Made by a program: the position numbers and the translations under genes. A model generated the notes under the pieces. It ran no database searches, was not told where the DNA came from, and worked only from the letters and a program-made list of their open reading frames with translations. Source: Escherichia coli (GTDB lineage: Bacteria; Pseudomonadota; Gammaproteobacteria; Enterobacterales; Enterobacteriaceae). Taken from it: 64,000 bases of DNA. The stretch is taken from the NCBI RefSeq assembly GCF_003790525.1, contig NZ_CP033635.1; one strand, 5' to 3'. Below, piece by piece: positions 1-64,000 of the stretch (positions within the stretch are counted from its first letter, which is position 1; the number at the start of each line of letters is the position of its first letter).

Positions 1-391
1 TCTTGCCGACAGCGTCCCCGACCGCCAGTTGCTGGCACCGGTAAACAGTATTTCCCGCTATAAAACCATCGAATGGCTGAATTACATCGCCACCGAGCTG
101 CATAAAGGCTTCACACCTCTGTTTCGCCCTGATACACCGGAAGAGTACAAACCAACAGTTCGCGCGCAGCTGGAGAAGAAGCTGCAATATGTGAACGATG
201 CTCTGAAGGATGAGCACTGGATCTGCGGGCAACGATTTACAATTGCTGATGCCTATCTGTTTACGGTTCTGCGCTGGGCATACGCGGTGAAACTGAATCT
301 GGAAGGGTTAGAGCACATTGCGGCATTTATGCAACGTATGGCTGAACGTCCGGAAGTACAAGACGCGCTGTCAGCGGAAGGCTTAAAGTAA
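1..391 (+). CDS. gst: glutathione S-transferase, C-terminal part (5-prime end outside window)
   Basis: ORF 29..391 is open to the window edge; translation ends ...[16 protein letters not shown], recognised as E. coli Gst C-terminus; stop TAA 389..391. Confidence 0.85.
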
Positions 392-398
392 TAGCCAT

Positions 399-422
399 CG
401 GCCCACAGGTCGTTGTGGGCCG
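399..422. terminator. stem-loop between convergent gst and pdxY
   Basis: inverted repeat cggcccaca / tgtgggccg with 6-nt loop; no strong T-tract. Confidence 0.4.
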
Positions 423-434
423 AAATGAGATATT

Positions 435-1298
435 TCAGAGCTTTGTTGCGCTGAAATAATGTTCTGGTTTGGCAATACGATCCTGAGCAGCAACCACTTG
501 CAACTCATATTCCTGCATTGCTTTGGTGGTCACCATGATTTCGTATACTGCAGCGGTCACATGTTCCAGGGCCTCCTGCAGCGTTGCCCCCTGAAGCAGT
601 TTCACCAGCAGTAAACCGCTCGTCACATCACCAACACCTACCGGCTGGCGCATACCAAAATCCACCAGCGGACGGCTGATATGCCAGGCTTCATCGGCGG
701 TAACCAGCAGCATTTCAAAACGGTCACGGCTGTAGCCAGCCCGCGCCAGGTGTTTAACCAACACAATTTGTGGCCCTTGCGCAATGAGTTCACGCGCTGC
801 CAGAACCGCTTCTTCGACGTTATTTACCGGATGCTCACAGAGTATCTCCAGCTCAACCAGATTCGGCGCAATGATATCGCTGGCAGGCAAACCGTGACGC
901 ACATGAAACTCTGCGACACCCGGTGCAACGATACAGCCTTTTTCCGGATGACCCATTACCGGATCGCAAAAATATTTCGCCTGCGGATTCGCGGCTTTCA
1001 CCTGACGGACGATACCGAGGATATGTTCACCCTGCTCCGCCGATCCCAGATAGCCACTTAATACGGCATCACAGGTGTGTAATTTATCAATGGCGGCAAT
1101 GCCTTGCACTATTTCGGTTAAATGGCTGGGCGGCATCACGCAGCCGGTCCATTTGCCGTATTGGGTGTGATTAGAAAATTGAACGGTGTTCAGCGGCCAG
1201 ACGTTCGCGCCCAGGCGGCGCATCGGAAACTCTGCCGCACTGTTACCCGCATGACCATAAACAACGTGAGACTGGATAGCGAGAATATTTTTCATCAT
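435..1298 (-). CDS. pdxY: pyridoxal kinase 2
   Basis: 287 aa ORF, N-term [30 protein letters not shown] recognised as PdxY; length matches. Confidence 0.93.
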
Positions 1299-1356
1299 GT
1301 TCCCTGTATAAAAACCAGGGGGAGTGATTTCTCACTCCCCCTTTCCACTTAATGCA

Positions 1357-2631
1357 TTATTTCCAGCAAATCAGACAGTAATTCTTTTTGCCGCGACGCA
1401 GTAAGGTAAAACGACCAAACAGACGATCTTCTTCTTTAAAGAAGTATTCAGGATCGGATTGTTTTTCACCGTTAATGGTGATGGCATTGGAGGCGATAGT
1501 TTTACGCGCCTGACCACGAGATGGTTGCAGTTCAGAATCGACCAGCGCCTGCATCAGGTCTGCGCCTTTTTCCATCTCAACCATCGGTACGCCGTCCTGC
1601 GCCAGCTGTTCGAAGTCCGCTTCACTCAGCGCACTCAAGGAACCGCTGAACAGGCATTCGGTAATACGTTTTGCCGCCTGTAAACCTTCTTCACCGTGAA
1701 CCAGACGAGTCACCTGCTCCGCCAGTACATACTGGGCGCGCGGTGCTTTACCGCTGTTTTTATCTTCTTCTTCCAGGGCGTTGATCTCTTCAATGCTCAT
1801 AAAGGTGAAGAACTTCAGGAAGCGGTAAACGTCGGCATCCGCAGTGTTAATCCAGAACTGGTAGAATTTGTACGGGCTGGTTTTCTTCGGATCCAACCAG
1901 ACTGCGCCGCCTTCAGTTTTACCAAATTTGGTGCCGTCTGCTTTGGTGATCAGCGGAACGGTCAAGCCAAACACCTGATTCTGATGCAGACGACGGGTCA
2001 GGTCGATACCAGAAGTGATGTTACCCCACTGGTCAGAACCACCAATTTGCAGCACCACACCGTACTGTTTGTTCAGACAGGCGAAGTCATAACCCTGCAA
2101 CAGGTTGTAGGAAAACTCAGTGAACGAAATCCCCTGATCTTCACGGTTGAGACGCTGCTTAACCGCTTCTTTGTTGATCATCTGGTTAACGGAGAAGTGT
2201 TTGCCAATATCGCGCAGGAAGGTCAGCACATTCATATTGCCGAACCAGTCATAGTTGTTCGCCGCGATAGCAGAGTTTTCTCCACAGTCGAAATCGAGGA
2301 ACGGGGCAACCTGCTTGCGGATTTTGTCCACCCATTCCTGAACAGTTTCTTCGGTGTTCAGCTTACGCTCAGCAGCTTTGAAGCTCGGGTCGCCAATCAG
2401 ACCCGTCGCGCCGCCTACCAGCGCAACCGGCTTGTGGCCCGCCTGCTGGAAGCGTTTCAGGCATAACAATGGAACAAGATGCCCCAAATGCAAGCTGTCA
2501 GCGGTAGGATCGAAGCCGCAATAGAGCGCGATCGGGCCTTGCGCCAGTCGCTCTGCTAACGCTTCCTCGTCCGTCACCTGGGCTACCAGCCCCCGCTCTT
2601 GCAATTGTTTAATCAAGTTACTGCTTGCCAT
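1357..2631 (-). CDS. tyrS: tyrosyl-tRNA synthetase
   Basis: ORF 1357..2643; start placed at ATG 2631 ([14 protein letters not shown]...), 424 aa; class I HLGH motif present. Confidence 0.95.
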
Positions 2632-2759
2632 CAAAATCTCCATGTATATAACGACTGCACCTTTGCCGGTACACGACTTTTCGCCAGATGCGAAAGAGAC
2701 ATAGAATAAAGTGCCAGAATCAGGAGTACCAGCGATTAAAGCAAGATTTTTGCATCTTT

Positions 2760-3416
2760 TCAGGGGGCAAGACGATCAATCTTCCACGCATCATTTTCAC
2801 GCTGGTACAAAAAGCGGTCATGCAGGCGATGCTCACCGCCCTGCCAGAACTCAATCTGTTCAAGGCTGACGCGAAAACCGCCCCAAAAACTCGGCAATGG
2901 CACTTCGCCCTGTTGAAACTTCTGCTTCAGCTCCAGGAATTTACTTTCAAGGATACCGCGGGCAGAAATGCGACTGGACTGCTTCGAAACCCATGCACCA
3001 ATCTGGCTATCACGTGGGCGACTATGAAAATATTTCATCACTTCGAGAGTCGAAAGTCGTTCCGCTTTACCGATCACCATCACCTGGCGCTCAAGGGTAT
3101 GCCACGGGAACAGCAGGCTAACGCGCGGATTATTTTCGATTTGATGTGCTTTACGGCTGCCGAGGTTGGTGTAAAACACCATGCCTTTTTCGTCGTAATG
3201 TTTGAGTAAAACGATGCGCTGATAAGGCTGACCATGTTCATCCACGGTAGCGACCACCATCGCGGTAGGGTCCGCCAGTTTGGCGTCACAAGCCTGAGAG
3301 AGCCAGCGTTCAAAAAGGGTTAATGGATCGGCGGGAAGATCGCGGCGGCGTAACCCGCCTTTGGTGTATTCACGGCGCAGATGCGCGATTTGCTGCAATT
3401 CGTCGTTATCAGACAT
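2760..3416 (-). CDS. pdxH: pyridoxine/pyridoxamine 5-prime-phosphate oxidase
   Basis: 218 aa [30 protein letters not shown]... recognised as PdxH. Confidence 0.93.
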
Positions 3417-3474
3417 GGTTTTCTTTACGGATTGTCAGTGGGTGACGCTATTGTGCGCCGCCCCTGGAAAAATC

Positions 3475-3804
3475 TCAACGCTGTGGATTTTGTAACTGAC
3501 AGTTATTCAAGACGATGCGGTCGCGTTTATAGACAGTCGCTTCCTCGCCTTTCGACCAGAAAACATAGATCCCGTCGGTGTAACGTGCACCAGACGCAGA
3601 AATGCCCTGTTTGAGATGCAATAGTTGATTATCATAAACAAAACTGACTTCCTGGCGCGGATTATTCAGTTTGACCGTCAACGGTTTTTCATCACACTGG
3701 TATTCCAGCGTATCGGTTTGCATGCGCTCAACCAGTTGATTGAACACGCTACAGCCGGTGAGAAGGACCGGCAAACAGATCAGTAACAGTTTTTTCATAG
3801 ACAT
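3475..3804 (-). CDS. mliC: membrane-bound lysozyme inhibitor of C-type lysozyme (lipoprotein)
   Basis: 109 aa ORF with lipoprotein signal and lipobox LLTGC; recognised as MliC (YdhA). Confidence 0.9.
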
Positions 3805-3901
3805 ATCCCGAAGACTTTCCTGGTCTGGAGGGCAATACGCCCTCCCTAACGTTCCAAGTGTAACGGCAGACGCGGTAAGAAAAATTCAGTTAACTCTGAT
3901 A

Positions 3902-5011
3902 TCACAGGTTAGCGGGGAAAATAGCCCCCAGTACCGTCTCCTGGCTTGCGCCAGTGACGGAAGGCAGATTTCCTGGTAATCCCGCCAGCGTTCGCCAGGC
4001 AAGCCAGGCGAAAGCCAATGCTTCCATGTCATCGCCACTAATGCCAACGGCATCGGTGGTGGTGACTTCTGTGCCTGGCAGTAATGCCGCCAGACGCGCC
4101 ATGAGTAGCGGATTACGACTTCCTCCACCACATACCATCAATCGTTCGCAGCCACCGCTCAACAAAACTTGTTCAGAAATGGTCACGGCGGTGAGTTCTG
4201 CCAGTGTCGCCTGTACATCTCGGGGATCAACACCCGGAAAATGGCGCAAATGGCGCTCCAGCCAGCCGTAGTTAAAGTATTCGCGTCCGGTACTTTTCGG
4301 TGCAGGTTGCGAGAAATATGGGTCGCTGAGCATATTTTGCAGCAGTGGGAGAATGACTTTACCCGCCCGTGCCCACTCGGCATCTTTATCGTAAGGTTTA
4401 CCTGCCTGACGCCAGATCCAGGCATCCATCAGCATGTTACCAGGGCCGGTATCGTAGCCCCCTACCGGCTGCCCAGGAATGAGCAGTGACAGATTGGCAA
4501 TGCCACCAATATTGAGCACCATTCGTCGCTCGGTTGGGTGAGCCAGCAGCGCATGATGGAACGCAGGTACCAGCGGTGCGCCTTGTCCTCCCAAGGCAAT
4601 ATCGCGACGGCGAAAATCACCGACAACCGTAATTCCGGTGCGTGCCACAATTTGATTGTTATCGCCAATCTGTAAAGTGTGTGGTGCCACGCCCGTCGGT
4701 TCATGCCAGACGGTTTGACCGTGACAGCCGATCGCAACGATATCTCTCGCCTGCAGGTTTTGTTCCTTAAGCAAGGCATTGACCGCATCAGCAAAAAGTC
4801 GCCCGAGTTGAGTATCAAGCTGTCCAAACTGCGAAAGTGTAAGCTGCTGGCCCTGGCAAATATCCAGTACAGCCTGTTTCAGAGACACCGGGATCGGCCA
4901 GCTCAAACTTGCCAGCTGTGCGACCCGGTGTTCATCAATTGTCGCCAACACAACATCAACACCATCAAGGCTGGTGCCTGACATAACGCCAATAAAGCGA
5001 CCCGATTTCAT
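3902..5011 (-). CDS. anmK: anhydro-N-acetylmuramic acid kinase
   Basis: 369 aa [26 protein letters not shown]... recognised as AnmK; ATG 5011. Confidence 0.93.
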
Positions 5012-5144
5012 AGTTCATCCTTTTTCAATCTGACGTTTGCGCACCACTCAAACATAAACTTTTCGTGAATACCATGCGGAATGACCGATTTTTATCGTTG
5101 GTAGTAAAACATTATCTTCAAATCAATAATCATCATGAATGTTT

Positions 5145-5161
5145 TGTTTATAATTGGTTGA
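5145..5161. promoter_or_regulatory. putative PhoP box upstream of slyB (TGTTTA-N5-GGTTGA)
   Basis: direct hexamer repeat with 5-nt spacer about 125 bp upstream of slyB ATG; slyB is a known PhoP regulon member. Confidence 0.4.
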
Positions 5162-5284
5162 TCCTACTTTCATTATGATTTGCTCATATTTGGTAGAACA
5201 TGTAACCATGGATTCACATATGCCATATACTTTGACCATGAGGGATGCTTGCGTGGCGTTTCATGGTGAACAGGAGATTTTTCA

Positions 5285-5752
5285 ATGATTAAACGCGTAT
5301 TGGTTGTTTCAATGGTAGGTCTGTCTCTTGTCGGTTGTGTTAATAACGACACCCTGTCAGGGGATGTTTATACCGCTTCTGAAGCGAAACAAGTACAGAA
5401 TGTCAGCTATGGCACCATCGTTAACGTACGTCCGGTACAGATTCAGGGCGGTGATGATTCCAACGTTATCGGCGCAATTGGCGGTGCTGTTCTTGGTGGT
5501 TTCCTGGGAAATACTGTTGGCGGCGGAACCGGGCGTTCTCTGGCTACTGCAGCAGGCGCTGTTGCAGGTGGCGTAGCCGGTCAGGGCGTACAGAGTGCAA
5601 TGAACAAAACGCAGGGTGTCGAGCTGGAAATTCGTAAAGACGATGGTAATACCATCATGGTGGTACAGAAACAAGGCAACACTCGTTTCTCTCCGGGCCA
5701 ACGTGTCGTACTGGCCAGCAATGGCAGTCAGGTGACCGTTTCCCCGCGCTAA
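5285..5752 (+). CDS. slyB: outer membrane lipoprotein SlyB
   Basis: 155 aa ORF with lipoprotein signal (LVGC) and glycine-zipper-rich body; recognised as SlyB. Confidence 0.93.
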   Translation: MIKRVLVVSMVGLSLVGCVNNDTLSGDVYTASEAKQVQNVSYGTIVNVRPVQIQGGDDSNVIGAIGGAVLGGFLGNTVGGGTGRSLATAAGAVAGGVAGQGVQSAMNKTQGVELEIRKDDGNTIMVVQKQGNTRFSPGQRVVLASNGSQVTVSPR

Positions 5753-5760
5753 ATAAGTTT

Positions 5761-5788
5761 GCGTGTGGTCAGGTTACTGACCACACGC
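5761..5788. terminator. bidirectional hairpin between convergent slyB and slyA
   Basis: perfect 12-bp stem gcgtgtggtcag / ctgaccacacgc with 4-nt loop, 9 nt after slyB stop and 11 nt before slyA stop. Confidence 0.65.
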
Positions 5789-5798
5789 CCCCTTCATT

Positions 5799-6233
5799 TC
5801 ACCCTTTGGCCTGTAACTCAATGATATTATGCTCAAGTTTTGCGATGAGCTTAATCAGTTGTTCCAGTTCCTCTGCGGAGATGCCATGTAAAATTTCCGC
5901 GCGGGTTTTGTTAATAACAGCTTCCATTTCGCTGATCAGTGGCTCTGCCTTTTCCGTCAGTTTAATACGTTTAGCCCGACGATCGCTGGCACAAGTTTGA
6001 CGCGAAATTAACCCTTTTTCTTCCAGTTGGTCCAGAGTACGGACCAGTGATGGCTGCTCGATGCCAATCGCTTTTGCCAGTTGAATTTGCGACTGGTCTG
6101 GAGGTAACTGATGGATATTGTGTAACGTAACCCAATGGGTTTGTGTTAACTCCAGCGGTTTCAGGCGATGGTCTATCAGAGCACGCCATATGCGCACCAA
6201 CCGTGCCAGATCAGAACCTAGTGGCGATTCCAA
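5799..6233 (-). CDS. slyA: MarR-family transcriptional regulator SlyA
   Basis: ORF 5799..6239 (146 aa from ATG); the 144-aa form I recall for K-12 SlyA ([12 protein letters not shown]...) would start at in-frame TTG 6233. Confidence 0.88.
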
Positions 6234-6249
6234 TTTCATCTCCTTATAA

Positions 6250-6261
6250 TTAGCTTGCTAA
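6250..6261. promoter_or_regulatory. SlyA-type palindrome TTAGCTTGCTAA just upstream of slyA
   Basis: 12-bp near-palindrome resembling the SlyA consensus TTAGCAAGCTAA, 11 bp upstream of the slyA ORF in the slyA/ydhI divergent region. Confidence 0.5.
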
Positions 6262-6433
6262 GATATTATGCGGCTTTTAGAATAGTGTGCAGCAATTGTA
6301 TTGCTAAAACAAATGTATTGCTGCATTTGGTTACCGTCAGACATATTTTTCAGAAATTGCGCGTAAATTTTTCGCACTTAAAGAATATTTATTAATCTAA
6401 CGCAATATATTCGGTCGTAAAGGAATCTACTTT

Positions 6434-6670
6434 GTGAAGTTTATGCTCAATGCAACAGGATTGCCCTTACAAGATCTGGTGTTCGGTGCGTCCGTCTACT
6501 TTCCTCCGTTTTTCAAAGCCTTCGCGTTTGGATTCGTCATCTGGCTTGTCGTACACCGCCTGCTTCGTGGCTGGATCTACGCTGGTGACATCTGGCATCC
6601 CTTGTTAATGGATTTATCGCTGTTTGCGATTTGCGTTTGCCTTGCCCTGGCAATACTGATTGCGTGGTAA
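6434..6670 (+). CDS. ydhI: small inner-membrane protein (DUF1656), partner of YdhJK
   Basis: 78 aa ORF from GTG 6434 ([25 protein letters not shown]...), two hydrophobic segments; recognised as YdhI. Confidence 0.85.
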
Positions 6671-6672
6671 CT

Positions 6673-7530
6673 ATGTCAATTAAAACAATTAAGTATTTCT
6701 CAACAATCATTGTAGCGGTAGTTGCGGTTCTTGCCGGATGGTGGCTGTGGAATTATTACATGCAATCTCCGTGGACACGCGACGGGAAAATACGCGCAGA
6801 ACAGGTTTCTATCACCCCTCAGGTGTCGGGACGTATTGTTGAGCTGAATATAAAAGACAACCAGCTGGTTAACGCGGGGGATCTTCTGCTCACGATCGAT
6901 AAAACGCCCTTTAAGATCGCCGAGCTGAACGCACAGGCTCAGCTGGCGAAAGCGCAATCTGACCTCGCAAAAGCCAATAACGAAGCGAATCGTCGTCGTC
7001 ATCTCTCACAAAATTTTATTTCTGCCGAAGAACTCGATACCGCTAACCTCAATGTTAAAGCGATGCAGGCCAGTGTTGATGCCGCACAGGCGACGCTGAA
7101 ACAGGCACAATGGCAACTGGCGCAAACGGAAATTCGCGCCCCGGTGAGTGGATGGGTGACTAACCTCACTACCCGCATCGGCGATTACGCTGACACAGGG
7201 AAACCGCTGTTTGCCCTTGTCGACAGCCACTCGTTTTACGTCATTGGTTATTTTGAAGAAACCAAGTTGCGCCATATCCGCGAAGGTGCACCAGCACAAA
7301 TTACCCTCTATAGTGATAACAAAACGTTACAGGGTCACGTTTCCAGTATCGGTCGGGCGATTTATGATCAGAGCGTTGAAAGTGACTCAAGCCTTATTCC
7401 GGATGTGAAACCTAACGTCCCCTGGGTTCGACTCGCCCAACGCGTTCCCGTCCGCTTTGCGCTGGATAAAGTCCCAGGCGATGTCACGCTGGTGTCGGGC
7501 ACCACCTGTAGCATTGCCGTAGGTCAATAA
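6673..7530 (+). CDS. ydhJ: HlyD/AaeA-like membrane fusion protein
   Basis: ORF 6631..7530; start placed at ATG 6673 ([18 protein letters not shown]...), 285 aa; N-terminal TM then coiled coil. Confidence 0.85.
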
Positions 7531-9542
7531 TGAACGCATCGTCATGGTCCTTGCGCAATTTGCCCTGGTTCAGGGCCACGCTGGCGCAATGGCGTTATGC
7601 GTTACGCAATACCATTGCCATGTGTCTGGCGCTGACGGTTGCCTATTATTTAAATCTGGATGAACCCTATTGGGCGATGACCTCGGCTGCCGTGGTTAGC
7701 TTTCCCACCGTGGGCGGTGTCATCAGCAAAAGCCTCGGACGCATCGCTGGCAGTTTGCTCGGAGCCATTGCGGCACTGCTTCTTGCCGGACATACACTTA
7801 ATGAGCCGTGGTTTTTTCTTTTGAGCATGGCGGCGTGGCTTGGCTTTTGTACCTGGGCCTGTGCGCACTTCACGAATAATGTCGCGTATGCATTTCAACT
7901 GGCGGGCTACACGGCTGCCATCATCGCCTTTCCGATGGTTAATATTACTGAGGCCAGCCAGCTGTGGGATATCGCTCAGGCGCGCGTTTGCGAGGTGATT
8001 GTCGGTATTTTGTGCGGCGGCATGATGATGATGATCCTGCCGAGCAATTCCGATGCTACAGCCCTTTTAACCGCATTGAAAAACATGCACGCCCGATTGC
8101 TGGAACATGCCAGTTTACTCTGGCAGCCTGAAACAACCGATGCCATTCGTGCAGCACATGAAGGGGTGATTGGGCAGATACTGACCATGAATTTGCTCCG
8201 TATCCAGGCTTTCTGGAGCCACTATCGTTTTCGCCAGCAAAACGCACGCCTTAATGCGCTGCTCCACCAGCAATTACGTATGACCAGTGTCATCTCCAGC
8301 CTGCGACGTATGTTGCTCAACTGGCCCTCACCGCCAGGTGCCACACGAGAAATTCTCGAACAGCTGCTGACGGCGCTCGCCAGTTCGCAAACAGATGTTT
8401 ACACCGTCGCACGTATTATCGCCCCGCTACGCCCGACCAACGTCGCCGACTATCGGCACGTCGCCTTCTGGCAGCGACTACGTTATTTTTGCCGACTTTA
8501 TCTGCAAAGTAGTCAGGAATTACATCGTCTGCAAAGCGGTGTAGATGATCATACCAGACTCCCACGGACATCCGGCCTGGCTCGTCATACCGATAACGCC
8601 GAAGCTATGTGGAGCGGGCTGCGTACATTTTGTACGTTGATGATGATTGGCACATGGAGTATTGCTTCGCAATGGGATGCCGGTGCCAATGCATTAACGC
8701 TGGCAGCGATTAGCTGCGTACTCTACTCCGCCGTCGCAGCTCCGTTTAAGTCGTTGTCACTGCTGATGCGTACGCTGGTGTTACTTTCGCTATTCAGCTT
8801 TGTGGTCAAATTTGGCCTGATGGTCCAGATTAGCGATCTGTGGCAATTTTTACTGTTTCTCTTTCCACTGCTGGCGACGATGCAGCTTCTTAAATTGCAG
8901 ATGCCCAAATTTGCCGCACTGTGGGGGCAACTGATTGTTTTTATGGGTTCGTTTATCGCTGTCACTAATCCCCCGGTGTATGATTTTGCTGATTTTCTTA
9001 ACGATAATCTGGCAAAAATCGTTGGCGTTGCGCTGGCGTGGTTAGCGTTCGCCATTCTGCGTCCAGGATCGGATGCTCGTAAAAGTCGCCGTCATATTCG
9101 CGCGCTGCGCCGGGATTTTGTCGATCAACTAAGCCGCCATCCATCACTGAGTGAAAGCGAATTTGAATCGCTCACTTATCATCACGTCAGTCAGTTGAGT
9201 AACAGCCAGGATGCGATGGCTCGCCGTTGGTTATTACGCTGGGGTGTAGTGCTGCTGAACTGTTCTCATGTTGTCTGGCAATTGCGCGACTGGGAATCGC
9301 GTTCCGATCCGTTATCGCGAGTACGGGATAACTGTATTTCACTGTTGCGCGGAGTGATGAGTGAGCGTGGCGTTCAGCAAAAATCACTGGCGGCCACACT
9401 TGAAGAATTACAGCGAATTTGCGACAGCCTTGCCCGTCATCATCAACCTGCCGCCCGTGAGCTGGCGGCAATTGTCTGGCGGCTGTACTGCTCGCTTTCG
9501 CAACTTGAGCAAGCACCGCCGCAAGGTACGCTGGCCTCTTAA
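7530..9542 (+). CDS. ydhK: FUSC/AaeB-family efflux permease
   Basis: 670 aa polytopic membrane ORF; start overlaps ydhJ stop; recognised as YdhK. Confidence 0.88.
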
Positions 9543-10064
9543 TTACTTAATTACACCACAGGCATAGCGTTCACCGCCACCGCCCAGCGGTTTAGGTTGA
9601 TCGGACATATTATCGCCGCCAACGTGGACCATCAGTGCTTTGTCTTTGACTTCATCCAGTGATTTCAGACGAGGCGCGATGACGGCATCGGTAGCTTTGC
9701 CGTCATTATTGACGACCAGTGCAGGCAGATCGCCTAAATGCCCGGCACCTTCTGGCCCTTCATGTTTACCGGTATTTTGTGGATCAAGATGCCCGCCTGC
9801 GGATTCCGCGGCGCTGGCTTTGCCATCTTTGGTGGCTGGCTGGCAGCTTCCTTTGGCATGAATATGGAAGCCATGTTCACCGGGGGGTAATGCTTTCAGG
9901 TCGGGCGAAAACTCCAGACCTTTATCGGTTTCAGTAATGGTGACGCTACCAATTGACTGCCCAACCCCTTGCGACGTGACGAGGTTCATCTCGACTTTTT
10001 CACTGGCAGCTTGTGCGCCGGTCGCAACAACCAGCGCCAGAATGGCCAGACTAAAACGTTTCAT
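9543..10064 (-). CDS. sodC: periplasmic Cu,Zn superoxide dismutase
   Basis: ORF 9543..10115; start placed at ATG 10064 with GGAGG RBS (MKRFSLAILALVVATGAQA...), 173 aa; Cu/Zn SOD histidine motifs. Confidence 0.92.
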   Translation of the reverse strand: MKRFSLAILALVVATGAQAASEKVEMNLVTSQGVGQSIGSVTITETDKGLEFSPDLKALPPGEHGFHIHAKGSCQPATKDGKASAAESAGGHLDPQNTGKHEGPEGAGHLGDLPALVVNNDGKATDAVIAPRLKSLDEVKDKALMVHVGGDNMSDQPKPLGGGGERYACGVIK

Positions 10065-10144
10065 AGGACCTCCGTTCATTGTGCATTCCTGAATAAGTGT
10101 AAACCAGTGACACATTTTTGAACGGCGGCTATTCCTAAAAGTGC

Positions 10145-11041
10145 TTACGGTACGTCGTAACCCAATGCCGCTTTACGGATACGGAACCATTGTTGACGGG
10201 TCATTTTCAGTGTTTCAGCTTCGACAGCTGCCCGTACGCGCTCAATTTTACCTGAGCCGATAATTGGCAGCGGCTGCGACGGTAAACGTAATACCCAGGC
10301 GTAAACCACCTGTTCAATCGAGCCCGCGTTTAACTCCTCCGCCACCACAGCCAGTTCATCACGCAGCGGCTGGAAATAATCATCATTAAACAGACGACCA
10401 CCACCAAGGCAGGACCACGCCATCGGACGAACACGCAGTTGTTGCAGTTGGTCGAGCGTGCCATCCAGCAGTAACGGCTGATGCACCGGGGATATTTCCA
10501 CCTGATTAGTGGCAAGGGTAAACGGCAGGCGTGATTGCAACAGGGCAAATTGCGCGGGCGTGAAGTTGGATACGCCAAAATGGCGCACTTTGCCGCTCTG
10601 ATGCAGATGTTTAAACGCGTCCGCCACTTCATCGGCATCCATTAACGGGTCTGGTCGGTGGATTAACAGCAGATCCAGATGATCGGTCGCGAGATTAATT
10701 AGCGACTGTTCGGCGCTCTTAATGATGTGATCGCGGTCAGTGATGTAATGACCAATGACGTTTTCTTCACGCGCGGTCGTCGCGATACCGCATTTACTGA
10801 CGATTTCCATCCGTTCACGCAGGTGAGGTGCCAGTTTCAGCGCCTCGCCAAACGCCGCTTCGCACTGATAGCCACCATAAATATCAGCATGGTCCACGGT
10901 GGTCACGCCGAGATCCAGATGCTCTTCAATAAAACTGACCAGCTGGCGGGCGGACATATTCCAGTCCATCAATCGCCAGTAGCCCATCACAAAACGGGAA
11001 AACTCCGGGCCTTGCGGCGCAATAGTAATACGCTGAACCAT
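10145..11041 (-). CDS. ydhF: aldo-keto reductase family oxidoreductase
   Basis: 298 aa ORF MVQRITIAPQGPEFSRFVMGYWRL... recognised as YdhF. Confidence 0.9.
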   Translation of the reverse strand: MVQRITIAPQGPEFSRFVMGYWRLMDWNMSARQLVSFIEEHLDLGVTTVDHADIYGGYQCEAAFGEALKLAPHLRERMEIVSKCGIATTAREENVIGHYITDRDHIIKSAEQSLINLATDHLDLLLIHRPDPLMDADEVADAFKHLHQSGKVRHFGVSNFTPAQFALLQSRLPFTLATNQVEISPVHQPLLLDGTLDQLQQLRVRPMAWSCLGGGRLFNDDYFQPLRDELAVVAEELNAGSIEQVVYAWVLRLPSQPLPIIGSGKIERVRAAVEAETLKMTRQQWFRIRKAALGYDVP

Positions 11042-11089
11042 AATCGCTTCCTCTTATCAGATATGAGAGGAGTATACGCAAGATTAGGC

Positions 11090-11329
11090 TCAAAAGAGTG
11101 ATGGTTGCTCCGGTTCATCTGATGACGCCGGCTTATTTGCACGTAATTTGCGCATTAATCGCTGCCGACAAAGGCGCAGTACCTCTTGTTTTTCGCCATC
11201 GCTCATTTTATTCCAGTTAAAACGCTCATCCCGACTGCGAAAGCAGCCGCGACAAAATCCGCGTTCGTCAGACTGGCAAATTCCCCGGCACGGGCTCTGG
11301 ACGGGAAAGAACTCTAATTGCTCCGCCAC
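11090..11329 (-). CDS. ydhL: DUF1289 four-cysteine small protein
   Basis: ORF 11090..11500; 79-aa form starting at GTG 11329 (VAEQLEFFPVQSPCRGICQSDERGFCRGC...) matches the YdhL I recall. Confidence 0.75.
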   Translation of the reverse strand: MAEQLEFFPVQSPCRGICQSDERGFCRGCFRSRDERFNWNKMSDGEKQEVLRLCRQRLMRKLRANKPASSDEPEQPSLF

Positions 11330-11401
11330 TTCGCCCTCCTCAGATAAGATTATTACCACTATTGAAGCTGTTAATGCCCAAAGTAGCAACTTTGCTTGCA
11401 C

Positions 11402-11417
11402 TAGACCGACTGGTCTA
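11402..11417. promoter_or_regulatory. NemR operator (NEM box) TAGACCGACTGGTCTA
   Basis: perfect 16-bp palindrome 15 bp upstream of nemR ATG. Confidence 0.7.
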
Positions 11418-11431
11418 CTACACTCCAACGC

Positions 11432-12031
11432 ATGAACAAACACACCGAACATGATACTCGCGAACATCTCCTGGCGACGGGCGAGCAACTTTGCCTGCAA
11501 CGTGGATTCACCGGGATGGGGCTAAGCGAACTCCTAAAAACTGCTGAAGTGCCGAAAGGGTCCTTCTATCACTACTTTCGCTCTAAAGAAGCGTTTGGCG
11601 TTGCCATGCTTGAGCGCCATTACGCCGCATATCACCAGCGACTGACTGAGTTGCTGCAATCCGGCGAAGGTAACTACCGCGACCGCATACTGGCTTATTA
11701 CCAGCAAACACTGAACCAGTTTTGCCAACATGGAACCATCAGTGGTTGCCTGACAGTAAAACTCTCTGCCGAAGTGTGCGATCTGTCAGAAGATATGCGT
11801 AGCGCGATGGATAAAGGCGCTCGCGGCGTGATCGCCCTGCTCTCGCAGGCGCTGGAAAATGGCCGTGATAGCCATTGTTTAACCTTTTGTGGCGAACCGC
11901 TGCAACAGGCACAAGTGCTTTACGCACTGTGGCTGGGTGCGAATCTGCAGGCCAAAATTTCGCGCAATTACGAGCCACTGGAAAACGCGCTGGCACATGT
12001 AAAAACCATTATTGCGACGCCTGCCGTTTAG
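11432..12031 (+). CDS. nemR: TetR-family electrophile-sensing repressor
   Basis: 199 aa ORF MNKHTEHDTREHLLATGEQLCLQRGF... recognised as NemR. Confidence 0.93.
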   Translation: MNKHTEHDTREHLLATGEQLCLQRGFTGMGLSELLKTAEVPKGSFYHYFRSKEAFGVAMLERHYAAYHQRLTELLQSGEGNYRDRILAYYQQTLNQFCQHGTISGCLTVKLSAEVCDLSEDMRSAMDKGARGVIALLSQALENGRDSHCLTFCGEPLQQAQVLYALWLGANLQAKISRNYEPLENALAHVKTIIATPAV

Positions 12032-12067
12032 CAGGCATTTTTTATCACCAGACGACCGGGAGCCTTT

Positions 12068-13165
12068 ATGTCATCTGAAAAACTGTATTCCCCACTGAAA
12101 GTGGGCGCGATCACGGCGGCAAACCGTATTTTTATGGCACCGCTGACGCGTCTTCGCAGTATTGAACCGGGTGACATCCCTACCCCGTTGATGGCGGAAT
12201 ACTATCGCCAACGTGCCAGTGCCGGTTTGATTATTAGCGAAGCCACGCAAATTTCTGCCCAGGCAAAAGGGTATGCTGGTGCACCTGGCATCCATAGTCC
12301 GGAACAAATTGCCGCATGGAAAAAAATTACCGCTGGCGTTCATGCTGAAAATGGTCATATGGCCGTACAGCTGTGGCACACCGGACGCATTTCTCACGCC
12401 AGCCTGCAACCTGGCGGTCAGGCACCGGTAGCGCCTTCCGCACTTAGCGCGGGAACACGTACTTCTCTGCGCGATGAAAATGGTCAGGCGATCCGTGTTG
12501 AAACATCCATGCCGCGTGCGCTTGAACTGGAAGAGATTCCGGGTATCGTCAATGATTTCCGTCAGGCCATTTCTAACGCGCGTGAAGCCGGTTTTGATCT
12601 GGTAGAGCTCCACTCTGCTCATGGTTATTTGCTGCATCAGTTCCTTTCTCCTTCTTCAAACCATCGTACCGATCAGTACGGCGGCAGCGTGGAAAATCGC
12701 GCACGTCTGGTGCTGGAAGTGGTCGATGCAGGGATTGAAGAATGGGGTGCCGATCGCATTGGCATTCGCGTTTCGCCAATCGGTACTTTCCAGAACACAG
12801 ATAACGGCCCGAATGAAGAAGCCGATGCACTGTATCTGATTGAACAACTGGGTAAACGCGGCATTGCTTATCTGCATATGTCAGAACCAGATTGGGCGGG
12901 GGGTGAGCCGTATACTGATGCGTTCCGCGAAAAAGTACGCGCCCGTTTCCACGGTCCGATTATCGGCGCAGGTGCATACACGGTAGAAAAAGCCGAAACG
13001 CTGATCGGCAAAGGGTTAATTGATGCGGTGGCATTTGGTCGTGACTGGATTGCGAACCCGGATCTGGTCGCCCGCTTGCAACGCAAAGCTGAGCTTAACC
13101 CACAGCGTGCCGAAAGTTTTTACGGTGGCGGCGCGGAAGGCTACACGGATTACCCGACGCTGTAA
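12068..13165 (+). CDS. nemA: N-ethylmaleimide reductase (Old Yellow Enzyme family)
   Basis: 365 aa [31 protein letters not shown]... recognised as NemA. Confidence 0.93.
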
Positions 13166-13245
13166 TCCAACATTGCGAGCGGCGCAAAGCCGCCGCTATA
13201 CTAAAACAACATTTTGAATCTGTTAGCCATTTTGAGGATATAAAG

Positions 13246-13653
13246 ATGCGTCTTCTTCATACCATGCTGCGCGTTGGCGATCTGCAACGCTCCATCGATT
13301 TTTATACCAAAGTACTGGGCATGAAACTGCTGCGTACCAGCGAAAACCCGGAATACAAATACTCACTGGCGTTTGTTGGCTACGGCCCGGAAACCGAAGA
13401 AGCGGTGATTGAACTGACCTACAACTGGGGCGTGGATAAATACGAACTCGGCACTGCTTATGGTCACATCGCGCTTAGCGTTGATAACGCCGCTGAAGCG
13501 TGCGAAAAAATCCGTCAAAACGGGGGTAACGTGACCCGTGAAGCGGGTCCGGTAAAAGGCGGTACTACGGTTATCGCGTTTGTGGAAGATCCGGACGGTT
13601 ACAAAATTGAGTTAATCGAAGAGAAAGACGCCGGTCGCGGTCTGGGCAACTAA
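13246..13653 (+). CDS. gloA: glyoxalase I
   Basis: 135 aa [32 protein letters not shown]... recognised as GloA. Confidence 0.95.
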
Positions 13654-13662
13654 TCTCCTGCC

Positions 13663-13690
13663 GGGCGTGAACCCATCACGCCCGCATCTT
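13663..13690 (+). terminator. possible gloA terminator hairpin
   Basis: stem gggcgtga / tcacgccc with 5-nt loop starting 10 nt after gloA stop; weak T-tract. Confidence 0.4.
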
Positions 13691-13755
13691 TACTGCATCG
13701 ACAAGTAATATTTGTCATAATGCGCGCTGCAATTTATCCGTATTAAGAGAATCAG

Positions 13756-14403
13756 ATGTCCGATAACGCTCAACTTACCGGTCTGTGCGACCGTTTTCGT
13801 GGTTTTTATCCTGTTGTGATCGATGTTGAAACAGCCGGATTTAATGCCAAAACCGATGCGCTGCTTGAGATTGCCGCCATCACCCTGAAAATGGATGAAC
13901 AAGGCTGGCTGATGCCGGACACCACATTACATTTCCACGTCGAACCATTTGTCGGCGCAAATTTGCAGCCAGAGGCCCTCGCCTTCAACGGTATTGACCC
14001 GAACGATCCCGATCGCGGCGCGGTCAGCGAATACGAGGCGCTGCACGAAATTTTTAAAGTTGTACGTAAAGGCATTAAAGCGAGCGGCTGTAACCGCGCC
14101 ATTATGGTGGCGCACAACGCCAATTTCGATCACAGCTTTATGATGGCCGCCGCAGAACGCGCCTCACTGAAACGTAACCCGTTCCACCCTTTCGCCACTT
14201 TTGACACTGCTGCACTGGCCGGGCTGGCACTCGGACAAACCGTATTGTCAAAGGCTTGCCAGACCGCTGGCATGGACTTCGACAGCACCCAGGCGCACTC
14301 CGCGCTGTACGACACCGAACGCACTGCTGTGCTGTTTTGTGAAATCGTCAACCGCTGGAAACGTCTGGGAGGCTGGCCGCTACCTGCCGCCGAAGAGGTG
14401 TAA
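13756..14403 (+). CDS. rnt: RNase T
   Basis: 215 aa [32 protein letters not shown]... DEDD exonuclease, recognised as Rnt. Confidence 0.95.
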
Positions 14404-14495
14404 TCGAGTCGATGCCTGATGACATGCAATGATTCAGGCATCTATAGTGAGGCTATTCCACGCATCATGCATGATATTCACGGGGAATAGCGTTA

Positions 14496-17400
14496 ATGGC
14501 AGATAATCTAAACCCTTCATCGCCCCTGCCGGACGTGTTTTCACCGGCGACCCGCGACTGGTTTCTTCGCGCCTTTAAACAGCCGACCGCTGTCCAGTCG
14601 CAAACCTGGCATGTGGCGGCGCGAGGCGAACATGCGCTGGTGATTGCACCGACTGGCTCCGGGAAAACGCTGGCAGCATTTCTCTACGCCCTCGATCAGC
14701 TCTTCCGCGAAGGCGGCGAAGATACCCGCGAGGCGCATAAGCGTAAAACCTCACGCATTCTCTATATTTCACCGATCAAAGCTCTGGGCACCGACGTTCA
14801 GCGCAACTTGCAGATCCCGTTACAGGGTATTGCCGATGAACGGCGGCGGCGCGGCGAAACGGAAGTCAATCTTCGCGTGGGGATCCGTACTGGCGATACG
14901 CCTGCACAGGAACGCAGCAAACTCACCCGTAATCCGCCGGATATTCTGATCACCACACCCGAATCACTCTATCTGATGCTGACCTCCCGCGCGCGCGAAA
15001 CGCTACGCGGCGTCGAAACGGTAATTATTGATGAAGTCCACGCGGTAGCGGGCAGTAAACGTGGTGCGCATCTGGCGTTAAGTCTGGAGCGGCTCGATGC
15101 GCTGCTCCACACCTCAGCACAGCGAATTGGCCTTTCTGCCACTGTACGCTCAGCCAGCGATGTGGCAGCATTTCTTGGTGGCGATCGCCCGGTTACGGTA
15201 GTCAACCCGCCCACAATGCGCCATCCGCAGATACGGATTGTCGTACCGGTCGCCAATATGGATGATGTCTCATCGGTCGCCAGCGGCACCGGCGAAGACA
15301 GCCATGCCGGCCGAGAAGGCTCCATCTGGCCATATATTGAAACGGGTATCCTTGATGAAGTTTTGCGCCATCGCTCGACCATTGTCTTTACTAATTCACG
15401 CGGGCTGGCGGAAAAACTGACGGCACGATTAAATGAGCTTTACGCCGCTCGCTTACAGCGTTCCCCGTCTATCGCCGTTGATGCGGCCCATTTCGAGTCG
15501 ACCTCCGGCGCAACCTCTAACCGTGTACAAAGTAGCGACATTTTTATTGCCCGCTCACACCACGGCTCCGTCTCTAAAGAACAACGAGCAATCACCGAAC
15601 AGGCGCTGAAATCGGGTGAATTACGCTGCGTGGTCGCAACCTCCAGTCTCGAACTGGGGATTGATATGGGCGCGGTGGATCTGGTGATTCAGGTGGCAAC
15701 GCCGCTTTCTGTTGCCAGTGGGTTACAACGCATTGGACGTGCCGGACATCAGGTTGGCGGTGTATCTAAAGGGCTTTTTTTCCCCCGAACCCGGCGTGAC
15801 TTAGTCGATTCCGCAGTCATTGTAGAGTGTATGTTCGCAGGCAGGCTGGAAAACCTGACACCACCGCATAATCCACTCGACGTCCTTGCGCAGCAAACCG
15901 TTGCCGCCGCGGCGATGGATGCATTACAGGTAGACGAATGGTACTCCCGCGTACGCCGTGCCGCACCGTGGAAAGATCTGCCAGGACGTGTTTTTGACGC
16001 CACGCTGGATATGCTTTCCGGGCGCTATCCCTCTGGCGATTTTTCTGCTTTTCGCCCCAAACTGGTCTGGAACAGGGAGACCGGGATATTGACCGCCCGA
16101 CCTGGCGCTCAATTGTTGGCGGTTACCAGCGGCGGCACCATTCCGGATCGTGGCATGTATAGCGTGTTATTACCCGAAGGTGAAGAACAGGCCGGTTCGC
16201 GGCGGGTGGGTGAACTGGATGAGGAGATGGTATATGAGTCACGGGTGAACGATATTATCACTCTTGGCGCAACCTCATGGCGGATCCAGCAAATCACCCG
16301 CGATCAGGTGATTGTGACTCCTGCTCCAGGTCGTTCTGCCCGCCTTCCCTTCTGGCGTGGTGAAGGTAACGGACGTCCGGCAGAATTAGGCGAGATGATC
16401 GGCGATTTTCTCCATTTACTGGCGGATGGCGCGTTCTTTTCCGGGACTATTCCCCCGTGGTTGGCAGAAGAAAATACGATCGCCAATATTCAGGGGTTGA
16501 TTGACGAGCAGCGCAACGCGACGGGTATCGTTCCAGGTAGTCGTCATCTTGTCCTCGAACGGTGCCGTGATGAAATTGGTGACTGGCGTATTATTTTGCA
16601 CTCTCCCTATGGAAGACGGGTGCATGAACCCTGGGCGCTGGCGATTGCCGGGCGAATACATGCACTATGGGGCGCTGACGCGTCTGTGGTTGCCAGTGAT
16701 GACGGCATTGTTGCGCGCATTCCTGACACCGATGGTAAATTGCCTGATGCCGCGATTTTTTTGTTTGAACCAGAAAAGTTGCTGCAAATTGTCCGCGAGG
16801 CGGTAGGCAGCTCGGCACTTTTCGCCGCCCGTTTTCGCGAATGCGCCGCGCGGGCATTATTAATGCCGGGCCGCACGCCGGGCCATCGCACCCCGCTCTG
16901 GCAACAACGACTGCGCGCCAGTCAGTTGCTGGAAATCGCTCAGGGATATCCGGATTTTCCGGTCATTCTCGAAACCCTACGCGAATGTCTGCAAGATGTT
17001 TATGATCTTCCCGCGCTGGAACGTTTGATGCGTCGCCTGAACGGTGGCGAAATTCAAATATCCGATGTGACGACCACTACGCCCTCGCCTTTCGCCGCCA
17101 GTTTATTGTTCGGCTATGTCGCGGAATTTATGTACCAGAGCGACGCCCCGCTGGCAGAGCGCCGGGCATCCGTACTGTCGCTGGACAGCGAGTTACTGCG
17201 CAATCTACTCGGACAGGTCGAACCGGGGGAATTACTCGACCCGCAGGTCATTCGCCAGGTGGAAGAAGAGTTGCAACGACTGGCACCTGGCAGAAGAGCG
17301 AAAGGTGAAGAAGGATTGTTCGACCTGCTGCGCGAACTGGGGCCAATGACCGTTGAAGACCTGGCGCAACGGCATACAGGCAGCAGTGAAGAGATTGCGT

Positions 17401-19112
17401 CGTATCTGGAAAATCTTCTTGCAGTAAAACGAATCTTCCCGACGATGATTAGCGGGCAGGAGCGTCTTGCCTGTATGGATGATGCCGCCAGGCTGCGCGA
17501 TGCCCTCGGCGTACGACTACCAGAGTCACTGCCAGAGATTTATTTGCACCGAGTCAGTTACCCGCTTCGCGACCTCTTTCTGCGCTATCTCCGGGCTCAT
17601 GCTCTGGTCACGGCTGAACAACTGGCTCATGAGTTTAGTCTCGGTATTGCCATTGTCGAAGAGCAACTTCAGCAACTGCGCGAACAGGGTCTGGTGATGA
17701 ATCTGCAACAAGACATCTGGGTGAGCGATGAAGTATTTCGTCGTCTGCGTTTGCGCTCGCTGCAAGCCGCCAGAGAAGCGACACGTCCCGTTGCGGCCAC
17801 GACCTATGCGCGATTGCTGCTGGAACGTCAGGGCGTATTACCCGCCACCGATGGTAGCCCGGCACTCTTTGCCTCAACATCGCCAGGCGTTTATGAGGGC
17901 GTGGATGGCGTGATGCGGGTGATCGAACAGCTTGCAGGAGTCGGTTTACCCGCCTCACTCTGGGAAAGCCAGATCCTGCCTGCCCGCGTACGCGACTATT
18001 CGCCAGAAATGCTCGATGAATTACTGGCAACCGGAGCGGTTATCTGGTCGGGACAAAAAAAGCTGGGTGAAGATGACGGCCTGGTGGCACTGCATCTACA
18101 GGAATATGCCGCAGAATCGTTCACTCCCGCCGAAGCAGATCAGGCGAATCGTTCGGCGCTGCAGCAAGCGATAATCGCTGTTCTGGCTGACGGAGGAGCC
18201 TGGTTTGCACAACAAATCAGCCAACGGATATGCGATAAAATCGGCGAATCGGTTGATCCCTCGGCTCTGCAAGAGGCGTTATGGGCGCTGGTCTGGCAAG
18301 GCGTCATTACCAGCGACATTTGGGCACCGTTACGCGCCCTCACCCGTAGCAGTTCCAACGCACGCACCTCGACTCGCCGCAGTCACCGGGCTCGTCGTGG
18401 GCGTCCTGTCTATACGCAACCCGTCTCGCCGCTGGTATCTTACAACACACCAAAGCTGGCCGGACGCTGGTCGTTATTGCAGGTGGAGCCACTAAACGAT
18501 ACCGAAAGGATGCTGGCGCTGGCGGAAAATATGCTCGACCGCTACGGCATCATCAGTCGTCAGGCGGTGATAGCCGAAAATATCCCTGGCGGTTTTCCAT
18601 CGATGCAAACGCTTTGTCGAAGTATGGAAGACTCCGGGCGAATTATGCGGGGTCGTTTTGTAGAAGGTCTGGGTGGCGCGCAATTCGCTGAACGTCTGAC
18701 TATTGACCGATTGCGTGACCTGGCGACACAAACCGCGCAAACGCGCCACTATACACCAGTGGCGCTCTCCGCCAACGATCCGGCTAATGTGTGGGGAAAT
18801 CTTCTGCCCTGGCCTGCACATCCGGCAACGCTGGTTCCAACGCGTCGGGCGGGTGCGCTGGTGGTCGTTTCTGGCGGCAAATTGTTACTTTATCTGGCGC
18901 AAGGTGGCAAAAAAATGCTGGTCTGGCAGGAAAAAGAGGAATTACTCGCCCCAGAGGTTTTCCACGCGCTGACTACCGCACTGCGTCGCGAACCACGGCG
19001 GCGCTTTACGCTGACAGAAGTGAATGATCTACCAGTCCGACAAACGCCGATGTTTACGCTGCTGCGTGAGGCGGGATTTTCAAGTTCGCCACAAGGGCTG
19101 GATTGGGAATAG
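14496..19112 (+). CDS. lhr: large ATP-dependent helicase Lhr
   Basis: 1538 aa ORF; Walker A APTGSGKT, DEVH box, long C-terminal extension; recognised as Lhr. Confidence 0.93.
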   Translation: MADNLNPSSPLPDVFSPATRDWFLRAFKQPTAVQSQTWHVAARGEHALVIAPTGSGKTLAAFLYALDQLFREGGEDTREAHKRKTSRILYISPIKALGTDVQRNLQIPLQGIADERRRRGETEVNLRVGIRTGDTPAQERSKLTRNPPDILITTPESLYLMLTSRARETLRGVETVIIDEVHAVAGSKRGAHLALSLERLDALLHTSAQRIGLSATVRSASDVAAFLGGDRPVTVVNPPTMRHPQIRIVVPVANMDDVSSVASGTGEDSHAGREGSIWPYIETGILDEVLRHRSTIVFTNSRGLAEKLTARLNELYAARLQRSPSIAVDAAHFESTSGATSNRVQSSDIFIARSHHGSVSKEQRAITEQALKSGELRCVVATSSLELGIDMGAVDLVIQVATPLSVASGLQRIGRAGHQVGGVSKGLFFPRTRRDLVDSAVIVECMFAGRLENLTPPHNPLDVLAQQTVAAAAMDALQVDEWYSRVRRAAPWKDLPGRVFDATLDMLSGRYPSGDFSAFRPKLVWNRETGILTARPGAQLLAVTSGGTIPDRGMYSVLLPEGEEQAGSRRVGELDEEMVYESRVNDIITLGATSWRIQQITRDQVIVTPAPGRSARLPFWRGEGNGRPAELGEMIGDFLHLLADGAFFSGTIPPWLAEENTIANIQGLIDEQRNATGIVPGSRHLVLERCRDEIGDWRIILHSPYGRRVHEPWALAIAGRIHALWGADASVVASDDGIVARIPDTDGKLPDAAIFLFEPEKLLQIVREAVGSSALFAARFRECAARALLMPGRTPGHRTPLWQQRLRASQLLEIAQGYPDFPVILETLRECLQDVYDLPALERLMRRLNGGEIQISDVTTTTPSPFAASLLFGYVAEFMYQSDAPLAERRASVLSLDSELLRNLLGQVEPGELLDPQVIRQVEEELQRLAPGRRAKGEEGLFDLLRELGPMTVEDLAQRHTGSSEEIASYLENLLAVKRIFPTMISGQERLACMDDAARLRDALGVRLPESLPEIYLHRVSYPLRDLFLRYLRAHALVTAEQLAHEFSLGIAIVEEQLQQLREQGLVMNLQQDIWVSDEVFRRLRLRSLQAAREATRPVAATTYARLLLERQGVLPATDGSPALFASTSPGVYEGVDGVMRVIEQLAGVGLPASLWESQILPARVRDYSPEMLDELLATGAVIWSGQKKLGEDDGLVALHLQEYAAESFTPAEADQANRSALQQAIIAVLADGGAWFAQQISQRICDKIGESVDPSALQEALWALVWQGVITSDIWAPLRALTRSSSNARTSTRRSHRARRGRPVYTQPVSPLVSYNTPKLAGRWSLLQVEPLNDTERMLALAENMLDRYGIISRQAVIAENIPGGFPSMQTLCRSMEDSGRIMRGRFVEGLGGAQFAERLTIDRLRDLATQTAQTRHYTPVALSANDPANVWGNLLPWPAHPATLVPTRRAGALVVVSGGKLLLYLAQGGKKMLVWQEKEELLAPEVFHALTTALRREPRRRFTLTEVNDLPVRQTPMFTLLREAGFSSSPQGLDWE

Positions 19113-19120
19113 ATAAAGAA

Positions 19121-19148
19121 CTGACGGATGCCCGTTCGCATCCGTCAG
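19121..19148. terminator. bidirectional hairpin between convergent lhr and grxD
   Basis: 10-bp stem ctgacggatg / catccgtcag with 8-nt loop between the two stop codons. Confidence 0.55.
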
Positions 19149-19162
19149 TATTGCAGGACGGA

Positions 19163-19510
19163 TTATTCAGCGTCCGGCTCTTCAGACTTGTATTTAGCGG
19201 CAGTTTCTTTGATCAACTGCTGCAGTTCGCCACGCTGATACATTTCGATCACGATATCACAACCGCCGACCAGCTCGCCGTCAACCCACAGTTGCGGGAA
19301 GGTCGGCCAGTTAGCATATTTCGGCAGTTCCGCACGAATGTCCGGATTCTGCAGGATATCAACATAGGCAAAACGTTCGCCACATGCGGCAAGCGCCTGG
19401 ACTGCCTGGGCAGAGAAACCGCAGCTCGGCAGTTTCGGTGAACCTTTCATGTACAGCAGGATCGGGTTTTCAGCAATCTGGCGTTGGATTTTTTCGATAG
19501 TGGTGCTCAT
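19163..19510 (-). CDS. grxD: monothiol glutaredoxin 4
   Basis: 115 aa ORF with CGFS active site (MSTTIEKIQRQIAENPILLYMKGSPKLPSCGFS...). Confidence 0.95.
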   Translation of the reverse strand: MSTTIEKIQRQIAENPILLYMKGSPKLPSCGFSAQAVQALAACGERFAYVDILQNPDIRAELPKYANWPTFPQLWVDGELVGGCDIVIEMYQRGELQQLIKETAAKYKSEEPDAE

Positions 19511-19844
19511 TGTCTTGCTTCCTCAAACTTCTTTACGGCAGTAATCTGACATTGTAGCGGGTCAGTGCGGCATCGGAAAATAACATTTTCATCACGCTTT
19601 TGCTATTTTATCCCTTTGTTCTATTTGTTGCATTTCAAATATTCGTTTCTTCCCTTATGCACGGCAAACTGGCGTGTTTATAACCATTTTTAGCTTTCAC
19701 TGCTGCATTTTTTTGCGCTCGCCAACGAAACGTATTTTTTAACAATAAAAGCTATTAACTTTCTCTTCTTCTATGCATTAGAATCATCAAGTTTTGTAAA
19801 TCAGACGCAGGCATGATAGACCTGCCTTAACAGAGGGACGCTCA

Positions 19845-20672
19845 GTGGCGCGGATAAACCGTATTTCGATCACGCTCTGTGCTTTACTTTTTACCACCCT
19901 GCCTTTAACGCCTATGGCCCATGCTTCAAAGCAAGCCAGGGAGAGTTCTGCTACTACTCATATCACCAAAAAAGCAGATAAAAAGAAAAGCACGGCAACC
20001 ACCAAAAAGACCCAGAAAGCCAGCCAGAAAACAGCGAAAAAAGCCGCCAGTAAAAGTACGATCAAAGGCAAAACCGCTTCTTCCGTTAAAAAATCTTCCA
20101 TTACCGCTTCTAAAAACGCCAAAACTCGCAGCAAACACGCCGTCAATAAAACGGCCTCAGCCAACTTTACCGAAAAGTGTACCAAACGTAAGGGCTATAA
20201 ATCGCATTGTGTGAAAGTCAAAAATGCCGCGTCAGGAACCCTTGCCGACGCGCACAAAGCGAAGGTGCAAAAAGCCACGAAAGTGGCAATGAATAAACTG
20301 ATGCAGCAAATTGGTAAGCCATATCGTTGGGGCGGCAGCTCACCGCGTACCGGTTTTGATTGCAGCGGCCTGGTTTATTACGCTTATAAAGATTTGGTGA
20401 AAATTCGTATTCCGCGTACGGCGAATGAAATGTATCACCTGCGAGATGCAGCGCCAATCGAACGTAGTGAACTGAAAAACGGCGACCTGGTCTTTTTCCG
20501 TACTCAGGGACGCGGTACAGCCGATCATGTCGGCGTATATGTCGGCAACGGCAAATTTATTCAGTCACCGCGTACGGGTCAGGAAATTCAAATCACTTCT
20601 CTCAGTGAAGACTACTGGCAGCGCCACTATGTTGGCGCTCGCCGGGTAATGACCCCAAAAACACTTCGCTAA
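19845..20672 (+). CDS. mepH: NlpC/P60 peptidoglycan DD-endopeptidase
   Basis: ORF from GTG 19845 (275 aa): signal peptide, Lys/Thr/Ala-rich low-complexity linker, C-terminal NlpC/P60 domain (DCSGLV...H); recognised as MepH (YdhO); exact start uncertain. Confidence 0.85.
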   Translation: MARINRISITLCALLFTTLPLTPMAHASKQARESSATTHITKKADKKKSTATTKKTQKASQKTAKKAASKSTIKGKTASSVKKSSITASKNAKTRSKHAVNKTASANFTEKCTKRKGYKSHCVKVKNAASGTLADAHKAKVQKATKVAMNKLMQQIGKPYRWGGSSPRTGFDCSGLVYYAYKDLVKIRIPRTANEMYHLRDAAPIERSELKNGDLVFFRTQGRGTADHVGVYVGNGKFIQSPRTGQEIQITSLSEDYWQRHYVGARRVMTPKTLR

Positions 20673-20799
20673 AACTTTACCCTGTTGTTACGGCAACAGG
20701 GTAAGTTCATCTTTTGTCTCACCTTTTAATTTGCTACCCTATCCATACGCACAATAAGGCTATTGTACGTATGCAAATTAATAATAAAGGAGAGTAGCA

Positions 20800-21381
20800 A
20801 TGTCATTCGAATTACCTGCACTACCATATGCTAAAGATGCTCTGGCACCGCACATTTCTGCGGAAACCATCGAGTATCACTACGGCAAGCATCATCAGAC
20901 TTATGTGACTAACCTGAACAACCTGATTAAAGGTACCGCGTTTGAAGGTAAATCACTGGAAGAGATTATTCGCAGCTCTGAAGGTGGCGTATTCAACAAC
21001 GCAGCTCAGGTCTGGAACCATACTTTCTACTGGAACTGCCTGGCACCGAACGCGGGTGGCGAACCGACTGGAAAAGTCGCTGAAGCTATCGCCGCATCTT
21101 TTGGCAGCTTTGCCGATTTCAAAGCTCAGTTTACTGATGCAGCGATCAAAAACTTTGGTTCTGGCTGGACCTGGCTGGTGAAAAACAGCGATGGCAAGCT
21201 GGCTATCGTTTCAACCTCTAACGCGGGTACTCCACTGACCACCGATGCAACTCCGCTGCTGACCGTTGATGTCTGGGAACACGCTTATTACATCGACTAT
21301 CGCAATGCACGTCCTGGCTATCTGGAGCACTTCTGGGCGCTGGTGAACTGGGAATTCGTAGCGAAAAATCTCGCTGCATAA
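20800..21381 (+). CDS. sodB: Fe superoxide dismutase
   Basis: 193 aa [39 protein letters not shown]... recognised as SodB. Confidence 0.96.
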
Positions 21382-21404
21382 TAACTGATGGCAAATGCAG
21401 CATT

Positions 21405-21465
21405 GCCTGATGCGCTTCGCTTACCATGCCAACACGGATGAGTCGTTAACACCGCATCCGGCAAG
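21405..21465. repeat. REP-like palindromic units downstream of sodB
   Basis: gcctgatgcgcttcgcttaccatgcc and inverted ...accgcatccggcaag resemble the REP consensus GCCKGATGCGRCG. Confidence 0.4.
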
Positions 21466-21491
21466 ATAAATCGCACGTTGCCAGCAACTGT

Positions 21492-21524
21492 AACGCAGAA
21501 GGTTATCCTTCTGCGTTTTTGTTT
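21492..21524. terminator. intrinsic terminator after sodB, abutting the ydhP stop
   Basis: stem aacgcagaagg / ccttctgcgtt, loop ttat, then TTTTTGTTT. Confidence 0.7.
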
Positions 21525-21526
21525 AA

Positions 21527-22696
21527 TTAGCTGTTGGCAACGCAAACTGTTTCAGGTTGTTTTCTGGCTGACATAAACACCAGTAATAATGCCAGTCCCG
21601 CGACAATCGCCCCCATCACCGGCACAAAACTGTATCCCAGCCCAGCGGAAATTACCGCACCACCAGCAGCTGCTCCCAGCGCATTTCCAAGATTAAAGGC
21701 ACCAATATTGACTGATGAAGACAGACCTGGCGCTTCACTGGCGACACGCATCACGCGCATCTGTAACGGCGGTACGACCGCAAAGGTTGCAGCGCCCCAC
21801 ACCACCATGCTAATAGCTGCGCCGAACTCATTGCGGGCCAGGAACGGGATTGCCAGCATAATCACCATCAGCAGCAACAAAAAGCCTTTCAACGTGCCGT
21901 TAACTGAACGATCTGCCAGTTTGCCGCCGAGATAGTTACCGATAGAGAATCCGACACCAATCAGCACCAGCATTGCCGTAACGAACACCGGTGTTGCGTG
22001 GGTAATACTTTGCAGTACCGGAGAGATATAGGTGTAGAGGGTAAACATTGCACCAGCTCCCAGTACCGTCGTCAGCAATGCAGACAGCACCTGCGGACGC
22101 ATTAATACCGCCAGCTCTTTTTTCACTTCAGGTCGCGCCCCTGCGCCACCTTTAGGTAATGAGAAGAACAGACTTACCATTGAAATCACTCCCAGCCCCG
22201 CCGTTGCCAGAAATGACATCCGCCAGCCGATGGTTTCACCCAACCAGGTCGCCGCCGGCACGCCACCGATATTTGCCAGGGTTAACCCCATAAACATAGT
22301 GGCAACTGCGCTGGCCTGTTTATGTTTTGGCACCACGCTTGCGGCCACAACTGAACCCAAACCAAAAAATGCTCCGTGATTCAGGCTGGTCAAAATGCGT
22401 GAAAGCATCAGAGTCATATAATCCGGCGCGATGGCGGAAAGTACGTTGCCGAGCGTGAAAATCGCCATCAGGAAAATCAACGCACTGCGGCGAGCACGAT
22501 GAGAAAGTAGAAGCGTCATCAGCGGCGCGCCAACCATTACGCCAACTGCATAGGCACTGATTAACATTCCGGCAGCGGGAATCGAGACATCCACACCGCG
22601 CGCAATGACGGGCAATAAGCCCATTGGCGAGAACTCCGTTGTCCCGATACCAAACGCGCCAATCGCCAGCGCCAGCAACGGATAGTTAATTTTCAT
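21527..22696 (-). CDS. ydhP: MFS transporter
   Basis: 389 aa 12-TM-like ORF MKINYPLLALAIGAFGIGTTEFSPMGLLPVIA... recognised as YdhP. Confidence 0.9.
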   Translation of the reverse strand: MKINYPLLALAIGAFGIGTTEFSPMGLLPVIARGVDVSIPAAGMLISAYAVGVMVGAPLMTLLLSHRARRSALIFLMAIFTLGNVLSAIAPDYMTLMLSRILTSLNHGAFFGLGSVVAASVVPKHKQASAVATMFMGLTLANIGGVPAATWLGETIGWRMSFLATAGLGVISMVSLFFSLPKGGAGARPEVKKELAVLMRPQVLSALLTTVLGAGAMFTLYTYISPVLQSITHATPVFVTAMLVLIGVGFSIGNYLGGKLADRSVNGTLKGFLLLLMVIMLAIPFLARNEFGAAISMVVWGAATFAVVPPLQMRVMRVASEAPGLSSSVNIGAFNLGNALGAAAGGAVISAGLGYSFVPVMGAIVAGLALLLVFMSARKQPETVCVANS

Positions 22697-22861
22697 GCCT
22701 TATCTCCACCTCTTCGCGTCATTACGCGGTATTCATTAAAGTGGCGAAAGCATGACAGCAATCACAAAAAAATGAAAATAACAAAAAGAGAAAACACTTT
22801 TGCCATTTTGCTAACAAACAGGAAGGAGATGCGAGGGAGAACGCGCTCCCTCGAGAGGAAA

Positions 22862-22951
22862 TCAGTGCAGCGCGGCAGTCAAACCCACGGCCACGATCAA
22901 ACCGAGGACGATAATCGTTGTTACCAGTGAAAATTTAAGGTCGGTGCTCAT
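22862..22951 (-). CDS. ynhF: 29-aa small membrane protein
   Basis: ATG 22951 with AAGGAG RBS 7 nt upstream; translation MSTDLKFSLVTTIIVLGLIVAVGLTAALH, stop TGA 22862..22864; below the ORF-track size cut-off; matches the YnhF I recall; hairpin 22832..22853 follows. Confidence 0.7.
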   Translation of the reverse strand: MSTDLKFSLVTTIIVLGLIVAVGLTAALH

Positions 22952-23189
22952 CAAGTTTTCTCCTTTTTTATTACCACACAAAAAGTGATATTACGCATTT
23001 TTACACACTGTGATGAAAAAATCTCCCGTCATTTATAATGATAAGTGTTTTTACCACTTCCCCTTTTCGTCAAGATCGGCCAAAATTCCACGCTTACACT
23101 ATTTGCGTACTGGCCATTGACCCCTTCCTGACGCTCCGTGTCGTTTTTCCGGCGTACCGCAACACTTTTGTTGTGCGTAAGGTGTGTAA

Positions 23190-23205
23190 AGGCAAACGTT
23201 TACCT
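23190..23205. promoter_or_regulatory. PurR operator O1 (AGGCAAACGTTTACCT)
   Basis: 16-bp match to pur-box core GCAAACGTTT, 45 bp upstream of purR ATG. Confidence 0.6.
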
Positions 23206-23249
23206 TGCGATTTTGCAGGAGCTGAAGTTAGGGTCTGGAGTGAAATGGA

Positions 23250-24275
23250 ATGGCAACAATAAAAGATGTAGCGAAACGAGCAAACGTTTCCACTACAACT
23301 GTGTCACACGTGATCAACAAAACACGTTTCGTCGCTGAAGAAACGCGCAACGCCGTGTGGGCAGCGATTAAAGAATTACACTACTCCCCTAGCGCGGTGG
23401 CGCGTAGCCTGAAGGTTAACCACACCAAGTCTATCGGTTTGCTGGCGACCAGCAGCGAAGCGGCCTATTTTGCCGAGATCATTGAAGCGGTTGAAAAAAA
23501 TTGCTTCCAGAAAGGTTACACCCTGATTCTGGGCAATGCGTGGAACAATCTTGAGAAACAGCGGGCTTATCTGTCGATGATGGCGCAAAAACGCGTCGAT
23601 GGTCTGCTGGTGATGTGTTCTGAGTACCCAGAGCCGTTGCTGGCGATGCTGGAAGAGTATCGCCATATCCCAATGGTGGTGATGGACTGGGGTGAAGCAA
23701 AAGCTGACTTCACCGATGCGGTCATTGATAACGCGTTCGAAGGCGGCTACATGGCCGGGCGTTATCTGATAGAACGCGGTCACCGCGAAATCGGCGTTAT
23801 CCCTGGCCCGCTGGAACGTAACACCGGCGCAGGCCGCCTTGCCGGTTTTATGAAGGCGATGGAAGAAGCGATGATCAAAGTGCCGGAAAGCTGGATTGTA
23901 CAGGGTGACTTTGAACCTGAATCCGGTTATCGCGCCATGCAGCAAATACTGTCGCAACCGCATCGCCCTACTGCCGTCTTCTGTGGTGGCGATATCATGG
24001 CAATGGGCGCACTTTGTGCTGCTGATGAAATGGGTCTGCGCGTGCCGCAGGATGTTTCGCTGATCGGTTATGATAACGTGCGCAACGCCCGCTATTTTAC
24101 GCCAGCGCTGACCACGATCCATCAGCCAAAAGATTCGCTGGGCGAAACGGCGTTCAACATGCTGTTGGATCGTATCGTCAATAAACGCGAAGAACCGCAA
24201 TCCATTGAAGTGCATCCGCGGTTGATTGAACGCCGCTCCGTGGCTGACGGCCCGTTCCGCGACTATCGTCGTTAA
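23250..24275 (+). CDS. purR: purine repressor (LacI family)
   Basis: 341 aa [36 protein letters not shown]... recognised as PurR. Confidence 0.96.
23278..23293. promoter_or_regulatory. PurR operator O2 (GAGCAAACGTTTCCAC) inside purR codons 10-15
   Basis: second pur-box core GCAAACGTTT within the purR coding start, consistent with known purR autoregulation. Confidence 0.6.
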
Positions 24276-25204
24276 TCACCCGTTGCGGGAGTCTCTTCCG
24301 GCTCCCGCAGCCACTCCTTATTCAGCGTCTCACTATCGCCGAGATACTCAAGCAACCAGGTTAACGCAGGCGACATATCATTTTGCTGCCATGTCAGACA
24401 ACATGCCGAATCCGGGAAGGGGTTTTCCAGTTCTAGTGCTACCCACTTCCCCTCATTAAGCCACGGTTTGGCGAAATGTGTTGGCACCATCCCTATGCAT
24501 AATCCTGCCGAGATACAGGTTGCCGATGATTCCCAGTCAGGCACGACAACTCTTTTTTGGTTATCCAGCAACCAGGTAATACGTTTAGGTAGCGTTCGCG
24601 AGGTGTCTTCGCGCACCAATGACGGCCAGTTGCGCAACGTATCATCGCTGAACGGGCCATCCATCAACGCCAGCGGGTGGTGACTGGCAACAACGCAACT
24701 CCAGCTTAGCATCCCCATATCCCGGAAGGCATAACGACCACCTACCGGAATCGCGCGTGTTGCGCCAATCGCCAGTTCCACGCGCCCGTCGGAAAGCGCA
24801 TCCCAGACACCGTTGAACACTTCCTGAAAGACAAGAAGTTCGACATCATCAAAATGGCGATAAAAATCAACGATCATCTGCCGTGTACGTTCTGGCCTGA
24901 CAATATTATCCACTGCGATAGCTAACTGACCGCGCCAGCCGTTCGCTATCTGCTGACATTGCTGCCGGGTGATCTGCATTTTTTTGACAACAGAGCGCCC
25001 TTCTTTGAGAAACCACGCCCCGGCAGCGGTCAGTTCCACATCACGGTGACGTCGTTCAAACAGCGGCACCGCCAGCCACTCTTCCAGCTGACGCACGGTA
25101 TAGCTGACCGCAGAAGGAACGCGATGCAACTCCTGTGCCGCAGCGCTAAAACTACCATTACGCGCTACCGCATCAACAACTTCGAGTGAATATTCTGACC
25201 ACAT
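24272..25204 (-). CDS. punR: LysR-family regulator
   Basis: 310 aa ORF with N-terminal HTH ([42 protein letters not shown]...); recognised as YdhB/PunR; 4-bp stop overlap with purR. Confidence 0.88.
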
Positions 25205-25316
25205 AGTCTGCCTGCAAAATTTTTGAAACCAGTCATCAAATATTACCGTTTCACAACACTAATTTCACTCCCTACACTTTGCGGCGGTGTTTAATTGAGA
25301 GATTTAGAGAATATAC

Positions 25317-26528
25317 ATGCAACCTGGGAAAAGATTTTTAGTCTGGCTGGCAGGTTTGAGCGTACTCGGTTTTCTGGCAACCGATATGTATCTGCCTGCT
25401 TTCGCCGCCATACAGGCCGACCTGCAAACGCCTGCGTCTGCTGTCAGTGCCAGCCTTAGTCTGTTCCTTGCCGGATTTGCCGCAGCCCAGCTTCTGTGGG
25501 GGCCGCTCTCCGACCGTTATGGTCGTAAACCGGTATTATTCATCGGCCTGACAATTTTTGCGTTAGGTAGTCTGGGGATGCTGTGGGTAGAAAACGCCGC
25601 TACGCTGCTGGTATTGCGTTTTGTACAGGCTGTGGGTGTCTGCGCCGCGGCGGTTATCTGGCAAGCGTTAGTGACGGATTATTATCCTTCACAGAAAGTT
25701 AACCGTATTTTTGCGACCATCATGCCGCTGGTGGGTCTATCTCCGGCACTGGCTCCTCTGTTAGGAAGCTGGCTGCTGGTCCATTTTTCCTGGCAGGCGA
25801 TTTTCGCCACCCTGTTTGCCATTACCGTGGTGCTGATTCTGCCTATTTTCTGGCTCAAACCCACGACGAAGGCCCGTAACAATAGTCAGGATGGTCTGAC
25901 CTTTACCGACCTGCTACGTTCTAAAACCTATCGCGGCAACGTGCTGATATATGCGGCCTGTTCAGCCAGTTTTTTTGCATGGCTGACCGGCTCACCGTTC
26001 ATCCTTAGTGAAATGGGTTACAGCCCGGCAGTTATTGGTTTAAGTTATGTCCCGCAAACTATCGCGTTTCTGATTGGTGGTTATGGCTGTCGCGCCGCAC
26101 TGCAGAAATGGCAAGGCAAGCAGTTATTACCGTGGTTGCTGGTACTGTTTGCTGTCAGCGTCATTGCGACCTGGGCTGCGGGCTTCATTAGCCATGTGTC
26201 GCTAGTCGAAATCCTGATCCCATTCTGTGTGATGGCGATTGCCAACGGTGCGATCTACCCGATTGTTGTCGCTCAGGCGCTGCGTCCCTTCCCACATGCA
26301 ACTGGTCGCGCCGCAGCGTTGCAGAACACTCTGCAACTGGGTCTGTGCTTCCTCGCAAGTCTGGTAGTTTCCTGGCTTATCAGTATCAGCACGCCATTGC
26401 TCACCACCACCAGCGTGATGTTATCAACAGTAGTGCTGGTCGCTCTGGGTTACATGATGCAACGTTGTGAAGAAGTTGGCTGCCAGAATCATGGCAATGC
26501 CGAAGTCGCTCATAGCGAATCACACTGA
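25317..26528 (+). CDS. punC: MFS transporter
   Basis: 403 aa 12-TM ORF divergent from punR; recognised as YdhC/PunC. Confidence 0.88.
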
Positions 26529-26818
26529 TCTATATCGATATACTTATACTTAGGCTGCTAACAAAATTTTGTTGTATGATTGAAATTAGCGGCCTATACT
26601 AATTTCGAGTTGTTAAAGCTACGATAAATATTATGTTTTTACGGGGACAGGATCGTTCCCGACTCACTATGGATGGTCATTTCGGCAAGGGTTCCTCCTT
26701 TCCCTCTGTTCTACGTCGGATTATAGACTCGCGGTTTTTTCTGCGAGATTTCTCACAAAGCCCAAAAAGCGTCTACGCTGTTTTAAGGTTCTGATCACCG
26801 ACCAGTGATGGAGAAACT

Positions 26819-27967
26819 ATGAGTTCATCGTGTATAGAAGAAGTCAGTGTACCGGATGACAACTGGTACCGTATCGCCAACGAATTACTTAGCCGTGCCG
26901 GTATAGCCATTAACGGTTCTGCCCCGGCGGATATTCGTGTCAAAAACCCCGATTTTTTTAAACGCGTTCTGCAGGAAGGATCGTTGGGGTTAGGCGAAAG
27001 TTATATGGATGGCTGGTGGGAATGTGACCGACTGGATATGTTTTTTAGCAAAGTCTTACGCGCAGGTCTCGAGAACCAACTCCCCCATCATTTCAAAGAC
27101 ACGCTGCGTATTGCCGGCGCTCGTCTCTTCAATCTGCAGAGTAAAAAACGTGCCTGGATAGTCGGCAAAGAGCATTACGATTTGGGTAATGACTTGTTCA
27201 GCCGCATGCTTGATCCCTTCATGCAATATTCCTGTGCTTACTGGAAAGATGCCGATAATCTGGAATCTGCCCAGCAGGCGAAGCTCAAAATGATTTGTGA
27301 AAAATTGCAGTTAAAACCAGGGATGCGCGTACTGGATATTGGCTGTGGCTGGGGCGGACTGGCGCACTACATGGCGTCTAATTATGACGTAAGCGTGGTC
27401 GGCGTAACCATTTCTGCCGAACAGCAAAAAATGGCTCAGGAACGCTGTGAAGGCCTGGATGTCACCATTTTGCTGCAAGATTATCGTGACCTGAACGACC
27501 AGTTTGACCGTATTGTTTCTGTGGGGATGTTCGAACACGTCGGACCGAAAAATTACGATACCTATTTTGCGGTGGTGGATCGTAATTTGAAACCGGAAGG
27601 TATATTCCTGCTCCATACCATCGGTTCGAAAAAAACCGATCTGAATGTTGATCCCTGGATTAATAAATATATTTTTCCGAACGGTTGCCTGCCCTCTGTA
27701 CGCCAGATTGCTCAGTCCAGCGAACCCCACTTTGTGATGGAAGACTGGCATAACTTCGGTGCTGATTACGATACTACGTTGATGGCGTGGTATGAACGTT
27801 TCCTCGCCGCATGGCCAGAAATTGCGGATAACTACAGTGAACGCTTTAAACGGATGTTTACCTATTATCTGAATGCCTGTGCAGGTGCTTTCCGCGCACG
27901 TGATATTCAGCTCTGGCAGGTGGTGTTCTCTCGCGGAGTCGAAAACGGCCTTCGAGTCGCTCGCTAG
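26819..27967 (+). CDS. cfa: cyclopropane-fatty-acyl-phospholipid synthase
   Basis: 382 aa ORF MSSSCIEEVSVPDDNWYRIANELLSRAG..., SAM-binding VLDIGCGWGG; about 290 bp upstream leader. Confidence 0.95.
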   Translation: MSSSCIEEVSVPDDNWYRIANELLSRAGIAINGSAPADIRVKNPDFFKRVLQEGSLGLGESYMDGWWECDRLDMFFSKVLRAGLENQLPHHFKDTLRIAGARLFNLQSKKRAWIVGKEHYDLGNDLFSRMLDPFMQYSCAYWKDADNLESAQQAKLKMICEKLQLKPGMRVLDIGCGWGGLAHYMASNYDVSVVGVTISAEQQKMAQERCEGLDVTILLQDYRDLNDQFDRIVSVGMFEHVGPKNYDTYFAVVDRNLKPEGIFLLHTIGSKKTDLNVDPWINKYIFPNGCLPSVRQIAQSSEPHFVMEDWHNFGADYDTTLMAWYERFLAAWPEIADNYSERFKRMFTYYLNACAGAFRARDIQLWQVVFSRGVENGLRVAR

Positions 27968-27977
27968 AGGCTATTCT

Positions 27978-28000
27978 ATCGCCCCCGCTCCGGGGGCGAT
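27978..28000. terminator. bidirectional hairpin between convergent cfa and ribC
   Basis: 10-bp GC-rich stem atcgcccccg / cgggggcgat with 3-nt loop. Confidence 0.5.
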
Positions 28001-28006
28001 TTCAGT

Positions 28007-28648
28007 TCAGGCTTCTGTACCTGGTTGATTCATGGCATTTTCTCGTGCCGCCAGCACACGTTCTACCGTATCAACCACTGCCTGAGTTTGTGGATCGATT
28101 TCAATGTTGACGCGTGCGCCAAGTTTTTTCTTCCCAAGAGTCGTGCGTTCCAGTGTTTCCGGAATTAAATGGACGCAAAAACGCGTTGGCGTGACTTCGC
28201 CGACGGTCAGGCTAATACCGTCGATGCCAATAAATCCTTTGTACAGGATATATTTCATCAACTGACTATCCTGGACTTTAAACCAGATCTGACGATTATT
28301 TTCCGAGGTTAATATTTTCGCTACTTCAGCGGTGGTCATAATATGACCTGACATTAAGTGTCCGCCAATTTCATCGCTGAATTTCGCCGCACGCTCAACG
28401 TTTACCCAATCCCCCACTTTTAAATCGCCAAGATTAGTAATGCGTAACGTTTCTTTCATCAGGTCAAAACTGACATGGTTGCCGTTAATTTCCGTCACGG
28501 TCAGGCAGCAACCGTTATGCGCCACGGAAGCACCGGTTTCCAGACCGTCCAGCATGTGGTCGGGTAACTCCACCACATGCGTGCGAAAATTTGGTTTCTC
28601 GTCAATCGACACCAGTTTTGCGGTGCCCTGTACAATCCCCGTAAACAT
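28007..28648 (-). CDS. ribC: riboflavin synthase
   Basis: 213 aa [54 protein letters not shown]... recognised as riboflavin synthase. Confidence 0.95.
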
Positions 28649-28841
28649 ACTTACAACTCCTGAAATCAGTTAAGACATTCTGTTCAGCACAATAGCAGGT
28701 GGAAAACGCCCTTACCAGTGAAGGGGTAAGAATGGCTATTTTTTCTCTGGAGAATTAATAAATCCTCGCTACAATAGACTGAATTTCCCCTGCTTCTTCT
28801 TTTTGCTGCCCATTCAGGCGGCTTTTTAGTCTCTCATATAA

Positions 28842-30236
<1,395 letters not shown>

Positions 30237-30244
30237 TAAAGACA

Positions 30245-30278
30245 AGGCGCAACCTTCACGGGTTGCGCCTGTGTTTTT
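30245..30278 (+). terminator. intrinsic terminator after mdtK (overlaps ydhQ stop)
   Basis: stem aggcgcaacc / ggttgcgcct, 6-nt loop, then GTGTTTTT. Confidence 0.6.
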
Positions 30279-31533
30279 ACGCAGGCTGGAGCGTTGCGCC
30301 AATCCCGTCTTCGTCTGGCTGTAGTTTCAGTGCGTTACACAGAGTTTGCCGACTGGCATCTGTTATCTCAACGTGTATATCACCAGTAACTTCCCCTTTC
30401 ACATTGATGAAGTCAGGTGAAATTTCTTTCGCACTGGTTTGCAGGCAAATCGCTCCCTCTCCGCGCAGGCGTTTCACTTTAAGTTGCACATGCGTTGCCG
30501 CACCAGTGATTAGCCACAGTTTTCCGCCATTGAGATTGATGTTACCAACACTGAAAGTGACACTGTCACCTTTTATCGTACTGCCGTCGAGAATCAATAC
30601 ACCGCCCTGCTGTACAGTAATCGTTGATTGTTGCAGATCTGCGCCATAGCCAATAATCATTGAAGCGCCGTCCAGTAATGCAACACTACCGGTCAGTTCA
30701 ACCGGTGCGCGATCTTCCTCTACGACAAAATTTTCGTCCGCGCTGGTGGGTGACAACAGGATCACTGTCCCACCTTGTATTACCGCATTTTCCAGCGTAC
30801 CGGCATGCACTTCAGCCCGACCACCCACATTAACGGACAGGTTTTGCGTCTTACCGGAACTGTAGAGCTGAAGACCATCCGTCCCCAGACGATAGATGGC
30901 TCCATTCTCAACAATAGTGTCAGAGTCTTCACCACCGAGATTATTCATGGTGCCACCAGCAAGCAACGTATCATTGGCTTTCCCCGCCAGCATAAAAACG
31001 CCGCCCTGATTAATCTCACAATTGCTGGCTTCCCCACCTGGATACACCAACAATTCACCACCTTCATCTACCACGACCGCTGAGGTTGTCCCATTGACCA
31101 ACAGGCCACCCTCTTGATCGAGAATAATTTTTTCCGCGCGATGGCCTTCCAGTACACGCAGGTTACCGCCATTTTCCAGCAACAAACCGCAGGCATAACC
31201 TTTATCAACGCTGAATTCACCTTCGGGATGGCGGCCATTAACCGTAGCGAGCGTAGAGAGACTAATTGCGCCTCCCTCGGACTGAACAATATCTGTGGCA
31301 ATGGCACCGTCGCTGACCGATAGCGTGCCATTGTTGCCGTACTGTGTGCATTTGGCGATCCCACCGGTTGCCACTTTCAACCAGCCAGCCCCCGTGACCA
31401 CGGTATTTTCGGCTCTTCCGCCAGCCTCAACAATTAACTCGCCTTCAGTAAGTTGCGTCGCGCCAATGACCTCGCCGGTCTTAACAATTTGCACGTTCCC
31501 GTCGCTCATCAAGTTTTTCGCATCAGATCCCAT
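30277..31533 (-). CDS. ydhQ: autotransporter-passenger-like (AIDA/pertactin-type repeat) protein
   Basis: 418 aa ORF rich in G/T/N/V repeats; no N-terminal signal peptide or C-terminal barrel visible; recognised as YdhQ. Confidence 0.88.
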   Translation of the reverse strand: MGSDAKNLMSDGNVQIVKTGEVIGATQLTEGELIVEAGGRAENTVVTGAGWLKVATGGIAKCTQYGNNGTLSVSDGAIATDIVQSEGGAISLSTLATVNGRHPEGEFSVDKGYACGLLLENGGNLRVLEGHRAEKIILDQEGGLLVNGTTSAVVVDEGGELLVYPGGEASNCEINQGGVFMLAGKANDTLLAGGTMNNLGGEDSDTIVENGAIYRLGTDGLQLYSSGKTQNLSVNVGGRAEVHAGTLENAVIQGGTVILLSPTSADENFVVEEDRAPVELTGSVALLDGASMIIGYGADLQQSTITVQQGGVLILDGSTIKGDSVTFSVGNINLNGGKLWLITGAATHVQLKVKRLRGEGAICLQTSAKEISPDFINVKGEVTGDIHVEITDASRQTLCNALKLQPDEDGIGATLQPA

Positions 31534-31840
31534 GATTTATTCCTTTGCTGCATCTGTGTGCCTTTATTGCTACCTAAGTGTAAAGGCTACGAAGGATTTA
31601 TCCACGACAGATTTGAGATGGTGGCAAACAACTCTGTTTAAACTCTGATACACGGATTATTGGGTTGTATCAGATGTAAATGCGATCCTGAATAAAAATC
31701 GCCCTTGCAAATCAACAAAATATAGCCAATTTGCTTAAAAGCTCTGCAAACGGTCGAAATAACGCAGAAAATTACGTTTTGCCTCTTGCCACCTTCCCAC
31801 TCTGCCGCTAATATTCGTCCCCGTTGTCACCTACAACGTT

Positions 31841-31917
31841 GCGTTCATAGCTCAGTTGGTTAGAGCACCACCTTGACATGGTGGGGGTCGTTGGTTCGAG
31901 TCCAATTGAACGCACCA
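31841..31917 (+). tRNA. valV: tRNA-Val (anticodon GAC)
   Basis: 77-nt cloverleaf: GCGTTCATAGCTCAGTTGGTTAGAGC D-arm, anticodon loop CTTGACAT, GGTTCGAGTCC T-arm, encoded CCA. Confidence 0.95.
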
Positions 31918-31921
31918 TCCT

Positions 31922-31998
31922 GCGTCCGTAGCTCAGTTGGTTAGAGCACCACCTTGACATGGTGGGGGTCGGTGGTTCGAGTCCACTCGGACGCACCA
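31922..31998 (+). tRNA. valW: tRNA-Val (anticodon GAC)
   Basis: second 77-nt copy 4 nt after the first (GCGTCCGTAGCTCAGTTGGTTAGAGC...ACGCACCA); weak hairpin plus T-run follows at about 31995..32030. Confidence 0.95.
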
Positions 31999-32106
31999 GA
32001 TTTTCTTAATCTGGTCTTCTCCTTTTTTCCCTCTGTTTCTTCTCTGTATCCAATACGTTAAAAGATTTACACTGTCTTCGTATGCGTTATCAGTAGGAGA
32101 ATCGCT

Positions 32107-32412
32107 ATGGCAACTTTGTTACAACTTCATTTTTCTTTCAATGGCCCATTTGGCGACGCAATGGCTGAGCAGCTTAAACCTCTTGCTGAGTCGATTAATC
32201 AGGAACCTGGTTTTCTGTGGAAGGTATGGACAGAAAGTGAAAAGAACCACGAAGCCGGTGGGATCTACCTTTTTACTGATGAAAAAAGCGCCCTTGCCTA
32301 TCTGGAAAAACATACTGCCCGACTGAAAAATCTCGGCGTTGAGGAAGTTGTCGCCAAAGTTTTCGATGTCAATGAGCCACTGAGTCAAATCAATCAGGCA
32401 AAACTCGCCTGA
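32107..32412 (+). CDS. ydhR: putative monooxygenase, small ABM-like protein
   Basis: 101 aa [32 protein letters not shown]... recognised as YdhR. Confidence 0.88.
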
Positions 32413-32426
32413 CAGAATTTAATCAA

Positions 32427-32446
32427 GGGCGGTTAGCGCCCTTTTC
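32427..32446 (+). terminator. ydhR terminator hairpin
   Basis: stem gggcg / cgccc around gttag loop, followed by TTTTC. Confidence 0.5.
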
Positions 32447-32537
32447 ATCCCTGTCTGAAATTTCTCAAATTCTAAAAATCTCAACCAAACTTATCTGATA
32501 ACACTAAATTCGAAAGAATGCGTACAGGTAAGTAACA

Positions 32538-45924: not shown

Positions 45925-47192
45925 CTTGCACCTCCTGGCAGCCGTTGACCGATTCGGGCCAGCACCTGCTGTTTAAGACCCTCATCACGCAGTGCTTCCG
46001 TCAGTTCAGCAGCAAAGGCGTAAATGATCATCTGCTGGGCATCCTGCTGATTGATCCCGCGCGAGCGCAGATAGAACATCTGTTCATCATCAATACGCCC
46101 CACCGTCGCGCCGTGGCTGCATTTCACATCATCTGCATAGATTTCCAGCTGCGGTTTCGTATCCACTTCCGCCAGTTTGCCCATCAGCAGATTATTGTTG
46201 GTCATCTGACCATCCGTTTTGATGGCGTGCTGCGCGACGTTGATCAAACCGTTAAATACCGCGCGGCCTTTGTCGCTGACGATAGTTTTATGCAACTGTC
46301 GACTGTTACAAAAACCTTTATTGTGTTCCAGCCAGGTACGGGTATCACACACCTCGTTTTTCACCGGCATCGCCAGGCTATTGATCCGCAGCGTGCTGTT
46401 TTCGCCATTGAGTTGCGTACTGGTGTTGTGTCGTAACACTGCGCCACCCAGCAGGAAACTGTGGCTAAATGCGGTGGCATCGTCAGCCAGCAACAAATCG
46501 TTATGGGCAAAGTGGTGACTGACCGGGTTTTCAAACGCCAGCTTGATATGCTGCAAGTGGGCGTTCGCTGCGACGTTGATAGTGAACCGTGCGCCGGTGA
46601 AGTGACGAGCATCATTAAGGCTGACAAAATGTTCGATCACCGTTGCTTCGGCACCTTCCGCCAGATCCAGATGATGTCGGTAATGGGCAGTATTCACCTC
46701 TTCACCTGCCACGCCCTGGGTGATATGCATTAACAGCAATGGCTTTGCCGGTCGTTGACCGCGCTTCACGGCGATATGCGTCACGCTTTGCGCCAGGCTT
46801 TCCGTCAAATGCAGAAACACTTCCGCCTGAATAGCGTCGGGTAACCCCTGACGGTCGTCGTTAATGCTCACTTCATACCCGCTGCCTTCAGTCGCATCGC
46901 TCAGTGCTGACACGTAACGTCCATCGACAAACACCAGCCGCACGGCGTCTAACGTTAACGCTAAGGCATCTCGCTGCTGTGGGGATATCTCTCCCGCAAT
47001 GCTGACAAACCGGCTATTGGTCAGCCCTTCCAGCGGCGTATATTTCCAGTTTTCATGTTTACGTGTCGGCAGTCCGGTACGCAGCAATTGTTGTAAATGC
47101 TGCTGTGCTTGCGGGGAGCGTTTCGCCACTTCAGCTTCAAACAAATGATGCCACTGTTGCAGTGCGTTACTGCTGTTCGGTAAGCCAGCCAT
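45921..47192 (-). CDS. sufD: Fe-S cluster assembly protein SufD
   Basis: 423 aa ORF; 4-bp overlap with sufS and 26-bp overlap with sufC. Confidence 0.95.
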
Positions 47193-47913
47193 AACCCTGC
47201 TCCTCCAGTTGTTTGACCAACGTGAAATCGCCGGATTTCACAATTCGTCCCTGATACAGCACATGGACGTAATCAGGCTTGATGTAGTCGAGAATGCGTT
47301 GGTAGTGCGTAACAATGATGAATGAACGCTTGCCGTCACGCAGCGAATTCACGCCATCGGCAACCACTTTTAATGCGTCAATATCCAGCCCAGAGTCCGA
47401 CTCATCAAGAATGCATAACTCCGGTTCCAGCACCGCCATTTGCAAAATATCGTTGCGCTTTTTCTCGCCGCCGGAAAAACCAACGTTTACCGAACGGGTT
47501 AATAAATCCTCCGGCATCTTCAGGAGAGCGATTTTCTCTTCCATCAAATCCTGAAAATCAAAGCGGTCGAGCGTTTCCTGGCCGCGATAGCTGCGCACCG
47601 CATTAAGTGCCGTTTGCAGGAAAAACTGGTTACTGACGCCGGGAATTTCCACCGGATACTGGAAGGCCATAAAGATGCCTTCACCTGCACGATCTTCCGG
47701 CGACAGCGCAAGCAAATCTTTGCCTTTGAACTCAACCGTGCCGCCCGTCACCTCATAATCTTCTCGCCCGGCAAGCGTTGCCGATAAGGTACTTTTGCCA
47801 GAACCGTTTGGCCCCATAATGGCGTGAACTTCGCCGGGACGAACGTCGAGGCTTAATCCACGCAGGATAGCTTTATCTTCCACGCTGACGTGTAAATCTT
47901 TAATACTTAACAT
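47167..47913 (-). CDS. sufC: Fe-S cluster assembly ATPase SufC
   Basis: 248 aa ORF with Walker A GPNGSGKST and ABC signature. Confidence 0.96.
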   Translation of the reverse strand: MLSIKDLHVSVEDKAILRGLSLDVRPGEVHAIMGPNGSGKSTLSATLAGREDYEVTGGTVEFKGKDLLALSPEDRAGEGIFMAFQYPVEIPGVSNQFFLQTALNAVRSYRGQETLDRFDFQDLMEEKIALLKMPEDLLTRSVNVGFSGGEKKRNDILQMAVLEPELCILDESDSGLDIDALKVVADGVNSLRDGKRSFIIVTHYQRILDYIKPDYVHVLYQGRIVKSGDFTLVKQLEEQGYGWLTEQQ

Positions 47914-47922
47914 GTTTATTCC

Positions 47923-49410
47923 TTATCCGACGCTGTGTTCAAGACTGATGGCGAGGAGTTTTTGTGCTTCAACGGCAAATTCCAGCGGCAGTTCTGAGAA
48001 CACGTCTTTGCAGAAACCGTTAACAATCATCGAGATGGCGTCTTCTTCGCTGATCCCGCGTTGCAGGCAGTAAAACAGTTGATCTTCACCAATACGTGAT
48101 GTCGTTGCCTCGTGCTCCAGTTGTGCGCTGTTATTGCGACATTCGACATACGGGAAGGTATGCGCCCCACAATTAGCGCCAATCAGCATTGAGTCGCACT
48201 GAGTGAAATTGCGCGCATTGGTTGCCGTCGGCATGATTTTCACTAAGCCGCGATAACTGTTCTGACTATGTCCGGCAGAGACCCCTTTCGAGATAATGGT
48301 CGATTTGGTGTTTTTACCGATGTGGATCATCTTGGTGCCGGTATCCGCTTGCTGATGACCGCTGGTCAGTGCCACTGAGTAAAACTCACCAATGGAGTTA
48401 TCGCCGCGCAAAATGCAACTGGGATATTTCCACGTAATCGCTGACCCGGTTTCTGATTGCGTCCATGACATTTTGCTGTTTTCGCCTTCGCACAAAGCAC
48501 GCTTGGTGACGAAGTTGAGAATACCGCCGGTGTTGTTATCGCCAGGGAACCAGTTTTGTACCGTGGAATATTTCACCTCGGCGTTTTTATGGATGATGAC
48601 TTCAACCACCGCCGCGTGTAACTGATAGCTGTCACGCACCGGAGCGGAACAGCCTTCAATGTAGCTGACATAGCTGTCTTCGTCGGCCACCAGAATGGTG
48701 CGCTCAAACTGCCCTGTTTTTTCCGCGTTAATGCGAAAATAGGTGGAAAGTTCCATCGGGCAGCGCACGCCTTTAGGCACATAAATAAACGTTCCGTCAG
48801 AGGCTACCGCCGCATTAAGTGCGGCAAAGAAGTTGTCATTCCCCGGCACCACGGTGCCGAGATATTTACGCACAAGTTCCGGGTGATCGTGGATCGCCTC
48901 GCCAAAGGAACAGAAAATAATTCCCTGCTCCGCCAGTTTTTCACGATAAGTGGTGGCAACCGAAACAGAGTCGAAAATGGCATCCACCGCCACCTCTTTG
49001 CCTTCCCGCACGGGAACGCCCAACTGCTCAAACGCCGCCTCCACCTCTTTACTTAAAAAGGCGTTCGCACCAGTTTGCTGCACCGCGCCGGGTTCAGACG
49101 CGCAGTTGTCGTCACAATTACCGCACGATGGTGCTGAGTAGTAGCTGTAATCCTGATAATTCAGCTTGTCGTAGTGCGCTTTCAACCAGTGCGGTTCTTC
49201 CATCTCCAGCCATGCGCGATAGGCGTTGAGACGAAACTCCAGCATCCACTCCGGCTCATTACGCTTCGCCGAAATTGCGCGCACCACCTCTTCGTTTATC
49301 CCCTTTGCCAGCTCATCGGTGGCTAACTGGGTGAAGAATCCTTCTTTATAATTCAGCGGGCCGCCGGTCCAGGTTTTGACATCGTCAGTTGCTTCAGTAT
49401 TACGAGACAT
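47923..49410 (-). CDS. sufB: Fe-S cluster scaffold SufB
   Basis: ORF 47923..49449; start placed at ATG 49410 ([26 protein letters not shown]...), 495 aa. Confidence 0.95.
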
Positions 49411-49418
49411 AGTACCGC

Positions 49419-49787
49419 CTATACCCCAAAGCTTTCGCCACAGCCACATTCATTCTGGGCTTTAGGGTTGTGAAATTTGAATATCTGATTAAGTCCTTCA
49501 CGAACGAAATCGACTTCCGTGCCATCAATAAACGGCATCGCTTGCAGCGGGACAAACAGCTTCGCACCGTCGTGTTCAAACAGCAGATCGTCTTTGTCCG
49601 GCTCGCTAACACTGTCGAGCACATAGCCAAAGCCCGCGCAGCCCGTTTGCTTCACGCCTAAGCGCACGCCGACCATACCCGGCTGCTTTGCCACCAGCTC
49701 GCGGATGTGGACAGCGGCTGCGGGTGTCAGCGTTAAGCCCTGCCAGGCGAAATCCTGTGGATTAAAGGTTCCTGAATGCATGTCCAT
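49419..49787 (-). CDS. sufA: A-type Fe-S carrier SufA
   Basis: 122 aa [37 protein letters not shown]..., C-terminal CGCGESF. Confidence 0.95.
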
Positions 49788-49831
49788 CGATTTACCTCAC
49801 TTCATCGCTTTCAGCGTATAACAGCATGTTA

Positions 49832-49848
49832 GTGATAATGATTATCAG
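49832..49848. promoter_or_regulatory. Fur box (GTGATAATGATTATCAG) in the sufA promoter
   Basis: strong match to Fur consensus GATAATGATAATCATTATC, 45-60 bp upstream of sufA start. Confidence 0.65.
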
Positions 49849-50079
49849 TTCAACCCAGCAAACGCAGGGGCTTTACCGTAAAACATGCTTTTTTCCTGCT
49901 TTTAATAAGCATAGACCCTGATGTGTGGGTTAACAGGCACGCTAAGAATTAGGTATCTCATTGTTAGATAATGATTATTATCTAAGGAGCATTAAGGCTG
50001 TGATGAAAAAGAAAAAGTTGTATTGAAAATGACTATTTAAGAGATAGGTAAAAAAGTGCAGCGTTCAGAAATAAGAAAA

Positions 50080-50110
50080 CCCTTAAGTCTGTGCGACACA
50101 GGCTTAAGGG
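50080..50110 (-). terminator. long hairpin with minus-strand U-tract; possible 3-prime end of sRNA RydB or other minus-strand transcript
   Basis: cccttaag(tctgtg-cga-cacagg)cttaaggg; on the minus strand the stem is followed by TTTTCTTATTTCT. Confidence 0.45.
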
Positions 50111-50335
50111 TTTCTACCCCATCCGGCGCTTATCTCCGGCACTCTCAGTGGCTTAGCTCTTGAAGGGGCGATAAGAATAATCTCATAAAGCTAACCCGCC
50201 GTTTTAACACAAACTGCGATTAGTATTATTTTTGAACAATATCAGGCGGGTAGATAAGCAGTATTAAGAAGGCCATCGAACCTGGACGGAGATTAATCCA
50301 GGTCGATATGGCGAACTTGCGGCATTAAGTCAGGA

Positions 50336-50524
50336 TCAATGCACGCCCAGACGCCAGGCAAAGTAGATTTCTTCTTTTAATTCAGCAGAAGAGAGAGTAA
50401 GCAGGTCAGCAAATTCAAGTTCTAGTTGTTTCAGACGTTTGAGATATTGGGCAGGTGAAAGATTGCTCTGGTCACGGCGTAAAAATTCAATGGCCAGCTG
50501 GGTGGGATCAAGTTGAGTAGACAT
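50336..50524 (-). CDS. ydiH: uncharacterised 62-aa protein
   Basis: ORF 50336..50605; start placed at ATG 50524 with GAGGA RBS (MSTQLDPTQLAIEFLRRDQSNLSPAQYLKRLKQLELEF...), 62 aa. Confidence 0.8.
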   Translation of the reverse strand: MSTQLDPTQLAIEFLRRDQSNLSPAQYLKRLKQLELEFADLLTLSSAELKEEIYFAWRLGVH

Positions 50525-50623
50525 AGCATCCTCGCTTTTAGACAAGACCTGCACAGTATACCACCGTTTACTGTGCAGATAATGACCAAAAGCAATATGC
50601 GTCACACTTTTCTGGTGACAACG

Positions 50624-51034
50624 TCACAAAATGGCGGTCGTCAATCGTGACGAACAGCACAAACGCCCTTTCTCATCGAAGATTTCAATCTGCCAGACCT
50701 GGTGACGCGAACCGAGATGCAACGGTTTGCATACGCCGCGCACCCGCCCTTCTCGTGCCGAGCGGACGTGGTTAGCATTGATTTCCAGACCAACCACCTT
50801 TTGCTCACCTTCGGTACATAAATAACCGGCAACGGAACCGATACTTTCGGCCAGCACCACAGACGCGCCTCCATGCAGCAACCCGAAAGGCTGCTTTGTC
50901 CGGGAGTCTACTGGCATTGTCGCTTCAAGGGTGTCATCACCAATATGTTCAAAGCGAATATCCAGCAACCCCACCATGTTTCCTTCACCCATAGCATTCA
51001 ATGCTTCCAGGGTGATTTTTCGTTTCCATATCAT
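50624..51034 (-). CDS. menI: hotdog-fold thioesterase (1,4-dihydroxy-2-naphthoyl-CoA hydrolase)
   Basis: 136 aa ORF MIWKRKITLEALNAMGEGNMVGLLDIRFEHIGDD...; start overlaps ydiJ stop (ATGA). Confidence 0.9.
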   Translation of the reverse strand: MIWKRKITLEALNAMGEGNMVGLLDIRFEHIGDDTLEATMPVDSRTKQPFGLLHGGASVVLAESIGSVAGYLCTEGEQKVVGLEINANHVRSAREGRVRGVCKPLHLGSRHQVWQIEIFDEKGRLCCSSRLTTAIL

Positions 51035-54000
51035 TTAATAATCTCCAGTAAAGCCTGCACAGGATGGCGTACCCCCGTGCCTTCGACCCGTTTTACCTGG
51101 CTACGGCAGGAATATCCGGTCGCCAGACAGCGATTACGCGGCAGTCGCTGCATCGCCTGATGCCAGGATAACTCATAGATCCCGAGCGAATTTTTATGGT
51201 TTTTCGCTTCATGTCCGTAAGTCCCTGCCATGCCGCAGCAACCCACGCTGACATTTTCCAGTTTCGCGCCAAAACGGGCAAATATCGCGGCCCATTGTGC
51301 TGGCGCGCCCGGCAAAGCGGTAACTTCGGTACAGTGACCAAAGAAATACCATGATTCACCGCTGACTGTAGCCACTGGCTGTGAGTCAAGTGCGCTTGCC
51401 AGCCATTCATTCGCCAGTAAGACGTTAAACTCGCCACGTTCATCGCCCAGCGCCAGTTTATATTCATCGCGATAACAAAGTACCAGCGCCGGATCGACGC
51501 CCACCATTGGCATCCCCAGCTTCGCCATACGGTTGAGGAAATCCGCCGTCTTTTTCGCCGTCTTCGCAAAACGATTAAGAAAGCCTTTGATATGCTGGGC
51601 TTTGCCATTTGGCGAAAATGGCAGTAACACAGGCTGGAAACCTAATTTTTCAACCAGACGGACAAAATCCGCCACCACTTGCGCATCGTAATAGCTGGTA
51701 AAGGGGTCCTGCACCACCAACACCGTGCGCGCTTTCTGCTCTGTATTGAGAGCTTCAAGCTGTTCCAGCGTCATATTCGCCGAGCGATGCCCCACCATTT
51801 GTTGTTGTAGCGAGGGGACTGACAGCAGTGGCAAATCAACCATGCCGATATGTTTTTCCGAGAGTTTGCGCACCAGCGGCTGGTTAATGAAGAAGTTAAA
51901 GGTTTTCGGCGCGCGTGCCATCAGCGGTGCGTAGCTCTCGACCGTAGCAACGAGGTGGTCACGAAGCGGGCGTAAATAACGGGTGTGATAGAGCTGCAGA
52001 AAACGAGAACGAAACTCCGGCACATCAATTTTGATGGGGCACTGGGTCGAACACGCTTTACAGGCCAGACAGCCCGACATAGCCTCTTTGACTTCGTGTG
52101 AGAAGTCGTATTCGCCTTTATTCGCATGCCAGCTATTGCGCGTGCGGGCAATTAACGTCCGTAAACTGACGCCGGATTCAGGCAGTTCTTGTTCCAGTTT
52201 GAGTGGGTCAACGCCGCGATCCGCCAACAAGCGCAGCCATTCACGCACCAGCGTTGCGCGCCCTTTCGGTGAATGAATCCGGTTCTGGGTGATCTTCATC
52301 GACGGACACATCGGACTACGGGCATCAAAGTTGAAGCATAAACCGTTGCCGTTACACTCCATCGCACCGCGCCACTGCTGGCGTACCGCAATGGGGATCT
52401 GCCGATCAAATGTACCGCGCTTCACCGCGTCCACTTTCATCATCGGCGCATCGAGACCTTCTGGCGGGCAAATCTTCCCTGGGTTGAGTCGGTTATGCGG
52501 GTCAAATGCCGCTTTCACTTTGCGCAGTTCTGCAAAAAGTTCCTCACCGAAAAACGCCGGGCTGTATTCAGCGCGAAAACCTTTGCCGTGCTCGCCCCAC
52601 AACAAACCACCGTATTTCGCAGTCAGCGCCACCACGTCATCAGAGATTTGCTTCATCAAAATCTCTTGTTGTGGATCGCACATATCCAGTGCCGGACGGA
52701 CGTGCAAGACACCTGCGTCGACGTGACCGAACATACCGTAGCTTAAGCCGTGGCTGTCGAGCAGCGCGCGAAATTCAGCAATATAATCGGCCAGATGTTC
52801 CGGCGGTACGCAGGTATCCTCAGCAAACGGAATTGGCTTAGCGGCACCTTTGGCATTGCCAAGCAGACCAACGGCTTTTTTGCGCATCGCATAGATACGT
52901 TCAACGCCCGCCAGTTCGCGGCACACCTGCCAGCCAATCACACCTGCCTGTTGGCTGGCAATCAGCTCATCAAGCCGCACACAGAGTGCATTAACTCGCT
53001 CGTCAATCAGCGCCTCATCATCACCAGCAAATTCCACAATGTTCAGCCCGAGCATTTCTTTGTCAGGTACATCGGTAATCAACTCGCTGACGGAATGCCA
53101 GACAATATCTTCCCGCGCCAGATTCAGCACTTTTGAGTCCACCGTCTCTACCGAAAGCGCCCGCGCCTCAACCATAAACGGCGCGTTACGCAGCGCGGAG
53201 TCAAAAGAGTCATATTTGACGTTCACCAGACGCCGCACTTTAGGCAAGCGCGTAATATCCAGCCGCGCTTCGGTAATAAAGGCCAGCGTCCCTTCTGAAC
53301 CCGTCAGAATGCGCGTCAGATCGAACTCGGTCATCTCATCGTTAAAGACATGACGCAGATCGTAACCGGTAAGAAAGCGGTTAAGTTTGGGGAAGTTGTT
53401 GATGATTAACTGGCGTTGCTGACGGCAACGTTGATAAACCGTGTTATAAATTCGCCCGATTGTGGTATTGGATTTACCCAGCGTTTCCGCCAGTTCGACG
53501 GGTAAAGGTTGCGTATCGAGAATATCGCCCCCCAACAACACCGCGCGTACGCCAAGTACGTGATCTGACGTTTTGCCATAGACCAGCGATCCCTGACCGG
53601 ATGCATCGGTATTGATCATCCCGCCGAGCGTTGCCCGGTTGCTGGTCGAAAGCTCCGGCGCAAAAAAGTAGCCGAACGGTTTCAGGTACTGATTGAGTTG
53701 GTCTTTTATCACCCCGGCCTCAACGCGCACCCAGCCCTCTGCAGGGTTAATTTCGATGATGCGGTTCATATGGCGGGACATATCAACAATAATCCCCTGG
53801 TTGAGCGCCTGACCGTTAGTGCCGGTGCCGCCGCCGCGGGGGGTAAAGATCAACGATGAATAGCGTTCCTGCGCGGCAAGACGGGCGATCAGCGCTACAT
53901 CTGCGGTTGAACGCGGAAATACCACCGCATCGGGGAGAAGTTGGTAAATACTGTTGTCGGTCGACATTGTCAGACGATCGGCATAACTTGTCGCCGTATC

Positions 54001-54087
54001 GCCAGTAAAACCCTGTTGCTCCAGCTCTTGCAAAAAATTAAGCACCAATTGAACGACGCCAGGTGCCTGGGAAATCTGTGGAATCAT
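51031..54087 (-). CDS. ydiJ: large FAD-linked oxidase / Fe-S fusion protein (putative D-2-hydroxyglutarate dehydrogenase)
   Basis: ORF 51031..54159; start placed at ATG 54087 (MIPQISQAPGVVQLVLNFLQELEQQGF...), 1018 aa. Confidence 0.9.
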   Translation of the reverse strand: MIPQISQAPGVVQLVLNFLQELEQQGFTGDTATSYADRLTMSTDNSIYQLLPDAVVFPRSTADVALIARLAAQERYSSLIFTPRGGGTGTNGQALNQGIIVDMSRHMNRIIEINPAEGWVRVEAGVIKDQLNQYLKPFGYFFAPELSTSNRATLGGMINTDASGQGSLVYGKTSDHVLGVRAVLLGGDILDTQPLPVELAETLGKSNTTIGRIYNTVYQRCRQQRQLIINNFPKLNRFLTGYDLRHVFNDEMTEFDLTRILTGSEGTLAFITEARLDITRLPKVRRLVNVKYDSFDSALRNAPFMVEARALSVETVDSKVLNLAREDIVWHSVSELITDVPDKEMLGLNIVEFAGDDEALIDERVNALCVRLDELIASQQAGVIGWQVCRELAGVERIYAMRKKAVGLLGNAKGAAKPIPFAEDTCVPPEHLADYIAEFRALLDSHGLSYGMFGHVDAGVLHVRPALDMCDPQQEILMKQISDDVVALTAKYGGLLWGEHGKGFRAEYSPAFFGEELFAELRKVKAAFDPHNRLNPGKICPPEGLDAPMMKVDAVKRGTFDRQIPIAVRQQWRGAMECNGNGLCFNFDARSPMCPSMKITQNRIHSPKGRATLVREWLRLLADRGVDPLKLEQELPESGVSLRTLIARTRNSWHANKGEYDFSHEVKEAMSGCLACKACSTQCPIKIDVPEFRSRFLQLYHTRYLRPLRDHLVATVESYAPLMARAPKTFNFFINQPLVRKLSEKHIGMVDLPLLSVPSLQQQMVGHRSANMTLEQLEALNTEQKARTVLVVQDPFTSYYDAQVVADFVRLVEKLGFQPVLLPFSPNGKAQHIKGFLNRFAKTAKKTADFLNRMAKLGMPMVGVDPALVLCYRDEYKLALGDERGEFNVLLANEWLASALDSQPVATVSGESWYFFGHCTEVTALPGAPAQWAAIFARFGAKLENVSVGCCGMAGTYGHEAKNHKNSLGIYELSWHQAMQRLPRNRCLATGYSCRSQVKRVEGTGVRHPVQALLEIIK

Positions 54088-54475
54088 TATATTGACCCTT
54101 TCCTGCGGTCTGTGATGTAGGTCGATACACTGTTCTTTCAGGCTGCTGCAATAGCGCACTGAAAGGTGATGTTTGTTTACTCTATGGATTTCGTGTTGCA
54201 GGAAGGCGGCAAGCGAGTGAACTCCAGGAGCTTACAATAGTAAGTGACTGGGGTGAACGAACGTAGCCGCAGCACATGCAATTTGAAATACGACGAGTAA
54301 ATCGTTTGCGTGTTGCCTGAGTTGTTGTACCACATTTTTTTCTAACACGCCCATCAGAATTAAGGGCAGAATCGGCCTGTTAAAAACCGCTGAAATTGCT
54401 CATCATTATGCAGGTGAGTTTCGCGTGTTCACGTCGCGTCGACGATTTGACGCACAAAAAAGGTGAAAAGTAGTT

Positions 54476-55588
54476 ATGGTAAATGTTCGTCAGCCCAGGG
54501 ATGTCGCACAAATTCTGCTTTCGGTGCTCTTTTTAGCCATCATGATTGTGGCATGTCTGTGGATTGTACAACCCTTTATTCTCGGCTTTGCATGGGCTGG
54601 TACGGTGGTTATCGCCACCTGGCCGGTATTGTTACGTTTGCAAAAGTTCATGTTTGGTCGCCGCTCTCTCGCCGTTCTGGTGATGACGCTGTTATTAGTG
54701 ATGGTGTTTATCATCCCTATTGCCTTGCTGGTTAACAGTATCGTCGACGGCAGCGGCCCGCTAATTAAAGCCATTTCCAGCGGTGACATGACGTTACCCG
54801 ATCTGGCGTGGCTTAATACCATTCCGGTGATTGGCGCGAAGCTATATGCAGGCTGGCACAACTTGCTGGATATGGGGGGGACGGCGATCATGGCAAAAGT
54901 CCGTCCTTATATTGGCACCACCACCACCTGGTTCGTTGGGCAGGCGGCGCATATCGGGCGCTTTATGGTGCATTGTGCGCTGATGCTTCTCTTCAGCGCC
55001 CTGCTGTACTGGCGCGGTGAACAGGTGGCACAAGGCATTCGCCATTTTGCAACCCGTCTGGCAGGCGTTCGTGGAGATGCCGCCGTGCTGCTGGCGGCAC
55101 AGGCTATCCGCGCGGTGGCGCTGGGTGTTGTGGTGACAGCGTTAGTACAGGCAGTGCTTGGCGGTATCGGCCTCGCCGTATCCGGCGTACCTTATGCAAC
55201 TTTGCTCACGGTGTTAATGATCCTCTCCTGCCTTGTCCAGCTTGGACCGTTGCCGGTACTGATTCCGGCGATTATCTGGCTCTACTGGACTGGCGATACC
55301 ACCTGGGGAACGGTATTGTTAGTGTGGAGCGGTGTGGTTGGCACGCTGGATAACGTCATCCGCCCAATGTTAATTCGCATGGGTGCCGATTTACCGCTGA
55401 TCCTGATTCTCTCTGGCGTTATTGGTGGTTTGATTGCTTTCGGGATGATCGGCCTGTTTATTGGTCCGGTTCTGTTAGCCGTTTCCTGGCGTCTTTTTGC
55501 CGCGTGGGTGGAAGAAGTCCCACCGCCGACGGACCAACCGGAAGAAATTCTCGAAGAACTTGGCGAAATCGAGAAATCGAATAAGTAA
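54476..55588 (+). CDS. ydiK: AI-2E (PerM/YdiK) family membrane transporter
   Basis: 370 aa polytopic membrane ORF MVNVRQPRDVAQILLSVLFLAIMIVACLWIV... Confidence 0.9.
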   Translation: MVNVRQPRDVAQILLSVLFLAIMIVACLWIVQPFILGFAWAGTVVIATWPVLLRLQKFMFGRRSLAVLVMTLLLVMVFIIPIALLVNSIVDGSGPLIKAISSGDMTLPDLAWLNTIPVIGAKLYAGWHNLLDMGGTAIMAKVRPYIGTTTTWFVGQAAHIGRFMVHCALMLLFSALLYWRGEQVAQGIRHFATRLAGVRGDAAVLLAAQAIRAVALGVVVTALVQAVLGGIGLAVSGVPYATLLTVLMILSCLVQLGPLPVLIPAIIWLYWTGDTTWGTVLLVWSGVVGTLDNVIRPMLIRMGADLPLILILSGVIGGLIAFGMIGLFIGPVLLAVSWRLFAAWVEEVPPPTDQPEEILEELGEIEKSNK

Positions 55589-55594
55589 TTTCTC

Positions 55595-55617
55595 ATCAGG
55601 CGGCTCTGCCGCCTGAT
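55595..55617 (+). terminator. hairpin after ydiK
   Basis: stem atcaggcgg / ccgcctgat with 5-nt loop, 7 nt after ydiK stop; weak T-tract. Confidence 0.45.
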
Positions 55618-55774
55618 TGTTAACCCCTGCTAATTGATATTTGCTTGCTCTTCCCCATATTTTCCTGCTTACCGCCATTCAGCTGGTAGTACCTGTCGCA
55701 AATTCTTTACAGTTTTTAAACTAATGAGACGAATCTGATCGACGCAAAAAGTCCGTATGCCTACTATTAGCTCA

Positions 55775-55880
55775 CGGTTATAAATCAACATATTGATTTA
55801 TAAGCATGGAAATCCCCTGAGTGAAACAACGAATTGCTGTGTGTAGTCTTTGCCCATCTCCCACGATGGGCTTTTTTTTA
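55775..55880 (+). ncRNA. rprA: RprA small regulatory RNA
   Basis: ACGGTTATAAATCAACATATTGATTTATAAGCATGGAAATCCCCTGAGTGAAACAACGAATTGCTGTGTGTAGTCTTTGCCCATCTCCCACGATGGGC + T8 matches the RprA sequence I recall. Confidence 0.9.
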
Positions 55881-56016
55881 ACATTTTTCCGCTTCGCCAC
55901 CTCGCCCCTCACGCTTTCCAATAATGTTGCACAAGATACTGTGACTCTCTTCAAGCCGTCAGCAGGCTGATAATGTTATTTATATTTTATTGTTTATTTC
56001 ATGCAGCCATTACACG

Positions 56017-56373
56017 ATGAACGCTTATGAACTCCAGGCACTTCGCCATATTTTTGCCATGACTATTGATGAATGCGCGACCTGGATTGCCCAGACCGGT
56101 GACAGTGAAAGCTGGCGTCAGTGGGAAAATGGCAAATGCGCCATTCCTGATTGTGTAGTCGAGCAACTGTTGGCTATGCGTCAGCAACGAAAAAAACATC
56201 TTCATGCCATCATAGAGAAAATAAATAACCGCATCGGCAACAACACCATGCGTTTTTTCCCCGACTTAACCGCGTTTCAACAAGTCTACCCTGATGGCAA
56301 TTTTATTGACTGGAAGATCTATCAATCGGTAGCCGCTGAATTATATGCACACGATCTGGAGCGGCTTTGTTAA
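56017..56373 (+). CDS. ydiL: uncharacterised DUF1870 protein
   Basis: ORF 55990..56373; start placed at ATG 56017 (MNAYELQALRHIFAMTIDECATWIAQTGDS...), 118 aa. Confidence 0.85.
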   Translation: MNAYELQALRHIFAMTIDECATWIAQTGDSESWRQWENGKCAIPDCVVEQLLAMRQQRKKHLHAIIEKINNRIGNNTMRFFPDLTAFQQVYPDGNFIDWKIYQSVAAELYAHDLERLC

Positions 56374-56472
56374 TTTCCCCACAGAAAGGAATTGTCGTTG
56401 TTACAACAATAATGAACGGATACTGACACAACATCGCTACACTTTTTAAAGCACCTTTGCTAAGTAGAACCT

Positions 56473-57687
56473 ATGAAAAATCCCTATTACCCTACCGCAC
56501 TGGGGTTGTATTTTAATTATCTGGTGCATGGTATGGGCGTCATTTTGATGAGCCTGAATATGGCCTCGCTGGAGACGCTTTGGCAGACTAATGCCGCGGG
56601 CGTCTCGATAGTTATCTCATCACTGGGCATTGGTCGATTAAGTGTCTTGCTTTTTGCAGGATTATTATCCGATCGCTTTGGTCGCCGCCCTTTTATCATG
56701 CTCGGGATGTGCTGCTATATGGCCTTCTTTTTTGGCATCCTGCACACCAATAACATCATTATCGCTTATGTTTTTGGCTTTCTGGCGGGAATGGCAAACA
56801 GTTTTCTCGATGCAGGCACCTATCCCAGTTTGATGGAAGCTTTTCCACGCTCACCGGGTACAGCCAATATTTTAATTAAAGCATTTGTTTCCAGCGGACA
56901 ATTTTTATTACCGCTAATTATCAGCCTGTTAGTGTGGGCTGAACTGTGGTTCGGTTGGTCCTTTATGATTGCCGCAGGCATTATGTTTATTAACGCTCTG
57001 TTTTTATACCGTTGTACGTTCCCACCCCATCCGGGTCGTCGCTTACCTGTCATAAAGAAAACCACCAGCTCTACGGAACATCGCTGTTCAATTATCGATT
57101 TAGCCAGTTATACCTTATATGGCTATATCTCAATGGCAACGTTTTATCTGGTTAGCCAGTGGCTGGCACAATACGGACAATTTGTTGCAGGCATGTCATA
57201 CACTATGTCGATCAAACTACTCAGTATCTACACCGTGGGTTCGCTGCTTTGTGTATTTATTACCGCTCCACTCATTCGTAATACCGTTCGCCCAACAACA
57301 TTACTGATGCTGTACACCTTTATCTCATTTATCGCCCTGCTCACCGTCTGCCTGCATCCCACATTTTATGTGGTGATAATATTTGCTTTCGTCATCGGTT
57401 TTACCTCCGCAGGCGGTGTTGTACAAATTGGCCTGACGTTAATGGCGGAACGTTTTCCCTACGCTAAAGGAAAAGCAACGGGGATCTATTACAGTGCGGG
57501 CAGCATTGCAACATTTACCATTCCGTTGATTACGGCTCATCTTTCGCAAAGAAGTATTGCCGATATTATGTGGTTCGATACCGCCATCGCTGCCATCGGC
57601 TTTATACTGGCACTGTTTATTGGCTTACGCAGTCGCAAAGAAACGCGGCATCACTCGCTAAAGGAAAATGTCGCTCCGGGTGGGTAA
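56473..57687 (+). CDS. ydiM: MFS transporter
   Basis: 404 aa 12-TM ORF MKNPYYPTALGLYFNYLVHGMGVILMSLNMASLETLWQ...; paralog of downstream ydiN. Confidence 0.9.
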   Translation: MKNPYYPTALGLYFNYLVHGMGVILMSLNMASLETLWQTNAAGVSIVISSLGIGRLSVLLFAGLLSDRFGRRPFIMLGMCCYMAFFFGILHTNNIIIAYVFGFLAGMANSFLDAGTYPSLMEAFPRSPGTANILIKAFVSSGQFLLPLIISLLVWAELWFGWSFMIAAGIMFINALFLYRCTFPPHPGRRLPVIKKTTSSTEHRCSIIDLASYTLYGYISMATFYLVSQWLAQYGQFVAGMSYTMSIKLLSIYTVGSLLCVFITAPLIRNTVRPTTLLMLYTFISFIALLTVCLHPTFYVVIIFAFVIGFTSAGGVVQIGLTLMAERFPYAKGKATGIYYSAGSIATFTIPLITAHLSQRSIADIMWFDTAIAAIGFILALFIGLRSRKETRHHSLKENVAPGG

Positions 57688-57913
57688 TGCAATATTCTTT
57701 TCAGGTTATGCAAGATCTTACGGATAAATAACTCTTTCTGCGCTAACTAAGGAAAATCGCGATCAAAAACAAACTATGACATGCAATATTCCTGGAAACA
57801 TAAACTTTATGCCATGTACACAGGGAAAATCATCTTCAGTATAGTAATTATGTAAACCGTCGGAGAACAATACGTACGGTAACGAAATTATCTTTCAGCA
57901 AGGAGCTGTGAAA

Positions 57914-59179
57914 ATGTCTCAAAATAAGGCTTTCAGCACGCCATTTATCCTGGCTGTTCTTTGTATTTACTTCAGCTATTTCCTGCACGGCATTAGTGTT
58001 ATTACGCTTGCCCAAAACATGACATCTCTGGCAGAAAAGTTTTCCACTGACAACGCGGGCATTGCCTATTTAATTTCCGGTATCGGTTTGGGGCGATTGA
58101 TCAGTATTTTATTCTTCGGTGTGATCTCCGATAAGTTTGGTCGTCGGGCGGTGATATTAATGGCAGTAATAATGTATCTGCTATTCTTCTTTGGTATTCC
58201 TGCTTGCCCGAATTTAACTCTCGCCTACTGTCTGGCAGTGTGCGTAGGTATCGCTAACTCAGCGCTGGATACGGGTGGCTACCCCGCGCTCATGGAATGC
58301 TTTCCGAAAGCCTCTGGTTCGGCGGTCATACTGGTTAAAGCGATGGTGTCATTCGGGCAAATGTTCTACCCAATGCTGGTGAGCTATATGTTGCTCAATA
58401 ACATCTGGTACGGCTATGGGCTGATTATTCCGGGTATTCTGTTTGTACTGATCACGCTGATGCTGTTGAAAAGCAAATTCCCCAGCCAGTTGGTGGACGC
58501 CAGCGTAGCTAATGAATTACCGCAAATGAACAGCAAACCGTTAGTCTGGCTGGAAGGTGTTTCATCAGTACTGTTCGGTGTAGCCGCATTCTCGACCTTT
58601 TATGTGATTGTGGTGTGGATGCCCAAATATGCGATGGCTTTTGCTGGTATGTCAGAAGCTGAGGCATTAAAAACCATCTCTTATTACAGTATGGGTTCGC
58701 TGGTCTGTGTCTTTATTTTTGCCGCACTGCTGAAAAAAATGGTCCGGCCCATCTGGGCTAATGCATTTAACTCTGCACTGGCAACAATAACAGCTGCCAT
58801 TATCTACCTGTACCCTTCTCCATTGGTGTGTAATGCCGGAGCCTTTGTTATCGGTTTCTCAGCAGCTGGCGGCATTTTACAGCTCGGCGTTTCGGTCATG
58901 TCAGAGTTTTTCCCAAAAAGCAAAGCCAAAGTCACCAGTATATATATGATGATGGGTGGACTGGCTAACTTTGTTATTCCGCTGATTACCGGTTATCTGT
59001 CGAACATCGGCCTGCAATATATCATTGTTCTCGATTTTACTTTCGCGCTGCTGGCCCTGATTACCGCAATTATTGTTTTTATCCGCTATTACCGCGTTTT
59101 CATTATTCCTGAAAATGATGTGCGGTTTGGCGAGCATAAATTTAGCACCCGGTTAAACACAATTAAGCATAGAGGTTAA
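57914..59179 (+). CDS. ydiN: MFS transporter
   Basis: track ORF starts at GTG 57908; ATG 57914 preferred (AGGAG 8 nt upstream; [26 protein letters not shown]...), 421 aa. Confidence 0.88.
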
Positions 59180-59190
59180 AGGAGTTAATT

Positions 59191-60057
59191 ATGAATGTTA
59201 CCGCAAAATACGAATTGATTGGGTTGATGGCCTATCCCATCCGCCACAGTTTATCGCCCGAAATGCAGAATAAAGCCTTAGAAAAAGCGGGATTGCCATT
59301 TACCTATATGGCCTTTGAAGTGGATAACGATAGTTTTCCCGCAGCAATTGAAGGATTAAAAGCCCTCAAAATGCGTGGAACTGGTGTGTCGATGCCGAAC
59401 AAACAACTGGCGTGTGAATATGTTGATGAATTAACGCCAGCGGCCAAACTGGTGGGTGCCATCAACACCATCGTTAATGATGATGGCTATCTGCGTGGCT
59501 ATAACACCGACGGCACGGGTCATATTCGCGCCATTAAAGAGAGCGGTTTTGATATCAAAGGCAAAACGATGGTGCTATTAGGGGCCGGTGGTGCCTCAAC
59601 GGCAATTGGCGCGCAGGGGGCAATTGAAGGTTTAAAAGAAATTAAACTCTTTAACCGTCGGGATGAGTTCTTCGATAAAGCCCTCGCCTTCGCGCAGCGG
59701 GTTAACGAAAACACCGATTGTGTCGTCACGGTTACCGATCTCGCCGATCAGCAAGCCTTTGCTGAAGCCCTGGCTTCCGCCGACATTTTAACCAATGGCA
59801 CAAAAGTGGGTATGAAACCCCTTGAGAATGAATCATTGGTTCATGATATCAGTCTGTTACATCCGGGACTTCTGGTCACTGAATGCGTGTATAACCCGCA
59901 TATGACGAAGTTATTGCAGCAGGCGCAACAAGCGGGTTGCAAAACGATTGATGGATACGGCATGTTGTTGTGGCAAGGGGCTGAACAGTTCACGTTATGG
60001 ACTGGCAAAGATTTCCCTCTGGAATATGTTAAACAGGTCATGGGGTTCGGTGCCTGA
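59191..60057 (+). CDS. ydiB: quinate/shikimate 5-dehydrogenase, NAD(P)-dependent
   Basis: 288 aa [40 protein letters not shown]... recognised as YdiB; 11 bp after ydiN stop. Confidence 0.95.
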
Positions 60058-60087
60058 CAGGCTGACCGCGTGCAGAAAGGGTAAAAA

Positions 60088-60846
60088 ATGAAAACCGTAA
60101 CTGTAAAAGATCTCGTCATTGGTACGGGCGCACCTAAAATCATCGTCTCGCTGATGGCGAAAGATATCGCCAGCGTGAAATCCGAAGCTCTCGCCTATCG
60201 TGAAGCGGACTTTGATATTCTGGAATGGCGTGTTGACCACTATGCCGACCTCTCCAATGTGGAGTCTGTCATGGCGGCAGCAAAAATTCTCCGTGAAACC
60301 ATGCCAGAAAAACCGCTGCTGTTTACCTTCCGCAGTGCCAAAGAAGGCGGCGAGCAGGCGATTTCCACCGAGGCTTATATTGCACTCAATCGTGCAGCCA
60401 TCGACAGTGGCCTGGTTGATATGATCGATCTGGAGTTATTTACCGGCGATGATCAGGTTAAAGAAACCGTCGCCTACGCCCACGCGCATGATGTGAAAGT
60501 TGTCATGTCTAACCATGACTTCCATAAAACGCCGGAAGCCGAAGAAATCATTGCCCGTCTGCGCAAAATGCAGTCCTTCGACGCCGATATTCCTAAGATT
60601 GCGCTGATGCCGCAAAGTACCAGCGATGTGCTGACGTTGCTTGCCGCGACCCTGGAGATGCAGGAGCAGTATGCCGATCGTCCAATCATCACGATGTCGA
60701 TGGCAAAAACTGGCGTAATTTCTCGTCTGGCTGGTGAAGTATTTGGGTCGGCGGCAACTTTTGGTGCGGTAAAAAAAGCCTCTGCGCCAGGGCAAATCTC
60801 GGTAAATGATTTGCGTACGGTATTAACTATTTTACATCAGGCATAA
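60088..60846 (+). CDS. aroD: 3-dehydroquinate dehydratase, type I
   Basis: 252 aa [55 protein letters not shown]... Confidence 0.96.
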
Positions 60847-60991
60847 GCAATAATATTTCGGCGGGAATACCCTCCCCCGCCGAACTAAAAAAAGTATTTT
60901 TAACCGTATTTAATAAAAATATTTCGTGAGTCTCTGTGCGCTAATTCTCCATCTGGCGTAGGGAAAATCACACCTGAATCAGGAATTAACA

Positions 60992-62587
60992 ATGAAACCT
61001 GTAAAACCACCTCGTATTAATGGACGAGTGCCGGTCCTGTCGGCACAGGAAGCGGTGAATTATATTCCCGACGAAGCAACACTTTGTGTGTTAGGCGCTG
61101 GCGGCGGTATTCTGGAAGCCACCACGTTAATTACTGCTCTTGCTGATAAATATAAACAGACTCAAACACCACGTAATTTATCGATTATTAGTCCAACAGG
61201 GCTTGGCGATCGCGCCGACCGTGGCATTAGTCCGCTGGCACAAGAAGGTCTGGTGAAATGGGCATTATGCGGTCACTGGGGACAATCGCCGCGTATTTCT
61301 GATCTCGCAGAACAAAATAAAATTATTGCTTATAACTATCCACAAGGTGTACTTACACAAACCTTACGCGCCGCCGCAGCCCACCAGCCTGGTATTATTA
61401 GTGATATTGGCATCGGAACATTTGTCGATCCACGCCAGCAAGGCGGCAAACTGAATGAAGTCACTAAAGAAGACCTGATTAAACTGGTCGAGTTTGATAA
61501 CAAAGAATATCTCTATTACAAATCGATTGCGCCAGATATCGCCTTCATTCGCGCTACCACCTGCGACAGCGAAGGCTACGCCACTTTTGAAGATGAGGTG
61601 ATGTATCTCGACGCATTGGTTATTGCTCAGGCGGTGCACAATAACGGCGGTATTGTGATGATGCAGGTGCAGAAAATGGTTAAGAAAGCCACGCTGCATC
61701 CTAAATCTGTCCGTATTCCGGGTTATCTGGTGGATATTGTGGTGGTCGATCCGGATCAAACCCAACTGTATGGCGGTGCACCGGTTAACCGCTTTATTTC
61801 TGGTGACTTCACCCTTGATGACAGTACCAAACTTAGCCTGCCCCTAAACCAACGTAAATTAGTTGCGCGGCGCGCATTATTCGAAATGCGCAAAGGCGCA
61901 GTGGGGAATGTCGGCGTCGGTATTGCTGACGGCATTGGCCTGGTCGCCCGGGAAGAAGGTTGTGCTGATGACTTTATTCTGACGGTAGAAACAGGTCCGA
62001 TTGGCGGTATTACTTCACAGGGGATCGCCTTTGGCGCGAACGTGAATACCCGCGCCATTCTGGATATGACGTCCCAGTTTGATTTTTATCACGGTGGTGG
62101 TCTGGATGTTTGTTATTTGAGTTTTGCTGAAGTCGACCAGCACGGTAACGTCGGCGTGCATAAATTCAATGGTAAAATCATGGGCACCGGTGGATTTATT
62201 GATATCAGTGCCACTTCGAAGAAAATCGTGTTCTGCGGCACATTAACTGCGGGCAGTTTAAAAACAGAAATTACCGACGGCAAATTAAATATCGTCCAGG
62301 AAGGACGGGTGAAGAAATTTATTCGGGAACTACCGGAAATAACTTTCAGCGGAAAAATCGCTCTCGAGCGAGGGCTGGATGTTCGTTATATCACTGAGCG
62401 CGCCGTATTCACGTTAAAAGAAGACGGCCTGCATTTAATCGAAATCGCTCCTGGCGTCGATTTACAAAAAGATATTTTCGACAAAATGGATTTCACCCCA
62501 GTGATTTCGCCAGAACTCAAACTGATGGACGAAAGATTATTTATCGATGCGGCGATGGGTTTTGTCCTGCCTGAAGCGGCTCATTAA
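60992..62587 (+). CDS. ydiF: fused acyl-CoA:acetate CoA-transferase (alpha/beta subunits)
   Basis: 531 aa ORF MKPVKPPRINGRVPVLSAQEAVNYIPDEATLCVLGAGGG... Confidence 0.9.
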   Translation: MKPVKPPRINGRVPVLSAQEAVNYIPDEATLCVLGAGGGILEATTLITALADKYKQTQTPRNLSIISPTGLGDRADRGISPLAQEGLVKWALCGHWGQSPRISDLAEQNKIIAYNYPQGVLTQTLRAAAAHQPGIISDIGIGTFVDPRQQGGKLNEVTKEDLIKLVEFDNKEYLYYKSIAPDIAFIRATTCDSEGYATFEDEVMYLDALVIAQAVHNNGGIVMMQVQKMVKKATLHPKSVRIPGYLVDIVVVDPDQTQLYGGAPVNRFISGDFTLDDSTKLSLPLNQRKLVARRALFEMRKGAVGNVGVGIADGIGLVAREEGCADDFILTVETGPIGGITSQGIAFGANVNTRAILDMTSQFDFYHGGGLDVCYLSFAEVDQHGNVGVHKFNGKIMGTGGFIDISATSKKIVFCGTLTAGSLKTEITDGKLNIVQEGRVKKFIRELPEITFSGKIALERGLDVRYITERAVFTLKEDGLHLIEIAPGVDLQKDIFDKMDFTPVISPELKLMDERLFIDAAMGFVLPEAAH

Positions 62588-62600
62588 CAGGAGTATAATG

Positions 62601-63752
62601 ATGGATTTTTCTTTAACTGAAGAACAAGAACTGCTGCTGGCCAGTATTCGCGAACTGATTACGACTAACTTTCCGGAAGAGTATTTCCGCACCTGCGATC
62701 AAAACGGGACATACCCGCGTGAGTTTATGCGGGCACTGGCGGATAACGGTATTTCCATGCTTGGCGTGCCGGAAGAATTTGGTGGTATCCCTGCGGATTA
62801 CGTCACCCAAATGCTGGCGCTGATGGAAGTGTCAAAATGCGGTGCTCCGGCATTTTTGATTACCAACGGTCAATGTATTCACAGTATGCGCCGTTTCGGT
62901 TCTGCAGAGCAGCTACGTAAAACGGCAGAGAGCACACTGGAAACGGGTGATCCCGCCTATGCCCTGGCATTGACGGAGCCAGGCGCAGGCTCAGACAACA
63001 ACAGTGCCACTACCACTTACACGCGTAAAAACGGCAAGGTTTACATCAACGGACAGAAAACCTTTATTACCGGTGCGAAAGAGTATCCATATATGCTGGT
63101 GTTGGCGCGCGATCCGCAACCGAAAGATCCGAAAAAGGCCTTTACTCTGTGGTGGGTCGACTCCAGTAAACCCGGCATTAAAATCAATCCACTGCATAAA
63201 ATCGGCTGGCATATGCTCAGCACCTGCGAAGTCTATCTCGACAACGTGGAAGTTGAAGAGAGCGACATGGTGGGCGAAGAAGGAATGGGTTTCCTCAATG
63301 TGATGTACAACTTTGAGATGGAGCGCCTGATCAACGCCGCGCGCAGCACCGGCTTTGCCGAATGCGCATTCGAAGATGCCGCCCGCTATGCCAACCAGCG
63401 TATCGCTTTTGGTAAGCCCATTGGTCATAACCAGATGATCCAGGAAAAACTGGCGCTGATGGCGATTAAGATCGACAACATGCGCAACATGGTGTTGAAA
63501 GTGGCATGGCAAGCCGATCAGCATCAGTCACTGCGCACCAGCGCGGCGCTGGCAAAACTGTACTGCGCACGTACCGCAATGGAAGTCATTGATGATGCGA
63601 TTCAAATCATGGGCGGTCTGGGCTATACCGATGAGGCGCGCGTGTCCCGCTTCTGGCGTGATGTCCGTTGTGAACGTATCGGCGGCGGTACAGACGAAAT
63701 TATGATTTACGTAGCGGGTCGGCAGATCCTGAAAGATTATCAGAACAAATAA
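62601..63752 (+). CDS. ydiO: acyl-CoA dehydrogenase family protein
   Basis: ORF 62547..63752; start placed at ATG 62601 (AGGAG 7 nt upstream; MDFSLTEEQELLLASIRELITTNFPEEYF...), 383 aa. Confidence 0.9.
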   Translation: MDFSLTEEQELLLASIRELITTNFPEEYFRTCDQNGTYPREFMRALADNGISMLGVPEEFGGIPADYVTQMLALMEVSKCGAPAFLITNGQCIHSMRRFGSAEQLRKTAESTLETGDPAYALALTEPGAGSDNNSATTTYTRKNGKVYINGQKTFITGAKEYPYMLVLARDPQPKDPKKAFTLWWVDSSKPGIKINPLHKIGWHMLSTCEVYLDNVEVEESDMVGEEGMGFLNVMYNFEMERLINAARSTGFAECAFEDAARYANQRIAFGKPIGHNQMIQEKLALMAIKIDNMRNMVLKVAWQADQHQSLRTSAALAKLYCARTAMEVIDDAIQIMGGLGYTDEARVSRFWRDVRCERIGGGTDEIMIYVAGRQILKDYQNK

Positions 63753-63758
63753 TCTGCA

Positions 63759-63790
63759 GGCGGCGCAGCTTCTTAACAAACTGCGCCGCC
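63759..63790. terminator. bidirectional hairpin between convergent ydiO and ydiP
   Basis: 10-bp GC stem ggcggcgcag / ctgcgccgcc with 12-nt loop between the two stops. Confidence 0.45.
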
Positions 63791-63794
63791 AGAT

Positions 63795-64000
63795 TTATCC
63801 GGCAAGACTTACTGGTTGAGGAAATTCAGATAGGATTTCTTGTTCCGCAAAACAGTTTTTAAATTGCCTGCGGTAATCGCTGGGCGAACAGCCGACATGG
63901 CGCAAAAACAGTTTGGCAAAGTGATCGACATTTTCATAACCCACACGCCAGGAAATCTCTGCCTGTGATAATTCAGTATTAGTGAGTGACCATTTCGCTT
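63795..64000 (-). CDS. ydiP: AraC/XylS-family regulator, C-terminal part only (5-prime end beyond window)
   Basis: hand translation of the minus strand gives ...FAKLFLRHVGCSPSDYRRQFKNCFAEQEILSEFPQPVSLAG-stop (TAA 63795..63797), the AraC HTH C-terminal signature; absent from ORF track because partial. Confidence 0.7.
   Translation of the reverse strand, partial: AKWSLTNTELSQAEISWRVGYENVDHFAKLFLRHVGCSPSDYRRQFKNCFAEQEILSEFPQPVSLAG

Follow-up and report, generated by a model that had tools for sequence, protein, structure and literature searches.

The slyA and divergent ydhIJK efflux-pump locus in an Escherichia coli genome and its likely control by SlyA

A locus in which the regulator gene slyA lies divergent from ydhI, ydhJ and ydhK has been described in Escherichia coli K-12 (b1642–b1645), with orthologous loci in Salmonella (slyA–ydhIJK) and Klebsiella (kvrA–ydhIJK). 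E. coli K-12 SlyA shifts a 200-bp slyA–ydhI fragment in an EMSA and its overproduction raises ydhIJK 2.2-fold, with activation of divergent promoters proposed by the authors; deletion of slyA in K-12 chemostats changed no transcript (PMC5797941). In contrast to this weak activation in E. coli, strong repression is reported for Salmonella and Klebsiella. Salmonella SlyA represses ydhI 19-fold in vitro and salicylate relieves the repression (PMC6401476), RNA-seq likewise indicates repression of ydhIJK in Salmonella (PMC12506092), and mutants in kvrA, the Klebsiella SlyA ortholog, have YdhJ raised 45- to over 100-fold (bioRxiv 10.1101/845925). Earlier publications cover the locus with its regulator and binding site, and they also report homology to AaeAB and a first substrate.

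The window analyzed here, a 64-kb stretch of E. coli DNA, is 100% identical to the chromosome of E. coli SMS-3-5 (NC_010498.1) and contains this already described locus of slyA and the divergent ydhIJK efflux pump. Its slyA (minus strand) and ydhI–ydhJ–ydhK (plus strand) form a core-genome locus at 5799–9542, found in 5425 of 5426 complete E. coli genomes. We consider it highly probable that the known locus, as an operon for a pump of the aromatic-acid-exporter type under SlyA control, best explains the stretch as a whole.

Gene layout and the slyA start

The genes and their flanks are as follows, with gene coordinates taken from the RefSeq annotation mapped onto window positions.

5761–5788, either strand: GC-rich hairpin of 12 pairs, 8 of them G–C, a likely shared terminator of the convergent slyB and slyA
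5799–6233, minus: slyA, 144-aa MarR-family regulator, TTG start (RefSeq CDS, NCBIfam SlyA equivalog, Pfam MarR)
6434–6670, plus: ydhI, 78-aa DUF1656 protein, GTG start (RefSeq, Pfam PF07869, hydropathy)
6673–7530, plus: ydhJ, 285-aa periplasmic adaptor or membrane fusion protein (RefSeq, Pfam, TIGR01730, AF2 model)
7530–9542, plus: ydhK, 670-aa inner-membrane transporter of the FUSC / aromatic-acid-exporter family (RefSeq, Pfam FUSC)
9543–10064, minus: sodC (RefSeq)

RefSeq coordinates and strands confirm the divergent arrangement of slyA and ydhI–ydhJ–ydhK given in the first-pass annotation, as well as its 2-nt gap between ydhI and ydhJ (stop TAA at 6668–6670, ydhJ ATG from 6673) and its overlap of ydhJ with ydhK, which amounts to 1 nt within TAATG (stop TAA at 7528–7530, ATG at 7530–7532). 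The module end it placed at 9545 needs correction by 3 nt: ydhK ends at 9542, and 9543–9545 is the sodC stop codon. Junctions are tight in all species examined, from −4 to +10 nt for ydhI–ydhJ and from −4 to +12 nt for ydhJ–ydhK, and the three genes probably constitute one translationally coupled operon. K-12 shares with the window the locus, its flanking genes, the SlyA box, the gene order and the junctions; the slyA–ydhI spacer is 100% identical between the two, and elsewhere only strain-level allelic differences separate them. The published EMSA primers match window positions of about 6234–6433, and the sequence of that fragment is likewise 100% identical in K-12 and the window.

Identification of slyA as the MarR-family regulator SlyA holds on two profiles: its product scores 278.9 bits on the NCBIfam equivalog NF002926 (cut-off 120) over residues 1–143 and 61.5 bits on Pfam MarR PF01047 (cut-off 24.6) over residues 31–89. 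We rejected a start at the upstream ATG at 6239, which would give a 146-aa open reading frame, as no spacer separates this ATG from the Shine–Dalgarno sequence; the start is instead placed at TTG 6233, and a UUG start of slyA is noted in PMC5797941. The slyA Shine–Dalgarno AAGGAG is unchanged across 86 aligned sequences (85 species loci and the window).

SlyA sites and promoters in the slyA–ydhI spacer

The spacer carries the following elements, read from the sequence or found by site scan.

6240–6245, minus: slyA Shine–Dalgarno AAGGAG, 6 nt ahead of the TTG
6250–6261, minus: SlyA box I, exact consensus TTAGCAAGCTAA; the plus strand reads TTAGCTTGCTAA
6278–6284, either strand: TAGAATA, proposed shared symmetric −10 (TAGAAT on plus, TATTCT on minus)
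6296–6307, minus: SlyA-like 9/12 site TTAGCAATACAA from the site scan, overlapping the proposed slyA −35
6389–6400, plus: second candidate SlyA site TTATTAATCTAA, 9/12, 34–45 nt upstream of the ydhI start, matching TTAN6TAA
6420–6424, plus: ydhI Shine–Dalgarno AAGGA, 9 nt ahead of the GTG

The SlyA-type palindrome that had been noted at 6250–6261 (TTAGCTTGCTAA) is upheld, its reverse complement being the exact published consensus TTAGCAAGCTAA. This box I is the sole exact match within the 64 kb, with none in 100 shuffles, and is an imperfect palindrome in which 5-nt arms (TTAGC/GCTAA) flank a non-palindromic central TT. Within the spacer it lies close to slyA, 10 nt from the ATG of the longer open reading frame; 22 nt separate its center from the TTG start, and it is 172–183 nt upstream of the ydhI start. 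PMC5797941 lists it among candidate PslyA sites. Box I recurs, at the same position and with at least 10/12 identity, in almost all of the 120 Enterobacterales species loci compared, whether ydhIJK is present or absent. Among the 29 species loci that truly have no ydhIJK, most keep the box (same position, at least 10/12), including those of Pectobacterium, Dickeya, Yersinia pestis and some Pantoea and Erwinia, and weaker versions of at most 9/12 occur in Photorhabdus and Edwardsiella. Since its position is independent of the presence of ydhIJK, the box travels with slyA; judged by this comparison of sequences, box I is primarily the operator of slyA itself.

Other SlyA-like sites have narrower distributions. 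E. albertii, Citrobacter amalonaticus and several Enterobacter/Phytobacter loci have 9/12 sites related to TTAGCAATACAA at an identical offset. The second candidate, published as TTAGATTAATAA at 161 bp upstream of slyA (PMC5797941), is limited to Escherichia: of the species loci compared, those of E. coli and E. albertii alone carry it. The Salmonella arizonae locus has a single 9/12 site apart from box I, TTGGTAAGCAAA, and the equivalent E. coli position, 6326–6337, matches at only 6/12. For Salmonella, the ydhI operator has been assigned to a site with a 75% match close to the ydhI −35 and not to the perfect box (PMC6401476), and a site scan of the Klebsiella oxytoca and K. spallanzanii spacers found no SlyA site of at least 9/12 besides box I. 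The half of the spacer nearer slyA is nearly identical in Salmonella, Klebsiella and E. coli. By comparison, the ydhI-proximal half (6325–6418) is poorly conserved between genera, and the conserved elements on this side are the AAGGA Shine–Dalgarno and the GTG only. The spacer has a G+C content of only 34–37%.

In the regulatory circuit that we favor, SlyA is a divergently encoded MarR-type dimer that binds the 200-bp spacer, chiefly at the consensus box at 6250–6261. Apo-SlyA would sit on the spacer and restrain transcription of both slyA and ydhIJK, aromatic carboxylates such as salicylate and benzoate would bind SlyA and release it from the DNA, and the pump then produced would export aromatic carboxylates such as fusaric acid. 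We infer here both that the repression logic of Salmonella and Klebsiella holds for E. coli too and which promoter box I controls.

Two other accounts of the spacer bear on this circuit. Box I could be essentially an autoregulatory operator in the slyA 5′ leader, while ydhIJK would answer to other sites, specific to each lineage, in the variable spacer half, a tentative but credible alternative that accords with the persistence of the box in most of the loci lacking ydhIJK, with the poor conservation of 6325–6418 and with the report of another site, of 75% match, as the salicylate-sensitive ydhI operator in Salmonella. Yet the strong derepression of YdhJ in Klebsiella is set against K. oxytoca and K. 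spallanzanii spacers in which box I has no companion of at least 9/12, and box I contains the −35 of the sole promoter-like site on the ydhI strand, which is also the only such site shared across genera. It is rather unlikely, in our estimation, that E. coli SlyA activates ydhIJK or counteracts its silencing, as it might by driving H-NS off the AT-rich spacer, instead of repressing the operon. The rise of ydhIJK on SlyA overproduction, the low G+C content and the decay of the Salmonella-type 9/12 site to 6/12 in E. coli point in this direction, as does a statement in PMC7417354, citing Corbett 2007, that E. coli slyA activates itself; but the effect is small and required multicopy slyA, the title of Corbett 2007 describes slyA expression as H-NS-independent, SlyA orthologs of Salmonella and Klebsiella strongly repress the orthologous operon, and the conserved spacer half is nearly the same in all three.

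Beyond the favored circuit, the motif TAGAATA may serve as a shared bidirectional −10 element. On the plus strand, TTGCTA (6255–6260) followed after 17 nt by TAGAAT is the sole promoter-like match in 5700–6700, and a minus-strand counterpart, TTAGCA (6307 to 6302) followed after 17 nt by TATTCT, was spotted by eye. Of 117 sequences compared, 85 have TAnnnTA at the matching offset, and it does not vary among eight aligned Enterobacteriaceae. Symmetric bidirectional promoters of the Warman/Grainger type are defined by a TAnnnTA −10, −35 elements 16–18 nt off on both strands and divergent starts about 18 bp apart, and the TAnnnTA with −35s at 17-nt spacing on both strands fits this form. Under such an arrangement both genes would be transcribed from a single core, the conserved 95 bp adjoining slyA, with −35 hexamers inside SlyA-type sites (box I in the ydhI direction, 6296–6307 in the slyA direction) and predicted starts near 6290 (plus) and 6272 (minus), 18 bp apart. 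If this is true, a single SlyA-occupied core would set regulator and pump together. The lineage-specific ydhI-proximal SlyA sites would have been added later, a possible reason for the opposite responses of E. coli and Salmonella.

Pump proteins, substrate and mode of export

Pfam supports all three family assignments made for the pump proteins in the first-pass annotation: DUF1656, HlyD-type fusion protein and FUSC permease. YdhI scores 53.9 bits on DUF1656 PF07869 (cut-off 26.5) and by hydropathy has hydrophobic segments at 21–39 and 58–76; most of the 79 species ydhI open reading frames recovered share the GTG start and the 78-aa length, and the protein is probably a small accessory component with two transmembrane segments. 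YdhJ matches HlyD_3 (64 bits), HlyD_D23 (63 bits) and TIGR01730 (134.3 bits, cut-off 94.9), and its AF2 model (pLDDT 85) contains a helix at 3–31, hairpin helices at 78–109 and 118–150, and barrel strands. Profiles and model together give it the lipoyl, α-hairpin and β-barrel domains and the N-terminal membrane anchor of EmrA/HlyD-type adaptors, and the best PDB match of the model in Foldseek is EmrA in EmrAB–TolC (E 1.8e-21). Its hairpin falls short of the EmrA hairpin by 46 residues and has helices of 32–33 residues that appear close to AcrA's in length. YdhJ is an EmrA-like periplasmic adaptor held by one N-terminal helix.

YdhK scores 469 bits on Pfam FUSC PF04632 (cut-off 30.9), with residues 20–661 aligned to profile positions 1–658 of 660. 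Its AF2 model (pLDDT 81) and hydropathy place helices at 18–169 and 356–509, each followed by helical domains, and the two halves resemble each other only weakly in sequence (hhalign E 0.048; BLASTP not significant). The protein is predicted to be an inner-membrane FUSC transporter with two transmembrane bundles and a cytoplasmic helical domain after each. We know of no solved structure of a FUSC transporter. YdhK is classified as TCDB 2.A.85.1.6 (PMC10971958).

The substrate had been called unknown in the first-pass annotation, which stands for the physiological substrate, given as unknown in PMC12506092, but not for exogenous compounds, of which one class is known: Salmonella ydhIJK mutants are sensitive to fusaric acid, with late growth, and slyA mutants grow better (PMC6401476). 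A search of the literature found no efflux phenotype for E. coli ydhJK. Checks of binding, regulation and efflux proposed earlier for this DNA have each already been published in at least one enteric species. RefSeq annotates no outer-membrane partner gene in the ydhIJK operon, and a review gives the paralog as "AaeAB-?", outer-membrane partner unknown (PMC8277102); both the energy coupling and an outer-membrane partner of the YdhIJK pump are presumed in the account that we favor.

Of the top-ranking structural matches to the YdhK model, those aligning over the greatest length are the ALMT1, ALMT9 and ALMT12 anion channels, over about 310–400 residues at 12–17% sequence identity, with a weak sequence match (E 0.28). 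The fold of the model accordingly resembles plant ALMT anion channels (ALMT1, ALMT9, ALMT12/QUAC1), and on this model YdhK would be a fused ALMT-like anion channel instead of a proton antiporter. Another reading, in which YdhJK is a channel-like exporter that uses the membrane potential to move aromatic carboxylates across the inner membrane only, with YdhJ and YdhI gating or stabilizing it and TolC playing no part, appears unlikely to us: YdhJ has the full set of adaptor domains (lipoyl, hairpin and barrel) and its closest match is EmrA in its TolC complex, its hairpin helices appear AcrA-like in length, the Foldseek E-values behind the channel comparison are weak (0.02–0.1), and a channel-like fold does not settle the transport mode. 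We regard the two further readings, a shared bidirectional core promoter for slyA and ydhI and a fused ALMT-like channel pump, as doubtful; the ALMT-like model of YdhK nevertheless suggests a concrete mechanism open to testing.

Relation to AaeXAB, EmrRAB and ALMT channels

AaeXAB, the E. coli p-hydroxybenzoate efflux system with regulator AaeR, has the same gene order as ydhIJK (DUF1656 protein, short anchored adaptor, FUSC transporter), and the paralogy to it that had been proposed is borne out by identities of 33% for YdhI/AaeX, 40% for YdhJ/AaeA and 24% for YdhK/AaeB (E 8e-28). Homology of ydhIJK to AaeAB is also stated in PMC12506092. Against the NCBIfam equivalog profiles for AaeX, AaeA and AaeB (NF008615, NF007850 and NF007916), YdhI scores 21.4 with a cut-off of 82, YdhJ 242.5 with 400 and YdhK 120.2 with 870; all three scores fall below cut-off, and YdhIJK is therefore a paralog and not an ortholog of AaeXAB. 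The hairpins of AaeA and YdhJ are shortened alike relative to EmrA, and according to the literature both pumps handle aromatic carboxylates. The reported substrates differ, with fusaric acid for YdhIJK and 4-hydroxybenzoate, 6-hydroxy-2-naphthoate and 2-hydroxycinnamate for AaeAB, and so do the regulators: AaeR is LysR-type, whereas the divergent regulator of ydhIJK is the MarR-type SlyA.

In its regulator the locus is closer to EmrRAB (MprA–EmrA–EmrB) and similar MarR-type pairs, which likewise set an aromatic-carboxylate-sensing MarR-family regulator beside an efflux operon and, in EmrRAB, include an adaptor of the kind represented by YdhJ. The EmrRAB transporter is of the MFS and its regulator is co-transcribed, whereas YdhK belongs to the FUSC family and SlyA is encoded divergently; SlyA, unlike the EmrRAB regulator, also has a large counter-silencing regulon. 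ALMT subunits form homodimers and are about half the length of YdhK, which on its model would consist of two such halves in one chain. ALMTs work without an adaptor or small partner protein, whereas YdhK is accompanied by YdhJ and YdhI; by analogy, ALMTs and YdhK would have in common the carriage of organic anions.

Organization of the slyA–ydhIJK locus

Across the 5.2 kb around slyA and ydhIJK, the window has the same sequence as E. coli SMS-3-5 (NC_010498.1; 100% identity). Of 5426 complete E. coli genomes, 5425 carry the locus, each at ≥95% identity. Gene coordinates are those of the RefSeq annotation transferred to window positions.

RefSeq genes at the slyA–ydhIJK locus
5285-5752, + strand, slyB
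5799-6233, − strand, slyA (144 aa, TTG start)
6434-6670, + strand, ydhI (GTG start)
6673-7530, + strand, ydhJ
7530-9542, + strand, ydhK
9543-10064, − strand, sodC

The first-pass annotation had described 5799-9545 as an efflux-like module of overlapping genes divergent from slyA, a span that largely holds, except that its end at 9545 takes in the sodC stop codon. Reading of the sequence bore out the two tight junctions, with the ydhJ ATG following the ydhI stop after 2 nt and a one-base overlap of the ydhJ stop and ydhK start (TAATG). Both junctions are tight in all species examined (−4 to +10 nt for ydhI–ydhJ and −4 to +12 nt for ydhJ–ydhK, among the matches listed), consistent with ydhIJK forming one translationally coupled operon. 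Pfam searches recovered the domains proposed for the four products (MarR, DUF1656, HlyD_3/HlyD_D23 and FUSC, the last at 469 bits), and in NCBIfam the regulator passes the SlyA equivalog cut-off of 120 with 278.9 bits and YdhJ falls in adaptor subfamily TIGR01730.

In RefSeq, slyA begins at TTG 6233 rather than at the ATG of a longer open reading frame. Two frames from a mechanical ORF list, a 146-aa slyA from ATG 6239 and a 299-aa ydhJ from TTG 6631, were dropped for the RefSeq starts because these are conserved and lie at a suitable distance from a Shine-Dalgarno sequence. Both divergent genes thus have non-ATG starts, TTG for slyA (within 6231-6239) and GTG for ydhI (6434-6436). Two codons before the slyA TTG there is an ATG that directly adjoins the Shine-Dalgarno sequence and goes unused. 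For ydhI, most of the 79 species ORFs recovered among the matches listed share the GTG start and a length of 78 aa.

At the distal end, the ydhK stop TAA (9540-9542) directly abuts the convergent minus-strand sodC stop (9543-9545), leaving no room for a terminator, so transcripts of the two genes must overlap. The junction-spanning 12-mer TTAATTACTTAA (9539-9550) by chance fits the relaxed SlyA motif TTAN6TAA. Between convergent slyB and slyA lies a GC-rich hairpin with a 12-bp stem (5761-5788), followed on the minus strand by a T-rich tail and probably a shared slyB/slyA terminator. The remainder of the window, from gstA to ydiP, consists of unremarkable E. coli core genome; ydhS (32538-34135) is a frameshifted pseudogene in the SMS-3-5 annotation (RefSeq record 1514130-1515727).

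SlyA regulation and a putative operator in the slyA leader

The spacer at 6225-6445 matches K-12 MG1655 in every base. Curran et al. amplified this very 200-bp fragment with primers beginning TTTCATCTCCTTATAATTAGCTT and AAAGTAGATTCCTTTACGACC, observed that SlyA shifts it, and named two candidate sites upstream of slyA, TTAGCAAGCTAA at 22 bp and TTAGATTAATAA at 161 bp (window 6389-6400); E. coli ydhIJK rose 2.2-fold on SlyA overproduction and did not change on slyA deletion (PMC5797941). For Salmonella, Will et al. reported that SlyA represses ydhI ~19-fold and slyA ~5-fold in vitro, that 2 mM salicylate relieves this repression, and that in fusaric acid ydhIJK mutants grow late and slyA mutants grow better (PMC6401476). 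In 2025 Will et al. confirmed repression by RNA-seq, noted the AaeAB homology and described the physiological function as not yet determined (PMC12506092). When Klebsiella loses KvrA, its SlyA ortholog, YdhJ rises 45- to over 100-fold (bioRxiv 10.1101/845925). Each experiment suggested in the first-pass annotation has thus been published for at least one enteric bacterium. The observation itself is confirmed, its interpretation is supported, and the feature was known before.

The SlyA-type palindrome proposed for the shared promoter region (6250-6261), TTAGCTTGCTAA, reads on the opposite strand as the published consensus TTAGCAAGCTAA. The palindrome is imperfect, with 5-nt arms around a non-palindromic center. 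The exact consensus occurs nowhere else in the 64 kb and is absent from 100 shuffles. Looser definitions are not enriched across the window, either as TTAN6TAA (17 observed versus 12.4 expected) or as the consensus with up to two mismatches (3 versus 5.1), and statistical meaning is limited to the exact box alone.

A single scan of the GTDB species genomes, using a DNA pattern that encodes a 10-residue SlyA peptide, recovered at least 120 loci. Among the matches listed, a divergent ydhI lies ≤800 bp from slyA in 82 of the 111 loci with ≥500 bp upstream of slyA; loci without this linkage to ydhIJK include Photorhabdus, Pectobacterium, Dickeya, Brenneria, Edwardsiella, Yersinia pestis, Y. similis and some Erwinia and Pantoea, in agreement with the repeated ydhIJK loss described previously (PMC6401476). 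Essentially all listed loci, linked or unlinked, carry a site with 10-12 of 12 consensus matches centered 22 nt upstream of the slyA start, with a weaker box (9/12 or below) in Photorhabdus and Edwardsiella. Because its place is fixed irrespective of linkage, the perfect box travels with slyA, and by position it is first of all slyA's own putative operator, located in the slyA leader.

Several loci in the scan stand apart. Hafnia psychrotolerans (locus L099, 3435-3686) has a ydhI fragment of 40% identity beside an intact slyA and lacks ydhJ and ydhK, and Pantoea sp. Eser (locus L119, 3391-3696) has an isolated ydhK fragment beside an intact slyA; these remnants look like decaying ydhIJK, snapshots of the repeated pump loss already described (PMC6401476). 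Three loci named as uncultured Cedecea, an Enterobacteriaceae MAG and Klebsiella sp. BIGb0407 (L080, L089 and L108) lack ydhIJK and have in common a variant box TTAGTGAGCTAA and a SlyA at 77-81% identity; they look like one distinct lineage under inconsistent genus names.

A putative shared promoter core and divergence of the spacer

Only one promoter-like match occurs in 5700-6700, on the ydhI strand, and its −35 element falls within the exact box. Toward slyA, a second pair of hexamers can be placed on the other strand.

Proposed promoter elements
6255-6260, + strand, TTGCTA, ydhI −35
6278-6283, + strand, TAGAAT, ydhI −10, 17 nt from the −35
6307→6302, − strand, TTAGCA, slyA −35
6284→6279, − strand, TATTCT, slyA −10, 17 nt from the −35

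In other Enterobacteriaceae the slyA-ward −35 reads TTGGCA, TTGAGA or TTGACA with the 17-nt spacing kept, and a SlyA-like 9/12 site (6296-6307) overlaps the proposed element. Both −10 hexamers lie in the 7-mer TAGAATA, invariant in eight aligned Enterobacteriaceae, and from the sequence we infer that it would serve as a shared −10 of divergent slyA and ydhI promoters. Symmetric bidirectional promoters reportedly have a TAnnnTA arrangement (Warman et al. 2021). Such promoters share a −10 element, with 18 bp the commonest start-site separation (PMC12825309); the putative core here would start transcription at ~6290 (+) and ~6272 (−), equivalent to K-12 positions 1,720,881 and 1,720,863. Neither PMC12825309 nor PMC6401476 lists slyA or ydhI start sites in its supplementary data. 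Among the matches listed, TAnnnTA is present in 76 of 86 linked versus 9 of 31 unlinked sequences, an association that is confounded because Yersinia lacks the motif and Pantoea has it in linked and unlinked loci alike; the split follows phylogeny, and we dropped TAnnnTA as a marker of ydhIJK linkage.

A profile of 86 aligned sequences (85 species loci among the matches listed, plus the window) shows strong conservation from 6234 to ~6320, poor conservation across ~6325-6418 and, at the ydhI end, conservation limited to the ydhI Shine-Dalgarno sequence and GTG start. This reproduces the statement that ~100 bp, from ~95 bp off slyA onward, has diverged (PMC6401476). Beyond the proposed slyA −35, the block AAAACAAATG (6306-6315) is 80-99% conserved in the same alignment and largely kept in loci lacking ydhIJK; it may act as an upstream promoter element or bind another regulator.

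The second published E. coli site (6389-6400) is ruled out as a conserved ydhI operator, being found in Escherichia only among the matches listed. In Salmonella arizonae, a 9/12 site, TTGGTAAGCAAA, lies 98 nt from slyA; the E. coli equivalent (6326-6337) matches at only 6/12. The arizonae site is a candidate for the Salmonella site described as a 75% match close to the ydhI −35 (PMC6401476), which it fits. We consider it plausible that cis-divergence of the spacer explains the opposite responses of E. coli and Salmonella. The questions sharpened here are which promoter the exact box controls in E. coli and why the direction of regulation differs between genera.

Pump architecture and comparison with EmrA and AaeXAB

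An AF2 model of YdhJ (pLDDT 85; alignment of 38 orthologs and AaeA) is anchored by an N-terminal helix (3-31) and includes lipoyl strands, a beta-barrel and a hairpin of two ~32-residue helices (78-109 and 118-150). Its best solved match is EmrA inside EmrAB-TolC (E 1.8e-21), whose hairpin has 46 residues absent from both YdhJ and AaeA. YdhK, listed as uncharacterised in TCDB (2.A.85.1.6; PMC10971958), was modeled from 32 orthologs and AaeB (pLDDT 81, pTM 0.73) as two helical membrane bundles (~18-169 and 356-509) with a cytoplasmic domain, also helical, after each. A YdhK sequence search of the PDB returned no solved relative, with ALMT12 the best match (E 0.28), and the model would make YdhK an ALMT-like transporter. 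Comparison of the YdhK halves was not significant by BLASTP and gave a weak hhalign match (E 0.048 over 82 columns), only suggestive of internal duplication. Further questions concern the natural substrate, the role of YdhI and whether such a transporter works with TolC; AaeAB is listed with a question mark for its outer-membrane partner (PMC8277102).

The proposed paralogy with AaeXAB, the E. coli p-hydroxybenzoate efflux system, is upheld by protein identities, gene order and sub-cut-off family scores.

Identity of YdhIJK to AaeXAB
YdhI and AaeX: 33% identity, E 1e-5
YdhJ and AaeA: 40% identity, E 2e-67
YdhK and AaeB: 24% identity, E 8e-28

The two systems have the same gene order, but YdhI, YdhJ and YdhK all score far below the NCBIfam AaeX, AaeA and AaeB equivalog cut-offs, and the regulator of ydhIJK is MarR-type whereas that of AaeXAB is LysR-type; paralog is therefore the right word.

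Follow-up and report, generated by a model that had tools for sequence, protein, structure and literature searches.

Described relatives and identity of the locus

The closest described system to the locus analysed here is slyA of E. coli K-12 (b1642, UniProt P0A8W2), a 144-aa product initiated at UUG, which has the same 60-nt start context and the same ydhI-slyA-slyB synteny and from which our locus shows no relevant difference. The UUG start of slyA is already known, having been described for Salmonella in 1999, shown by E. coli genetics in 2011 and brought to the peptide level in 2026. Kawakami et al. (1999) report that slyA of Salmonella is initiated at a TTG codon, and Bar-Oz et al. (2024), citing that work, point out that an AUG lies just past the Shine-Dalgarno (SD) sequence and that Salmonella initiates at the UUG two codons further downstream, which is conserved. 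In E. coli, replacement of the slyA UUG by AUG was found to raise SlyA more than 5-fold (McVicker et al. 2011), a statement that Curtis et al. (2017) repeat. Poor initiation at UUG restricts SlyA and through it fimB and type 1 fimbriation, and is as such a documented regulatory feature.

The slyA gene of Salmonella enterica (structures 3Q5F, 3QPT and 3DEU) shares with our locus the triplets ATG AAA TTG GAA TCG CCA, the SD and the palindrome upstream of it (loci L089 and L117), while its SlyA differs in the C-terminal part and its upstream promoter region differs as well; in 3Q5F, the residue at the position homologous to the TTG is Met. Yersinia rovA (4AIH, protein MESTLG...) likewise starts from TTG, with the SD 5-6 nt upstream of this homologous codon (L005, L014, L071 and L072). 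Unlike E. coli slyA, it carries no upstream ATG and therefore has no start ambiguity; the preceding triplets are GGG CAA, the first G of which extends the SD to AAGGAGG. Finally, kvrA of Klebsiella pneumoniae, a slyA orthologue, has a translation-initiation region almost identical to that of E. coli slyA, and Bar-Oz et al. (2024) raised for it the same question of AUG versus UUG, noting that the AUG stands just downstream of the SD and not at the classical distance. The annotated kvrA start is the AUG and those authors leave the real start undecided, whereas in E. coli and Salmonella the matter has been settled experimentally.

By "the window" we mean the whole stretch of E. coli DNA that was analysed, 64,000 nt long. 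Its region 5700..6450 (751 bp) is 100% identical to the corresponding region of E. coli strain 2016C-3878 and 99.3% identical, over the same 751 bp, to that of the K-12-lineage strain MC1061. Of 5426 complete E. coli genomes, 5423 carried the slyA region and 3 lacked it; the 751 bp were at least 99% identical in 5419 of the 5423 E. coli records, and the 65 nt around the slyA start were identical in 5351 of the 5423 genomes. One of the 5427 matching places in the complete assemblies was on a plasmid record, and in NZ_CP034966.1 the region was split into two places.

The coding sequence, in RefSeq coordinates, is as follows:

5799..6233, minus strand: slyA coding sequence, 144 aa plus stop, MarR-family regulator SlyA.

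The encoded protein matched the solved structures 3Q5F and 3QPT of Salmonella SlyA (E = 3.4e-80 for 3Q5F) as well as the Yersinia RovA structure 4AIH (E = 2.3e-65). RefSeq features at the identical region give the order ydhK-ydhJ-ydhI / slyA / slyB / anmK, with which the open reading frames of the window concur. The gene is thus found with ydhIJK divergent and slyB convergent, one of the features by which membership of the SlyA/RovA lineage was judged. The window gene is E. coli slyA, a member of the SlyA/RovA lineage of MarR-family regulators.

The two in-frame codons and the N-terminal peptide

Translation of E. coli slyA almost certainly begins with the UUG at 6233..6231 and yields a protein of 144 aa, MESPLG.... 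A published peptide demonstrates that this UUG is used; the codon limits SlyA output, as the UUG-to-AUG mutant demonstrates; it is preceded by an SD at 6 nt; and its position has evolved as that of a start codon. The first-pass annotation had given SlyA as beginning MESPLG, corresponding to the TTG at 6233..6231, and RefSeq, the literature, N-terminal proteomics and cross-species comparison all agree with it. The features on which the choice of start depends are these:

6231..6233, minus strand: TTG (UUG), the functional slyA initiation codon by RefSeq start, N-terminal peptide, homologues and SD spacing.
6237..6239, minus strand: in-frame ATG, not the (main) start, which opens the longest open reading frame with a 0-nt SD spacer.
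6240..6246, minus strand: Shine-Dalgarno sequence TAAGGAG, the best anti-SD duplex in the region.

The minus strand reads TTAGCAAGCTAA TTATAAGGAG ATG AAA TTG GAA TCG CCA, with ATG at 6239..6237, AAA at 6236..6234, TTG at 6233..6231 and GAA at 6230..6228, exactly the triplets and coordinates (6239..6228) that the first-pass annotation had given. The longest open reading frame, 5799..6239 on the minus strand, opens at the ATG and encodes 146 aa (MKLESPLG...). The frame is stopped 9 codons upstream of the TTG by an in-frame TAG (6260..6258) that falls within the palindrome, and therefore the ATG and the TTG are the only two candidate starts of slyA. Given that 3 of the 64 triplets are start-capable, about one gene in 3 would be estimated to have an upstream in-frame start within 8 open codons; the ATG-before-TTG pattern is real, yet no more than chance would give.

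In E. coli initiation, SD spacers of about 5-9 nt are functional and those near zero are not. The AAGGAG at 6245..6240 leaves a 0-nt spacer to the ATG and one of 6 nt to the TTG, placing the TTG within the functional range. With a 9-nt anti-SD, the duplex of UAAGGAG has a predicted energy of -9.3 kcal/mol; with the 13-nt 3' end of 16S rRNA, pairing extends to UAAGGAG.A.UGA at -11.4 kcal/mol, and the U and G of the ATG at 6239..6237 fall within the predicted extended SD:anti-SD helix. A duplex scan of the region returned no second SD-like duplex upstream of the ATG, and the only SD is the one that abuts it; the two codons do not each have a ribosome-binding geometry of their own.

On these grounds, the 30S subunit would bind the strong SD UAAGGAG at 6246..6240, and its P site would then be placed about 5-7 nt downstream, at the UUG. 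The AUG at 6239..6237, touching the SD and lying partly within the SD:anti-SD helix, would for steric and pairing reasons be unable to occupy the P site of an SD-anchored ribosome, and the triplets ATG AAA would act as ribosome-binding-site spacer rather than as codons. The weak UUG keeps SlyA low, which is a known feature of slyA regulation.

Direct evidence comes from TRAINSPOTTER (Van Damme 2026, PMC13245402), a deformylation-assisted N-terminomics method that was built to resolve closely spaced start codons. In row 352 of its Table S1, slyA (b1642) of E. coli K-12 is listed as a dbTIS with TTG at NC_000913:1720822-1720824, and the N-terminal peptide consists of residues 1-11 of the 144-aa SlyA with Met at the TTG position (PMC13245402). 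The Nt-free SILAC H/L ratio of this peptide is 12.6, indicating a nascent, originally formylated N-terminus, and the same row records that Ribo-RET, INRI-seq and REPARATION back the TTG start (PMC13245402). The 60-nt context printed in the row is identical to the window. Initiation is the sole possible origin of a Met at the TTG-encoded position. The N-terminal proteomics or ribosome profiling that the first-pass annotation had proposed as a check had in fact been published, with a TTG-initiated peptide and the support of Ribo-RET and INRI-seq as outcome. The ambiguity that it had presented as open was already settled by that peptide; the slyA start is a settled annotation detail, with little weight beyond correct annotation.

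It could be argued that the ATG at 6239..6237 is the sole or main start, SlyA being a 146-aa protein MKLESPLG... in which the TTG encodes an internal Leu. In fact, the ATG is the first start codon of the longest open reading frame, and an AUG; 146 contigs carry the 146-aa form, among them those of CFT073, UTI89, 536 and APEC O1 as annotated in GenBank; and the crystal construct 3DEU has Leu where 3Q5F has Met, and was therefore cloned from the ATG. Yet the nascent peptide has Met at the TTG position, by which this reading is refuted in practice, the ATG follows the SD with a 0-nt spacer, and conversion of the UUG to AUG raises SlyA as stated above. We consider it vanishingly improbable.

A second possibility is dual initiation, in which the UUG is the main start and a small share of ribosomes uses the AUG, producing in Enterobacteriaceae a low-abundance MKL proteoform, perhaps in a condition-dependent manner. 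AUG is intrinsically the stronger start codon, closely spaced alternative starts are frequent in E. coli (118 aTISs, with 68 genes having multiple N-terminal proteoforms), and Ribo-RET cannot separate starts that are 6 nt apart (PMC13245402). Table S1 is sorted by locus tag with alternative-start rows adjoining their gene, and in the part of the table covered, which includes slyA, the gene has a single row, that of the TTG. An MKLESPLG... N-terminus, which the first-pass annotation had named as the observation that would speak against the TTG, was looked for and has no row among the Table S1 rows listed, which reflect one growth condition; peptides for both N-termini of slyA are likewise not found together among those rows. 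In the TRAINSPOTTER workflow trypsin cuts only after Arg, and the MKL form would yield an ordinary 13-mer (PMC13245402); a slyA uTIS row is nonetheless lacking among the rows listed although such a 13-mer is a normal Arg-C-type peptide. Dual initiation, which we regard as very unlikely, is also disfavoured by the 0-nt spacer and by an AUG partly buried in the SD helix.

The annotation of the gene is divided along the same line. RefSeq/PGAP places the slyA coding sequence at 1718..2152 of L001, equivalent to 6233..5799 of the window, with the TTG start and 144 aa, and the 144-aa form is carried by at least 1000 contigs. A RefSeq non-redundant record from Citrobacter portucalensis, WP_352487886.1, begins MKLESPLG and has 146 aa, so slyA start calling is not uniform even within RefSeq. 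There is a lesson here for gene callers and for cloning: the longest-ORF rule leads to the 146-aa protein, which is still present in some GenBank records, at least one RefSeq record and one construct used for crystallisation.

The 3' end of the gene has its own peculiarities, beginning with one further feature:

5761..5788, minus strand: terminator-like hairpin whose 12-bp stem contains 8 G-C pairs and precedes a T-rich tail.

The hairpin sits between the stop codons of the convergent slyA and slyB and looks like a shared or bidirectional terminator. SlyA entries of 154 aa were inspected as possible cases of starts further upstream and were rejected as such, being products of stop-codon loss with a C-terminal extension. 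In these E. coli entries (P0012 and P0014), mutation has turned the TGA stop into a Cys or Leu codon, which adds ...NEGGVWSVT, a read-through into the terminator hairpin region.

The start position across Enterobacterales

A degenerate DNA pattern for the 11 N-terminal residues of SlyA detected 120 loci in species-representative Enterobacterales genomes, and 114 of these could be put in register, forming the species-level homologue set. At the position of the E. coli TTG, 85 homologues have TTG, 24 have ATG (Pantoea, Pectobacterium, Dickeya, Brenneria and Lonsdalea) and 5 have GTG (Serratia and Proteus), so that a start-capable codon stands there in 114 of 114. CTN or TTA was found at this position in none of the 114, while the true Leu codons 5, 9, 12 and 19 of the same homologues each use 5-6 synonymous codons. 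The position varies, that is, among start-capable triplets only and admits no synonymous sense codons; an internal Leu, as the 146-aa reading would have it, is contradicted by a TTG that never drifts to other Leu codons.

The codon at -2, where E. coli has its ATG, is ATG in 50 of the 114 homologues and one of 15 other triplets in the remaining 64, and an in-frame stop occupies codon -1 or -2 in 12 of the 114. In 11 of these (Rahnella, Xenorhabdus, Proteus, one Serratia and others) the stop is a TAA at codon -1, and in Erwinia piriflorinigrans it is a TGA at codon -2. Both the absence of the ATG from the 64 homologues and the stops speak against an ATG start. In 55 of the 114, the start-position codon is the sole in-frame start after the upstream stop. 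The two extra residues of an MKL form are moreover absent in Yersinia, Serratia, Photorhabdus, Proteus and others, which leaves them no conserved function and counts against dual initiation as well.

GGAG and the start codon are 6 nt apart in 84 homologues, 5 nt apart in 24 and 7 nt apart in 4, whereas the remaining 2 have only an AGGA core; the spacing is thus 5-7 nt in 112 of the 114. A G as the first base of codon -2 extends the SD to AAGGAGG in Yersinia, Photorhabdus, Rahnella, Serratia and Proteus. Most Pantoea have GGAGATGAAATGGAT, which keeps the SD-adjacent ATG, although in a frame different from that of the real ATG start. In the Pantoea loci (L016, L026, L056, L063, L067 and others), GGAGATGAAATGGAT is one base shorter than the E. 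coli GGAGATGAAATTGGAA, and it is by this difference that the start becomes ATG and the SD-adjacent ATG falls out of frame. The ATG being out of frame, 'GATGAAA' is therefore conserved as spacer sequence and not as codons. In Pectobacterium, Dickeya and Brenneria, GAG GTG ATG is found in place of the Pantoea arrangement.

The cross-species table predicts a UUG start for Klebsiella kvrA too.

The triplets ATG AAA TTG are invariant in all 50 Enterobacteriaceae and Erwiniaceae species that have the ATG, which can be read in favour of dual initiation. As a coding signal this invariance was considered and rejected, the flanking palindrome, the SD and the synonymous sites of codons 2-4 being equally invariant. 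Perhaps the SD-abutting AUG of Enterobacteriaceae has been selected as a functional element and is no neutral spacer, acting either as a decoy or tuner of the weak UUG or as a conditional second start giving rare MKL-SlyA. We give this idea a slim chance, which it retains because ATG AAA is invariant in the 50 species having ATG and the N-terminomics represents one growth condition.

The conservation around the start extends beyond these triplets. Of 47 species with ATG AAA TTG, 33 share an identical 46-nt block, which in the window stands at 6221..6266 (minus strand), AATAACTTAGCAAGCTAATTATAAGGAGATGAAATTGGAATCGCCA. It begins 5 nt upstream of the palindrome and runs through codon 4, taking in the synonymous sites of codons 2-4, and synonymous variation in the ATG AAA TTG species begins only at codon 5. 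Going by this degree of conservation, the block is under more constraint than operator and SD alone would explain, and the constraint may come from the translation-initiation region or from an RNA-level interaction. In Enterobacter sp. Ag1 (L012), Enterobacter sp. Cy-643 (L108) and Cedecea davisae (L122), a tandem duplication of two codons, TCGCCA TCGCCA, is seen just after the start, and the protein begins M-E-S-P-S-P-L-G with ATG AAA TTG intact.

Operator sites, leader and autoregulation

Two sites upstream of slyA resemble the operator of its own product:

6250..6261, minus strand: palindrome TTAGCAAGCTAA, a SlyA consensus operator that matches the Stapleton consensus exactly.
6389..6400, minus strand: second SlyA-like site, TTAGATTAATAA, lying between ydhI and slyA.

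The gene thus carries an operator in its own upstream region, with TTAGCAAGCTAA at 6261..6250. Table 3 of Curtis et al. (2017) places the palindrome "22 bp upstream of slyA", counted from site centre to start codon. The centre of the palindrome at 6255.5 is 22.5 from 6233, and the published distance fits the TTG start only. For the second site the same table gives 161 bp upstream of slyA (Curtis et al. 2017), and the distance from its centre, 6394.5 - 6233 = 161.5, again fits the TTG.

With respect to the ATG, the palindrome had been described in the first-pass annotation as lying 11 bp upstream, which is right by one way of counting: 10 bases (6249..6240) lie between the two, and the last base of the palindrome is 11 positions from the A. 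It had been added that the choice of start affects the geometry of the leader and of autoregulation. This holds for the nominal length of the 5' UTR, which changes by 6 nt, but not for the operator, whose place relative to the promoter and the transcript start is unchanged; SlyA autoregulation is transcriptional, so the operator stands at the same position relative to the promoter whichever codon is used. Autoregulation of slyA is reportedly negative in Salmonella. For E. coli, Corbett (2007) reports it as positive.

A scan of 5700..6460 for the sigma-70 consensus called no promoter on the slyA strand. A -10-like hexamer, CATAAT, is present at 6265..6270 of the window (minus strand), 3 nt upstream of the SlyA palindrome, and was left uncalled by the promoter scan because it has no good -35. 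Its counterpart in most other Enterobacteriaceae is TATAAT. A transcript from CATAAT would begin inside the operator, with a predicted leader of only about 25 nt.

Follow-up and report, generated by a model that had tools for sequence, protein, structure and literature searches.

How is transcription brought to an end where two convergent genes leave no space between their stop codons? This question is raised by the ydhK/sodC junction of Escherichia coli, which we examined in a 64,000-nt window of contig NZ_CP033635.1 (the whole stretch of DNA analysed). sodC is induced in stationary phase, and ydhIJK, the operon that ydhK closes, is induced by sigma-E in E. coli. Rho is reportedly a suppressor of antisense read-through at gene ends, a role ascribed to it by Peters et al. 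in 2012. sodC is a gene of the sigma-S regulon (PMC2685091), and in S. Typhimurium ydhIJK is repressed by SlyA and derepressed by salicylate; pump function of Salmonella ydhIJK against fusaric acid has been demonstrated (PMC6401476). Across the E. coli genome, 75 convergent pairs overlap (PMC4161906).

Two stop codons without a spacer

The original prediction, made from sequence alone, was that the ydhK and sodC stops directly abut. Open reading frames, RefSeq annotation and MG1655 all confirm a distance of 0 nt between the two genes, which are adjacent, on opposite strands and tail to tail. RefSeq/PGAP places the two genes likewise in a strain whose coordinates are identical (ydhK 7530-9542, sodC 9543-10064), and the MG1655 positions are 1722121-1724133 for ydhK and 1724134-1724655 for sodC. 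The features of the locus are:

6434-6670, plus strand: ydhI, DUF1656, upstream gene of the ydhIJK operon (annotation, Pfam)
6673-7530, plus strand: ydhJ, HlyD-type adaptor, upstream gene of the ydhIJK operon (annotation, Pfam)
7530-9542, plus strand: ydhK, closing gene of ydhIJK, coding for an inner-membrane efflux component of FUSC/AaeB type (670 aa), TAA stop at 9540-9542 (ORF, annotation, Pfam)
9540-9545, no strand: hexamer TAATTA, abutting stops, 0-nt intergenic distance (sequence, annotation, MG1655)
9539-9554, no strand: the 8-bp unit TTAATTAC twice in perfect tandem, covering both stops (sequence)
9543-10064, minus strand: sodC, encoding the periplasmic Cu,Zn superoxide dismutase (173 aa), C-terminus ...ACGVIK*, TAA stop at 9545-9543 (ORF, annotation, Pfam)

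Positions 9530-9559 read gctggcctct TAA TTA cttaattacaccac. The TAATTA hexamer by itself carries no statistical meaning; what counts is that each half is the true stop of a conserved gene. YdhK matches Pfam PF04632 (FUSC) over residues 20-661 of 670 (E=3.8e-140, 469 bits, gathering cut-off 30.9), and SodC matches PF00080 (Sod_Cu) over residues 39-172 of 173 (E=8.8e-33, 114 bits, gathering cut-off 28.9). Since these domains reach within 9 residues of the YdhK end and within 1 residue of the SodC end, both stops are true protein ends. An annotation artefact, in which one stop is not a true protein end and the abutment is merely apparent, is hardly conceivable and effectively refuted by these domain limits together with the same or near end positions of the orthologues in 66 other genomes. 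With a spacer of 0 nt, every mRNA that includes its whole stop codon necessarily has its 3' end within the facing gene.

Search for terminators

The prediction further held that the junction leaves no room for a terminator. We found no convincing one, but abutment alone does not rule out terminators that lie within the coding region of the facing gene. A search of both strands within ~700 nt of the junction for a hairpin followed by a T-run gave nothing terminator-like; its two matches, at 9689 and 9980, are both weak and on the plus strand, against 2.4 expected by chance. Neither gene end carries a GC stem of at least 5 bp with a U-run at once after it. A consensus promoter and terminator scan of 8800-10400 and 7400-9000 returned nothing relevant at the junction, and an Rfam search of 8500-10500 (E<=1) returned no family, only a chance snoRNA match. 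Curated Term-seq data hold no 3' ends within MG1655 1723800-1724399, and the TERMITe supplements mention neither ydhK nor sodC. On the plus strand, folding gave the following structure:

9579-9591, plus strand: weak, sub-threshold 5-bp hairpin ACCGC-CCA-GCGGU, then UUAGGUUG, formed by codons for conserved SodC residues (...KPLGGGG...) (MFE and centroid fold)

That each gene conceals intrinsic terminators for the other, for example this hairpin and its U-rich run for ydhK transcripts, and that these end transcription here, has a very slim chance of being true. The hairpin appears in both the MFE and the centroid fold, and Citrobacter, Salmonella and Buttiauxella have a like GC stem with the motif TTTCGGTT at the corresponding position. 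However, the protein constraint imposed by the conserved SodC KPLGGGG explains this recurrence, and the structure itself, with a stem of 5 bp, a loop of 3 nt and a U-tract that is interrupted, falls below the thresholds of the scan. No Term-seq 3' end is reported at 9579-9591, and the minus strand offers nothing comparable. At most, the hairpin may make polymerase pause. Its recurrence comes from a hairpin and T-run scan of 81 loci, which was too noisy to split sodC-containing from sodC-less loci and which, this recurrent weak hairpin aside, we do not count as evidence.

Rho-dependent termination beyond the sodC stop

Published data on Rho sensitivity and the base composition of the RNA beyond each stop define three further features:

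9240-9542, minus strand: sodC 3' extension, antisense to the last ~300 nt of ydhK (C/G profile, Rho peak of PMC7815308, antisense reads)
9543-9620, plus strand: ydhK 3' extension, untranslated and antisense to the sodC 3' end, a candidate Rho loading zone (C/G profile, low sodC antisense)
8937, plus strand: intragenic Rho termination region, MG1655 1723528, ~600 nt before the ydhK stop (PMC7815308)

On the sodC side, a Rho termination region is listed at MG1655 1723937(-), corresponding to window position 9346, antisense in ydhK and 197 nt past the sodC stop (PMC7815308). Upstream and downstream reads are 74/14 without bicyclomycin and 29/28 in its presence (Rho score 5.10, p=2.8e-5; PMC7815308 Supplementary file 2), i.e., the Rho inhibitor raises read-through in these published values; the termination point is approximate, as the data come from a single condition (LB, OD 0.5), reads are few and the windows used span 800 nt. 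After the sodC stop, minus-strand RNA shows a C/G ratio of 1.3-1.7 from 9432 to 9240 (78-nt windows), and this C>G zone contains the published peak at 9346. Untranslated, C-rich and G-poor RNA of this kind is rut-like by a heuristic that is not a binding assay.

On the ydhK side, plus-strand RNA is C>G at 9543-9620, with a ratio of 1.56 that falls to 1.05, starting immediately after the ydhK stop. PMC7815308 lists no plus-strand Rho region inside sodC; its sole plus-strand region here is 1723528(+), within ydhK, with reads of 54/20 without and 382/449 with bicyclomycin and a Rho score of 3.17 (Supplementary file 2). This region limits the ydhIJK transcription that arrives at the junction in LB. 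With its bicyclomycin-sensitive region in a C>G stretch and no hairpin terminator, the sodC side resembles the Rho-dependent suppression of antisense read-through at gene ends described by Adams et al. (eLife 2021, PMC7815308). The ydhK/sodC junction differs in that the sodC side alone is documented, whereas Rho action on the ydhK side is seen inside ydhK and not in antisense sodC.

Antisense read-through at the junction

Without a spacer, transcription from each gene was predicted to enter the other, and this is borne out by the Rho region in ydhK, by antisense reads and by the listing of the pair among 165 MG1655 convergent excludons detected in at least 50% of 58 RNA-seq sets (Sanmartin et al., NAR 2025; PMC12288877, Table 1). 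The overlap of the two transcripts is taken here from published tables, not measured anew. Of the checks proposed with the prediction, strand-specific RNA-seq shows, in published data, antisense reads on both genes, next to the lack of curated Term-seq 3' ends described above.

Strand-specific total RNA-seq gives 17.7 RPM sense and 21.0 RPM antisense for ydhK, and 66.4 RPM sense and 1.5 RPM antisense for sodC (PMC7373196). At the read density of sodC itself, 21 RPM of ydhK antisense equals ~165 nt, which fits a read-through of ~200 nt, and in the published Rho table minus-strand reads run 197 nt and further into ydhK. Antisense across sodC amounts to ~2% of sense, or about one third of the ydhK sense density per kb. 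The mutual antisense read-through that was originally proposed thus occurs on both sides, but it is asymmetric: strong from sodC into ydhK and weak from ydhK into sodC, where 1.5 RPM of antisense stands against 66 RPM of sense.

Double-stranded RNA captured with p19 yields reads in both ydhK and sodC, at a modest level that exceeds that of the neighbouring ydhF. A 22-bp dsRNA maps to window positions 8360-8381, 1.16 kb inside ydhK, so some antisense RNA must extend or start far past the 200-nt zone. In an rnc-14 (RNase III) mutant, sodC mRNA is unchanged at 1.08-fold, and no regulatory consequence of the overlap is evident.

Spacer alleles and conservation of the junction

The ydhK/sodC locus was found in 5425 of 5426 complete E. 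coli genomes, and the spacer is 0 nt in ~98.6% of them. The remaining ~77 genomes (~1.4%; 77 of 5423 with at least 95% identity to the 3-copy allele) carry an 8-32 nt spacer built from extra copies of the 8-bp unit TTAATTAC. Copy number ranges from 2 to 6, with 3, 4, 5 and 6 copies giving spacers of 8, 16, 24 and 32 nt, and every allele keeps both stops. Examples are the strains MCJCHV-1 (3 copies), SCU-387 (4 copies), FDAARGOS_1252 (5 copies, spans +16 nt) and AHB7 (6 copies). We reject the idea that the abutment arose through duplication of the 8-bp unit: a single copy of the unit would cost sodC its stop, and Citrobacter, as well as the Escherichia loci L005, L032 and L044, has a distance of 0 nt without a perfect repeat.

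Across Enterobacteriaceae, the distance between the two genes ranges from -25 to +14 nt (values -25, -22, -8, -4, 0, +2 and +14), and the junction is tight in 67 of the 67 sequences, from ~15 genera, that have ydhK and sodC as neighbours (66 retrieved loci and the window). This tightness could reflect selection instead of inertia. In genera without sodC (Kluyvera, Trabulsiella and relatives), a GC hairpin sits between ydhK and ydhF. These loci lie in the same genomic setting and likewise have two convergent transcripts to terminate, yet they have a 30-100 nt spacer with a palindromic GC hairpin, whereas E. coli has neither spacer nor hairpin. In three of them (L070, L076 and L077), an A-run precedes the hairpin and a T-run follows it.

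An entropy test on synonymous sites gave no sign of extra constraint, as from a hidden RNA element, in the 3' end of either gene. In ydhK, whose mean entropy is 1.45, the final 75 codons give 1.45-1.60; in sodC, where bins range from 1.27 to 1.74, the final 25 codons give 1.27. Neither was a conserved junction hairpin found with RNAalifold (junction +-50 nt, 21 zero-spacer species). In E. coli, the MFE fold of either strand places an imperfect stem, formed by ACGCUGGCC ... GGCAUAGCGU, around the AT-rich junction; this stem is lineage-specific.

Discussion

These data probably describe an ordinary terminator-less convergent junction, whose transcript overlap looks like a tolerated by-product of compact packing and not a tuned switch. 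RNA polymerase leaving sodC passes the stop, where ribosomes are released, and the untranslated RNA antisense to ydhK turns C-rich and G-poor ~110 nt further on. Rho then ends sodC transcripts ~200 nt downstream, with a minority continuing. On the opposite strand, ydhIJK transcription is already partly halted by Rho inside ydhK; the remaining polymerase enters antisense sodC at a low level and is probably terminated by Rho as well. The 3' overlap of the two transcripts yields some double-stranded RNA.

Other readings give the overlap or the encounter of polymerases a role of its own. Converging polymerases might halt each other at a hairpin-encoding overlap, and thus terminate in both directions without Rho or canonical terminators. 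The convergent geometry, the lack of an intrinsic terminator and the E. coli stem bracketing the junction in MFE folds fit this model, which has been described for hundreds of E. coli convergent pairs. Overlapping bidirectional terminators were reportedly found by Ju et al. in 2019 at convergent pairs such as ynaJ-uspE. Terminators of the ynaJ-uspE type have sharp 3' ends and a required RNA hairpin and are Rho-independent (Wang et al., bioRxiv 10.1101/2022.10.23.513370). ydhK and sodC likewise converge with overlapping 3' ends and no canonical terminator, but the junction has no sharp curated 3' ends, its stem is not kept in Citrobacter or other zero-spacer species, and termination on the sodC side is bicyclomycin-sensitive. 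Both genes are also low-expressed, so encounters should be rare, and we consider collision-driven termination highly improbable.

An unlikely, though less remote, explanation is that selection keeps the zero spacer because polymerase interference, RNase III or both impose mutual repression, setting the YdhIJK pump and the periplasmic dismutase in reciprocal states. In its favour, the pair is a listed convergent excludon, its junction is tight in every neighbouring pair compared, both genes yield dsRNA reads, antisense RNA of ydhK equals or exceeds sense, and the regulators are separate (sodC responds to sigma-S, ydhIJK to SlyA and sigma-E). Taken as a class, excludon pairs reportedly show greater synteny and lower co-expression in single cells. 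A 0-nt spacer, however, satisfies the ExcludonFinder criterion almost automatically, since the three shortest-spacer pairs of the window are exactly its three listed ones. The unchanged sodC mRNA in rnc-14, the low sodC antisense and the lack of extra synonymous-site constraint at the 3' ends speak against such repression. Overlap length moreover drifts freely among genera, E. coli tolerates the 8-32 nt inserts, and several genera have lost sodC and carry just a hairpin between ydhK and ydhF. Also improbable is a selected family-wide device in which sigma-S-driven sodC read-through (200 nt to >1 kb) silences YdhIJK in cis, pump induction damps the dismutase, and the 8-bp repeat tunes the overlap.

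As a terminator-less junction of the ordinary kind, the no-spacer layout is real and already catalogued, and overlapping transcription at this locus is already published. The excludome entry (PMC12288877) concerns the same locus and calls overlapping transcription from RNA-seq, but it lists the pair only and is silent on the 0-nt spacer, the termination mechanism, conservation and the 8-bp repeat. New here are the copy-number-variable TTAATTAC repeat at the junction, the tightness of the junction across Enterobacteriaceae and the ydhK-ydhF GC hairpin of sodC-less genera. The arrangement is of little consequence except for cataloguing. As a textbook example, the locus shows cleanly how Rho clears untranslated read-through inside a neighbour when convergent genes lack the space for a terminator. 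The sodC-less relatives with their ydhK-ydhF hairpin offer a natural control, and together with the natural spacer alleles of 0, 8, 16, 24 and 32 nt they could be used to test whether short-spacer excludon overlaps regulate or are by-products of spacing.

Within the window, 3 of 11 convergent pairs are spaced by at most 11 nt: ydhK-sodC (0), purR-punR (-4, a 4-nt overlap) and ydhS-ydhT (+11). In the latter two, convergent coding sequences likewise leave no space between them for a terminator, and both pairs are excludon-listed beside ydhK-sodC. Compared with them, 0 nt is one value on a continuum, and ydhK-sodC additionally lies on a variable 8-bp repeat.

An abutting junction among other tight ones

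The stop codons of ydhK and sodC directly abut with a spacer of 0 nt, as the original prediction held: window 9534-9562 reads ...gcc tct TAA / TTA ctt aat tac acc aca ggc... ORF calling and annotation delimit the two genes as follows:

7530..9542, plus strand: ydhK ORF, 670 aa
9543-10064, minus strand: sodC ORF, ending at 9543, C-terminus ...ERYACGVIK and stop

Strain FDAARGOS_497 has coordinates identical to the window, and its RefSeq/PGAP annotation gives the same boundaries (ydhK 7530-9542, sodC 9543-10064). YdhK matches the Pfam domain FUSC over residues 20-661 of 670, and SodC matches Sod_Cu over residues 39-172 of 173; since both matches reach near the protein ends, the stops are genuine termini. 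In E. coli MG1655, the genes lie at 1722121-1724133 and 1724134-1724655, i.e., an MG1655 coordinate equals the window position plus 1714591. The locus is single-copy in 5425 of 5426 complete E. coli genomes.

This abutment is not unusual and represents one point on a well-filled continuum of convergent pairs without terminator space. The 11 convergent CDS pairs in the 64-kb window have spacers of -4 (purR-punR), 0 (ydhK-sodC), 11 (ydhS-ydhT), 39, 40, 42, 43, 46, 50, 63, and 145 nt, negative values denoting overlap. Of the 663 adjacent E. coli gene pairs that overlap, Huvet and Stumpf counted 75 as convergent (PMC4161906). Two further tight pairs are published excludons (PMC12288877), a term for opposite-strand neighbours with overlapping transcripts:

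24272-24275: purR-punR convergent pair, 4-nt overlap, no terminator room
34142-34154: ydhS-ydhT convergent pair, 11-nt spacer, no terminator room

Termination and transcript overlap

A consensus terminator scan around the junction found no hairpin with T-run on the minus strand and only two weak matches on the plus strand (9689 and 9980), fewer than in shuffled sequence. An Rfam search of the junction region returned no family match. Single-sequence folds gave a sub-threshold 5-bp hairpin at 9579-9591 and an imperfect, E. coli-specific stem around the AT-rich junction; this bracketing stem is not conserved among 21 zero-spacer species. No curated Term-seq 3' end lies within MG1655 1723800-1724399 (Adams et al., eLife 2021; PMC7815308).

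The Adams et al. table does contain a minus-strand Rho termination region at 1723937, which it assigns to the antisense of ydhK and where reads upstream/downstream change from 74/14 without the Rho inhibitor bicyclomycin to 29/28 with it (Rho score 5.10, p=2.8e-5; PMC7815308). This position corresponds to window 9346, 197 nt beyond the sodC stop, and falls within a stretch from 9432 to 9240 whose minus-strand RNA has many C and few G residues (C/G ratio 1.3-1.7). On the plus strand, a Rho region is located within ydhK at 1723528 (window 8937), with 54/20 reads without and 382/449 with bicyclomycin (PMC7815308), so that much ydhIJK transcription in LB stops short of the junction. Reads upstream of window ~8937 also rise ~7-fold with bicyclomycin (54 to 382), which suggests that Rho-dependent events in LB keep the entire ydhIJK operon low. 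Directly 3' of the ydhK stop, the plus-strand RNA contains more C than G (C/G ratio declining from 1.56 to 1.05 across 9543-9620), and we infer that Rho acts on ydhK transcripts just past this stop.

Sanmartin et al. (NAR 2025; PMC12288877) count the pair among the 165 MG1655 excludons of the convergent type; it was called in 50% or more of the 58 RNA-seq data sets, and the next entries in the list are purR-punR and ydhS-ydhT. As these are the window's three shortest-spacer pairs, the excludon call is suggested to follow largely from spacing. Wild-type sense/antisense values from Huang et al. (mBio 2020, Table S1c; PMC7373196) are 17.7/21.0 RPM for ydhK, 66.4/1.5 for sodC, 17.2/1.4 for ydhJ, and 84.7/2.3 for ydhF. 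At the read density of sodC itself, the 21 RPM antisense to ydhK correspond to ~165 nt, consistent with roughly 200 nt of read-through from sodC, and the 1.5 RPM antisense to sodC equal about one third of the ydhK sense density per kb. In addition, p19-captured dsRNA reads occur in both ydhK and sodC above the ydhF level (Table S1b, PMC7373196). Together with the excludon list, these antisense and dsRNA reads bear out the mutual read-through proposed from the lack of terminator space: it is real in both directions, but asymmetric.

Three further observations concern RNA antisense to ydhK. A published 22-bp RNase III/p19 dsRNA at window 8360-8381, 1.16 kb inside ydhK, indicates that antisense RNA exists far past the ~200-nt Rho zone; no sigma-70-like antisense promoter is predicted within ydhK. 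A terminator-like hairpin with an 8-bp stem and TTTTT tail lies on the minus strand at 8110-8087, ~250 nt beyond this dsRNA. A GTG-initiated 109-aa ORF antisense in the ydhK 3' end (9187-9516, minus strand) falls on the sodC read-through stretch and shows no sign of being a gene.

Classification and possible regulatory consequence

The junction behaves like a convergent one that lacks a terminator and is cleared by Rho. It fits neither the definition of an intrinsic or bidirectional hairpin terminator nor that of the collision-type overlapping terminators (Ju et al.; Wang et al.). Formally, it falls under the published definition of a convergent excludon, i.e., opposite-strand neighbours with overlapping transcripts. 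Reciprocal repression, the defining functional trait of excludons, is putative here, and the little evidence available is negative.

Whether the overlap regulates anything can be asked from expression and sequence constraint, and the evidence tends to speak against it. In an rnc-14 mutant, the change in sodC mRNA is 1.08-fold (Huang et al., PMC7373196). Entropy at four-fold degenerate sites in aligned orthologues (ydhK n=80, sodC n=65) is 1.45-1.60 over the last 75 ydhK codons vs a gene mean of 1.45, and 1.27 over the last 25 sodC codons vs bins spanning 1.27-1.74; by this measure, no hidden conserved RNA element is apparent in either 3' region. The regulators of the two units differ: ydhIJK is induced by sigma-E in E. 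coli, while in S. Typhimurium it is repressed by SlyA, derepressed by salicylate, and gives fusaric acid tolerance (PMC6401476); sodC belongs to the sigma-S regulon (PMC2685091).

The finding is already known and ordinary, because the reference annotation shows the abutment, a published list includes the overlap, and a published table gives the Rho region. Small additions made here are the family-wide spacer survey, the hairpin of relatives that lack sodC, and the variable copy number of the 8-bp unit.

Spacer variation across Enterobacteriaceae and within E. coli

A YdhK query yielded 80 loci from Enterobacteriaceae genomes, and the stop-to-stop distance was taken in each.

Spacer between ydhK and sodC stops
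0 nt: 22 sequences (21 loci and the window); Escherichia, Citrobacter
-22 nt: 19 sequences; Enterobacter, Lelliottia, Leclercia, Huaxiibacter, Silvania
-25 nt: 2 sequences; Salmonella
-8 nt: 15 sequences; Klebsiella, Raoultella, Kosakonia, Pseudocitrobacter, Phytobacter
-4 nt: 1 sequence; unclassified Enterobacteriaceae MAG (L029)
+2 nt: 7 sequences; Buttiauxella
+14 nt: 1 sequence; Pseudescherichia

No sodC-bearing locus of the survey has a terminator-sized spacer, and zero-spacer loci differ in their stop codons (TAA, TGA or TAG facing TTA or CTA). The tight junction is thus old, with its exact length drifting, which fits stop-codon sliding between a poorly constrained YdhK tail and a strongly conserved SodC C-terminus. 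The contig of L082 (CACSKA010000003.1) is labelled Chryseobacterium sp. 18061, but its ydhK-sodC locus is typical of enterobacteria and belongs to the -8 class, probably through contamination or mislabelling; L014 (CAAEVH010000055.1), a MAG labelled Raoultella, has junction flanks matching Citrobacter braakii (L011), with the sodC end differing by 1 base.

At window 9539-9554, both stops lie within TTAATTAC TTAATTAC, a perfect two-unit tandem repeat. The copy number of the 8-bp unit TTAATTAC varies in E. coli, reaching 3, 4, 5 or 6 with spacers of 8-32 nt (expansion loci L003 340-387, L085, and L086):

3 copies: MCJCHV-1, 8-nt spacer
4 copies: SCU-387, 16-nt spacer
5 copies: FDAARGOS_1252, deduced from a +16-nt span
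6 copies: AHB7, 32-nt spacer

Since each unit has a TAA on both strands, the YdhK and SodC proteins are unaltered; all three expanded-allele strains with retrieved annotation share one YdhK protein (WP_001538794.1). Judged from identity bands, at least 3 copies occur in ~77 of 5423 complete E. coli genomes (1.4%). E. coli evidently tolerates a spacer between the genes, which argues against strict selection for abutment.

Loci without sodC or with altered genes

In 14 loci sodC is absent and ydhF follows ydhK convergently, with a gap of 30-100 nt except in E. albertii, where a sodC remnant intervenes. The short-spacer loci are:

Kluyvera: L070, L075, L076, L078, L083
Trabulsiella: L040, L042
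Further loci: L077, L073, L049, L056, L064, L071

Several of these spacers contain a palindromic GC hairpin, clearest in Kluyvera (e.g., AAAGGATGCAGGCGGGATTTCCGCCTGCATTT), Trabulsiella, L073, and L077 (AAAAAAGCGCCCCTG...CAGGGGCGCTTTT), and flanked in L070, L076, and L077 by runs of A and T. From their sequence, these hairpins look like a bidirectional intrinsic terminator, and they offer a natural contrast with the E. coli junction, where there is no spacer.

In Escherichia albertii NBRC 107761 (L007 5011-5170), sodC was lost through internal deletion, leaving ~65 nt of its diverged 3' end, TAATTA junction included, between ydhK and ydhF. In E. coli OkiPb01698 (L004 444-500), 42 bp are deleted in frame from the sodC 3' region, between direct repeats resembling CGCCGCC. 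The deletion takes away part of the glycine-rich segment conserved at the C-terminus, and the annotation still lists the gene as sodC (480 nt). In E. coli GDSC2227PM (junction match H105, NZ_CP135595.1 near 2185308), the match is limited to the sodC side (query 56-97), and ydhK seems to be disrupted or replaced at its 3' end.

Follow-up and report, generated by a model that had tools for sequence, protein, structure and literature searches.

We concluded that the inverted repeat between the divergent genes ydhL and nemR of Escherichia coli is the NemR operator of the nemR-nemA-gloA promoter, that it would act by occlusion from within the spacer between the -35 and -10 hexamers, and that the transcript made from this promoter is leaderless; we put the probability of this reading at about 93%. 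The repeat, here termed the NemR box or O1 (TAGACCGACTGGTCTA, read as TAGACC-GACT-GGTCTA; positions 11402-11417, no strand assigned), lies in the 102-bp ydhL/nemR intergenic region (11330-11431) of the 64,000-nt stretch of DNA that was analysed (the window). O1 is an already characterised operator and the initial annotation located and named it correctly: the core promoter is identical to that of K-12, nemR is the single target of NemR in SELEX, and mutations in the operator cause derepression. That annotation omitted that the repeat is imperfect, that RutR binds the same 16-mer and that the transcript is leaderless. The operator, the repressor and the inducers are textbook E. coli K-12 biology and have little discovery value; the re-analysis corrects the description of the site to an imperfect repeat that is common to NemR and RutR, lies within the promoter spacer and precedes a leaderless transcript. 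That the box lies within the promoter spacer, and that it would work by occlusion, is what we infer here.

The region 11000-12100 is 100% identical to E. coli SMS-3-5 in genome comparison and turns up in 5425 of 5426 complete E. coli genomes. In the RefSeq annotation ydhK (plus strand) ends at 9542 and sodC (minus strand) starts at 9543, followed on the minus strand by ydhF (10145-11041, Pfam Aldo_ket_red) and ydhL (11090-11329), the divergent neighbor of nemR. The plus strand carries nemR (11432-12031, ATG at 11432), which encodes a TetR-family repressor of 199 aa, nemA (12068-13165), the operon member encoding an Old Yellow Enzyme-type N-ethylmaleimide reductase (Pfam Oxidored_FMN), gloA (13246-13653) encoding glyoxalase I (Pfam Glyoxalase), and the RefSeq-annotated rnt (13756-14403) and lhr (14496-19112). 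NemR matches Pfam TetR_N and TetR_C_13 as well as PDB 4YZE, E. coli NemR (E = 2.5e-124). YdhL matches Pfam DUF1289 with a CX3CX7CX2C motif and its gene starts with GTG at 11329-11327 on the minus strand, in agreement with its previous description as a four-cysteine DUF1289 protein with a GTG start. It has been reported that gloA is transcribed via read-through from the nemRA promoter (Ozyamak 2013, PMC3739934), and that deletion of nemR raises nemA 15-fold and, by read-through, gloA 5-fold (PMC3739934). An Rfam search of 9000-15000 found no RNA family.

O1 had been called a perfect 16-bp palindrome, which is wrong. The reverse complement of TAGACCGACTGGTCTA is TAGACCAGTCGGTCTA, and the symmetry is confined to the outer 6+6 bases (TAGACC/GGTCTA): the half-sites at 11402-11407 and 11412-11417 form a perfect inverted repeat around a 4-bp asymmetric GACT center. 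Fourteen nt separate the box from the nemR ATG and the box center is 22.5 nt 5' of the ATG. The window has 22 perfect 6-N4-6 inverted repeats, a number not above chance (about 15.6 expected). Even with 3 mismatches allowed, it contains no further copy of the exact 16-mer (0.12 expected), and a degenerate search for TWGACC-N4-GGTCWA over the window gave 9 matches against 5.4 expected, all except O1 with 2 mismatches. The significance of O1 derives from its position, its conservation and published experiments, and not from its symmetry. The sole true perfect 16-bp palindrome in the window is CCCTGAAATTTCAGGG (36467-36482) at the ydhW/ydhX junction, about one such palindrome being expected by chance. 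We also noticed a 16-nt direct repeat of the form AGCAACTTTGC(T/C)TGCA, one copy of which (AGCAACTTTGCTTGCA, 11385-11400) runs over both -35 hexamers of the intergenic region, the other (15/16, 11484-11499) lying inside nemR in codons 18-23 around Cys21. Although it looked non-random, it was rejected as a functional element, being neither conserved nor covarying outside Escherichia, and is probably a coincidence.

The nemRA -35 hexamer TTGCAC (11396-11401, plus strand) is a conserved block that abuts the 5' side of the box, and the -10 hexamer TACACT (11419-11424, plus strand), a TAnAnT block 1 nt past the box, follows the -35 after 17 bp, 16 of which are occupied by O1. A RegulonDB-derived table lists a single start for nemRA, with the 5'-UTR string 'GCA'; this start, the G at 11430 on the plus strand, places O1 at -28 to -13. 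Because the recorded start leaves a 2-nt leader, which has no Shine-Dalgarno sequence, the nemR mRNA is leaderless. The start at 11430 agrees with the -10 position and with the conserved spacing from the -10 to the ATG, which is 6-8 nt across 36 loci (7 in E. coli) with no Shine-Dalgarno-like block in between. Leaderless chromosomal mRNAs are rare in E. coli. A scan of 11000-12200 for consensus sigma-70 promoters called none; the nemRA promoter was missed because its -35 matches the consensus at only 3 of 6 positions, and its elements were placed from the phylogenetic footprint and the RegulonDB start. In Yersinia a terminator hairpin directly abuts the nemR -35, and therefore no upstream promoter serves nemR there.

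The 42-bp core from the -35 to the ATG is found unchanged (100% identity) in 5066 of 5424 complete E. coli genomes, K-12 W3110 among them, whereas over the surrounding 1.1 kb only 117 reach 99% identity or more. Over the whole intergenic region only 2 of 102 positions differ from K-12 W3110, both outside the box, the -35 and the -10, and the spacer length is identical. Among the sampled E. coli variants the box is invariant and the differences fall elsewhere. The comparison was then carried beyond the species by a NemR scan with one genome per species, which gave 80 loci in which NemR, YdhL, YdhF, NemA and GloA were mapped by tblastn; the ortholog set comprises the 36 loci in which nemA follows a NemR gene with 50% protein identity or more. 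All 36 have TAGACC-N4-GGTCTA, with 12/12 half-site bases in 29 loci and 10-11/12 in the others. Measured from the start of the tblastn match, the box center falls at -21.5 to -23.5 in 34 of the 36 loci; it lies farther out, at -25.5 to -52.5, in L026, L033 and L035, whose tblastn matches begin only after residue 1. The only conserved blocks in the 36-locus alignment are cTTGCA, the box and TAnAnT. The cTTGCA block (TTGACC in Yersinia and Serratia) is 90% conserved directly 5' of the box; the upstream sequence varies, and so do the four central bases, which drift among GACT, GAAC, GAAT, GATT, AATC, GATC, GAGC, GTTC and AACC.

Published work supports the same assignment. In genomic SELEX nemR was the single NemR target, giving the regulon nemRA-gloA (PMC5934670), and a passage in PMC13178969, citing Gray 2013, states that NemR represses its own promoter via an inverted-repeat operator. 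Glyoxal resistance arises from an operator point mutation (review), and deletion of rutE is suppressed by nemR mutations as well as by a nemR promoter mutation 'predicted to eliminate repression' (PMC3045373). Evolution in methylglyoxal-rich honey selected a G-to-A change at intergenic (-84/-19) in four independent K-12 lines (PMC8127710 supplement). Counting 84 nt from 11329 and 19 nt back from 11432 leads in both cases to 11413 (plus strand), since the K-12 spacer is also 102 bp; this is box position 12, the second G of GGTCTA in the right half-site. RNA polymerase ChIP-chip after methylglyoxal treatment showed a peak at the probe covering the box. The window has the same box, -35, -10, ATG spacing and flanking genes as the nemRA-gloA locus of K-12; the operator is without differences, and this SMS-3-5-like strain departs from K-12 in a few residues of NemR and at the two intergenic nucleotides mentioned above, which are outside the box. 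The K-12 box is reportedly the subject of the primary footprinting papers (Umezawa 2008, Gray 2013 and Lee 2013), and the exact NemR-protected bases were taken here from secondary sources and genetics.

The arrangement suggests a simple mode of control. A NemR dimer of the TetR family binds TAGACC-N4-GGTCTA, where it would fill 16 of the 17 bp between the hexamers and thus exclude sigma-70 RNA polymerase. According to the literature, NemR loses affinity for DNA when its cysteines are modified by electrophiles (N-ethylmaleimide, methylglyoxal, glyoxal, quinones) or by hypochlorous acid, and the freed promoter would then fire 2 nt before the ATG to give a leaderless nemR-nemA(-gloA) transcript. 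TetR with tetO, and tetR of Tn1721, offer a parallel: like NemR, TetR is a TetR-family repressor that autoregulates via an inverted repeat inside its own core promoter, and the Tn1721 tetR mRNA is a classic leaderless transcript, as nemRA is likewise recorded to be. The tet operators of Tn10 control two divergent, overlapping promoters. Unlike at those operators, the divergent ydhL promoter in the window does not overlap the box, and the inducer acts on NemR by covalent cysteine modification, whereas Tet induction is by reversible ligand binding. AltR of Pantoea ananatis, a NemR homologue, also represses its own promoter via an inverted repeat (CAATCTAC-N6-GTAGATTG) that overlaps the -10, and like NemR it senses thiol-reactive compounds by a conserved cysteine; however, half-site sequence and spacing differ, and the inducers of AltR are thiosulfinates and not NEM or diamide.

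It had been proposed that ydhL, sharing the intergenic region, might be co-regulated. We find this unsupported, since ydhL has its own conserved -35 and -10, the box is about 55 bp off, and the box tracks nemR when the two genes part. The predicted ydhL -35 (TTGCTA, 11384-11389, minus strand) stands back-to-back with the nemR -35, 6 bp apart, and is followed after a 17-bp spacer by the predicted -10 (TTCAAT, 11361-11366, minus strand), a predicted start near 11354 and a Shine-Dalgarno sequence at 11341-11334, all on the minus strand. The upstream alignment of ydhL from 29 loci shows the same elements, a cTTGC block, a gap of 17 bp in E. coli, a CTTCAaT block (90% conserved) and the GGAGG of the ribosome-binding site, and they are kept also where nemR is non-adjacent. 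A C lies just upstream of the predicted ydhL -10. O1 overlaps the nemRA core promoter only: its center is about 55 bp (-55.5) upstream of the predicted ydhL start, outside the predicted ydhL core promoter.

The separation of the two genes was seen in 10 loci, where ydhL and nemR lie 0.9-1.9 kb apart and the box remains with nemR, 22 nt before it. Upstream of the separated ydhL genes in these 10 loci no box was found, the best match of 7-9/12 being at background level. The intervening gene encodes an EptA/EptB-type phosphoethanolamine transferase or is a truncated copy of one (Enterobacter, Cedecea, Erwinia, Mangrovibacter, Yersinia). The full-size gene (about 547 aa, co-directional with nemR, gap of about 1.8-1.9 kb) is found in L006, L009, L010, L026, L028, L029, L031, L032 and L034, and the truncated copy in L023; in Enterobacter the stop codon of the transferase gene runs into the NemR box, covering its first bases. 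Where the fetched flanks gave no ydhL match, as in Providencia, Budvicia and a member of the Neisseriaceae (L021, L025, L030), nemRA still has its box. In E. albertii (L003) a 120-bp element that is probably ERIC/IRU-like is inserted at 2292-2411 of that locus in the ydhL leader, between the -10 and the ribosome-binding site, and the NemR box and both promoters are intact despite the insert.

One alternative is that the operator is bidirectional, so that bound NemR also represses the divergent ydhL (and ydhF) and makes them part of the electrophile response. The common 102-bp spacer and the 6 bp between the -35 hexamers are in keeping with it, as are the recovery of ydhL overexpression in both H2O2 and HOCl resistance screens (literature) and the aldo-keto reductase encoded by ydhF, which always follows ydhL and fits a carbonyl-detoxification theme. 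One RNA polymerase ChIP-chip experiment also found a methylglyoxal-induced region overlapping 60% of ydhL; this overlap, however, is within the array resolution and too coarse to decide ydhL induction. Against these points stand the ydhL promoter that is conserved even without an adjacent nemR, the -55.5 position of the box center, the behavior of the box in the 10 separated loci and in the three with no ydhL match, and the SELEX data and regulon lists, which give only nemRA-gloA (PMC5934670). We regard the bidirectional operator as improbable, and the comparison of loci speaks against ydhL as a conserved NemR target and against entering it in the NemR regulon on adjacency alone.

In E. coli itself an influence on ydhL via promoter interference or supercoiling coupling is possible. 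In the mapped loci ydhL is always followed by ydhF, 48 bp away, and the two genes probably form an operon. Because ydhF always follows ydhL and ydhL was recovered in the H2O2 and HOCl screens, a functional theme common to ydhL-ydhF and the nemRA operon is plausible even without joint regulation. A published sigma-54 ChIP-seq site, IA14 (CTGGTTCAGTGTTTGCT), maps to 11703-11719 on the minus strand, antisense inside nemR and directed toward ydhL; from there an alternative ydhL transcript could arise that runs across the NemR box.

A second alternative, which we consider very unlikely, assigns the site mainly to RutR, as an operator that would tie nemA to pyrimidine catabolism; the reasoning is that NemA can replace the Rut reductase RutE. 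The exact 16-mer is an in vivo RutR target in ChIP-chip, listed at ydhM, -22.5, with 11 of 14 consensus positions (PMC2475637). By elimination it belongs to the 16 RutR targets bound with high affinity in vitro by EMSA, as it is absent from the four that were weakly bound (PMC2475637). RegulonDB places nemR in the RutR regulon (PMC5934670), and the rutE suppressors described above lie in nemR and its promoter. However, transcript effects in the RutR study were detected only at ves (PMC2475637), and according to a later review RutR, although bound, has no regulatory effect on nemRA-gloA. The RutR box consensus TTGACCAnnTGGTCAA is, like the NemR box, a 16-bp site for a TetR-family dimer, but has T and A where the NemR box has A and T (positions 2 and 15); the orthologs keep TAGACC/GGTCTA and not TTGACC/GGTCAA, and the box adjoins nemR-like genes across Proteobacteria. 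NemR is therefore not the only occupant of the site. The box is common to two TetR-family proteins, of which NemR is, by these reports, the functional one. That O1 is a chance inverted repeat without function, as the unexceptional number of 6-N4-6 repeats in the window would allow, has a negligible probability and is already refuted by conservation and genetics: sequence and position are kept in 36/36 ortholog loci down to 50% protein identity, the box is invariant in the sampled E. coli variants, and a mutation within it was selected repeatedly.

In other species a second box of the NemR type lies before nemA. Outside the nemR upstream windows TAGAC-N(4-7)-GTCTA gave 53 matches in 433 kb against about 2 expected, and nearly all of them sit 600-740 bp past the start codon of the regulator. 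They define a 15-bp box, O2 (TAGACGACYGGTCTA, TAG(A/T)CGACYGGTCTA), found within 3 mismatches in 36 of 36 non-E. coli ortholog loci (L004-L036 and L085-L087, including Salmonella enterica, S. bongori and Citrobacter koseri, which were fetched separately). Its center is at -18 to -26 from the nemA ATG in these 36 loci, and it is flanked by the nemA ribosome-binding site on one side and by a hairpin with T-run, located at the nemR stop codon, on the other; the center aside, it differs from O1 by having one C fewer. E. coli has kept the terminator-like hairpin and T-run (12019-12036, plus strand), which overlaps the nemR stop codon and has a conserved homologue in the orthologs, and retains of O2 only a remnant (CAGACGACCGGGAGC, 12049-12063, plus strand) in which the left half survives but the right one is deleted. 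The remnant has 5 mismatches to TAGACGACCGGTCTA; compared with Salmonella, 14 bp (GTCTACTTATATCA) and 8 bp of the T-run are lost, and what remains (CAGACGACCGG) is joined to the GGAG of the nemA ribosome-binding site and thus fused to the nemA Shine-Dalgarno sequence. The window has no 15-bp box within 3 mismatches. The truncated form is fixed in the species, with 5240 of 5425 genomes identical over 71 bp; within Escherichia the comparison covers E. coli, as the E. albertii locus ends inside nemR and a YdhL look-up returned only E. coli-type contigs.

O2 may serve as a roadblock, as a loop anchor or as the operator of a weak internal promoter, all of which are candidate roles. No conserved promoter was found at O2 in the ortholog nemR-nemA spacers; a scan in Salmonella called no internal nemA promoter there, and in Yersinia the two matches were inside nemR or on the opposite strand, none being at the position of a nemA promoter. 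Distant NemR-like regulators (40-47% identity; Vibrio, Photobacterium, Burkholderia, Pseudomonas and others) have the 15-bp form on either side of the regulator gene, the O2-type box after the regulator being present in most of these loci. We tentatively suggest, at somewhat under even odds, that the E. coli box is the lone survivor of an ancestral two-operator design. Should O2 be functional for NemR, E. coli would have a secondarily simplified control of nemA, and what holds for K-12 would not stand for Salmonella, Citrobacter, Yersinia and others. The absence of O2 from E. coli could then matter when NemR regulation and resistance to bleach, methylglyoxal or honey are extrapolated to other pathogens. 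Upstream of several of the distant regulators (for example L038, L041 and L066) the geometry is like that of nemR, with a box, a -10-like hexamer, 6-8 nt and the ATG.

What the first reader, a model, noticed from the sequence alone, without database searches (positions are those of the whole stretch)
14496..19112. Lhr: 1538-aa helicase whose C-terminal half is non-helicase sequence
The N-terminal part contains the superfamily-2 helicase motifs (APTGSGKT, DEVH), but more than 700 residues follow with no obvious helicase signature. rnt lies 92 bp upstream on the same strand, consistent with a shared transcript. My recollection is that an additional DNA-repair-type activity has been proposed for the C-terminal domain; I cannot verify this here.
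Basis: partly seen in the sequence, partly recalled or inferred. Interest (0 to 1): 0.3.

Follow-up and report, generated by a model that had tools for sequence, protein, structure and literature searches.

The report
E. coli Lhr helicase, already characterised
This is the well-known E. coli lhr gene: a DNA-repair helicase fused to a folded C-terminal domain shaped like a DNA glycosylase.

Summary
The ORF at 14496-19112 (+) is real. It encodes 1538 aa and is 100% identical to lhr of E. coli SMS-3-5. rnt ends 92 bp upstream on the same strand.

Residues 1-~880 are the Lhr helicase core: SF2 motifs, a winged helix (WH) and the DEAD_assoc domain. Residues ~881-1538 are the Lhr C-terminal domain (CTD).

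- Asp-1536 is Asp in 0 of 90 diverse homologues (mostly Arg). It is kept only in the genus Escherichia and one metagenomic relative.
- The AlkZ/YcaQ catalytic Q-x-Q/D motif is absent.
- A salt-bridge pair of the tetramer interface is conserved.
- Four of five sampled homologues sit next to a stand-alone glycosylase gene.
- 1040 of 5425 complete E. coli genomes carry one shared 4.4-kb deletion of lhr.
- Where lhr is kept, the CTD is under purifying selection (dN/dS 0.10-0.14).

The uracil activity may therefore be lineage-specific or secondary.

The parts
13756..14403 (+). rnt (ribonuclease T), the gene immediately upstream on the same strand
   Evidence: ORF. TIGR01298 RNaseT 383 bits against a cutoff of 246. 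Annotated rnt in NC_010498.
14404..14495 (+). 92-bp rnt-lhr spacer. It holds a sigma-70-like site at 14419-14448 (ATGACA-18-TATAGT) and two hairpins. The second hairpin pairs the GGGGAA stretch just upstream of the lhr ATG. No T-run terminator is present.
   Evidence: promoter-like site, 10/12; no terminator-like site in the spacer. (sequence). (MFE -29.4 kcal/mol, z -2.3).
14496..19112 (+). lhr CDS, 1538 aa plus stop codon
   Evidence: NF007284 3396 bits.
14586..15149 (+). RecA-like domain 1 (Pfam DEAD, aa 31-218), with motif I APTGSGKT (aa 51-58, nt 14646-14669) and motif II DEVH (aa 179-182, nt 15030-15041)
   Evidence: PF00270, E 7e-32. (motif positions).
15543..15746 (+). RecA-like domain 2 (Pfam Helicase_C, aa 350-417), with motif VI QRIGRAGH at aa 411-418
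   Evidence: PF00271, E 1.6e-13..
15831..16343 (+). Lhr-core winged-helix domain (WH_Lhr, aa 446-616). It contains W595, the counterpart of the M. smegmatis W597 that stacks on the tracking strand.
   Evidence: PF19306, E 8e-47. (GATSWRIQ). PMC9841417 for the role of W597.
16530..17096 (+). Lhr-core C-domain (DEAD_assoc, aa 679-867), the end of the helicase core
   Evidence: PF08494, E 2.6e-62. Homology to 5V9X over aa 8-876.
17136..19109 (+). Lhr C-terminal domain (aa 881-1538): five winged-helix modules plus a beta-barrel. The last three winged helices and the barrel have the AlkZ/YcaQ (HTH_42) fold.
   Evidence: - Pfam WH2_Lhr 912-1016, WH3_Lhr 1130-1206, WH4_Lhr 1334-1416.
- 7LHL E 1.7e-129.
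- AlphaFold pLDDT 92.5, pTM 0.87.
- Foldseek gives the same order.
- dN/dS 0.10-0.14.
18648..18815 (+). Most conserved block of the CTD (aa 1385-1440): R1385, Q1396 (100%), R1407 (100%), D1428-P-A (96-99%), G1434, W1439, P1440 (100%). Its role is unknown.
   Evidence: 90 homologues at 31-52% identity. In a weak alignment, D1428, P1429 and W1439 line up with the LSPFDP..W stretch of YcaQ.
19101..19103 (+). Codon of Asp-1536, the residue published as the catalytic base of the uracil glycosylase activity. It is the third residue from the C-terminus, in the last beta-strand.
   Evidence: - (..PQGLDWE*).
- PMC10953399.
- Asp in 0 of 90 homologues: R 49, V 19, T 5, Q 4, S 3.
- Kept in all four Escherichia species loci.
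14597..18984 (+). The 4388-bp segment of lhr (codon 34 to codon 1497) that is missing, with one shared junction, in 1040 of 5425 complete E. coli genomes. The junction lies at a 10-bp near-repeat, GTCGC(A/G)AACC.
19120..19149 (-). GC-rich 12-bp-stem hairpin between the convergent lhr and grxD genes. On the minus strand it scores as a terminator-like site for grxD. It probably also ends the lhr transcript, which is an inference.

Best explanation
The ORF is lhr, the 'large helicase-related' DNA-repair protein of E. coli.

**Helicase core.** Residues 1-~880 form the Lhr-Core motor: two RecA-like domains with SF2 motifs, a winged helix, and the DEAD_assoc domain. This motor is published as an ATP-driven 3'-to-5' single-strand DNA translocase and helicase.

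**C-terminal domain.** Residues ~881-1538 form a separately folded domain of five winged helices and a beta-barrel. Its last three winged helices plus the barrel have the fold of the AlkZ/YcaQ (HTH_42) crosslink glycosylases, but they lack that family's catalytic Q-x-Q/D motif. In the M. smegmatis orthologue this domain assembles the protein into a tetramer that is needed for repair in vivo. For the E. coli protein, one laboratory has reported a uracil-DNA glycosylase activity that needs Asp-1536.

**What is shown and what is inferred.**
- Shown here: identity, domain anatomy, fold, family-wide conservation pattern, purifying selection, and gene order.
- Taken from papers: translocase and helicase activity, oligomeric state, uracil excision, and the H2O2 and AZT sensitivity of the lhr deletion.
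- Inferred: the family-wide role of the CTD is oligomerisation and positioning at damaged forks alongside a glycosylase. The uracil activity of the E. coli protein, if physiological, is a lineage-specific addition, because its key Asp exists only in Escherichia.

lhr is probably transcribed with rnt, and possibly also from a promoter in the 92-bp spacer.
For: - **Identity:** 100% DNA identity to annotated lhr. NF007284 scores 3396 bits against a cutoff of 1496. PDB 7LHL aligns to aa 8-1477 and 5V9X to aa 8-876.
- **Anatomy:** Pfam domains and motif positions.
- **Selection:** dN/dS is 0.035-0.049 for the core and 0.10-0.14 for the CTD across three Escherichia comparisons.
- **Tetramer interface:** The M. 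smegmatis R1286-D1237 salt bridge maps to E. coli R1324-D1274. Each residue is 86% conserved in 90 homologues.
- **Published biochemistry:** EcoLhr is an ATPase, translocase and helicase, and is oligomeric (PMC8053096). Uracil excision, D1536A, and H2O2 and AZT sensitivity are in PMC10953399. The CTD and tetramer are required in vivo in M. smegmatis (PMC9841417).
- **Gene context in relatives:** Fpg/Nei-type genes lie directly downstream in three loci, and a purine DNA glycosylase gene is adjacent in Stenotrophomonas.
Against: - **The uracil glycosylase step rests on one paper.** The assays used enzyme in 4- to 64-fold molar excess over substrate, and the protein was made in ung+ E. coli Rosetta 2. 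I found no mention of a Ugi or ung-minus control in the text.
- **Asp-1536 is not conserved.** It is not Asp in any of 90 homologues.
- **The AlkZ/YcaQ catalytic elements are missing.** The catalytic motif falls on G1150-L-P1152 and the DNA-binding loop falls on a gap. The alignment behind this is weak (E 0.029).
- **The Shuman laboratory did not see the relevant activities.** It reported no DNA binding by the M. smegmatis CTD, no evidence of glycosylase activity, and a presumptive DNA site buried in the tetramer.
- **lhr is dispensable in many strains.** It is deleted in 19% of complete E. coli genomes and carries a nonsense codon in an E. albertii draft genome.
- **Conflicting older phenotype (my recollection, unverified).** Reuven et al. 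1995 found normal H2O2 and UV sensitivity in lhr mutants, which conflicts with the 2023 phenotype.
- **Cotranscription with rnt was not tested here.**
Confidence: 0.85

Rival explanations
1. The CTD is essentially non-catalytic. It is an oligomerisation and DNA-structure-recognition scaffold with a degenerate glycosylase fold, which holds four helicase motors together and works with separate glycosylases. On this view the reported uracil excision is adventitious, very weak, or due to a co-purifying enzyme.
For: - D1536 is absent from 90 of 90 homologues.
- The Q-x-Q/D motif and the DNA-binding loop of true HTH_42 glycosylases are missing.
- An interface salt bridge is conserved.
- Four of five sampled homologues have an adjacent stand-alone glycosylase gene.
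- The M. smegmatis CTD does not bind DNA and shows no glycosylase evidence.
- The assays used excess enzyme made in an ung+ host.
Against: - D1536A abolished the activity in two independent constructs (CTD alone and full length), while DNA binding and unwinding stayed normal.
- Activity was higher on forked substrates and with the helicase domain attached, which a free contaminant would not explain.
- The lhr deletion is H2O2-sensitive.
- The invariant residues Q1396, R1407, D1428 and W1439 suggest a function beyond the mapped interface.
Confidence: 0.35
2. The CTD is a working interstrand-crosslink glycosylase of the AlkZ/YcaQ type, delivered to stalled forks by the helicase.
For: - Mycobacterial lhr is induced by mitomycin C and protects against it and against cisplatin.
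Against: - The catalytic Q-x-Q/D motif is absent.
- Pfam AlkZ-like scores 18.7 bits, below the 25.9 cutoff, and the match lies on a different part of the CTD.
- The DNA-binding loop region aligns to a gap.
- The E. coli lhr deletion is not mitomycin-sensitive.
- E. coli already has YcaQ.
Confidence: 0.05
3. lhr is a decaying, functionally irrelevant gene in E. coli, and its long C-terminal region is evolutionary baggage.
For: - One shared 4.4-kb deletion is present in 1040 of 5425 complete genomes, including Nissle 1917 and ST95 strains.
- An E. albertii draft genome has TGG to TGA at W595.
- Close relatives were found only within Escherichia.
Against: - Where the gene is intact, both halves are under clear purifying selection: dN/dS 0.04-0.05 for the core and 0.10-0.14 for the CTD, at dS up to 0.6.
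- 4382 genomes keep a full-length copy.
- The purified protein is an active helicase.
Confidence: 0.05

Closest known systems
Mycobacterium smegmatis Lhr (PDB 5V9X core; 7LHL CTD tetramer)
   Same: - Same architecture from end to end. phmmer aligns aa 8-1477, and the CTD alone gives E 1.7e-129.
- SF2 motifs and the tracking-strand Trp are conserved.
- The main interface salt bridge is retained as R1324-D1274.
   Different: - The genomic partner differs: rnt lies upstream in E. coli, whereas nei2 lies downstream in mycobacteria.
- Interface residues H1199 and R1206 correspond to D1232 and Q1239 in E. coli.
- The C-terminal tail is ..GLDWE in E. coli, against the family consensus ..GLRLR.
- Phenotypes differ: H2O2 and AZT sensitivity but not mitomycin in E. 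coli, versus mitomycin, cisplatin and psoralen in M. smegmatis.
HTH_42 interstrand-crosslink glycosylases AlkZ (5UUJ) and YcaQ/AlkX (9ZD6)
   Different: - Only 12-15% identity.
- No Q-x-Q/D catalytic motif.
- The DNA-binding loop region is shorter by about 13 residues in a weak alignment.
- The Pfam AlkZ-like match is below threshold.
- Lhr is fused to a helicase, has two extra winged helices, and is oligomeric rather than monomeric.
Short Lhr-Core helicases (archaeal Lhr, Pseudomonas putida Lhr-Core) and Hel308/Ski2-like helicases
   Same: The N-terminal ~880 aa match: NF010338 575 bits, TIGR04121 426 bits, and Hel308 hits in the PDB.
   Different: These proteins end after the core and lack the 660-aa CTD altogether.
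Family-1 uracil-DNA glycosylase (E. coli Ung)
   Same: Only the reported chemistry is shared: excision of uracil, with an Asp proposed as general base.

Membership tests
Long bacterial Lhr (Lhr-Core + Lhr-CTD) | SF2 helicase motifs I, II (DExH), III and VI in two RecA-like domains | tested here: met
   APTGSGKT at 51, DEVH at 179, SAT at 214, QRIGRAGH at 411. Pfam DEAD and Helicase_C.
Long bacterial Lhr (Lhr-Core + Lhr-CTD) | Lhr-specific core accessory domains (WH_Lhr and DEAD_assoc) | tested here: met
   PF19306 E 8e-47 and PF08494 E 2.6e-62. 5V9X E 5.6e-293.
Long bacterial Lhr (Lhr-Core + Lhr-CTD) | C-terminal domain of five winged helices plus a beta-barrel, homologous to 7LHL | tested here: met
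Long bacterial Lhr (Lhr-Core + Lhr-CTD) | Score above the curated equivalog cutoff | tested here: met
   NF007284 scores 3396 bits against a cutoff of 1496, matching 1-1538 of 1538.
Long bacterial Lhr (Lhr-Core + Lhr-CTD) | CTD-mediated homo-oligomer (tetramer interface residues) | tested here: inconclusive
   Counterparts of R1286, D1237, G1149, G1201 and S1288 are retained in E. coli, but H1199 becomes D1232 and R1206 becomes Q1239. No multimer model could be made. EcoLhr is oligomeric in solution according to PMC8053096.
Long bacterial Lhr (Lhr-Core + Lhr-CTD) | ATP-dependent 3'-to-5' ssDNA translocase and helicase activity | not testable with these tools
   Published for EcoLhr (PMC8053096 abstract).
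HTH_42 / AlkZ-YcaQ crosslink glycosylases | Fold of three winged helices plus a beta-barrel | tested here: met
HTH_42 / AlkZ-YcaQ crosslink glycosylases | Catalytic (Q/H)-aliphatic-(Q/D) motif in WH1 | tested here: not met
   YcaQ Q45-I-D47 aligns to Lhr G1150-L-P1152, and no QxQ or QxD occurs in aa 1143-1158 (weak alignment, E 0.03-0.04). Three papers state the same.
HTH_42 / AlkZ-YcaQ crosslink glycosylases | Minor-groove DNA-binding loop with a conserved Tyr in the beta-sheet subdomain | tested here: inconclusive
   The YcaQ loop region falls on a 13-residue gap after Lhr W1439-P1440 in a low-confidence hhalign alignment. The loop is defined in PMC13303869. No coordinates were available to superpose.
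HTH_42 / AlkZ-YcaQ crosslink glycosylases | Pfam PF06224 (AlkZ-like) above the gathering score | tested here: not met
   18.7 bits against a cutoff of 25.9, and the match lies on aa 927-1108 rather than the structurally equivalent region. YcaQ itself scores 266.6 bits.
HTH_42 / AlkZ-YcaQ crosslink glycosylases | Unhooking of interstrand crosslinks | not testable with these tools
   The E. coli lhr deletion is not mitomycin-sensitive (PMC10953399).
Uracil-DNA glycosylase superfamily (families 1-6) | UDG alpha/beta fold and UDG Pfam signature | tested here: not met
Uracil-DNA glycosylase (as an activity of Lhr-CTD) | Proposed catalytic Asp-1536 conserved across the Lhr-CTD family | tested here: not met
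   Asp in 0 of 90 homologues: R 49, V 19, T 5, Q 4, S 3, E 1. Present in four Escherichia species loci and in the metagenomic relative P0002.
Uracil-DNA glycosylase (as an activity of Lhr-CTD) | Uracil excision in vitro | not testable with these tools
   Reported by one laboratory (PMC10953399). No independent confirmation was found in the library.

The most novel reading that the evidence does not exclude
[quoted passage not shown] In most other bacteria the AlkZ-fold CTD is catalytically silent. There it serves as a tetramerisation platform that brings the helicase together with a separately encoded glycosylase: Nei2 in actinobacteria, an AAG-type enzyme in Stenotrophomonas. E. coli, which has no glycosylase gene beside lhr, would then have internalised that partner function. 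The phylogroup-B2-like lineage later discarded the whole gene.
Probability: 0.2. Interest if true: 0.5.

Novelty: already known. Interest (0 to 1): 0.2.

Why it matters
As a scan finding it adds nothing new. lhr was named in 1995, its helicase activity and CTD structure were published in 2021, and the extra glycosylase activity in 2023.

What matters to specialists is the status of that last claim. The family-wide invariant residues lie elsewhere (Q1396, R1407, D1428, W1439, P1440). Relatives usually sit next to stand-alone glycosylase genes. About a fifth of complete E. coli genomes, including Nissle 1917 and ST95 strains, lack the gene through one shared deletion.

These points turn 'what is the Lhr C-terminal domain for?' into specific experiments. 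They also supply natural knock-out strains in which to run them.

Tried and rejected
- **YcaQ homologue search.** I ran it to build an HTH_42 profile. It returned only near-identical E. coli sequences (99-100%), so it was useless for a profile and cost one capped search.
- **hhalign in global mode.** It gave a meaningless end-to-start alignment. Local mode with a two-sequence template gave a collinear but statistically weak alignment (E 0.029, probability 1.7%). I use it only as support for what three papers already state.
- **Genome-contig scan with the last 240 aa.** It found only four loci, all Escherichia. The taxonomic depth of D1536 therefore had to come from the representative-protein search and cluster names.
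- **Apparent second deletion form with a 945-bp insert (L003).** This is poly-C assembly junk and has no match in the collection. I rejected it as an artefact.
- **Rfam.** No RNA family hit in 13600-19900.
- **Literature.** Reuven et al. 1995 (PMC177343) is not held, so cotranscription and the early phenotypes rest on my memory. Searches for rnt-lhr operon data and for a report of the B2 deletion found nothing relevant.
- **Horizontal transfer.** lhr has 56.7% GC against 50.2% for the window, but its GC3 (55%) is like that of rnt (59%). I did not pursue this as evidence for transfer.
- **Model coordinates.** They are not exposed by the tools, so I could not place D1536 or the invariant residues relative to the cleft or the tetramer interface.

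Full report
**1. The observation**

The window holds one ORF from 14496 to 19112 on the + strand, encoding 1538 aa. No overlapping ORF exceeds 137 aa. SAT is at aa 214 and QRIGRAGH at aa 411. rnt occupies 13756-14403 on the same strand, so the gap is exactly 92 bp.

The region is 100% identical to E. coli SMS-3-5, where the genes are annotated nemR-nemA-gloA-rnt-lhr, followed by convergent grxD, then mepH and sodB.

One correction is needed. Pfam places WH_Lhr at aa 446-616 and DEAD_assoc at aa 679-867. Both are part of the crystallised helicase core, since 5V9X aligns to aa 8-876. The non-helicase part is therefore about 660 aa (881-1538), or 43% of the protein.

**2. What it is**

The protein scores 3396 bits over its full length against the NCBIfam equivalog NF007284, whose cutoff is 1496. 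It aligns to M. smegmatis Lhr (7LHL) from aa 8 to 1477. The CTD alone hits only 7LHL in the PDB by sequence (E 1.7e-129).

I collected CTD homologues with an exhaustive search of 1.84 billion representatives. This gave 6577 hits at E <= 1e-3 and 706 at E <= 1e-30. I aligned 90 that cover the whole CTD at 31-52% identity.

With that alignment, AlphaFold gives a confident model: mean pLDDT 92.5 and pTM 0.87. It consists of successive three-helix/two-strand winged-helix units and a terminal beta-rich module. Only two loops have low confidence, at about aa 1121-1132 and in the basic stretch around aa 1291-1310.

- Foldseek gives the same order.
- No uracil-DNA glycosylase fold and no SecB appear among the listed hits.

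The CTD is thus a folded module with the AlkZ fold. It is not disordered sequence.

**3. What the literature says**

- Warren et al. 2021 showed that EcoLhr is an ATPase, a 3'-to-5' translocase and a helicase. Its activity resides in the 877-aa core, and the full-length protein is oligomeric. They solved the M. smegmatis CTD as a tetramer of five winged helices plus a beta-barrel with AlkZ homology. [quoted passage not shown]
- Warren et al. 2023 showed that the CTD, and tetramer formation, are needed for crosslink repair in M. smegmatis. They stated that there was no evidence for a CTD glycosylase (PMC9841417).
- Buckley et al. 2023 then reported that the E. coli Lhr CTD (aa 876-1538) and full-length Lhr excise uracil from single-stranded, duplex and forked DNA. 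D1536A abolishes this without affecting DNA binding or unwinding. 8-oxoguanine is not a substrate. An lhr deletion is sensitive to H2O2 and AZT but not to mitomycin C (PMC10953399).

I found no independent confirmation of the uracil activity in the held library.

**4. Tests of the published mechanism**

*(a) Conservation of D1536.* The family C-terminus reads A-G-F-x-x-(T)-P-(R)-G-L-(R)-(L)-(R). G1527 is 98% conserved and G1534 is 91% conserved, which anchors the alignment. In E. coli the sequence is AGFSSSPQGLDWE.

- Position 1536 is Asp in none of the 90 homologues: R 49, V 19, T 5, Q 4, S 3, E 1.
- Asp is kept in Escherichia sp. E1V33, a divergent E. coli, E. whittamii and E. albertii, and in a 67%-identical metagenomic fragment.
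- The next relatives have other residues. Stenotrophomonas (52% identity) has Ser. Sodalis and Mixta fragments (about 50%) follow, and then actinobacteria at 40-45%.

*(b) What is conserved instead.* Invariant or nearly invariant residues lie elsewhere:
- G949, R1093, R1164 and W1325.
- A dense block at R1385, Q1396 (100%), R1407 (100%), D1428-P-A, G1434, W1439 and P1440 (100%).

*(c) The AlkZ/YcaQ catalytic elements.* A profile alignment to E. coli YcaQ plus T. fusca AlkX is collinear over about 330 columns but weak (E 0.029).
- It places the catalytic Q45-I-D47 of YcaQ on Lhr G1150-L-P1152.
- It places the minor-groove DNA-binding loop on a 13-residue gap (loop defined in PMC13303869).
- Pfam AlkZ-like scores below threshold, at 18.7 against 25.9 bits.

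*(d) The tetramer interface.* The published M. smegmatis contact residues map to E. coli G1180, D1232, G1234, W1236, Q1239, D1274, R1324 and S1326. The R1286-D1237 salt bridge corresponds to R1324-D1274, and each residue is 86% conserved across the family.

*(e) Selection.* Against three Escherichia lineages (dS 0.08-0.6), dN/dS is 0.035-0.049 for the core and 0.10-0.14 for the CTD. The CTD evolves about 2.5 times faster than the core but is clearly constrained.

*(f) Assay conditions.* In the 2023 paper, protein was at 50-800 nM against 12.5 nM substrate. It was expressed in ung+ Rosetta 2 cells. I found no mention of Ugi or of an ung-minus host in the text.

**5. Context**

The rnt-lhr spacer has no terminator-like site. 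It holds a sigma-70-like site (ATGACA-18-TATAGT, 10/12) at 14419-14448 and two hairpins. The second hairpin pairs the purine-rich stretch just upstream of the ATG. Read-through from rnt is plausible, and a separate promoter is possible. Neither was tested. A 12-bp-stem hairpin at 19120-19149 separates lhr from convergent grxD.

I sampled five homologues outside Escherichia:
- Three have an Fpg/Nei-type gene directly downstream.
- The Stenotrophomonas gene is convergent with a PF02245 purine DNA glycosylase gene 25 bp away.
- One has no glycosylase gene nearby.

E. coli has no glycosylase gene beside lhr. The sample is small, but it fits the idea that long Lhr proteins usually work with a separate glycosylase.

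**6. Population genetics**

Of 5425 complete E. coli genomes with any match, 4382 have full-length lhr. About 1040 retain only 229 bp, the first ~111 nt joined to the last ~126 nt.

All 1040 share one junction, between window 14597-14606 and 18985-18994 at the near-repeat GTCGC(A/G)AACC. The deletion removes 4388 bp and shifts the frame. Carriers include Nissle 1917, an ST95 strain and an O2:K2:H1 strain, which suggests phylogroup B2. Phylogroup was not typed.

The E. albertii NBRC 107761 draft genome has TGG to TGA at W595, the counterpart of the helicase-essential Trp. lhr is therefore dispensable in major lineages, yet it is selected where it is retained.

**7. Verdict**

The identity and architecture are certain and already known. 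My best reading has three parts:
- The helicase core is a 3'-to-5' motor.
- The CTD is a degenerate AlkZ-fold module whose family-wide role is oligomerisation and engagement of damaged forks together with a glycosylase.
- The uracil glycosylase activity of the E. coli protein, if physiological, is a lineage-specific addition that depends on an Asp found here only in Escherichia and one metagenomic relative.

The main rival (0.35) is that the reported activity is adventitious. The finding merits a low interest score. The caveats above are the only new content.

Noticed in passing
window 14597-18984; L002 3501-3729 (NZ_CP109921): 1040 of 5425 complete E. coli genomes share one 4388-bp frameshifting deletion of lhr (codon 34 to codon 1497) at the 10-bp near-repeat GTCGC(A/G)AACC. 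It leaves a 229-bp remnant between rnt and grxD. Carriers include Nissle 1917, an ST95 strain and an O2:K2:H1 strain, so the lineage is probably phylogroup B2, which was not typed. No report of this deletion was found in the held library.
   Followed up: partly
L008 4322-4324 (E. albertii NBRC 107761, NZ_BBMY01000162): lhr carries TGG to TGA at codon 595, the Trp equivalent to the helicase-essential W597 of M. smegmatis Lhr. The rest of the gene stays in frame at 89% identity. This is either a recent pseudogene or a sequencing error in a draft assembly.
   Followed up: partly
window 14448-14495: The second hairpin of the rnt-lhr spacer pairs GGCUAUUCC with GGGGAAUAGC, covering the purine-rich stretch 9-14 nt upstream of the lhr ATG. 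The whole spacer folds at -29.4 kcal/mol (z -2.3). This could limit lhr translation.
   Followed up: no
L009 10819-11436; L011 11597-12370; L013 8835-9728; L014 5656-6495: Long Lhr homologues outside Escherichia often sit beside stand-alone DNA glycosylase genes. Three loci have an Fpg/Nei-type gene directly downstream. In Stenotrophomonas a PF02245 purine DNA glycosylase gene is convergent, 25 bp away. One sampled locus (L012) has none.
   Followed up: partly
L003 3606-4550 (NZ_CP116411, strain HH45): An apparent 945-bp insert between the two lhr remnants is almost pure poly-C with scattered G. It is an assembly artefact, not a second allele.
   Followed up: yes
window 19107-19109: The last residue of Lhr is Glu in this strain (..GLDWE*). 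It is Gly (..GLDWG*) in the four other Escherichia loci and in several metagenomic fragments. This is a strain-level substitution two residues after the proposed catalytic Asp.
   Followed up: no
window 14496-19112: E. coli lhr has no close relative outside the genus in a scan of one genome per species. The next best proteins are 67% identical (metagenomic), 52% (Stenotrophomonas), about 50% (Sodalis and Mixta fragments) and 40-45% (actinobacteria). Gene GC is 56.7% against 50.2% for the window. The patchy distribution hints at old horizontal transfer or widespread loss in Enterobacterales.
   Followed up: partly
window 11432-13653: Just upstream of rnt-lhr lie nemR-nemA-gloA (electrophile and methylglyoxal detoxification). 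Downstream lie grxD and sodB, and sodC is nearby in the reference record. lhr therefore sits in a neighbourhood rich in redox and electrophile stress genes. Whether this is meaningful is unknown.
   Followed up: no

Follow-up and report, generated by a model that had tools for sequence, protein, structure and literature searches.

A lysine-rich, predicted disordered N-terminal tail in the NlpC/P60 endopeptidase MepH of Escherichia coli

Genomic context and identity of mepH

The analysed window, a 64,000-nucleotide stretch of Escherichia coli contig NZ_CP033635.1, carries at 19845..20672 (+) the gene mepH (ydhO), found in the ORF list with a GTG start and a product of 275 amino acids. Its neighbours lhr, grxD (-), sodB, and ydhP are the same in the window and in RefSeq, and the RefSeq mepH annotation in E. 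coli SMS-3-5 has an identical start, with a DNA identity of 99.9%. Of 5426 complete E. coli genomes, 5425 gave a mepH match, every full-length record listed being annotated mepH. Near-identity together with the same position (grxD divergent upstream, sodB downstream) places the gene in the MepH orthologue group. It encodes E. coli MepH, a predicted periplasmic NlpC/P60 DD-endopeptidase, and the RefSeq annotation, the identity to SMS-3-5, and the NlpC/P60 match described below all confirm the assignment made in the first-pass annotation. Together with MepS and MepM, MepH makes up the redundantly essential trio of "space-maker" endopeptidases in E. coli, and it becomes a requirement in a strain deleted for both mepS and mepM. 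DD-endopeptidase activity of E. coli MepH on D-Ala-mDAP cross-links is attributed to Singh et al. 2012 in passages of PMC11211486 and PMC11789061.

Upstream of mepH, a consensus scan returned a sigma-70-like promoter candidate, TTAACT-18-TAGAAT, at 19755..19784 (+) with 9 of 12 matches; it is no more than a pattern match, of a kind at least as frequent in shuffled sequence. Directly 3' of the stop codon lies an intrinsic-terminator-like hairpin with a T-rich tail at 20676..20715 (+), comprising a 13-bp stem followed by TTCATCTTTT. An Rfam search over 19000-21500 at E <= 1 returned no RNA family overlapping the lysine-rich segment of mepH. A +1 open frame of 97 codons at 19921..20214 (+), Pro/Arg/Lys-rich and with a net charge of +29, overlaps the coding region of this segment, and the frameshifted mepH variants P0013, P0025, P0035, P0043, P0050, P0070, and P0136 read into it. 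Lacking RefSeq annotation, it was rejected as a gene and regarded as a by-product of A-rich codons; the ORFs at 19926-20138 (-) and 19958-20185 (-), stop-free by-products of AAA/AAG-rich codons that are likewise unannotated in RefSeq, were rejected as well.

Signal peptide and catalytic domain

Residues 1-27 (19845..19925, +) form a predicted Sec/SPase I signal peptide, read from the sequence as MARINR, a hydrophobic core, and the cleavage motif A-H-A↓S. In 45 aligned orthologues, A2, R3, I4, T10-L14, F16, and S28 of this region are invariant. The sole cysteine of the signal peptide, C12, follows I-T-L and a hydrophobic stretch of only five residues, which does not match the lipobox L-[AS]-[GA]-C; with no lipobox and an SPase I-type motif, classification of MepH as a lipoprotein was rejected.

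Two AlphaFold2 models were used. The full-length model, built from 45 close orthologues, reached a mean pLDDT of 53.7 with low values in the catalytic domain as well, and thus informs only on the absence of structure in the N-terminal tail. The second, covering aa 100-275 and built from 95 more diverse sequences, reached a mean pLDDT of 91.9. In both models, DSSP assigned a long alpha-helix to aa 133-154 (20241..20306, +), leading into the NlpC/P60 catalytic domain at aa 157-267 (20313..20645, +). This domain matches Pfam PF00877 (peptidase family C40) with E = 8.5e-37 and a score of 125.8 bits (cut-off 23), and the match spans the whole profile (positions 1-105 of 105). The aa 100-275 model matches NlpC/P60 structures at a probability of 1.00 and displays their papain-like alpha+beta fold. 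The catalytic residues C173 and H228, within the DCSG and H-V-G motifs, are invariant in the 45 and in the 95 aligned sequences. The third triad position is occupied by Q240, invariant in MepH orthologues, whereas MepS has histidine there. MepH and MepS share 36% identity over aa 149-270 in a BLAST alignment, and the longest Foldseek alignments of the MepH model (145-147 columns) are with the NlpI-bound MepS chains 8xup and 8xud. In the model, the helix at aa 133-154 corresponds to the extended alpha-1 helix of NlpI-bound MepS, of which it is the predicted counterpart.

Composition and disorder of the lysine-rich tail

The first-pass annotation had described a highly basic Ala/Lys/Thr/Ser-rich, low-complexity segment located between the signal peptide and the NlpC/P60 domain, and both its position and its composition hold. 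Codon 41 starts at position 19965, so that 19965-20235 corresponds in frame to codons 41-130; the translation, TKKADKKKSTATTKKTQKASQKTAKKAASKSTIKGKTASSVKKSSITASKNAKTRSKHAVNKTASANFTEKCTKRKGYKSHCVKVKNAAS, is identical to the peptide quoted previously. These 90 residues contain 26 lysines (29%), 16% alanine, 14% threonine, and 14% serine, with only 2 acidic residues, giving a net charge of +25.5 and a pI of 10.75. The wider region of aa 28-142 has a net charge of about +28 and eight dibasic sites. Against the window lysine frequency of 3.9%, the lysine content has a binomial probability of ~6e-16. Among the 45 ORFs in the window with 200 aa or more, the best 90-residue stretch outside MepH reaches at most 11 lysines and a net charge of at most +9, compared with 26 and +26 in MepH.

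Low complexity applies to aa 28-106 (19926..20162, +), a polycationic Lys/Ser/Thr/Ala-rich tail delimited by composition, pLDDT, and lack of Pfam or PDB matches, but not to the C-terminal third of the segment, which holds the conserved hairpin described below. The catalytic part has a Shannon entropy of 4.15 bits, the tail one of only 2.96-3.16 bits. In the full-length model, aa 15-107 have pLDDT <50 and no DSSP secondary structure. Predicted disorder and a low-complexity polar and charged make-up place the tail among disordered regions on composition. An autocorrelation of the basic residues revealed no helical periodicity above chance, giving no sign of an amphipathic or charged-face helix; as hydrophobic residues also account for only ~7% of the tail, it is unlikely to insert into a membrane or to form a folded domain. 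When aa 28-142 were scanned against Pfam at E <= 10, the sole match was a meaningless one to DUF2992 at E = 9, and a PDB sequence search returned no solved structure over aa 28-105. The coding segment contains seven A5-A6 runs. Tandem Repeats Finder, run over 19800-20700 at the lowest score threshold, detected no repeat array, and a recent repeat expansion was rejected.

The earlier description of the segment as a linker does not stand. SPase I cleavage at A-H-A↓S would leave nothing N-terminal to the segment, indicating that it forms the free N-terminus of mature MepH rather than a connection between modules. The same absence of a preceding module, combined with the missing lipobox, leaves no anchor from which the enzyme could be spaced, and of the proposed disordered spacer only the predicted disorder is retained.

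A conserved basic hairpin

The N-terminal extension of MepH is a two-part structure, in which the disordered tail of aa 28-106 is followed by a basic beta-hairpin at aa 107-127 (20163..20225, +), recognised by conservation and in the AlphaFold2 model and conforming to T-E-K-C-T-x-R-K-G-x-K-x-x-C-V-K-V-K. C112, K116, and C122 are invariant in the alignment, while K111, T113, R115, G117, and K119 are conserved in at least 90% of sequences. In the model of aa 100-275, the strands comprise aa 107-113 and 121-127, with C112 facing C122 across them, and the 10-residue blocks spanning the hairpin have average pLDDT values of 86 and 73. This modelled geometry suggests that C112 and C122 probably form a periplasmic disulfide. 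None of the solved structures compared with this model aligns over the hairpin, at most 147 of its 176 residues being aligned.

Natural alleles of the tail

Comparison with O157:H7 DNA identified a 12-bp indel, GCCAGCCAGAAA, at 20019..20030 (+), flanked by the direct repeat CAGAAA and encoding Ala-Ser-Gln-Lys (aa 59-62). The insert is present in the window, giving the 275-aa allele, and absent from a 271-aa allele; in 29 evenly spaced full-length E. coli matches, the long form occurs 11 times and the short form 18 times. Rare alleles carry large in-frame deletions, two of which (210 and 214 aa, each represented by a single sequence) are without the hairpin as well. Deletion alleles mostly form single-sequence clusters, whereas the main cluster numbers 2994 member sequences. 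Their existence, and the dispensability of mepH on its own, indicate that loss of the tail is tolerated at least sometimes.

Conservation and distribution across enterobacteria

In 75 distinct orthologue tails from outside Escherichia, identity to the window sequence is only 25-56%, while length is 77.9 ± 5.3 aa, net charge is +19.7 ± 1.6, K+R content is 28 ± 2%, and D+E content is 3 ± 1%. The dN/dS ratio is 0.22-0.55 in the tail compared with 0.03-0.05 in the catalytic domain, figures that are rough because dS is saturated between genera and alignment of low-complexity sequence is unreliable. Protein-level change is 5-10 times faster in the tail than in the domain. These sequence comparisons indicate purifying, though relaxed, selection on the tail, acting on length and charge rather than on sequence. 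Since both properties are conserved across enterobacteria while the sequence is not, the tail is probably functional. The same pattern, together with dN/dS below 1, is hard to reconcile with a neutral spacer.

The distribution was followed in representatives of 50%-identity clusters, identity being measured in the catalytic domain. At 66.4% identity or above, the N-terminal regions of representatives with a recognisable signal peptide have net charges of +21 to +35, with the single exception of P0137, whose N-terminus looks unrelated. Named representatives with a basic N-terminus are Dickeya (a tail of 180 aa), Affinibrenneria, and Rouxiella; the Dickeya and Rouxiella genes adjoin grxD, like E. 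coli mepH, and strongly basic tails also occur in syntenic orthologues of Pectobacteriaceae and Yersiniaceae. Below ~60% identity, N-termini are mostly shorter, with net charges of -7 to +18, apart from the higher-charge exceptions P0165 (+43), P0201 (+21), and P0238 (+21). Lipoboxes, detected in many of the more distant homologues, become common only under about 52% identity. Conservation of length, raised earlier as a check, is thus borne out within Enterobacteriaceae (78 ± 5 aa), whereas outside this family N-terminal regions vary from about 65 to 200 aa.

Possible role of the tail

Placing and limiting dangerous endopeptidase activity is a standing question of cell-wall biology, and the MepS N-terminus has proved to be an adaptor docking element; the MepH tail is far longer and very basic. 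With the identity, anatomy, composition, predicted disorder, conservation pattern, and clade distribution of the tail in hand, the reading ranked first, tentatively and at somewhat below even chances, is that the tail associates electrostatically and non-specifically with the anionic sacculus or envelope. A disordered polyelectrolyte of ~80 residues with a net charge of ~+20 would make non-specific multivalent contacts with anionic envelope polymers, the first-choice partner being carboxylate-rich peptidoglycan, with anionic phospholipid head groups and periplasmic glucans as alternatives. Such contacts would concentrate a non-anchored endopeptidase on the sacculus and allow the tail to thread into it. 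The basic hairpin sits just before the long helix entering the NlpC/P60 domain. In the related lipoproteins MepS and NlpC, the equivalent job falls to a lipid anchor and a short neutral disordered region. As a secondary effect, a long unfolded tail would make MepH an easy Prc substrate, and the tail possibly also affects Prc/NlpI turnover. Sequence statistics and analogy are what suggest this mechanism; the disulfide is inferred, as are a partner for the tail and any influence that it has on localisation, activity, or turnover. The tether idea proposed in the first-pass annotation is compatible with all results.

Precedents from the literature bear on this reading. The extracytoplasmic disordered regions of PBP1 and RsgI in B. 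subtilis are charged and polar but poorly conserved, scrambled versions still work, and the authors propose non-specific multivalent contacts with the peptidoglycan lining gaps (PMC9732909). In the paralogue MepS, the disordered N-terminus has a function, as it docks to NlpI (PMC11211486). Complementing activity was lost in domain swaps between MepS and MepH and in re-targeted chimeras of MepH, indicating that non-catalytic regions matter; MepH anchored in the outer membrane by the MepS N-terminus could no longer substitute for MepS, so that the tail is not simply interchangeable with a lipid anchor (PMC7516022). Beyond these whole-region swaps, the literature searched yielded no study of the MepH tail, including binding, localisation, or deletion work. 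MepH without a tag precipitates in PBS, and its degradation by Prc is quick even when NlpI is absent (PMC8996183); both can be read as what a protein with a long polycationic unfolded tail would be expected to do.

Other explanations can be set against this. The tail might act mainly as a turnover handle, setting MepH abundance through recognition or engagement by NlpI, Prc, or both. The disordered N-terminus of MepS is both required and sufficient for binding to NlpI, folding as it binds (PMC11211486), Prc degradation of MepH is accelerated by NlpI with BipP blocking the NlpI-dependent part (PMC8996183, PMC11789061), and the rapid adaptor-free degradation by Prc would be favoured by a long unfolded segment. 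However, the MepS-NlpI contacts are hydrophobic (L24, F31, L34, V35, V38, alpha-1 helix; PMC11211486), whereas only ~7% of the MepH tail is hydrophobic, and the predicted MepH counterpart of the contact helix, aa 133-154, lies outside the tail. MepH places A128, D135, K138, A139, and Q142 at the MepS contact positions, as extrapolated from a BLAST alignment extended by hand without gaps. Prc is described as a carboxyl-terminal processing protease, while the tail is N-terminal, and a degron would leave the conserved net charge of ~+20 unexplained, so that this role is considered unlikely. A probe of pores or gaps, in which the tail threads peptidoglycan pores and biases the sites of cutting, with disorder and length outweighing charge, follows the proposal made for B. 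subtilis PBP1 and RsgI and overlaps largely with the electrostatic explanation. Its appeal lies in the hallmarks shared with PBP1 and RsgI (a charged and polar, poorly conserved region, poor in hydrophobic and aromatic residues, on a cell-wall enzyme) and in the tight length within Enterobacteriaceae. It leaves the near-total exclusion of acidic residues (3%) and the narrow net charge unexplained, has to accommodate the variable length outside this family, and draws by analogy on a Gram-positive precedent rather than on a Gram-negative soluble hydrolase; it is judged distinctly unlikely.

That the tail is a non-functional expansion, an A-rich and slippage-prone stretch tolerated as a harmless passive appendage, would account for the indel polymorphism with its 6-bp direct repeat, the seven A5-A6 runs, the frameshifted and in-frame deletion alleles, the faster protein-level evolution, and the dispensability of mepH individually. 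Yet no repeat array was found, deletion alleles are rare, dN/dS lies below 1, and the embedded Cys-x9-Cys motif is nearly invariant, while length and net charge remain narrow in tails of only 25-56% identity and basic tails are kept in positional orthologues of three enterobacterial families, making this explanation very unlikely. The histone-H1-like character noted in the first pass is accurate for composition alone, as no Pfam family relationship was found and the segment is Ser/Thr-rich (28% Ser+Thr) with 0% proline. A true H1-like function, in which the Lys/Ala-rich segment binds nucleic acid, would draw on this compositional resemblance, but the conserved cleavable signal peptide and the absence of any histone or nucleoid-protein profile match oppose it, MepH being described as periplasmic from signal-sequence prediction. 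The DNA-binding reading is scarcely credible and was rejected on this predicted location.

The electrostatic reading can be extended to a fuller scheme, doubtful when taken whole, in which a tail tuned in charge and length and a disulfide-locked hairpin would hold or thread MepH at the sacculus, setting the site and amount of cutting as well as the speed of removal by Prc, as an electrostatic alternative to the lipid anchor of its lipoprotein relatives; this device would have been gained in the ancestor of the MepH clade of Enterobacterales.

Comparison with known systems

MepS (Spr; PDB 8xup, 8xud, 7v6s; PMC11211486) belongs to the same catalytic family and provides the best long structural matches. 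Like MepH, it opens peptidoglycan cross-links under Prc/NlpI control, and in both proteins a disordered segment is followed by a long helix and then the domain. Unlike MepH, MepS is an outer-membrane lipoprotein with a disordered segment of about 36 aa (PMC11211486) that, as read from its sequence, is not basic and works through hydrophobic residues docking to NlpI. MepH has no lipid anchor, and its ~80-aa segment, with very few hydrophobic residues, is joined to a Cys-x9-Cys hairpin that has no counterpart in MepS.

The PBP1 and RsgI regions (Brunet et al. 2022, PMC9732909) resemble the MepH tail in being disordered, charged and polar, and poor in hydrophobic residues, with composition outlasting sequence. 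They differ in being C-terminal parts of membrane-anchored proteins in a Gram-positive organism and in not being described as strongly polycationic, and their function is experimentally demonstrated, whereas the MepH tail, of putative function, is N-terminal, belongs to a soluble periplasmic hydrolase, and has an extreme positive charge. The histone H1 C-terminal tail and the bacterial Lys/Ala-rich H1-like proteins share with MepH a long disordered Lys/Ala-rich polycation, but they act in the nucleoid rather than the periplasm and have no sequence-family relationship to MepH. H1 tails typically contain proline and are richer in lysine and alanine than the MepH tail. Lpo factors are lipoproteins whose disordered stretches space them from a lipid anchor. 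As activators of Gram-negative class A PBPs, they are like MepH envelope proteins that have to act across or within the peptidoglycan mesh; in contrast to unanchored MepH, they are described in a passage of PMC9732909 as outer-membrane-localised, and the same paper cites their interaction with aPBPs through the mesh.

The gene for MepH is well known, and the tail is an ordinary but real feature of it. Should electrostatic or pore-threading targeting be true, disordered regions would be a general means by which Gram-negative bacteria, like Gram-positive ones, position their wall enzymes, and a targeting element would account for the lack of interchangeability between MepH and MepS; a dispensable tail would be merely a compositional curiosity. 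Screening at physiological ionic strength acts against electrostatic attraction. The extreme charge of the tail and the eight dibasic sites of aa 28-142 may also relate to the insolubility of untagged MepH.

Composition and genomic context of the basic segment

The gene mepH (ORF list, 19845..20672, + strand, GTG start, 275 aa) is a well-known gene that carries an annotation in virtually all complete E. coli genomes. It was matched by megablast in 5,425 of 5,426 such genomes, and the best match, SMS-3-5 (99.9% identity), is annotated as peptidoglycan DD-endopeptidase MepH with an identical start codon. The neighbours of mepH are lhr, grxD (opposite strand), sodB, and ydhP. With a candidate promoter-like site upstream (19755-19784) and a strong terminator-like hairpin after the gene (20676-20705), mepH looks monocistronic. 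The NlpC/P60 domain occupies aa 157-267 (Pfam, E = 8.5e-37). Its third catalytic position, Q240 (20562-20564), is Gln without exception among MepH orthologues, versus His in MepS.

Codon 41 begins at position 19965, and reading 19965-20235 in frame gives exactly the peptide described in the first-pass annotation as a lysine-rich, Ala/Thr/Ser-rich segment. The description is borne out: aa 41-130 comprise 29% Lys, 16% Ala, 14% Thr, and 14% Ser, with only two acidic residues and a net charge of +25.5. The window contains 45 ORFs of 200 aa or more, and apart from mepH their 90-residue stretches reach at most 11 Lys and a net charge of at most +9. The basic character of the segment is statistically extreme and far outside chance (binomial P ~6e-16 for Lys enrichment).

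The codons of the tail are 41% A, with an AAA:AAG ratio of 22:5. The +1 frame and two antisense ORFs over the tail carry no annotation and were set aside as by-products of these A-rich codons, and Rfam returned no match within the basic segment. A 50-aa hypothetical protein, WP_001299740.1, is annotated antisense in the grxD-mepH intergenic region of some RefSeq E. coli genomes; its ORF (894-1046, - strand, of retrieved locus L002, corresponding to near window 19590-19745) is absent from the annotation of SMS-3-5, among others. A sub-threshold Rfam match to the SodB 5'-UTR thermometer (20725-20829, +; 31 bits, where the gathering threshold is 98; E = 0.003) lies between mepH and sodB, immediately upstream of sodB.

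Architecture of the mature N-terminus

MepH begins with a classical Sec signal peptide (aa 1-27), composed of MARINR, a hydrophobic core, and A-H-A↓S, with key positions invariant among orthologues; inspection of its sequence found no lipobox. Signal-peptide cleavage would therefore leave the basic segment as the free N-terminus of mature MepH. Read from sequence, the segment is a tail and not a linker joining two modules, so that "linker" and "spacer", the terms first applied to it, are misnomers. The tail, aa 28-106 (19926-20162), has an entropy of 2.96 bits, compared with 4.15 bits in the catalytic part, and AlphaFold2 gives it pLDDT values below 50 and no predicted secondary structure. The earlier designation of the whole interval as low complexity thus holds for the tail and fails for aa 107-127 (20163-20225), which carry the conserved motif T-E-K-C-T-x-R-K-G-x-K-x-x-C-V-K-V-K. 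In the orthologue alignment, C112, K116, and C122 are invariant, and conservation is 90% or higher at K111, T113, R115, G117, and K119.

An AlphaFold2 model of aa 100-275 from a deeper alignment reached a mean pLDDT of 91.9 and renders aa 107-127 as a beta-hairpin whose two strands are aa 107-113 and 121-127 (pLDDT 86 and 73 as means of the 10-residue blocks covering it). In the modelled register C112 lies opposite C122 across the strands, an arrangement suggestive of a disulfide in the periplasm. Residues 133-154 form a long helix that leads into the NlpC/P60 domain and is the counterpart of the extended alpha-1 helix of MepS; the longest Foldseek alignments, of 145-147 columns, are with NlpI-bound MepS chains. 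By PDB sequence search and Foldseek, no solved structure, NlpC/P60 ones included, aligns with the hairpin or tail. The distinction within this region between the disordered tail and the conserved hairpin (Cys-x9-Cys) is an addition of the present analysis.

Conservation across Enterobacterales

The homologue search yielded 1,647 sequences with E <= 1e-10, the best 120 of which are all Enterobacteriaceae-type MepH of 210-290 aa. Among 91 clean full-length sequences, those of non-Escherichia genera share 79-93% identity with the window protein over helix plus domain and merely 25-56% over the tail. The 75 distinct non-Escherichia tails measure 77.9 ± 5.3 aa, with 28 ± 2% K+R, 3 ± 1% D+E, 7% hydrophobic residues, and a net charge of +19.7 ± 1.6. 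Length and charge are thus tightly kept despite turnover of the tail sequence, a further addition of this work.

Nei-Gojobori comparison of the window with E. albertii, two Citrobacter, and Salmonella, all four with mepH syntenic in the grxD-sodB interval, gave dN/dS of 0.22-0.55 for the tail versus 0.03-0.05 for the domain, figures made approximate by saturation of dS between genera and by the uncertainty of aligning low-complexity sequence. They still indicate constraint on the tail that is relaxed, yet not absent. Against E. albertii (locus L005), the tail has a dS of 0.24, roughly one third of that in the catalytic part (20226-20669; 0.75); strong AAA codon preference, a constraint on A-rich DNA, or recombination are possible causes.

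A full HMMER scan with aa 100-275 over 1.84 billion cluster representatives extended the comparison. Representatives with a signal peptide and a catalytic-domain identity of 66.4% or more have N-terminal net charges of +21 to +35, the sole exception being P0137, whose N-terminus looks unrelated. Their basic regions span ~65-200 aa with varied composition (Lys/Arg/Pro/His/Gln), so that conservation of length across enterobacteria, a check proposed in the first-pass annotation, is seen in the 75 tails and not in this wider set. Carriers include, in Pectobacteriaceae, Dickeya zeae and Affinibrenneria salicis and, in Yersiniaceae, Rouxiella; in Dickeya and Rouxiella the gene adjoins grxD, as in E. 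coli. Below ~60% identity, most representatives have shorter N-termini with net charges of -7 to +18, apart from the higher-charge outliers P0165 (+43), P0201 (+21), and P0238 (+21), and lipoboxes are common only under ~52%. The polycationic tail is thus a signature of the Enterobacterales MepH clade, and its restriction to that clade is also new here. Among the sequences examined, the full-form Cys-x9-Cys hairpin occurs mainly in Enterobacteriaceae. The top-scoring distant matches (P0121, P0122, P0125, P0126, P0129, and others) differ sharply from MepH in architecture: they are large, carry 3-9 NlpC/P60 domains in tandem, and have acidic N-terminal regions.

Proposed role of the tail

MepH, MepS, and MepM are three redundantly essential DD-endopeptidases, MepH being dispensable singly and needed in delta-mepS delta-mepM (PMC11211486, PMC11789061). 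Complementing activity is lost when MepH is re-targeted to either the inner or the outer membrane, and likewise in MepS/MepH domain swaps (Park et al., PMC7516022); therefore the non-catalytic part and a free periplasmic location matter. Those constructs were whole-region swaps and re-targeting, and a literature search of the searchable library found no paper discussing the tail.

A free, disordered, hydrophobic-poor chain that keeps charge and length while its sequence changes is most simply a non-specific, multivalent electrostatic polyelectrolyte. Peptidoglycan is an evident polyanion of the periplasm, as are anionic lipids or glucans, and we therefore favour association with the sacculus. 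Tentatively, and with somewhat less than even confidence, we propose that the tail keeps unanchored MepH on, or threaded into, the sacculus, with the basic hairpin, probably disulfide-locked, making a more specific contact near the domain. The inactivity of outer-membrane-anchored MepH in complementation (PMC7516022) and the occurrence of rare natural deletion alleles count against this proposal. B. subtilis PBP1 and RsgI provide the closest functional precedent: their extracytoplasmic disordered regions tolerate scrambling and are proposed by the authors of that work to contact peptidoglycan lining gaps (PMC9732909). The MepH tail fits best among the functional disordered regions already described on cell-wall enzymes, as an uncharacterised example.

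The tail could instead serve as a turnover handle for NlpI/Prc. Prc degrades MepH, quickly even without NlpI (PMC8996183); NlpI speeds degradation, and BipP blocks the NlpI-dependent part (PMC8996183, PMC11789061). Untagged MepH also precipitates in PBS (PMC8996183). In MepS, a 36-residue disordered N-terminus docks hydrophobically onto NlpI and folds into the extended helix (PMC11211486). This explanation is weakened because hydrophobic residues mediate those contacts, which correspond to the helix rather than the tail, and because it leaves the conserved charge unaccounted for; we regard it as possible but doubtful. A pore probe acting independently of charge is improbable, and a tail that is tolerated junk, an idea weakened by the conservation statistics, slightly more so. 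The "histone-H1-like" label initially given to the segment reflects likeness in composition only: a Pfam scan of the tail gave no family match, and with the compartment excluding it, true H1-like nucleic-acid binding is extremely unlikely.

Variation within E. coli

Two common mepH alleles encode 275 aa (the window) and 271 aa. The shorter lacks the 12 bp GCCAGCCAGAAA (Ala-Ser-Gln-Lys, aa 59-62; 20019-20030), an indel bounded by the direct repeat CAGAAA, and the long form is present in 11 of 29 evenly spaced full-length E. coli matches. Rare in-frame tail deletions among database variants leave proteins of 261, 262, and 239-245 aa, and variants of 210 and 214 aa (single-sequence clusters) also lack the Cys hairpin. 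These in-frame forms (210-262 aa: P0010, P0011, P0014-P0016, P0019, P0034, and P0048) provide natural "linker-deletion" alleles.

Seven A5-A6 runs occur in the tail, at 19968, 19980, 20004, 20037, 20088, 20112, and 20220. Several database variants shift inside the tail to the open +1 frame (19921-20214; Pro/Arg/Lys-rich, net charge +29), and some shift back. Of these, P0035, a 246-aa form that begins at the ATG of the +1 frame, represents 101 sequences on 36 contigs, one of them 4.83 Mb. The frameshifted forms may be real pseudogenes or homopolymer sequencing errors. In E. coli TUM2805 (L004, NZ_CP128950.1, a 4.09-Mb genome), the gene is deleted: mepH is reduced to its final 114 bp (2503-2616), a remnant annotated as a partial pseudogene that abuts grxD.

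Follow-up and report, generated by a model that had tools for sequence, protein, structure and literature searches.

What the two palindromic motifs just downstream of sodB are, how they came to lie there and whether they matter for the expression of the gene are the questions raised by this locus. The first-pass annotation of the window (i.e., the whole 64-kb stretch of DNA analysed) described two inverted copies of a REP-like core between the sodB stop codon and the intrinsic terminator, and linked them to the stabilisation of the upstream mRNA of a gene known as a RyhB target. The motifs are located in the 145-nt spacer that separates sodB from the convergent ydhP gene, in a region (21300-21600) that is 100% identical to E. 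coli SMS-3-5 (NC_010498.1) and was matched in 5,425 of 5,426 complete E. coli genomes, with the contiguous match missing in five. The genes and the terminator of the region are arranged as follows:

19163-19510, minus strand: grxD (ORF list)
19845-20672, plus strand: mepH (ORF list)
20800-21381, plus strand: sodB coding sequence, Fe superoxide dismutase (ORF list; annotated as sodB in 5,425 E. coli genomes)
21492-21526, plus strand: sodB intrinsic terminator, with an 11-bp stem AACGCAGAAGG/CCTTCTGCGTT (21492-21517), the loop TTAT and then TTTTTGTTT
21527-22696, minus strand: ydhP, MFS transporter, convergent with sodB
From 23250 onward, plus strand: purR (ORF list)

The sodB reading frame ends with TAA at 21379-21381, with another TAA in frame right behind it (21382-21384), and the terminator consists of the hairpin at 21492-21517 and its T-run, hence the motifs do stand between stop codon and terminator as had been proposed. 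RyhB pairs with the 5′ region of sodB, and the status of the gene as a RyhB target is therefore irrelevant to an element at its 3′ end. In that leader, including the start codon, a sub-threshold Rfam match to RF02775 (SodB 5′ UTR thermometer) was observed at 20725-20829 (31.4 bits against a gathering score of 98, E = 0.0013).

Identity of the palindromic units

The two head motifs were found at the positions and in the inverse orientation originally reported:

21405-21414, plus strand: head motif GCCTGATGCG, exact GCCKGATGCG
21453-21462, minus strand: head motif GCCGGATGCG, exact GCCKGATGCG, whose reverse complement reads CGCATCCGGC

GCCKGATGCG has no other exact match in the window; both lie in the sodB-ydhP spacer, inverted and within 60 nt, as compared to 0.47 matches per 64 kb expected from shuffles; two exact 10-mers were seen in 8 of 100 window shuffles. 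When one mismatch was allowed, 21 matches were found against 11.5 expected, none of the others in the window being comparably arranged. The inverted repeat reaches 12 nt with one mismatch (92% complementarity) between 21403-21414 and 21453-21464.

The window was scanned by blastn-short with y, z1 and z2 consensus sequences near-identical to the E. coli REP sequences that Durrant et al. list among their methods (2024; PMC11208160), with y off by one base. The first-pass annotation had made its reading dependent on a comparison with the REP families, and this comparison gave a Z2 match over 21405-21423 (18/19, E = 0.001) and a Y match over 21462-21435 on the minus strand (24/28, E = 0.075), while no significant match to the three consensuses was obtained elsewhere in the 64 kb. 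Extended to their full length, the units are:

21405-21433, plus strand: REP-A, decayed Z2-type REP, GCCTGATGCGCTTCGCTTACCATGCCAAC, 25/29 to the Z2 consensus GCCTGATGCGCTACGCTTATCAGGCCTAC
21435-21462, minus strand: REP-B, decayed Y-type REP, GCCGGATGCGGTGTTAACGACTCATCCG on the minus strand, 24/28 to the Y consensus

REP-A and REP-B are oppositely oriented with their tails facing each other, and abut at about 21433-21435 in the absence of any linker. Since the full units match Z2 on the plus strand and Y on the minus strand, the head motifs are the arms of two different REPs: the REP nature of the earlier description was borne out, whereas the idea of two copies of one core has to be abandoned. 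K-12 catalogues contain roughly one REP cluster per 13 kb, and with the sodB pair as the only match the 64-kb stretch looks poor in REPs. A perfect 11-bp palindrome of REP-like appearance, CTGACGGATGC-CCGTTC-GCATCCGTCAG, was also observed at 19121-19148, just downstream of grxD on the minus strand; the canonical y, z1 and z2 sequences gave just an 8-nt word there by BLAST, and REPt127 is the EcoCyc entry for grxD of K-12 according to the table in PMC10100675.

Both units share the similarity to y or z sequences that characterizes REPs, and they occupy an extragenic and transcribed region, after the sodB stop codon and before the terminator and the stop codon of the convergent ydhP. In this allele, however, the 30-40-nt imperfect palindromes that give each REP its own stem-loop have decayed, and neither unit conserves the GTAG/CTAC box 5′ of the palindrome foot: the CTAC box of REP-A has become CAAC, and CAACACGG stands in place of the GTAG box of REP-B. 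Binding and cleavage by TnpA_REP require GTAG and the stem mismatch (PMC3333891). K-12 carries 584 REPs (PMC3333891), and the decayed pair itself is single-copy per genome. Two REPs in inverse orientation constitute a BIME (PMC3333891), and the sodB pair resembles the BIME-2 class (Bachellier/Gilson, per PMC3333891) in combining inverse z2 and y units, in being extragenic and in varying in copy number between strains at this locus, but differs from it in the lack of the S linker and of a tandem array (the units abut, and there is one pair) and in the degeneracy of the units.

The orthologous spacer of MG1655 has flanks identical to those of the window on both sides, and contains GCCTGAAGCGCTACGCTTATCAGGCCTAC - GCGGATCATCGAT - GTAGGTCGGATAAGGCACTCGCCGCATCCGGC, i.e., near-canonical z2 and y units with CTAC and GTAG boxes. 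REPv128ab is the sodB entry in a table of PMC10100675, which cites EcoCyc. The RefSeq annotation of MG1655 shows no repeat feature or RNA gene in the sodB-ydhP spacer, so the catalogue name rests on that table. Given the identical flanks and the listing of REPv128ab for sodB, the element is already catalogued in K-12. In both versions a Z2-type unit comes first and an inverted Y-type unit second, and the two stand between the sodB stop codon and the same terminator. While REP128/REPv128ab of K-12 lies in a 161-nt spacer, has the 13-nt linker GCGGATCATCGAT and both boxes and folds as a pair at -34.7 kcal/mol, the window version lies in a 145-nt spacer without the linker, has lost both boxes and carries four substitutions in Z2. 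The feature is thus, very probably, a degenerate BIME of a Z2-like and a Y-like REP, orthologous to REP128/REPv128ab of K-12 and carried in the sodB 3′ UTR as a passenger with modest effect. Both this kind of element and the K-12 locus were already known, and what is found here is a decayed allele.

Origin and allelic diversity of the element

Alignment with outgroups places the pair within a longer lineage-specific segment:

21390-21491, no strand assigned: insertion of about 102 nt carrying the REP pair and its flanks (outgroup alignment)

The insert is present in E. coli, Shigella and E. albertii, the latter with an orthologous decayed pair, and is missing in E. fergusonii, Salmonella enterica, S. 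bongori, Citrobacter werkmanii, Citrobacter sp. FP75, Enterobacter cloacae and Pseudocitrobacter (the Salmonella, E. fergusonii and Shigella loci were gathered via cluster members and exact-protein look-ups). In these seven insert-free taxa the sodB stop codon is followed by the same terminator hairpin within about 6-12 nt, and REPs are likewise absent from the sodB locus of Kluyvera. As the sodB gene of E. albertii is closer to that of E. coli (92.6% nucleotide identity) than that of E. fergusonii is (88.0%), one insertion in the common ancestor of E. coli and E. albertii would be the simplest history. The core stem of the terminator, ACGCAGAAGG/CCTTCTGCGT, is invariant in eight aligned taxa from six genera, and the terminator is much older than the REP insertion.

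Some further features were observed around the insert. The pentamer AACTG, at 21383-21387 and 21485-21489, is a possible short direct repeat flanking it, and a 12-13-nt motif occurs three times, after the sodB stop codon (21382-21394, TAACTGATGGCAA), as an inverted copy at the right edge of the insert (21478-21489, TTGCCAGCAACT) and over the ydhP stop codon (21528-21540, TAGCTGTTGGCAA); these repeats may be traces of the insertion mechanism or due to chance. Salmonella (S. bongori, S. enterica) has no ydhP at this place, sodB being followed by the small cydH/ynhF gene and purR, and in S. bongori ATGAGC takes the place of the T-run after the conserved terminator stem.

The forms of the locus were defined by aligning sampled strains and were counted by junction-specific searches in 5,426 E. 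coli genomes, about 880 of which hold variants outside the seeds of the allele queries:

(a) Decayed short allele, 145-nt spacer: at least 2,823 genomes, 226 with the exact window variant; the majority form, sampled in the window, H10, AR0086, CUVET20 and Shigella dysenteriae
(b) Short allele of the same length with intact Z2: 13 genomes, e.g., strain 2017.17.01CC
(c) Long allele, 234-nt spacer with four REPs (Z2 plus, Y minus, decayed Z1 plus, decayed Y minus): 1,350 genomes, e.g., H2, AW1.7 and K99B
(d) K-12 type, 161 nt with two REPs: 356 genomes, many of them laboratory K-12 derivatives, e.g., MG1655

At least four structural alleles thus occur at the sodB-ydhP locus among the 5,426 E. coli genomes, in addition to forms disrupted by IS621. 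In the K-12 type, the Y unit is a hybrid that combines REPs two and four of the long form, with the junction inside CCGCATCCG, whereas the Y unit of the window corresponds to the fourth REP of the long allele. The reference spacer of MG1655 is a minority recombinant, and the decayed short form is the majority. Differences in BIME number between strains at one locus are a described property of the family (PMC3333891), and the four-REP allele would be an "atypical" BIME because it contains a decayed z1-like unit.

In strain K99B (NZ_CM135133.1) a copy of IS621 (L003:140-1410) interrupts the orthologous intact Z2 REP exactly at ATCAGGCCT|AC, where the REP reads ...TTATCAGGCCT|AC... IS621, an element of the IS110 family with a bridge-RNA recombinase, has ATCAGGCCTAC as its natural target in REPs (PMC11208160), and the insertion point in K99B is this natural target. 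Taking ATCAGGCCTAC or ATCGGGCCTAC with a CT core as the sequence to be recognized, positions 21423-21433 of the window, ACCATGCCAAC, fall short of it with just 8 of 11 positions matched, and the window allele would therefore no longer be a good target for IS621.

Among six short alleles of E. coli and Shigella, 13 of the 62 nt of the REP pair are variable (π = 0.083), as compared to π = 0.012-0.025 in the flanks and no variable site in the terminator. This diversity fits relaxed constraint or gene conversion between REPs, and argues against a conserved functional RNA. Since its insertion the REP pair has been a fast-evolving, recombination-prone repeat.

RNA structure and possible functions

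Along with the GTAG/CTAC box and the IS621 target, the units of the window have lost most of the stability of their own hairpins. The predicted folding energy of isolated REP-A is -2.9 kcal/mol, where the Z2 consensus gives -13.2 and the K-12 orthologue -12.8; for isolated REP-B it is -7.5 kcal/mol, where the Y consensus gives -21.3 and the K-12 orthologue -16.2. The terminator folds at -17.8 kcal/mol and also lies 9 nt past the stop codon of the convergent ydhP, while the whole sodB 3′ UTR reaches -49.7 kcal/mol (z = -4.1 against shuffles). Within it, the outer arms of the head motifs are predicted to enclose both REP remnants:

21403-21464, plus strand: predicted composite hairpin, arms TTGCCTGATGCG / CGCATCCGGCAA of 12 nt with one mismatch, -20.4 kcal/mol

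This irregular structure is predicted to be lengthened by weaker pairing out to 21386-21486, and reaches -31.0 kcal/mol when 21382-21491 is folded. The composite fold is possible in all short alleles and in E. albertii, with 95% of cells paired across the six short alleles. Its covariation term was negligible (+0.28), on a structure derived from the same six sequences, and when pairs were counted, two showed compensatory changes (E. albertii in both cases) while seven contained broken cells. Support from covariation is weak; at most, some selection for the composite structure may have acted.

At the DNA level, the pair would be an immobile fossil. At the RNA level it would be transcribed within the sodB 3′ UTR, where the two remnants most likely fold together, closed by the head arms, before the terminator. 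The most probable effect would be a modest second barrier to 3′-to-5′ exonucleases (PNPase, RNase II) that have already got past the terminator stem, and the hairpin may also, as a structured obstacle, hinder transcription that reads through from the convergent ydhP. For the stalling of terminating ribosomes, on the other hand, the pair seems badly placed. REPs that regulate translation lie less than 16 nt past the stop codon (Liang, Rudd and Deutscher 2015, as cited in PMC12306157), and the sodB element shares with them the position downstream of a stop codon. However, 23 nt separate the end of the sodB stop codon (21381) from the REP core (21405), and 21 nt separate it from the extended arm; as the core starts at the 24th nt after the stop codon, a translational effect of this kind is inapplicable and was rejected.

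The main alternative to a passenger is that the pair was selected as a stabiliser of the sodB mRNA, blocking 3′ exonucleases and raising SodB output. In other genes REPs in the 3′ UTR do lengthen mRNA half-life, and transcripts that contain REPs become more stable if ATP-dependent decay is compromised (PMC10100675; PMC12306157). With the REPs of malE-malF, osmC and yghA, described as mRNA stabilisers (PMC10100675; PMC12306157), the sodB element has in common the transcribed, GC-rich palindrome in a 3′ untranslated position, and the composite hairpin has considerable predicted stability (-20 to -31 kcal/mol) and can form in all short alleles. By analogy, stabilisation of sodB mRNA by the REP pair is plausible. 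Nevertheless, the 3′ end of the sodB transcript is already provided, downstream of the REPs, by a terminator hairpin that is strong and deeply conserved, and close relatives have sodB without any REP; the mRNA-stabilising effect is therefore probably small. The decay of the single hairpins weakens the idea further for the window allele, and selection is hard to reconcile with a pair 3-7 times more variable than its flanks, with stem-breaking substitutions in the majority allele and with the coexistence of four structural alleles. A selected stabiliser appears unlikely on these grounds. A more particular version, in which the decayed remnant is kept as one long 3′-UTR hairpin, closed by the head arms, and the very different structures that replace it in the K-12-type and four-REP alleles might give strain-specific decay of sodB mRNA, is to be considered quite unlikely; the alleles might also differ in blocking antisense read-through from ydhP.

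A role of the DNA itself, as a site for gyrase or IHF relieving positive supercoiling between sodB and ydhP, was also considered. The element stands between convergent genes, REPs are reported to bind gyrase, IHF and Pol I, and positive supercoils are believed to build up in the spacers of convergent genes (PMC1525189). The insert is, however, missing in relatives with the same gene arrangement. Strong gyrase binding goes with multi-copy BIME-2 arrays, whereas only two decayed units are present here. IHF binding, in turn, is tied to the L linker of BIME-1 (PMC3333891), and the window allele has no linker. Such a role for a linker-less BIME of two decayed units is unlikely, and as an account of why the pair is there it deserves very little credence.

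The possibility that the sodB 3′ UTR yields an Hfq-binding sRNA incorporating the REP hairpin appears highly improbable. Terminators with a long U-run, as that of sodB, are typical of sRNA 3′ ends, and some E. coli sRNAs contain REPs (PMC12306157). Yet a search of Rfam 15 (E ≤ 10) on the plus strand of 21382-21526 gave zero matches, the MG1655 annotation shows no RNA gene there, and the segment is hypervariable and lacking from sister taxa. In the literature searched, no report of an sRNA from the sodB 3′ UTR and no sodB-specific study of the REP or by Term-seq was found.

Finally, a chance palindrome, to which the weakness of the single units in the window (E = 0.001 and 0.075) and the shuffles with two exact 10-mers could point, is ruled out by the orthology with the near-canonical, box-bearing REPs of the K-12 and long alleles and retains hardly any probability, the more so given two inverted matches in one 60-nt intergenic spot, an IS621 insertion there at a REP target and the REP-REP recombination polymorphism typical of BIMEs.

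Implications of the decayed allele

Few bacterial repeats have been known for as long as REPs and BIMEs, and this pair alone is of little importance. Read as a degenerate BIME carried along in the sodB 3′ UTR, the element accounts for a 3′ UTR about 100 nt longer in E. coli than in its relatives, owing to a datable REP insertion before an ancient terminator. The majority allele of E. coli is the decayed one, without the motifs needed by TnpA_REP and IS621. The behaviour of the sodB 3′ UTR in K-12, whose allele was found in 356 of the 5,426 genomes, should be extrapolated to other strains with caution, as the structures differ. If the allele structures did modulate sodB mRNA decay from strain to strain, the sodB-ydhP locus would represent a natural allelic series for the effects of REPs on expression.
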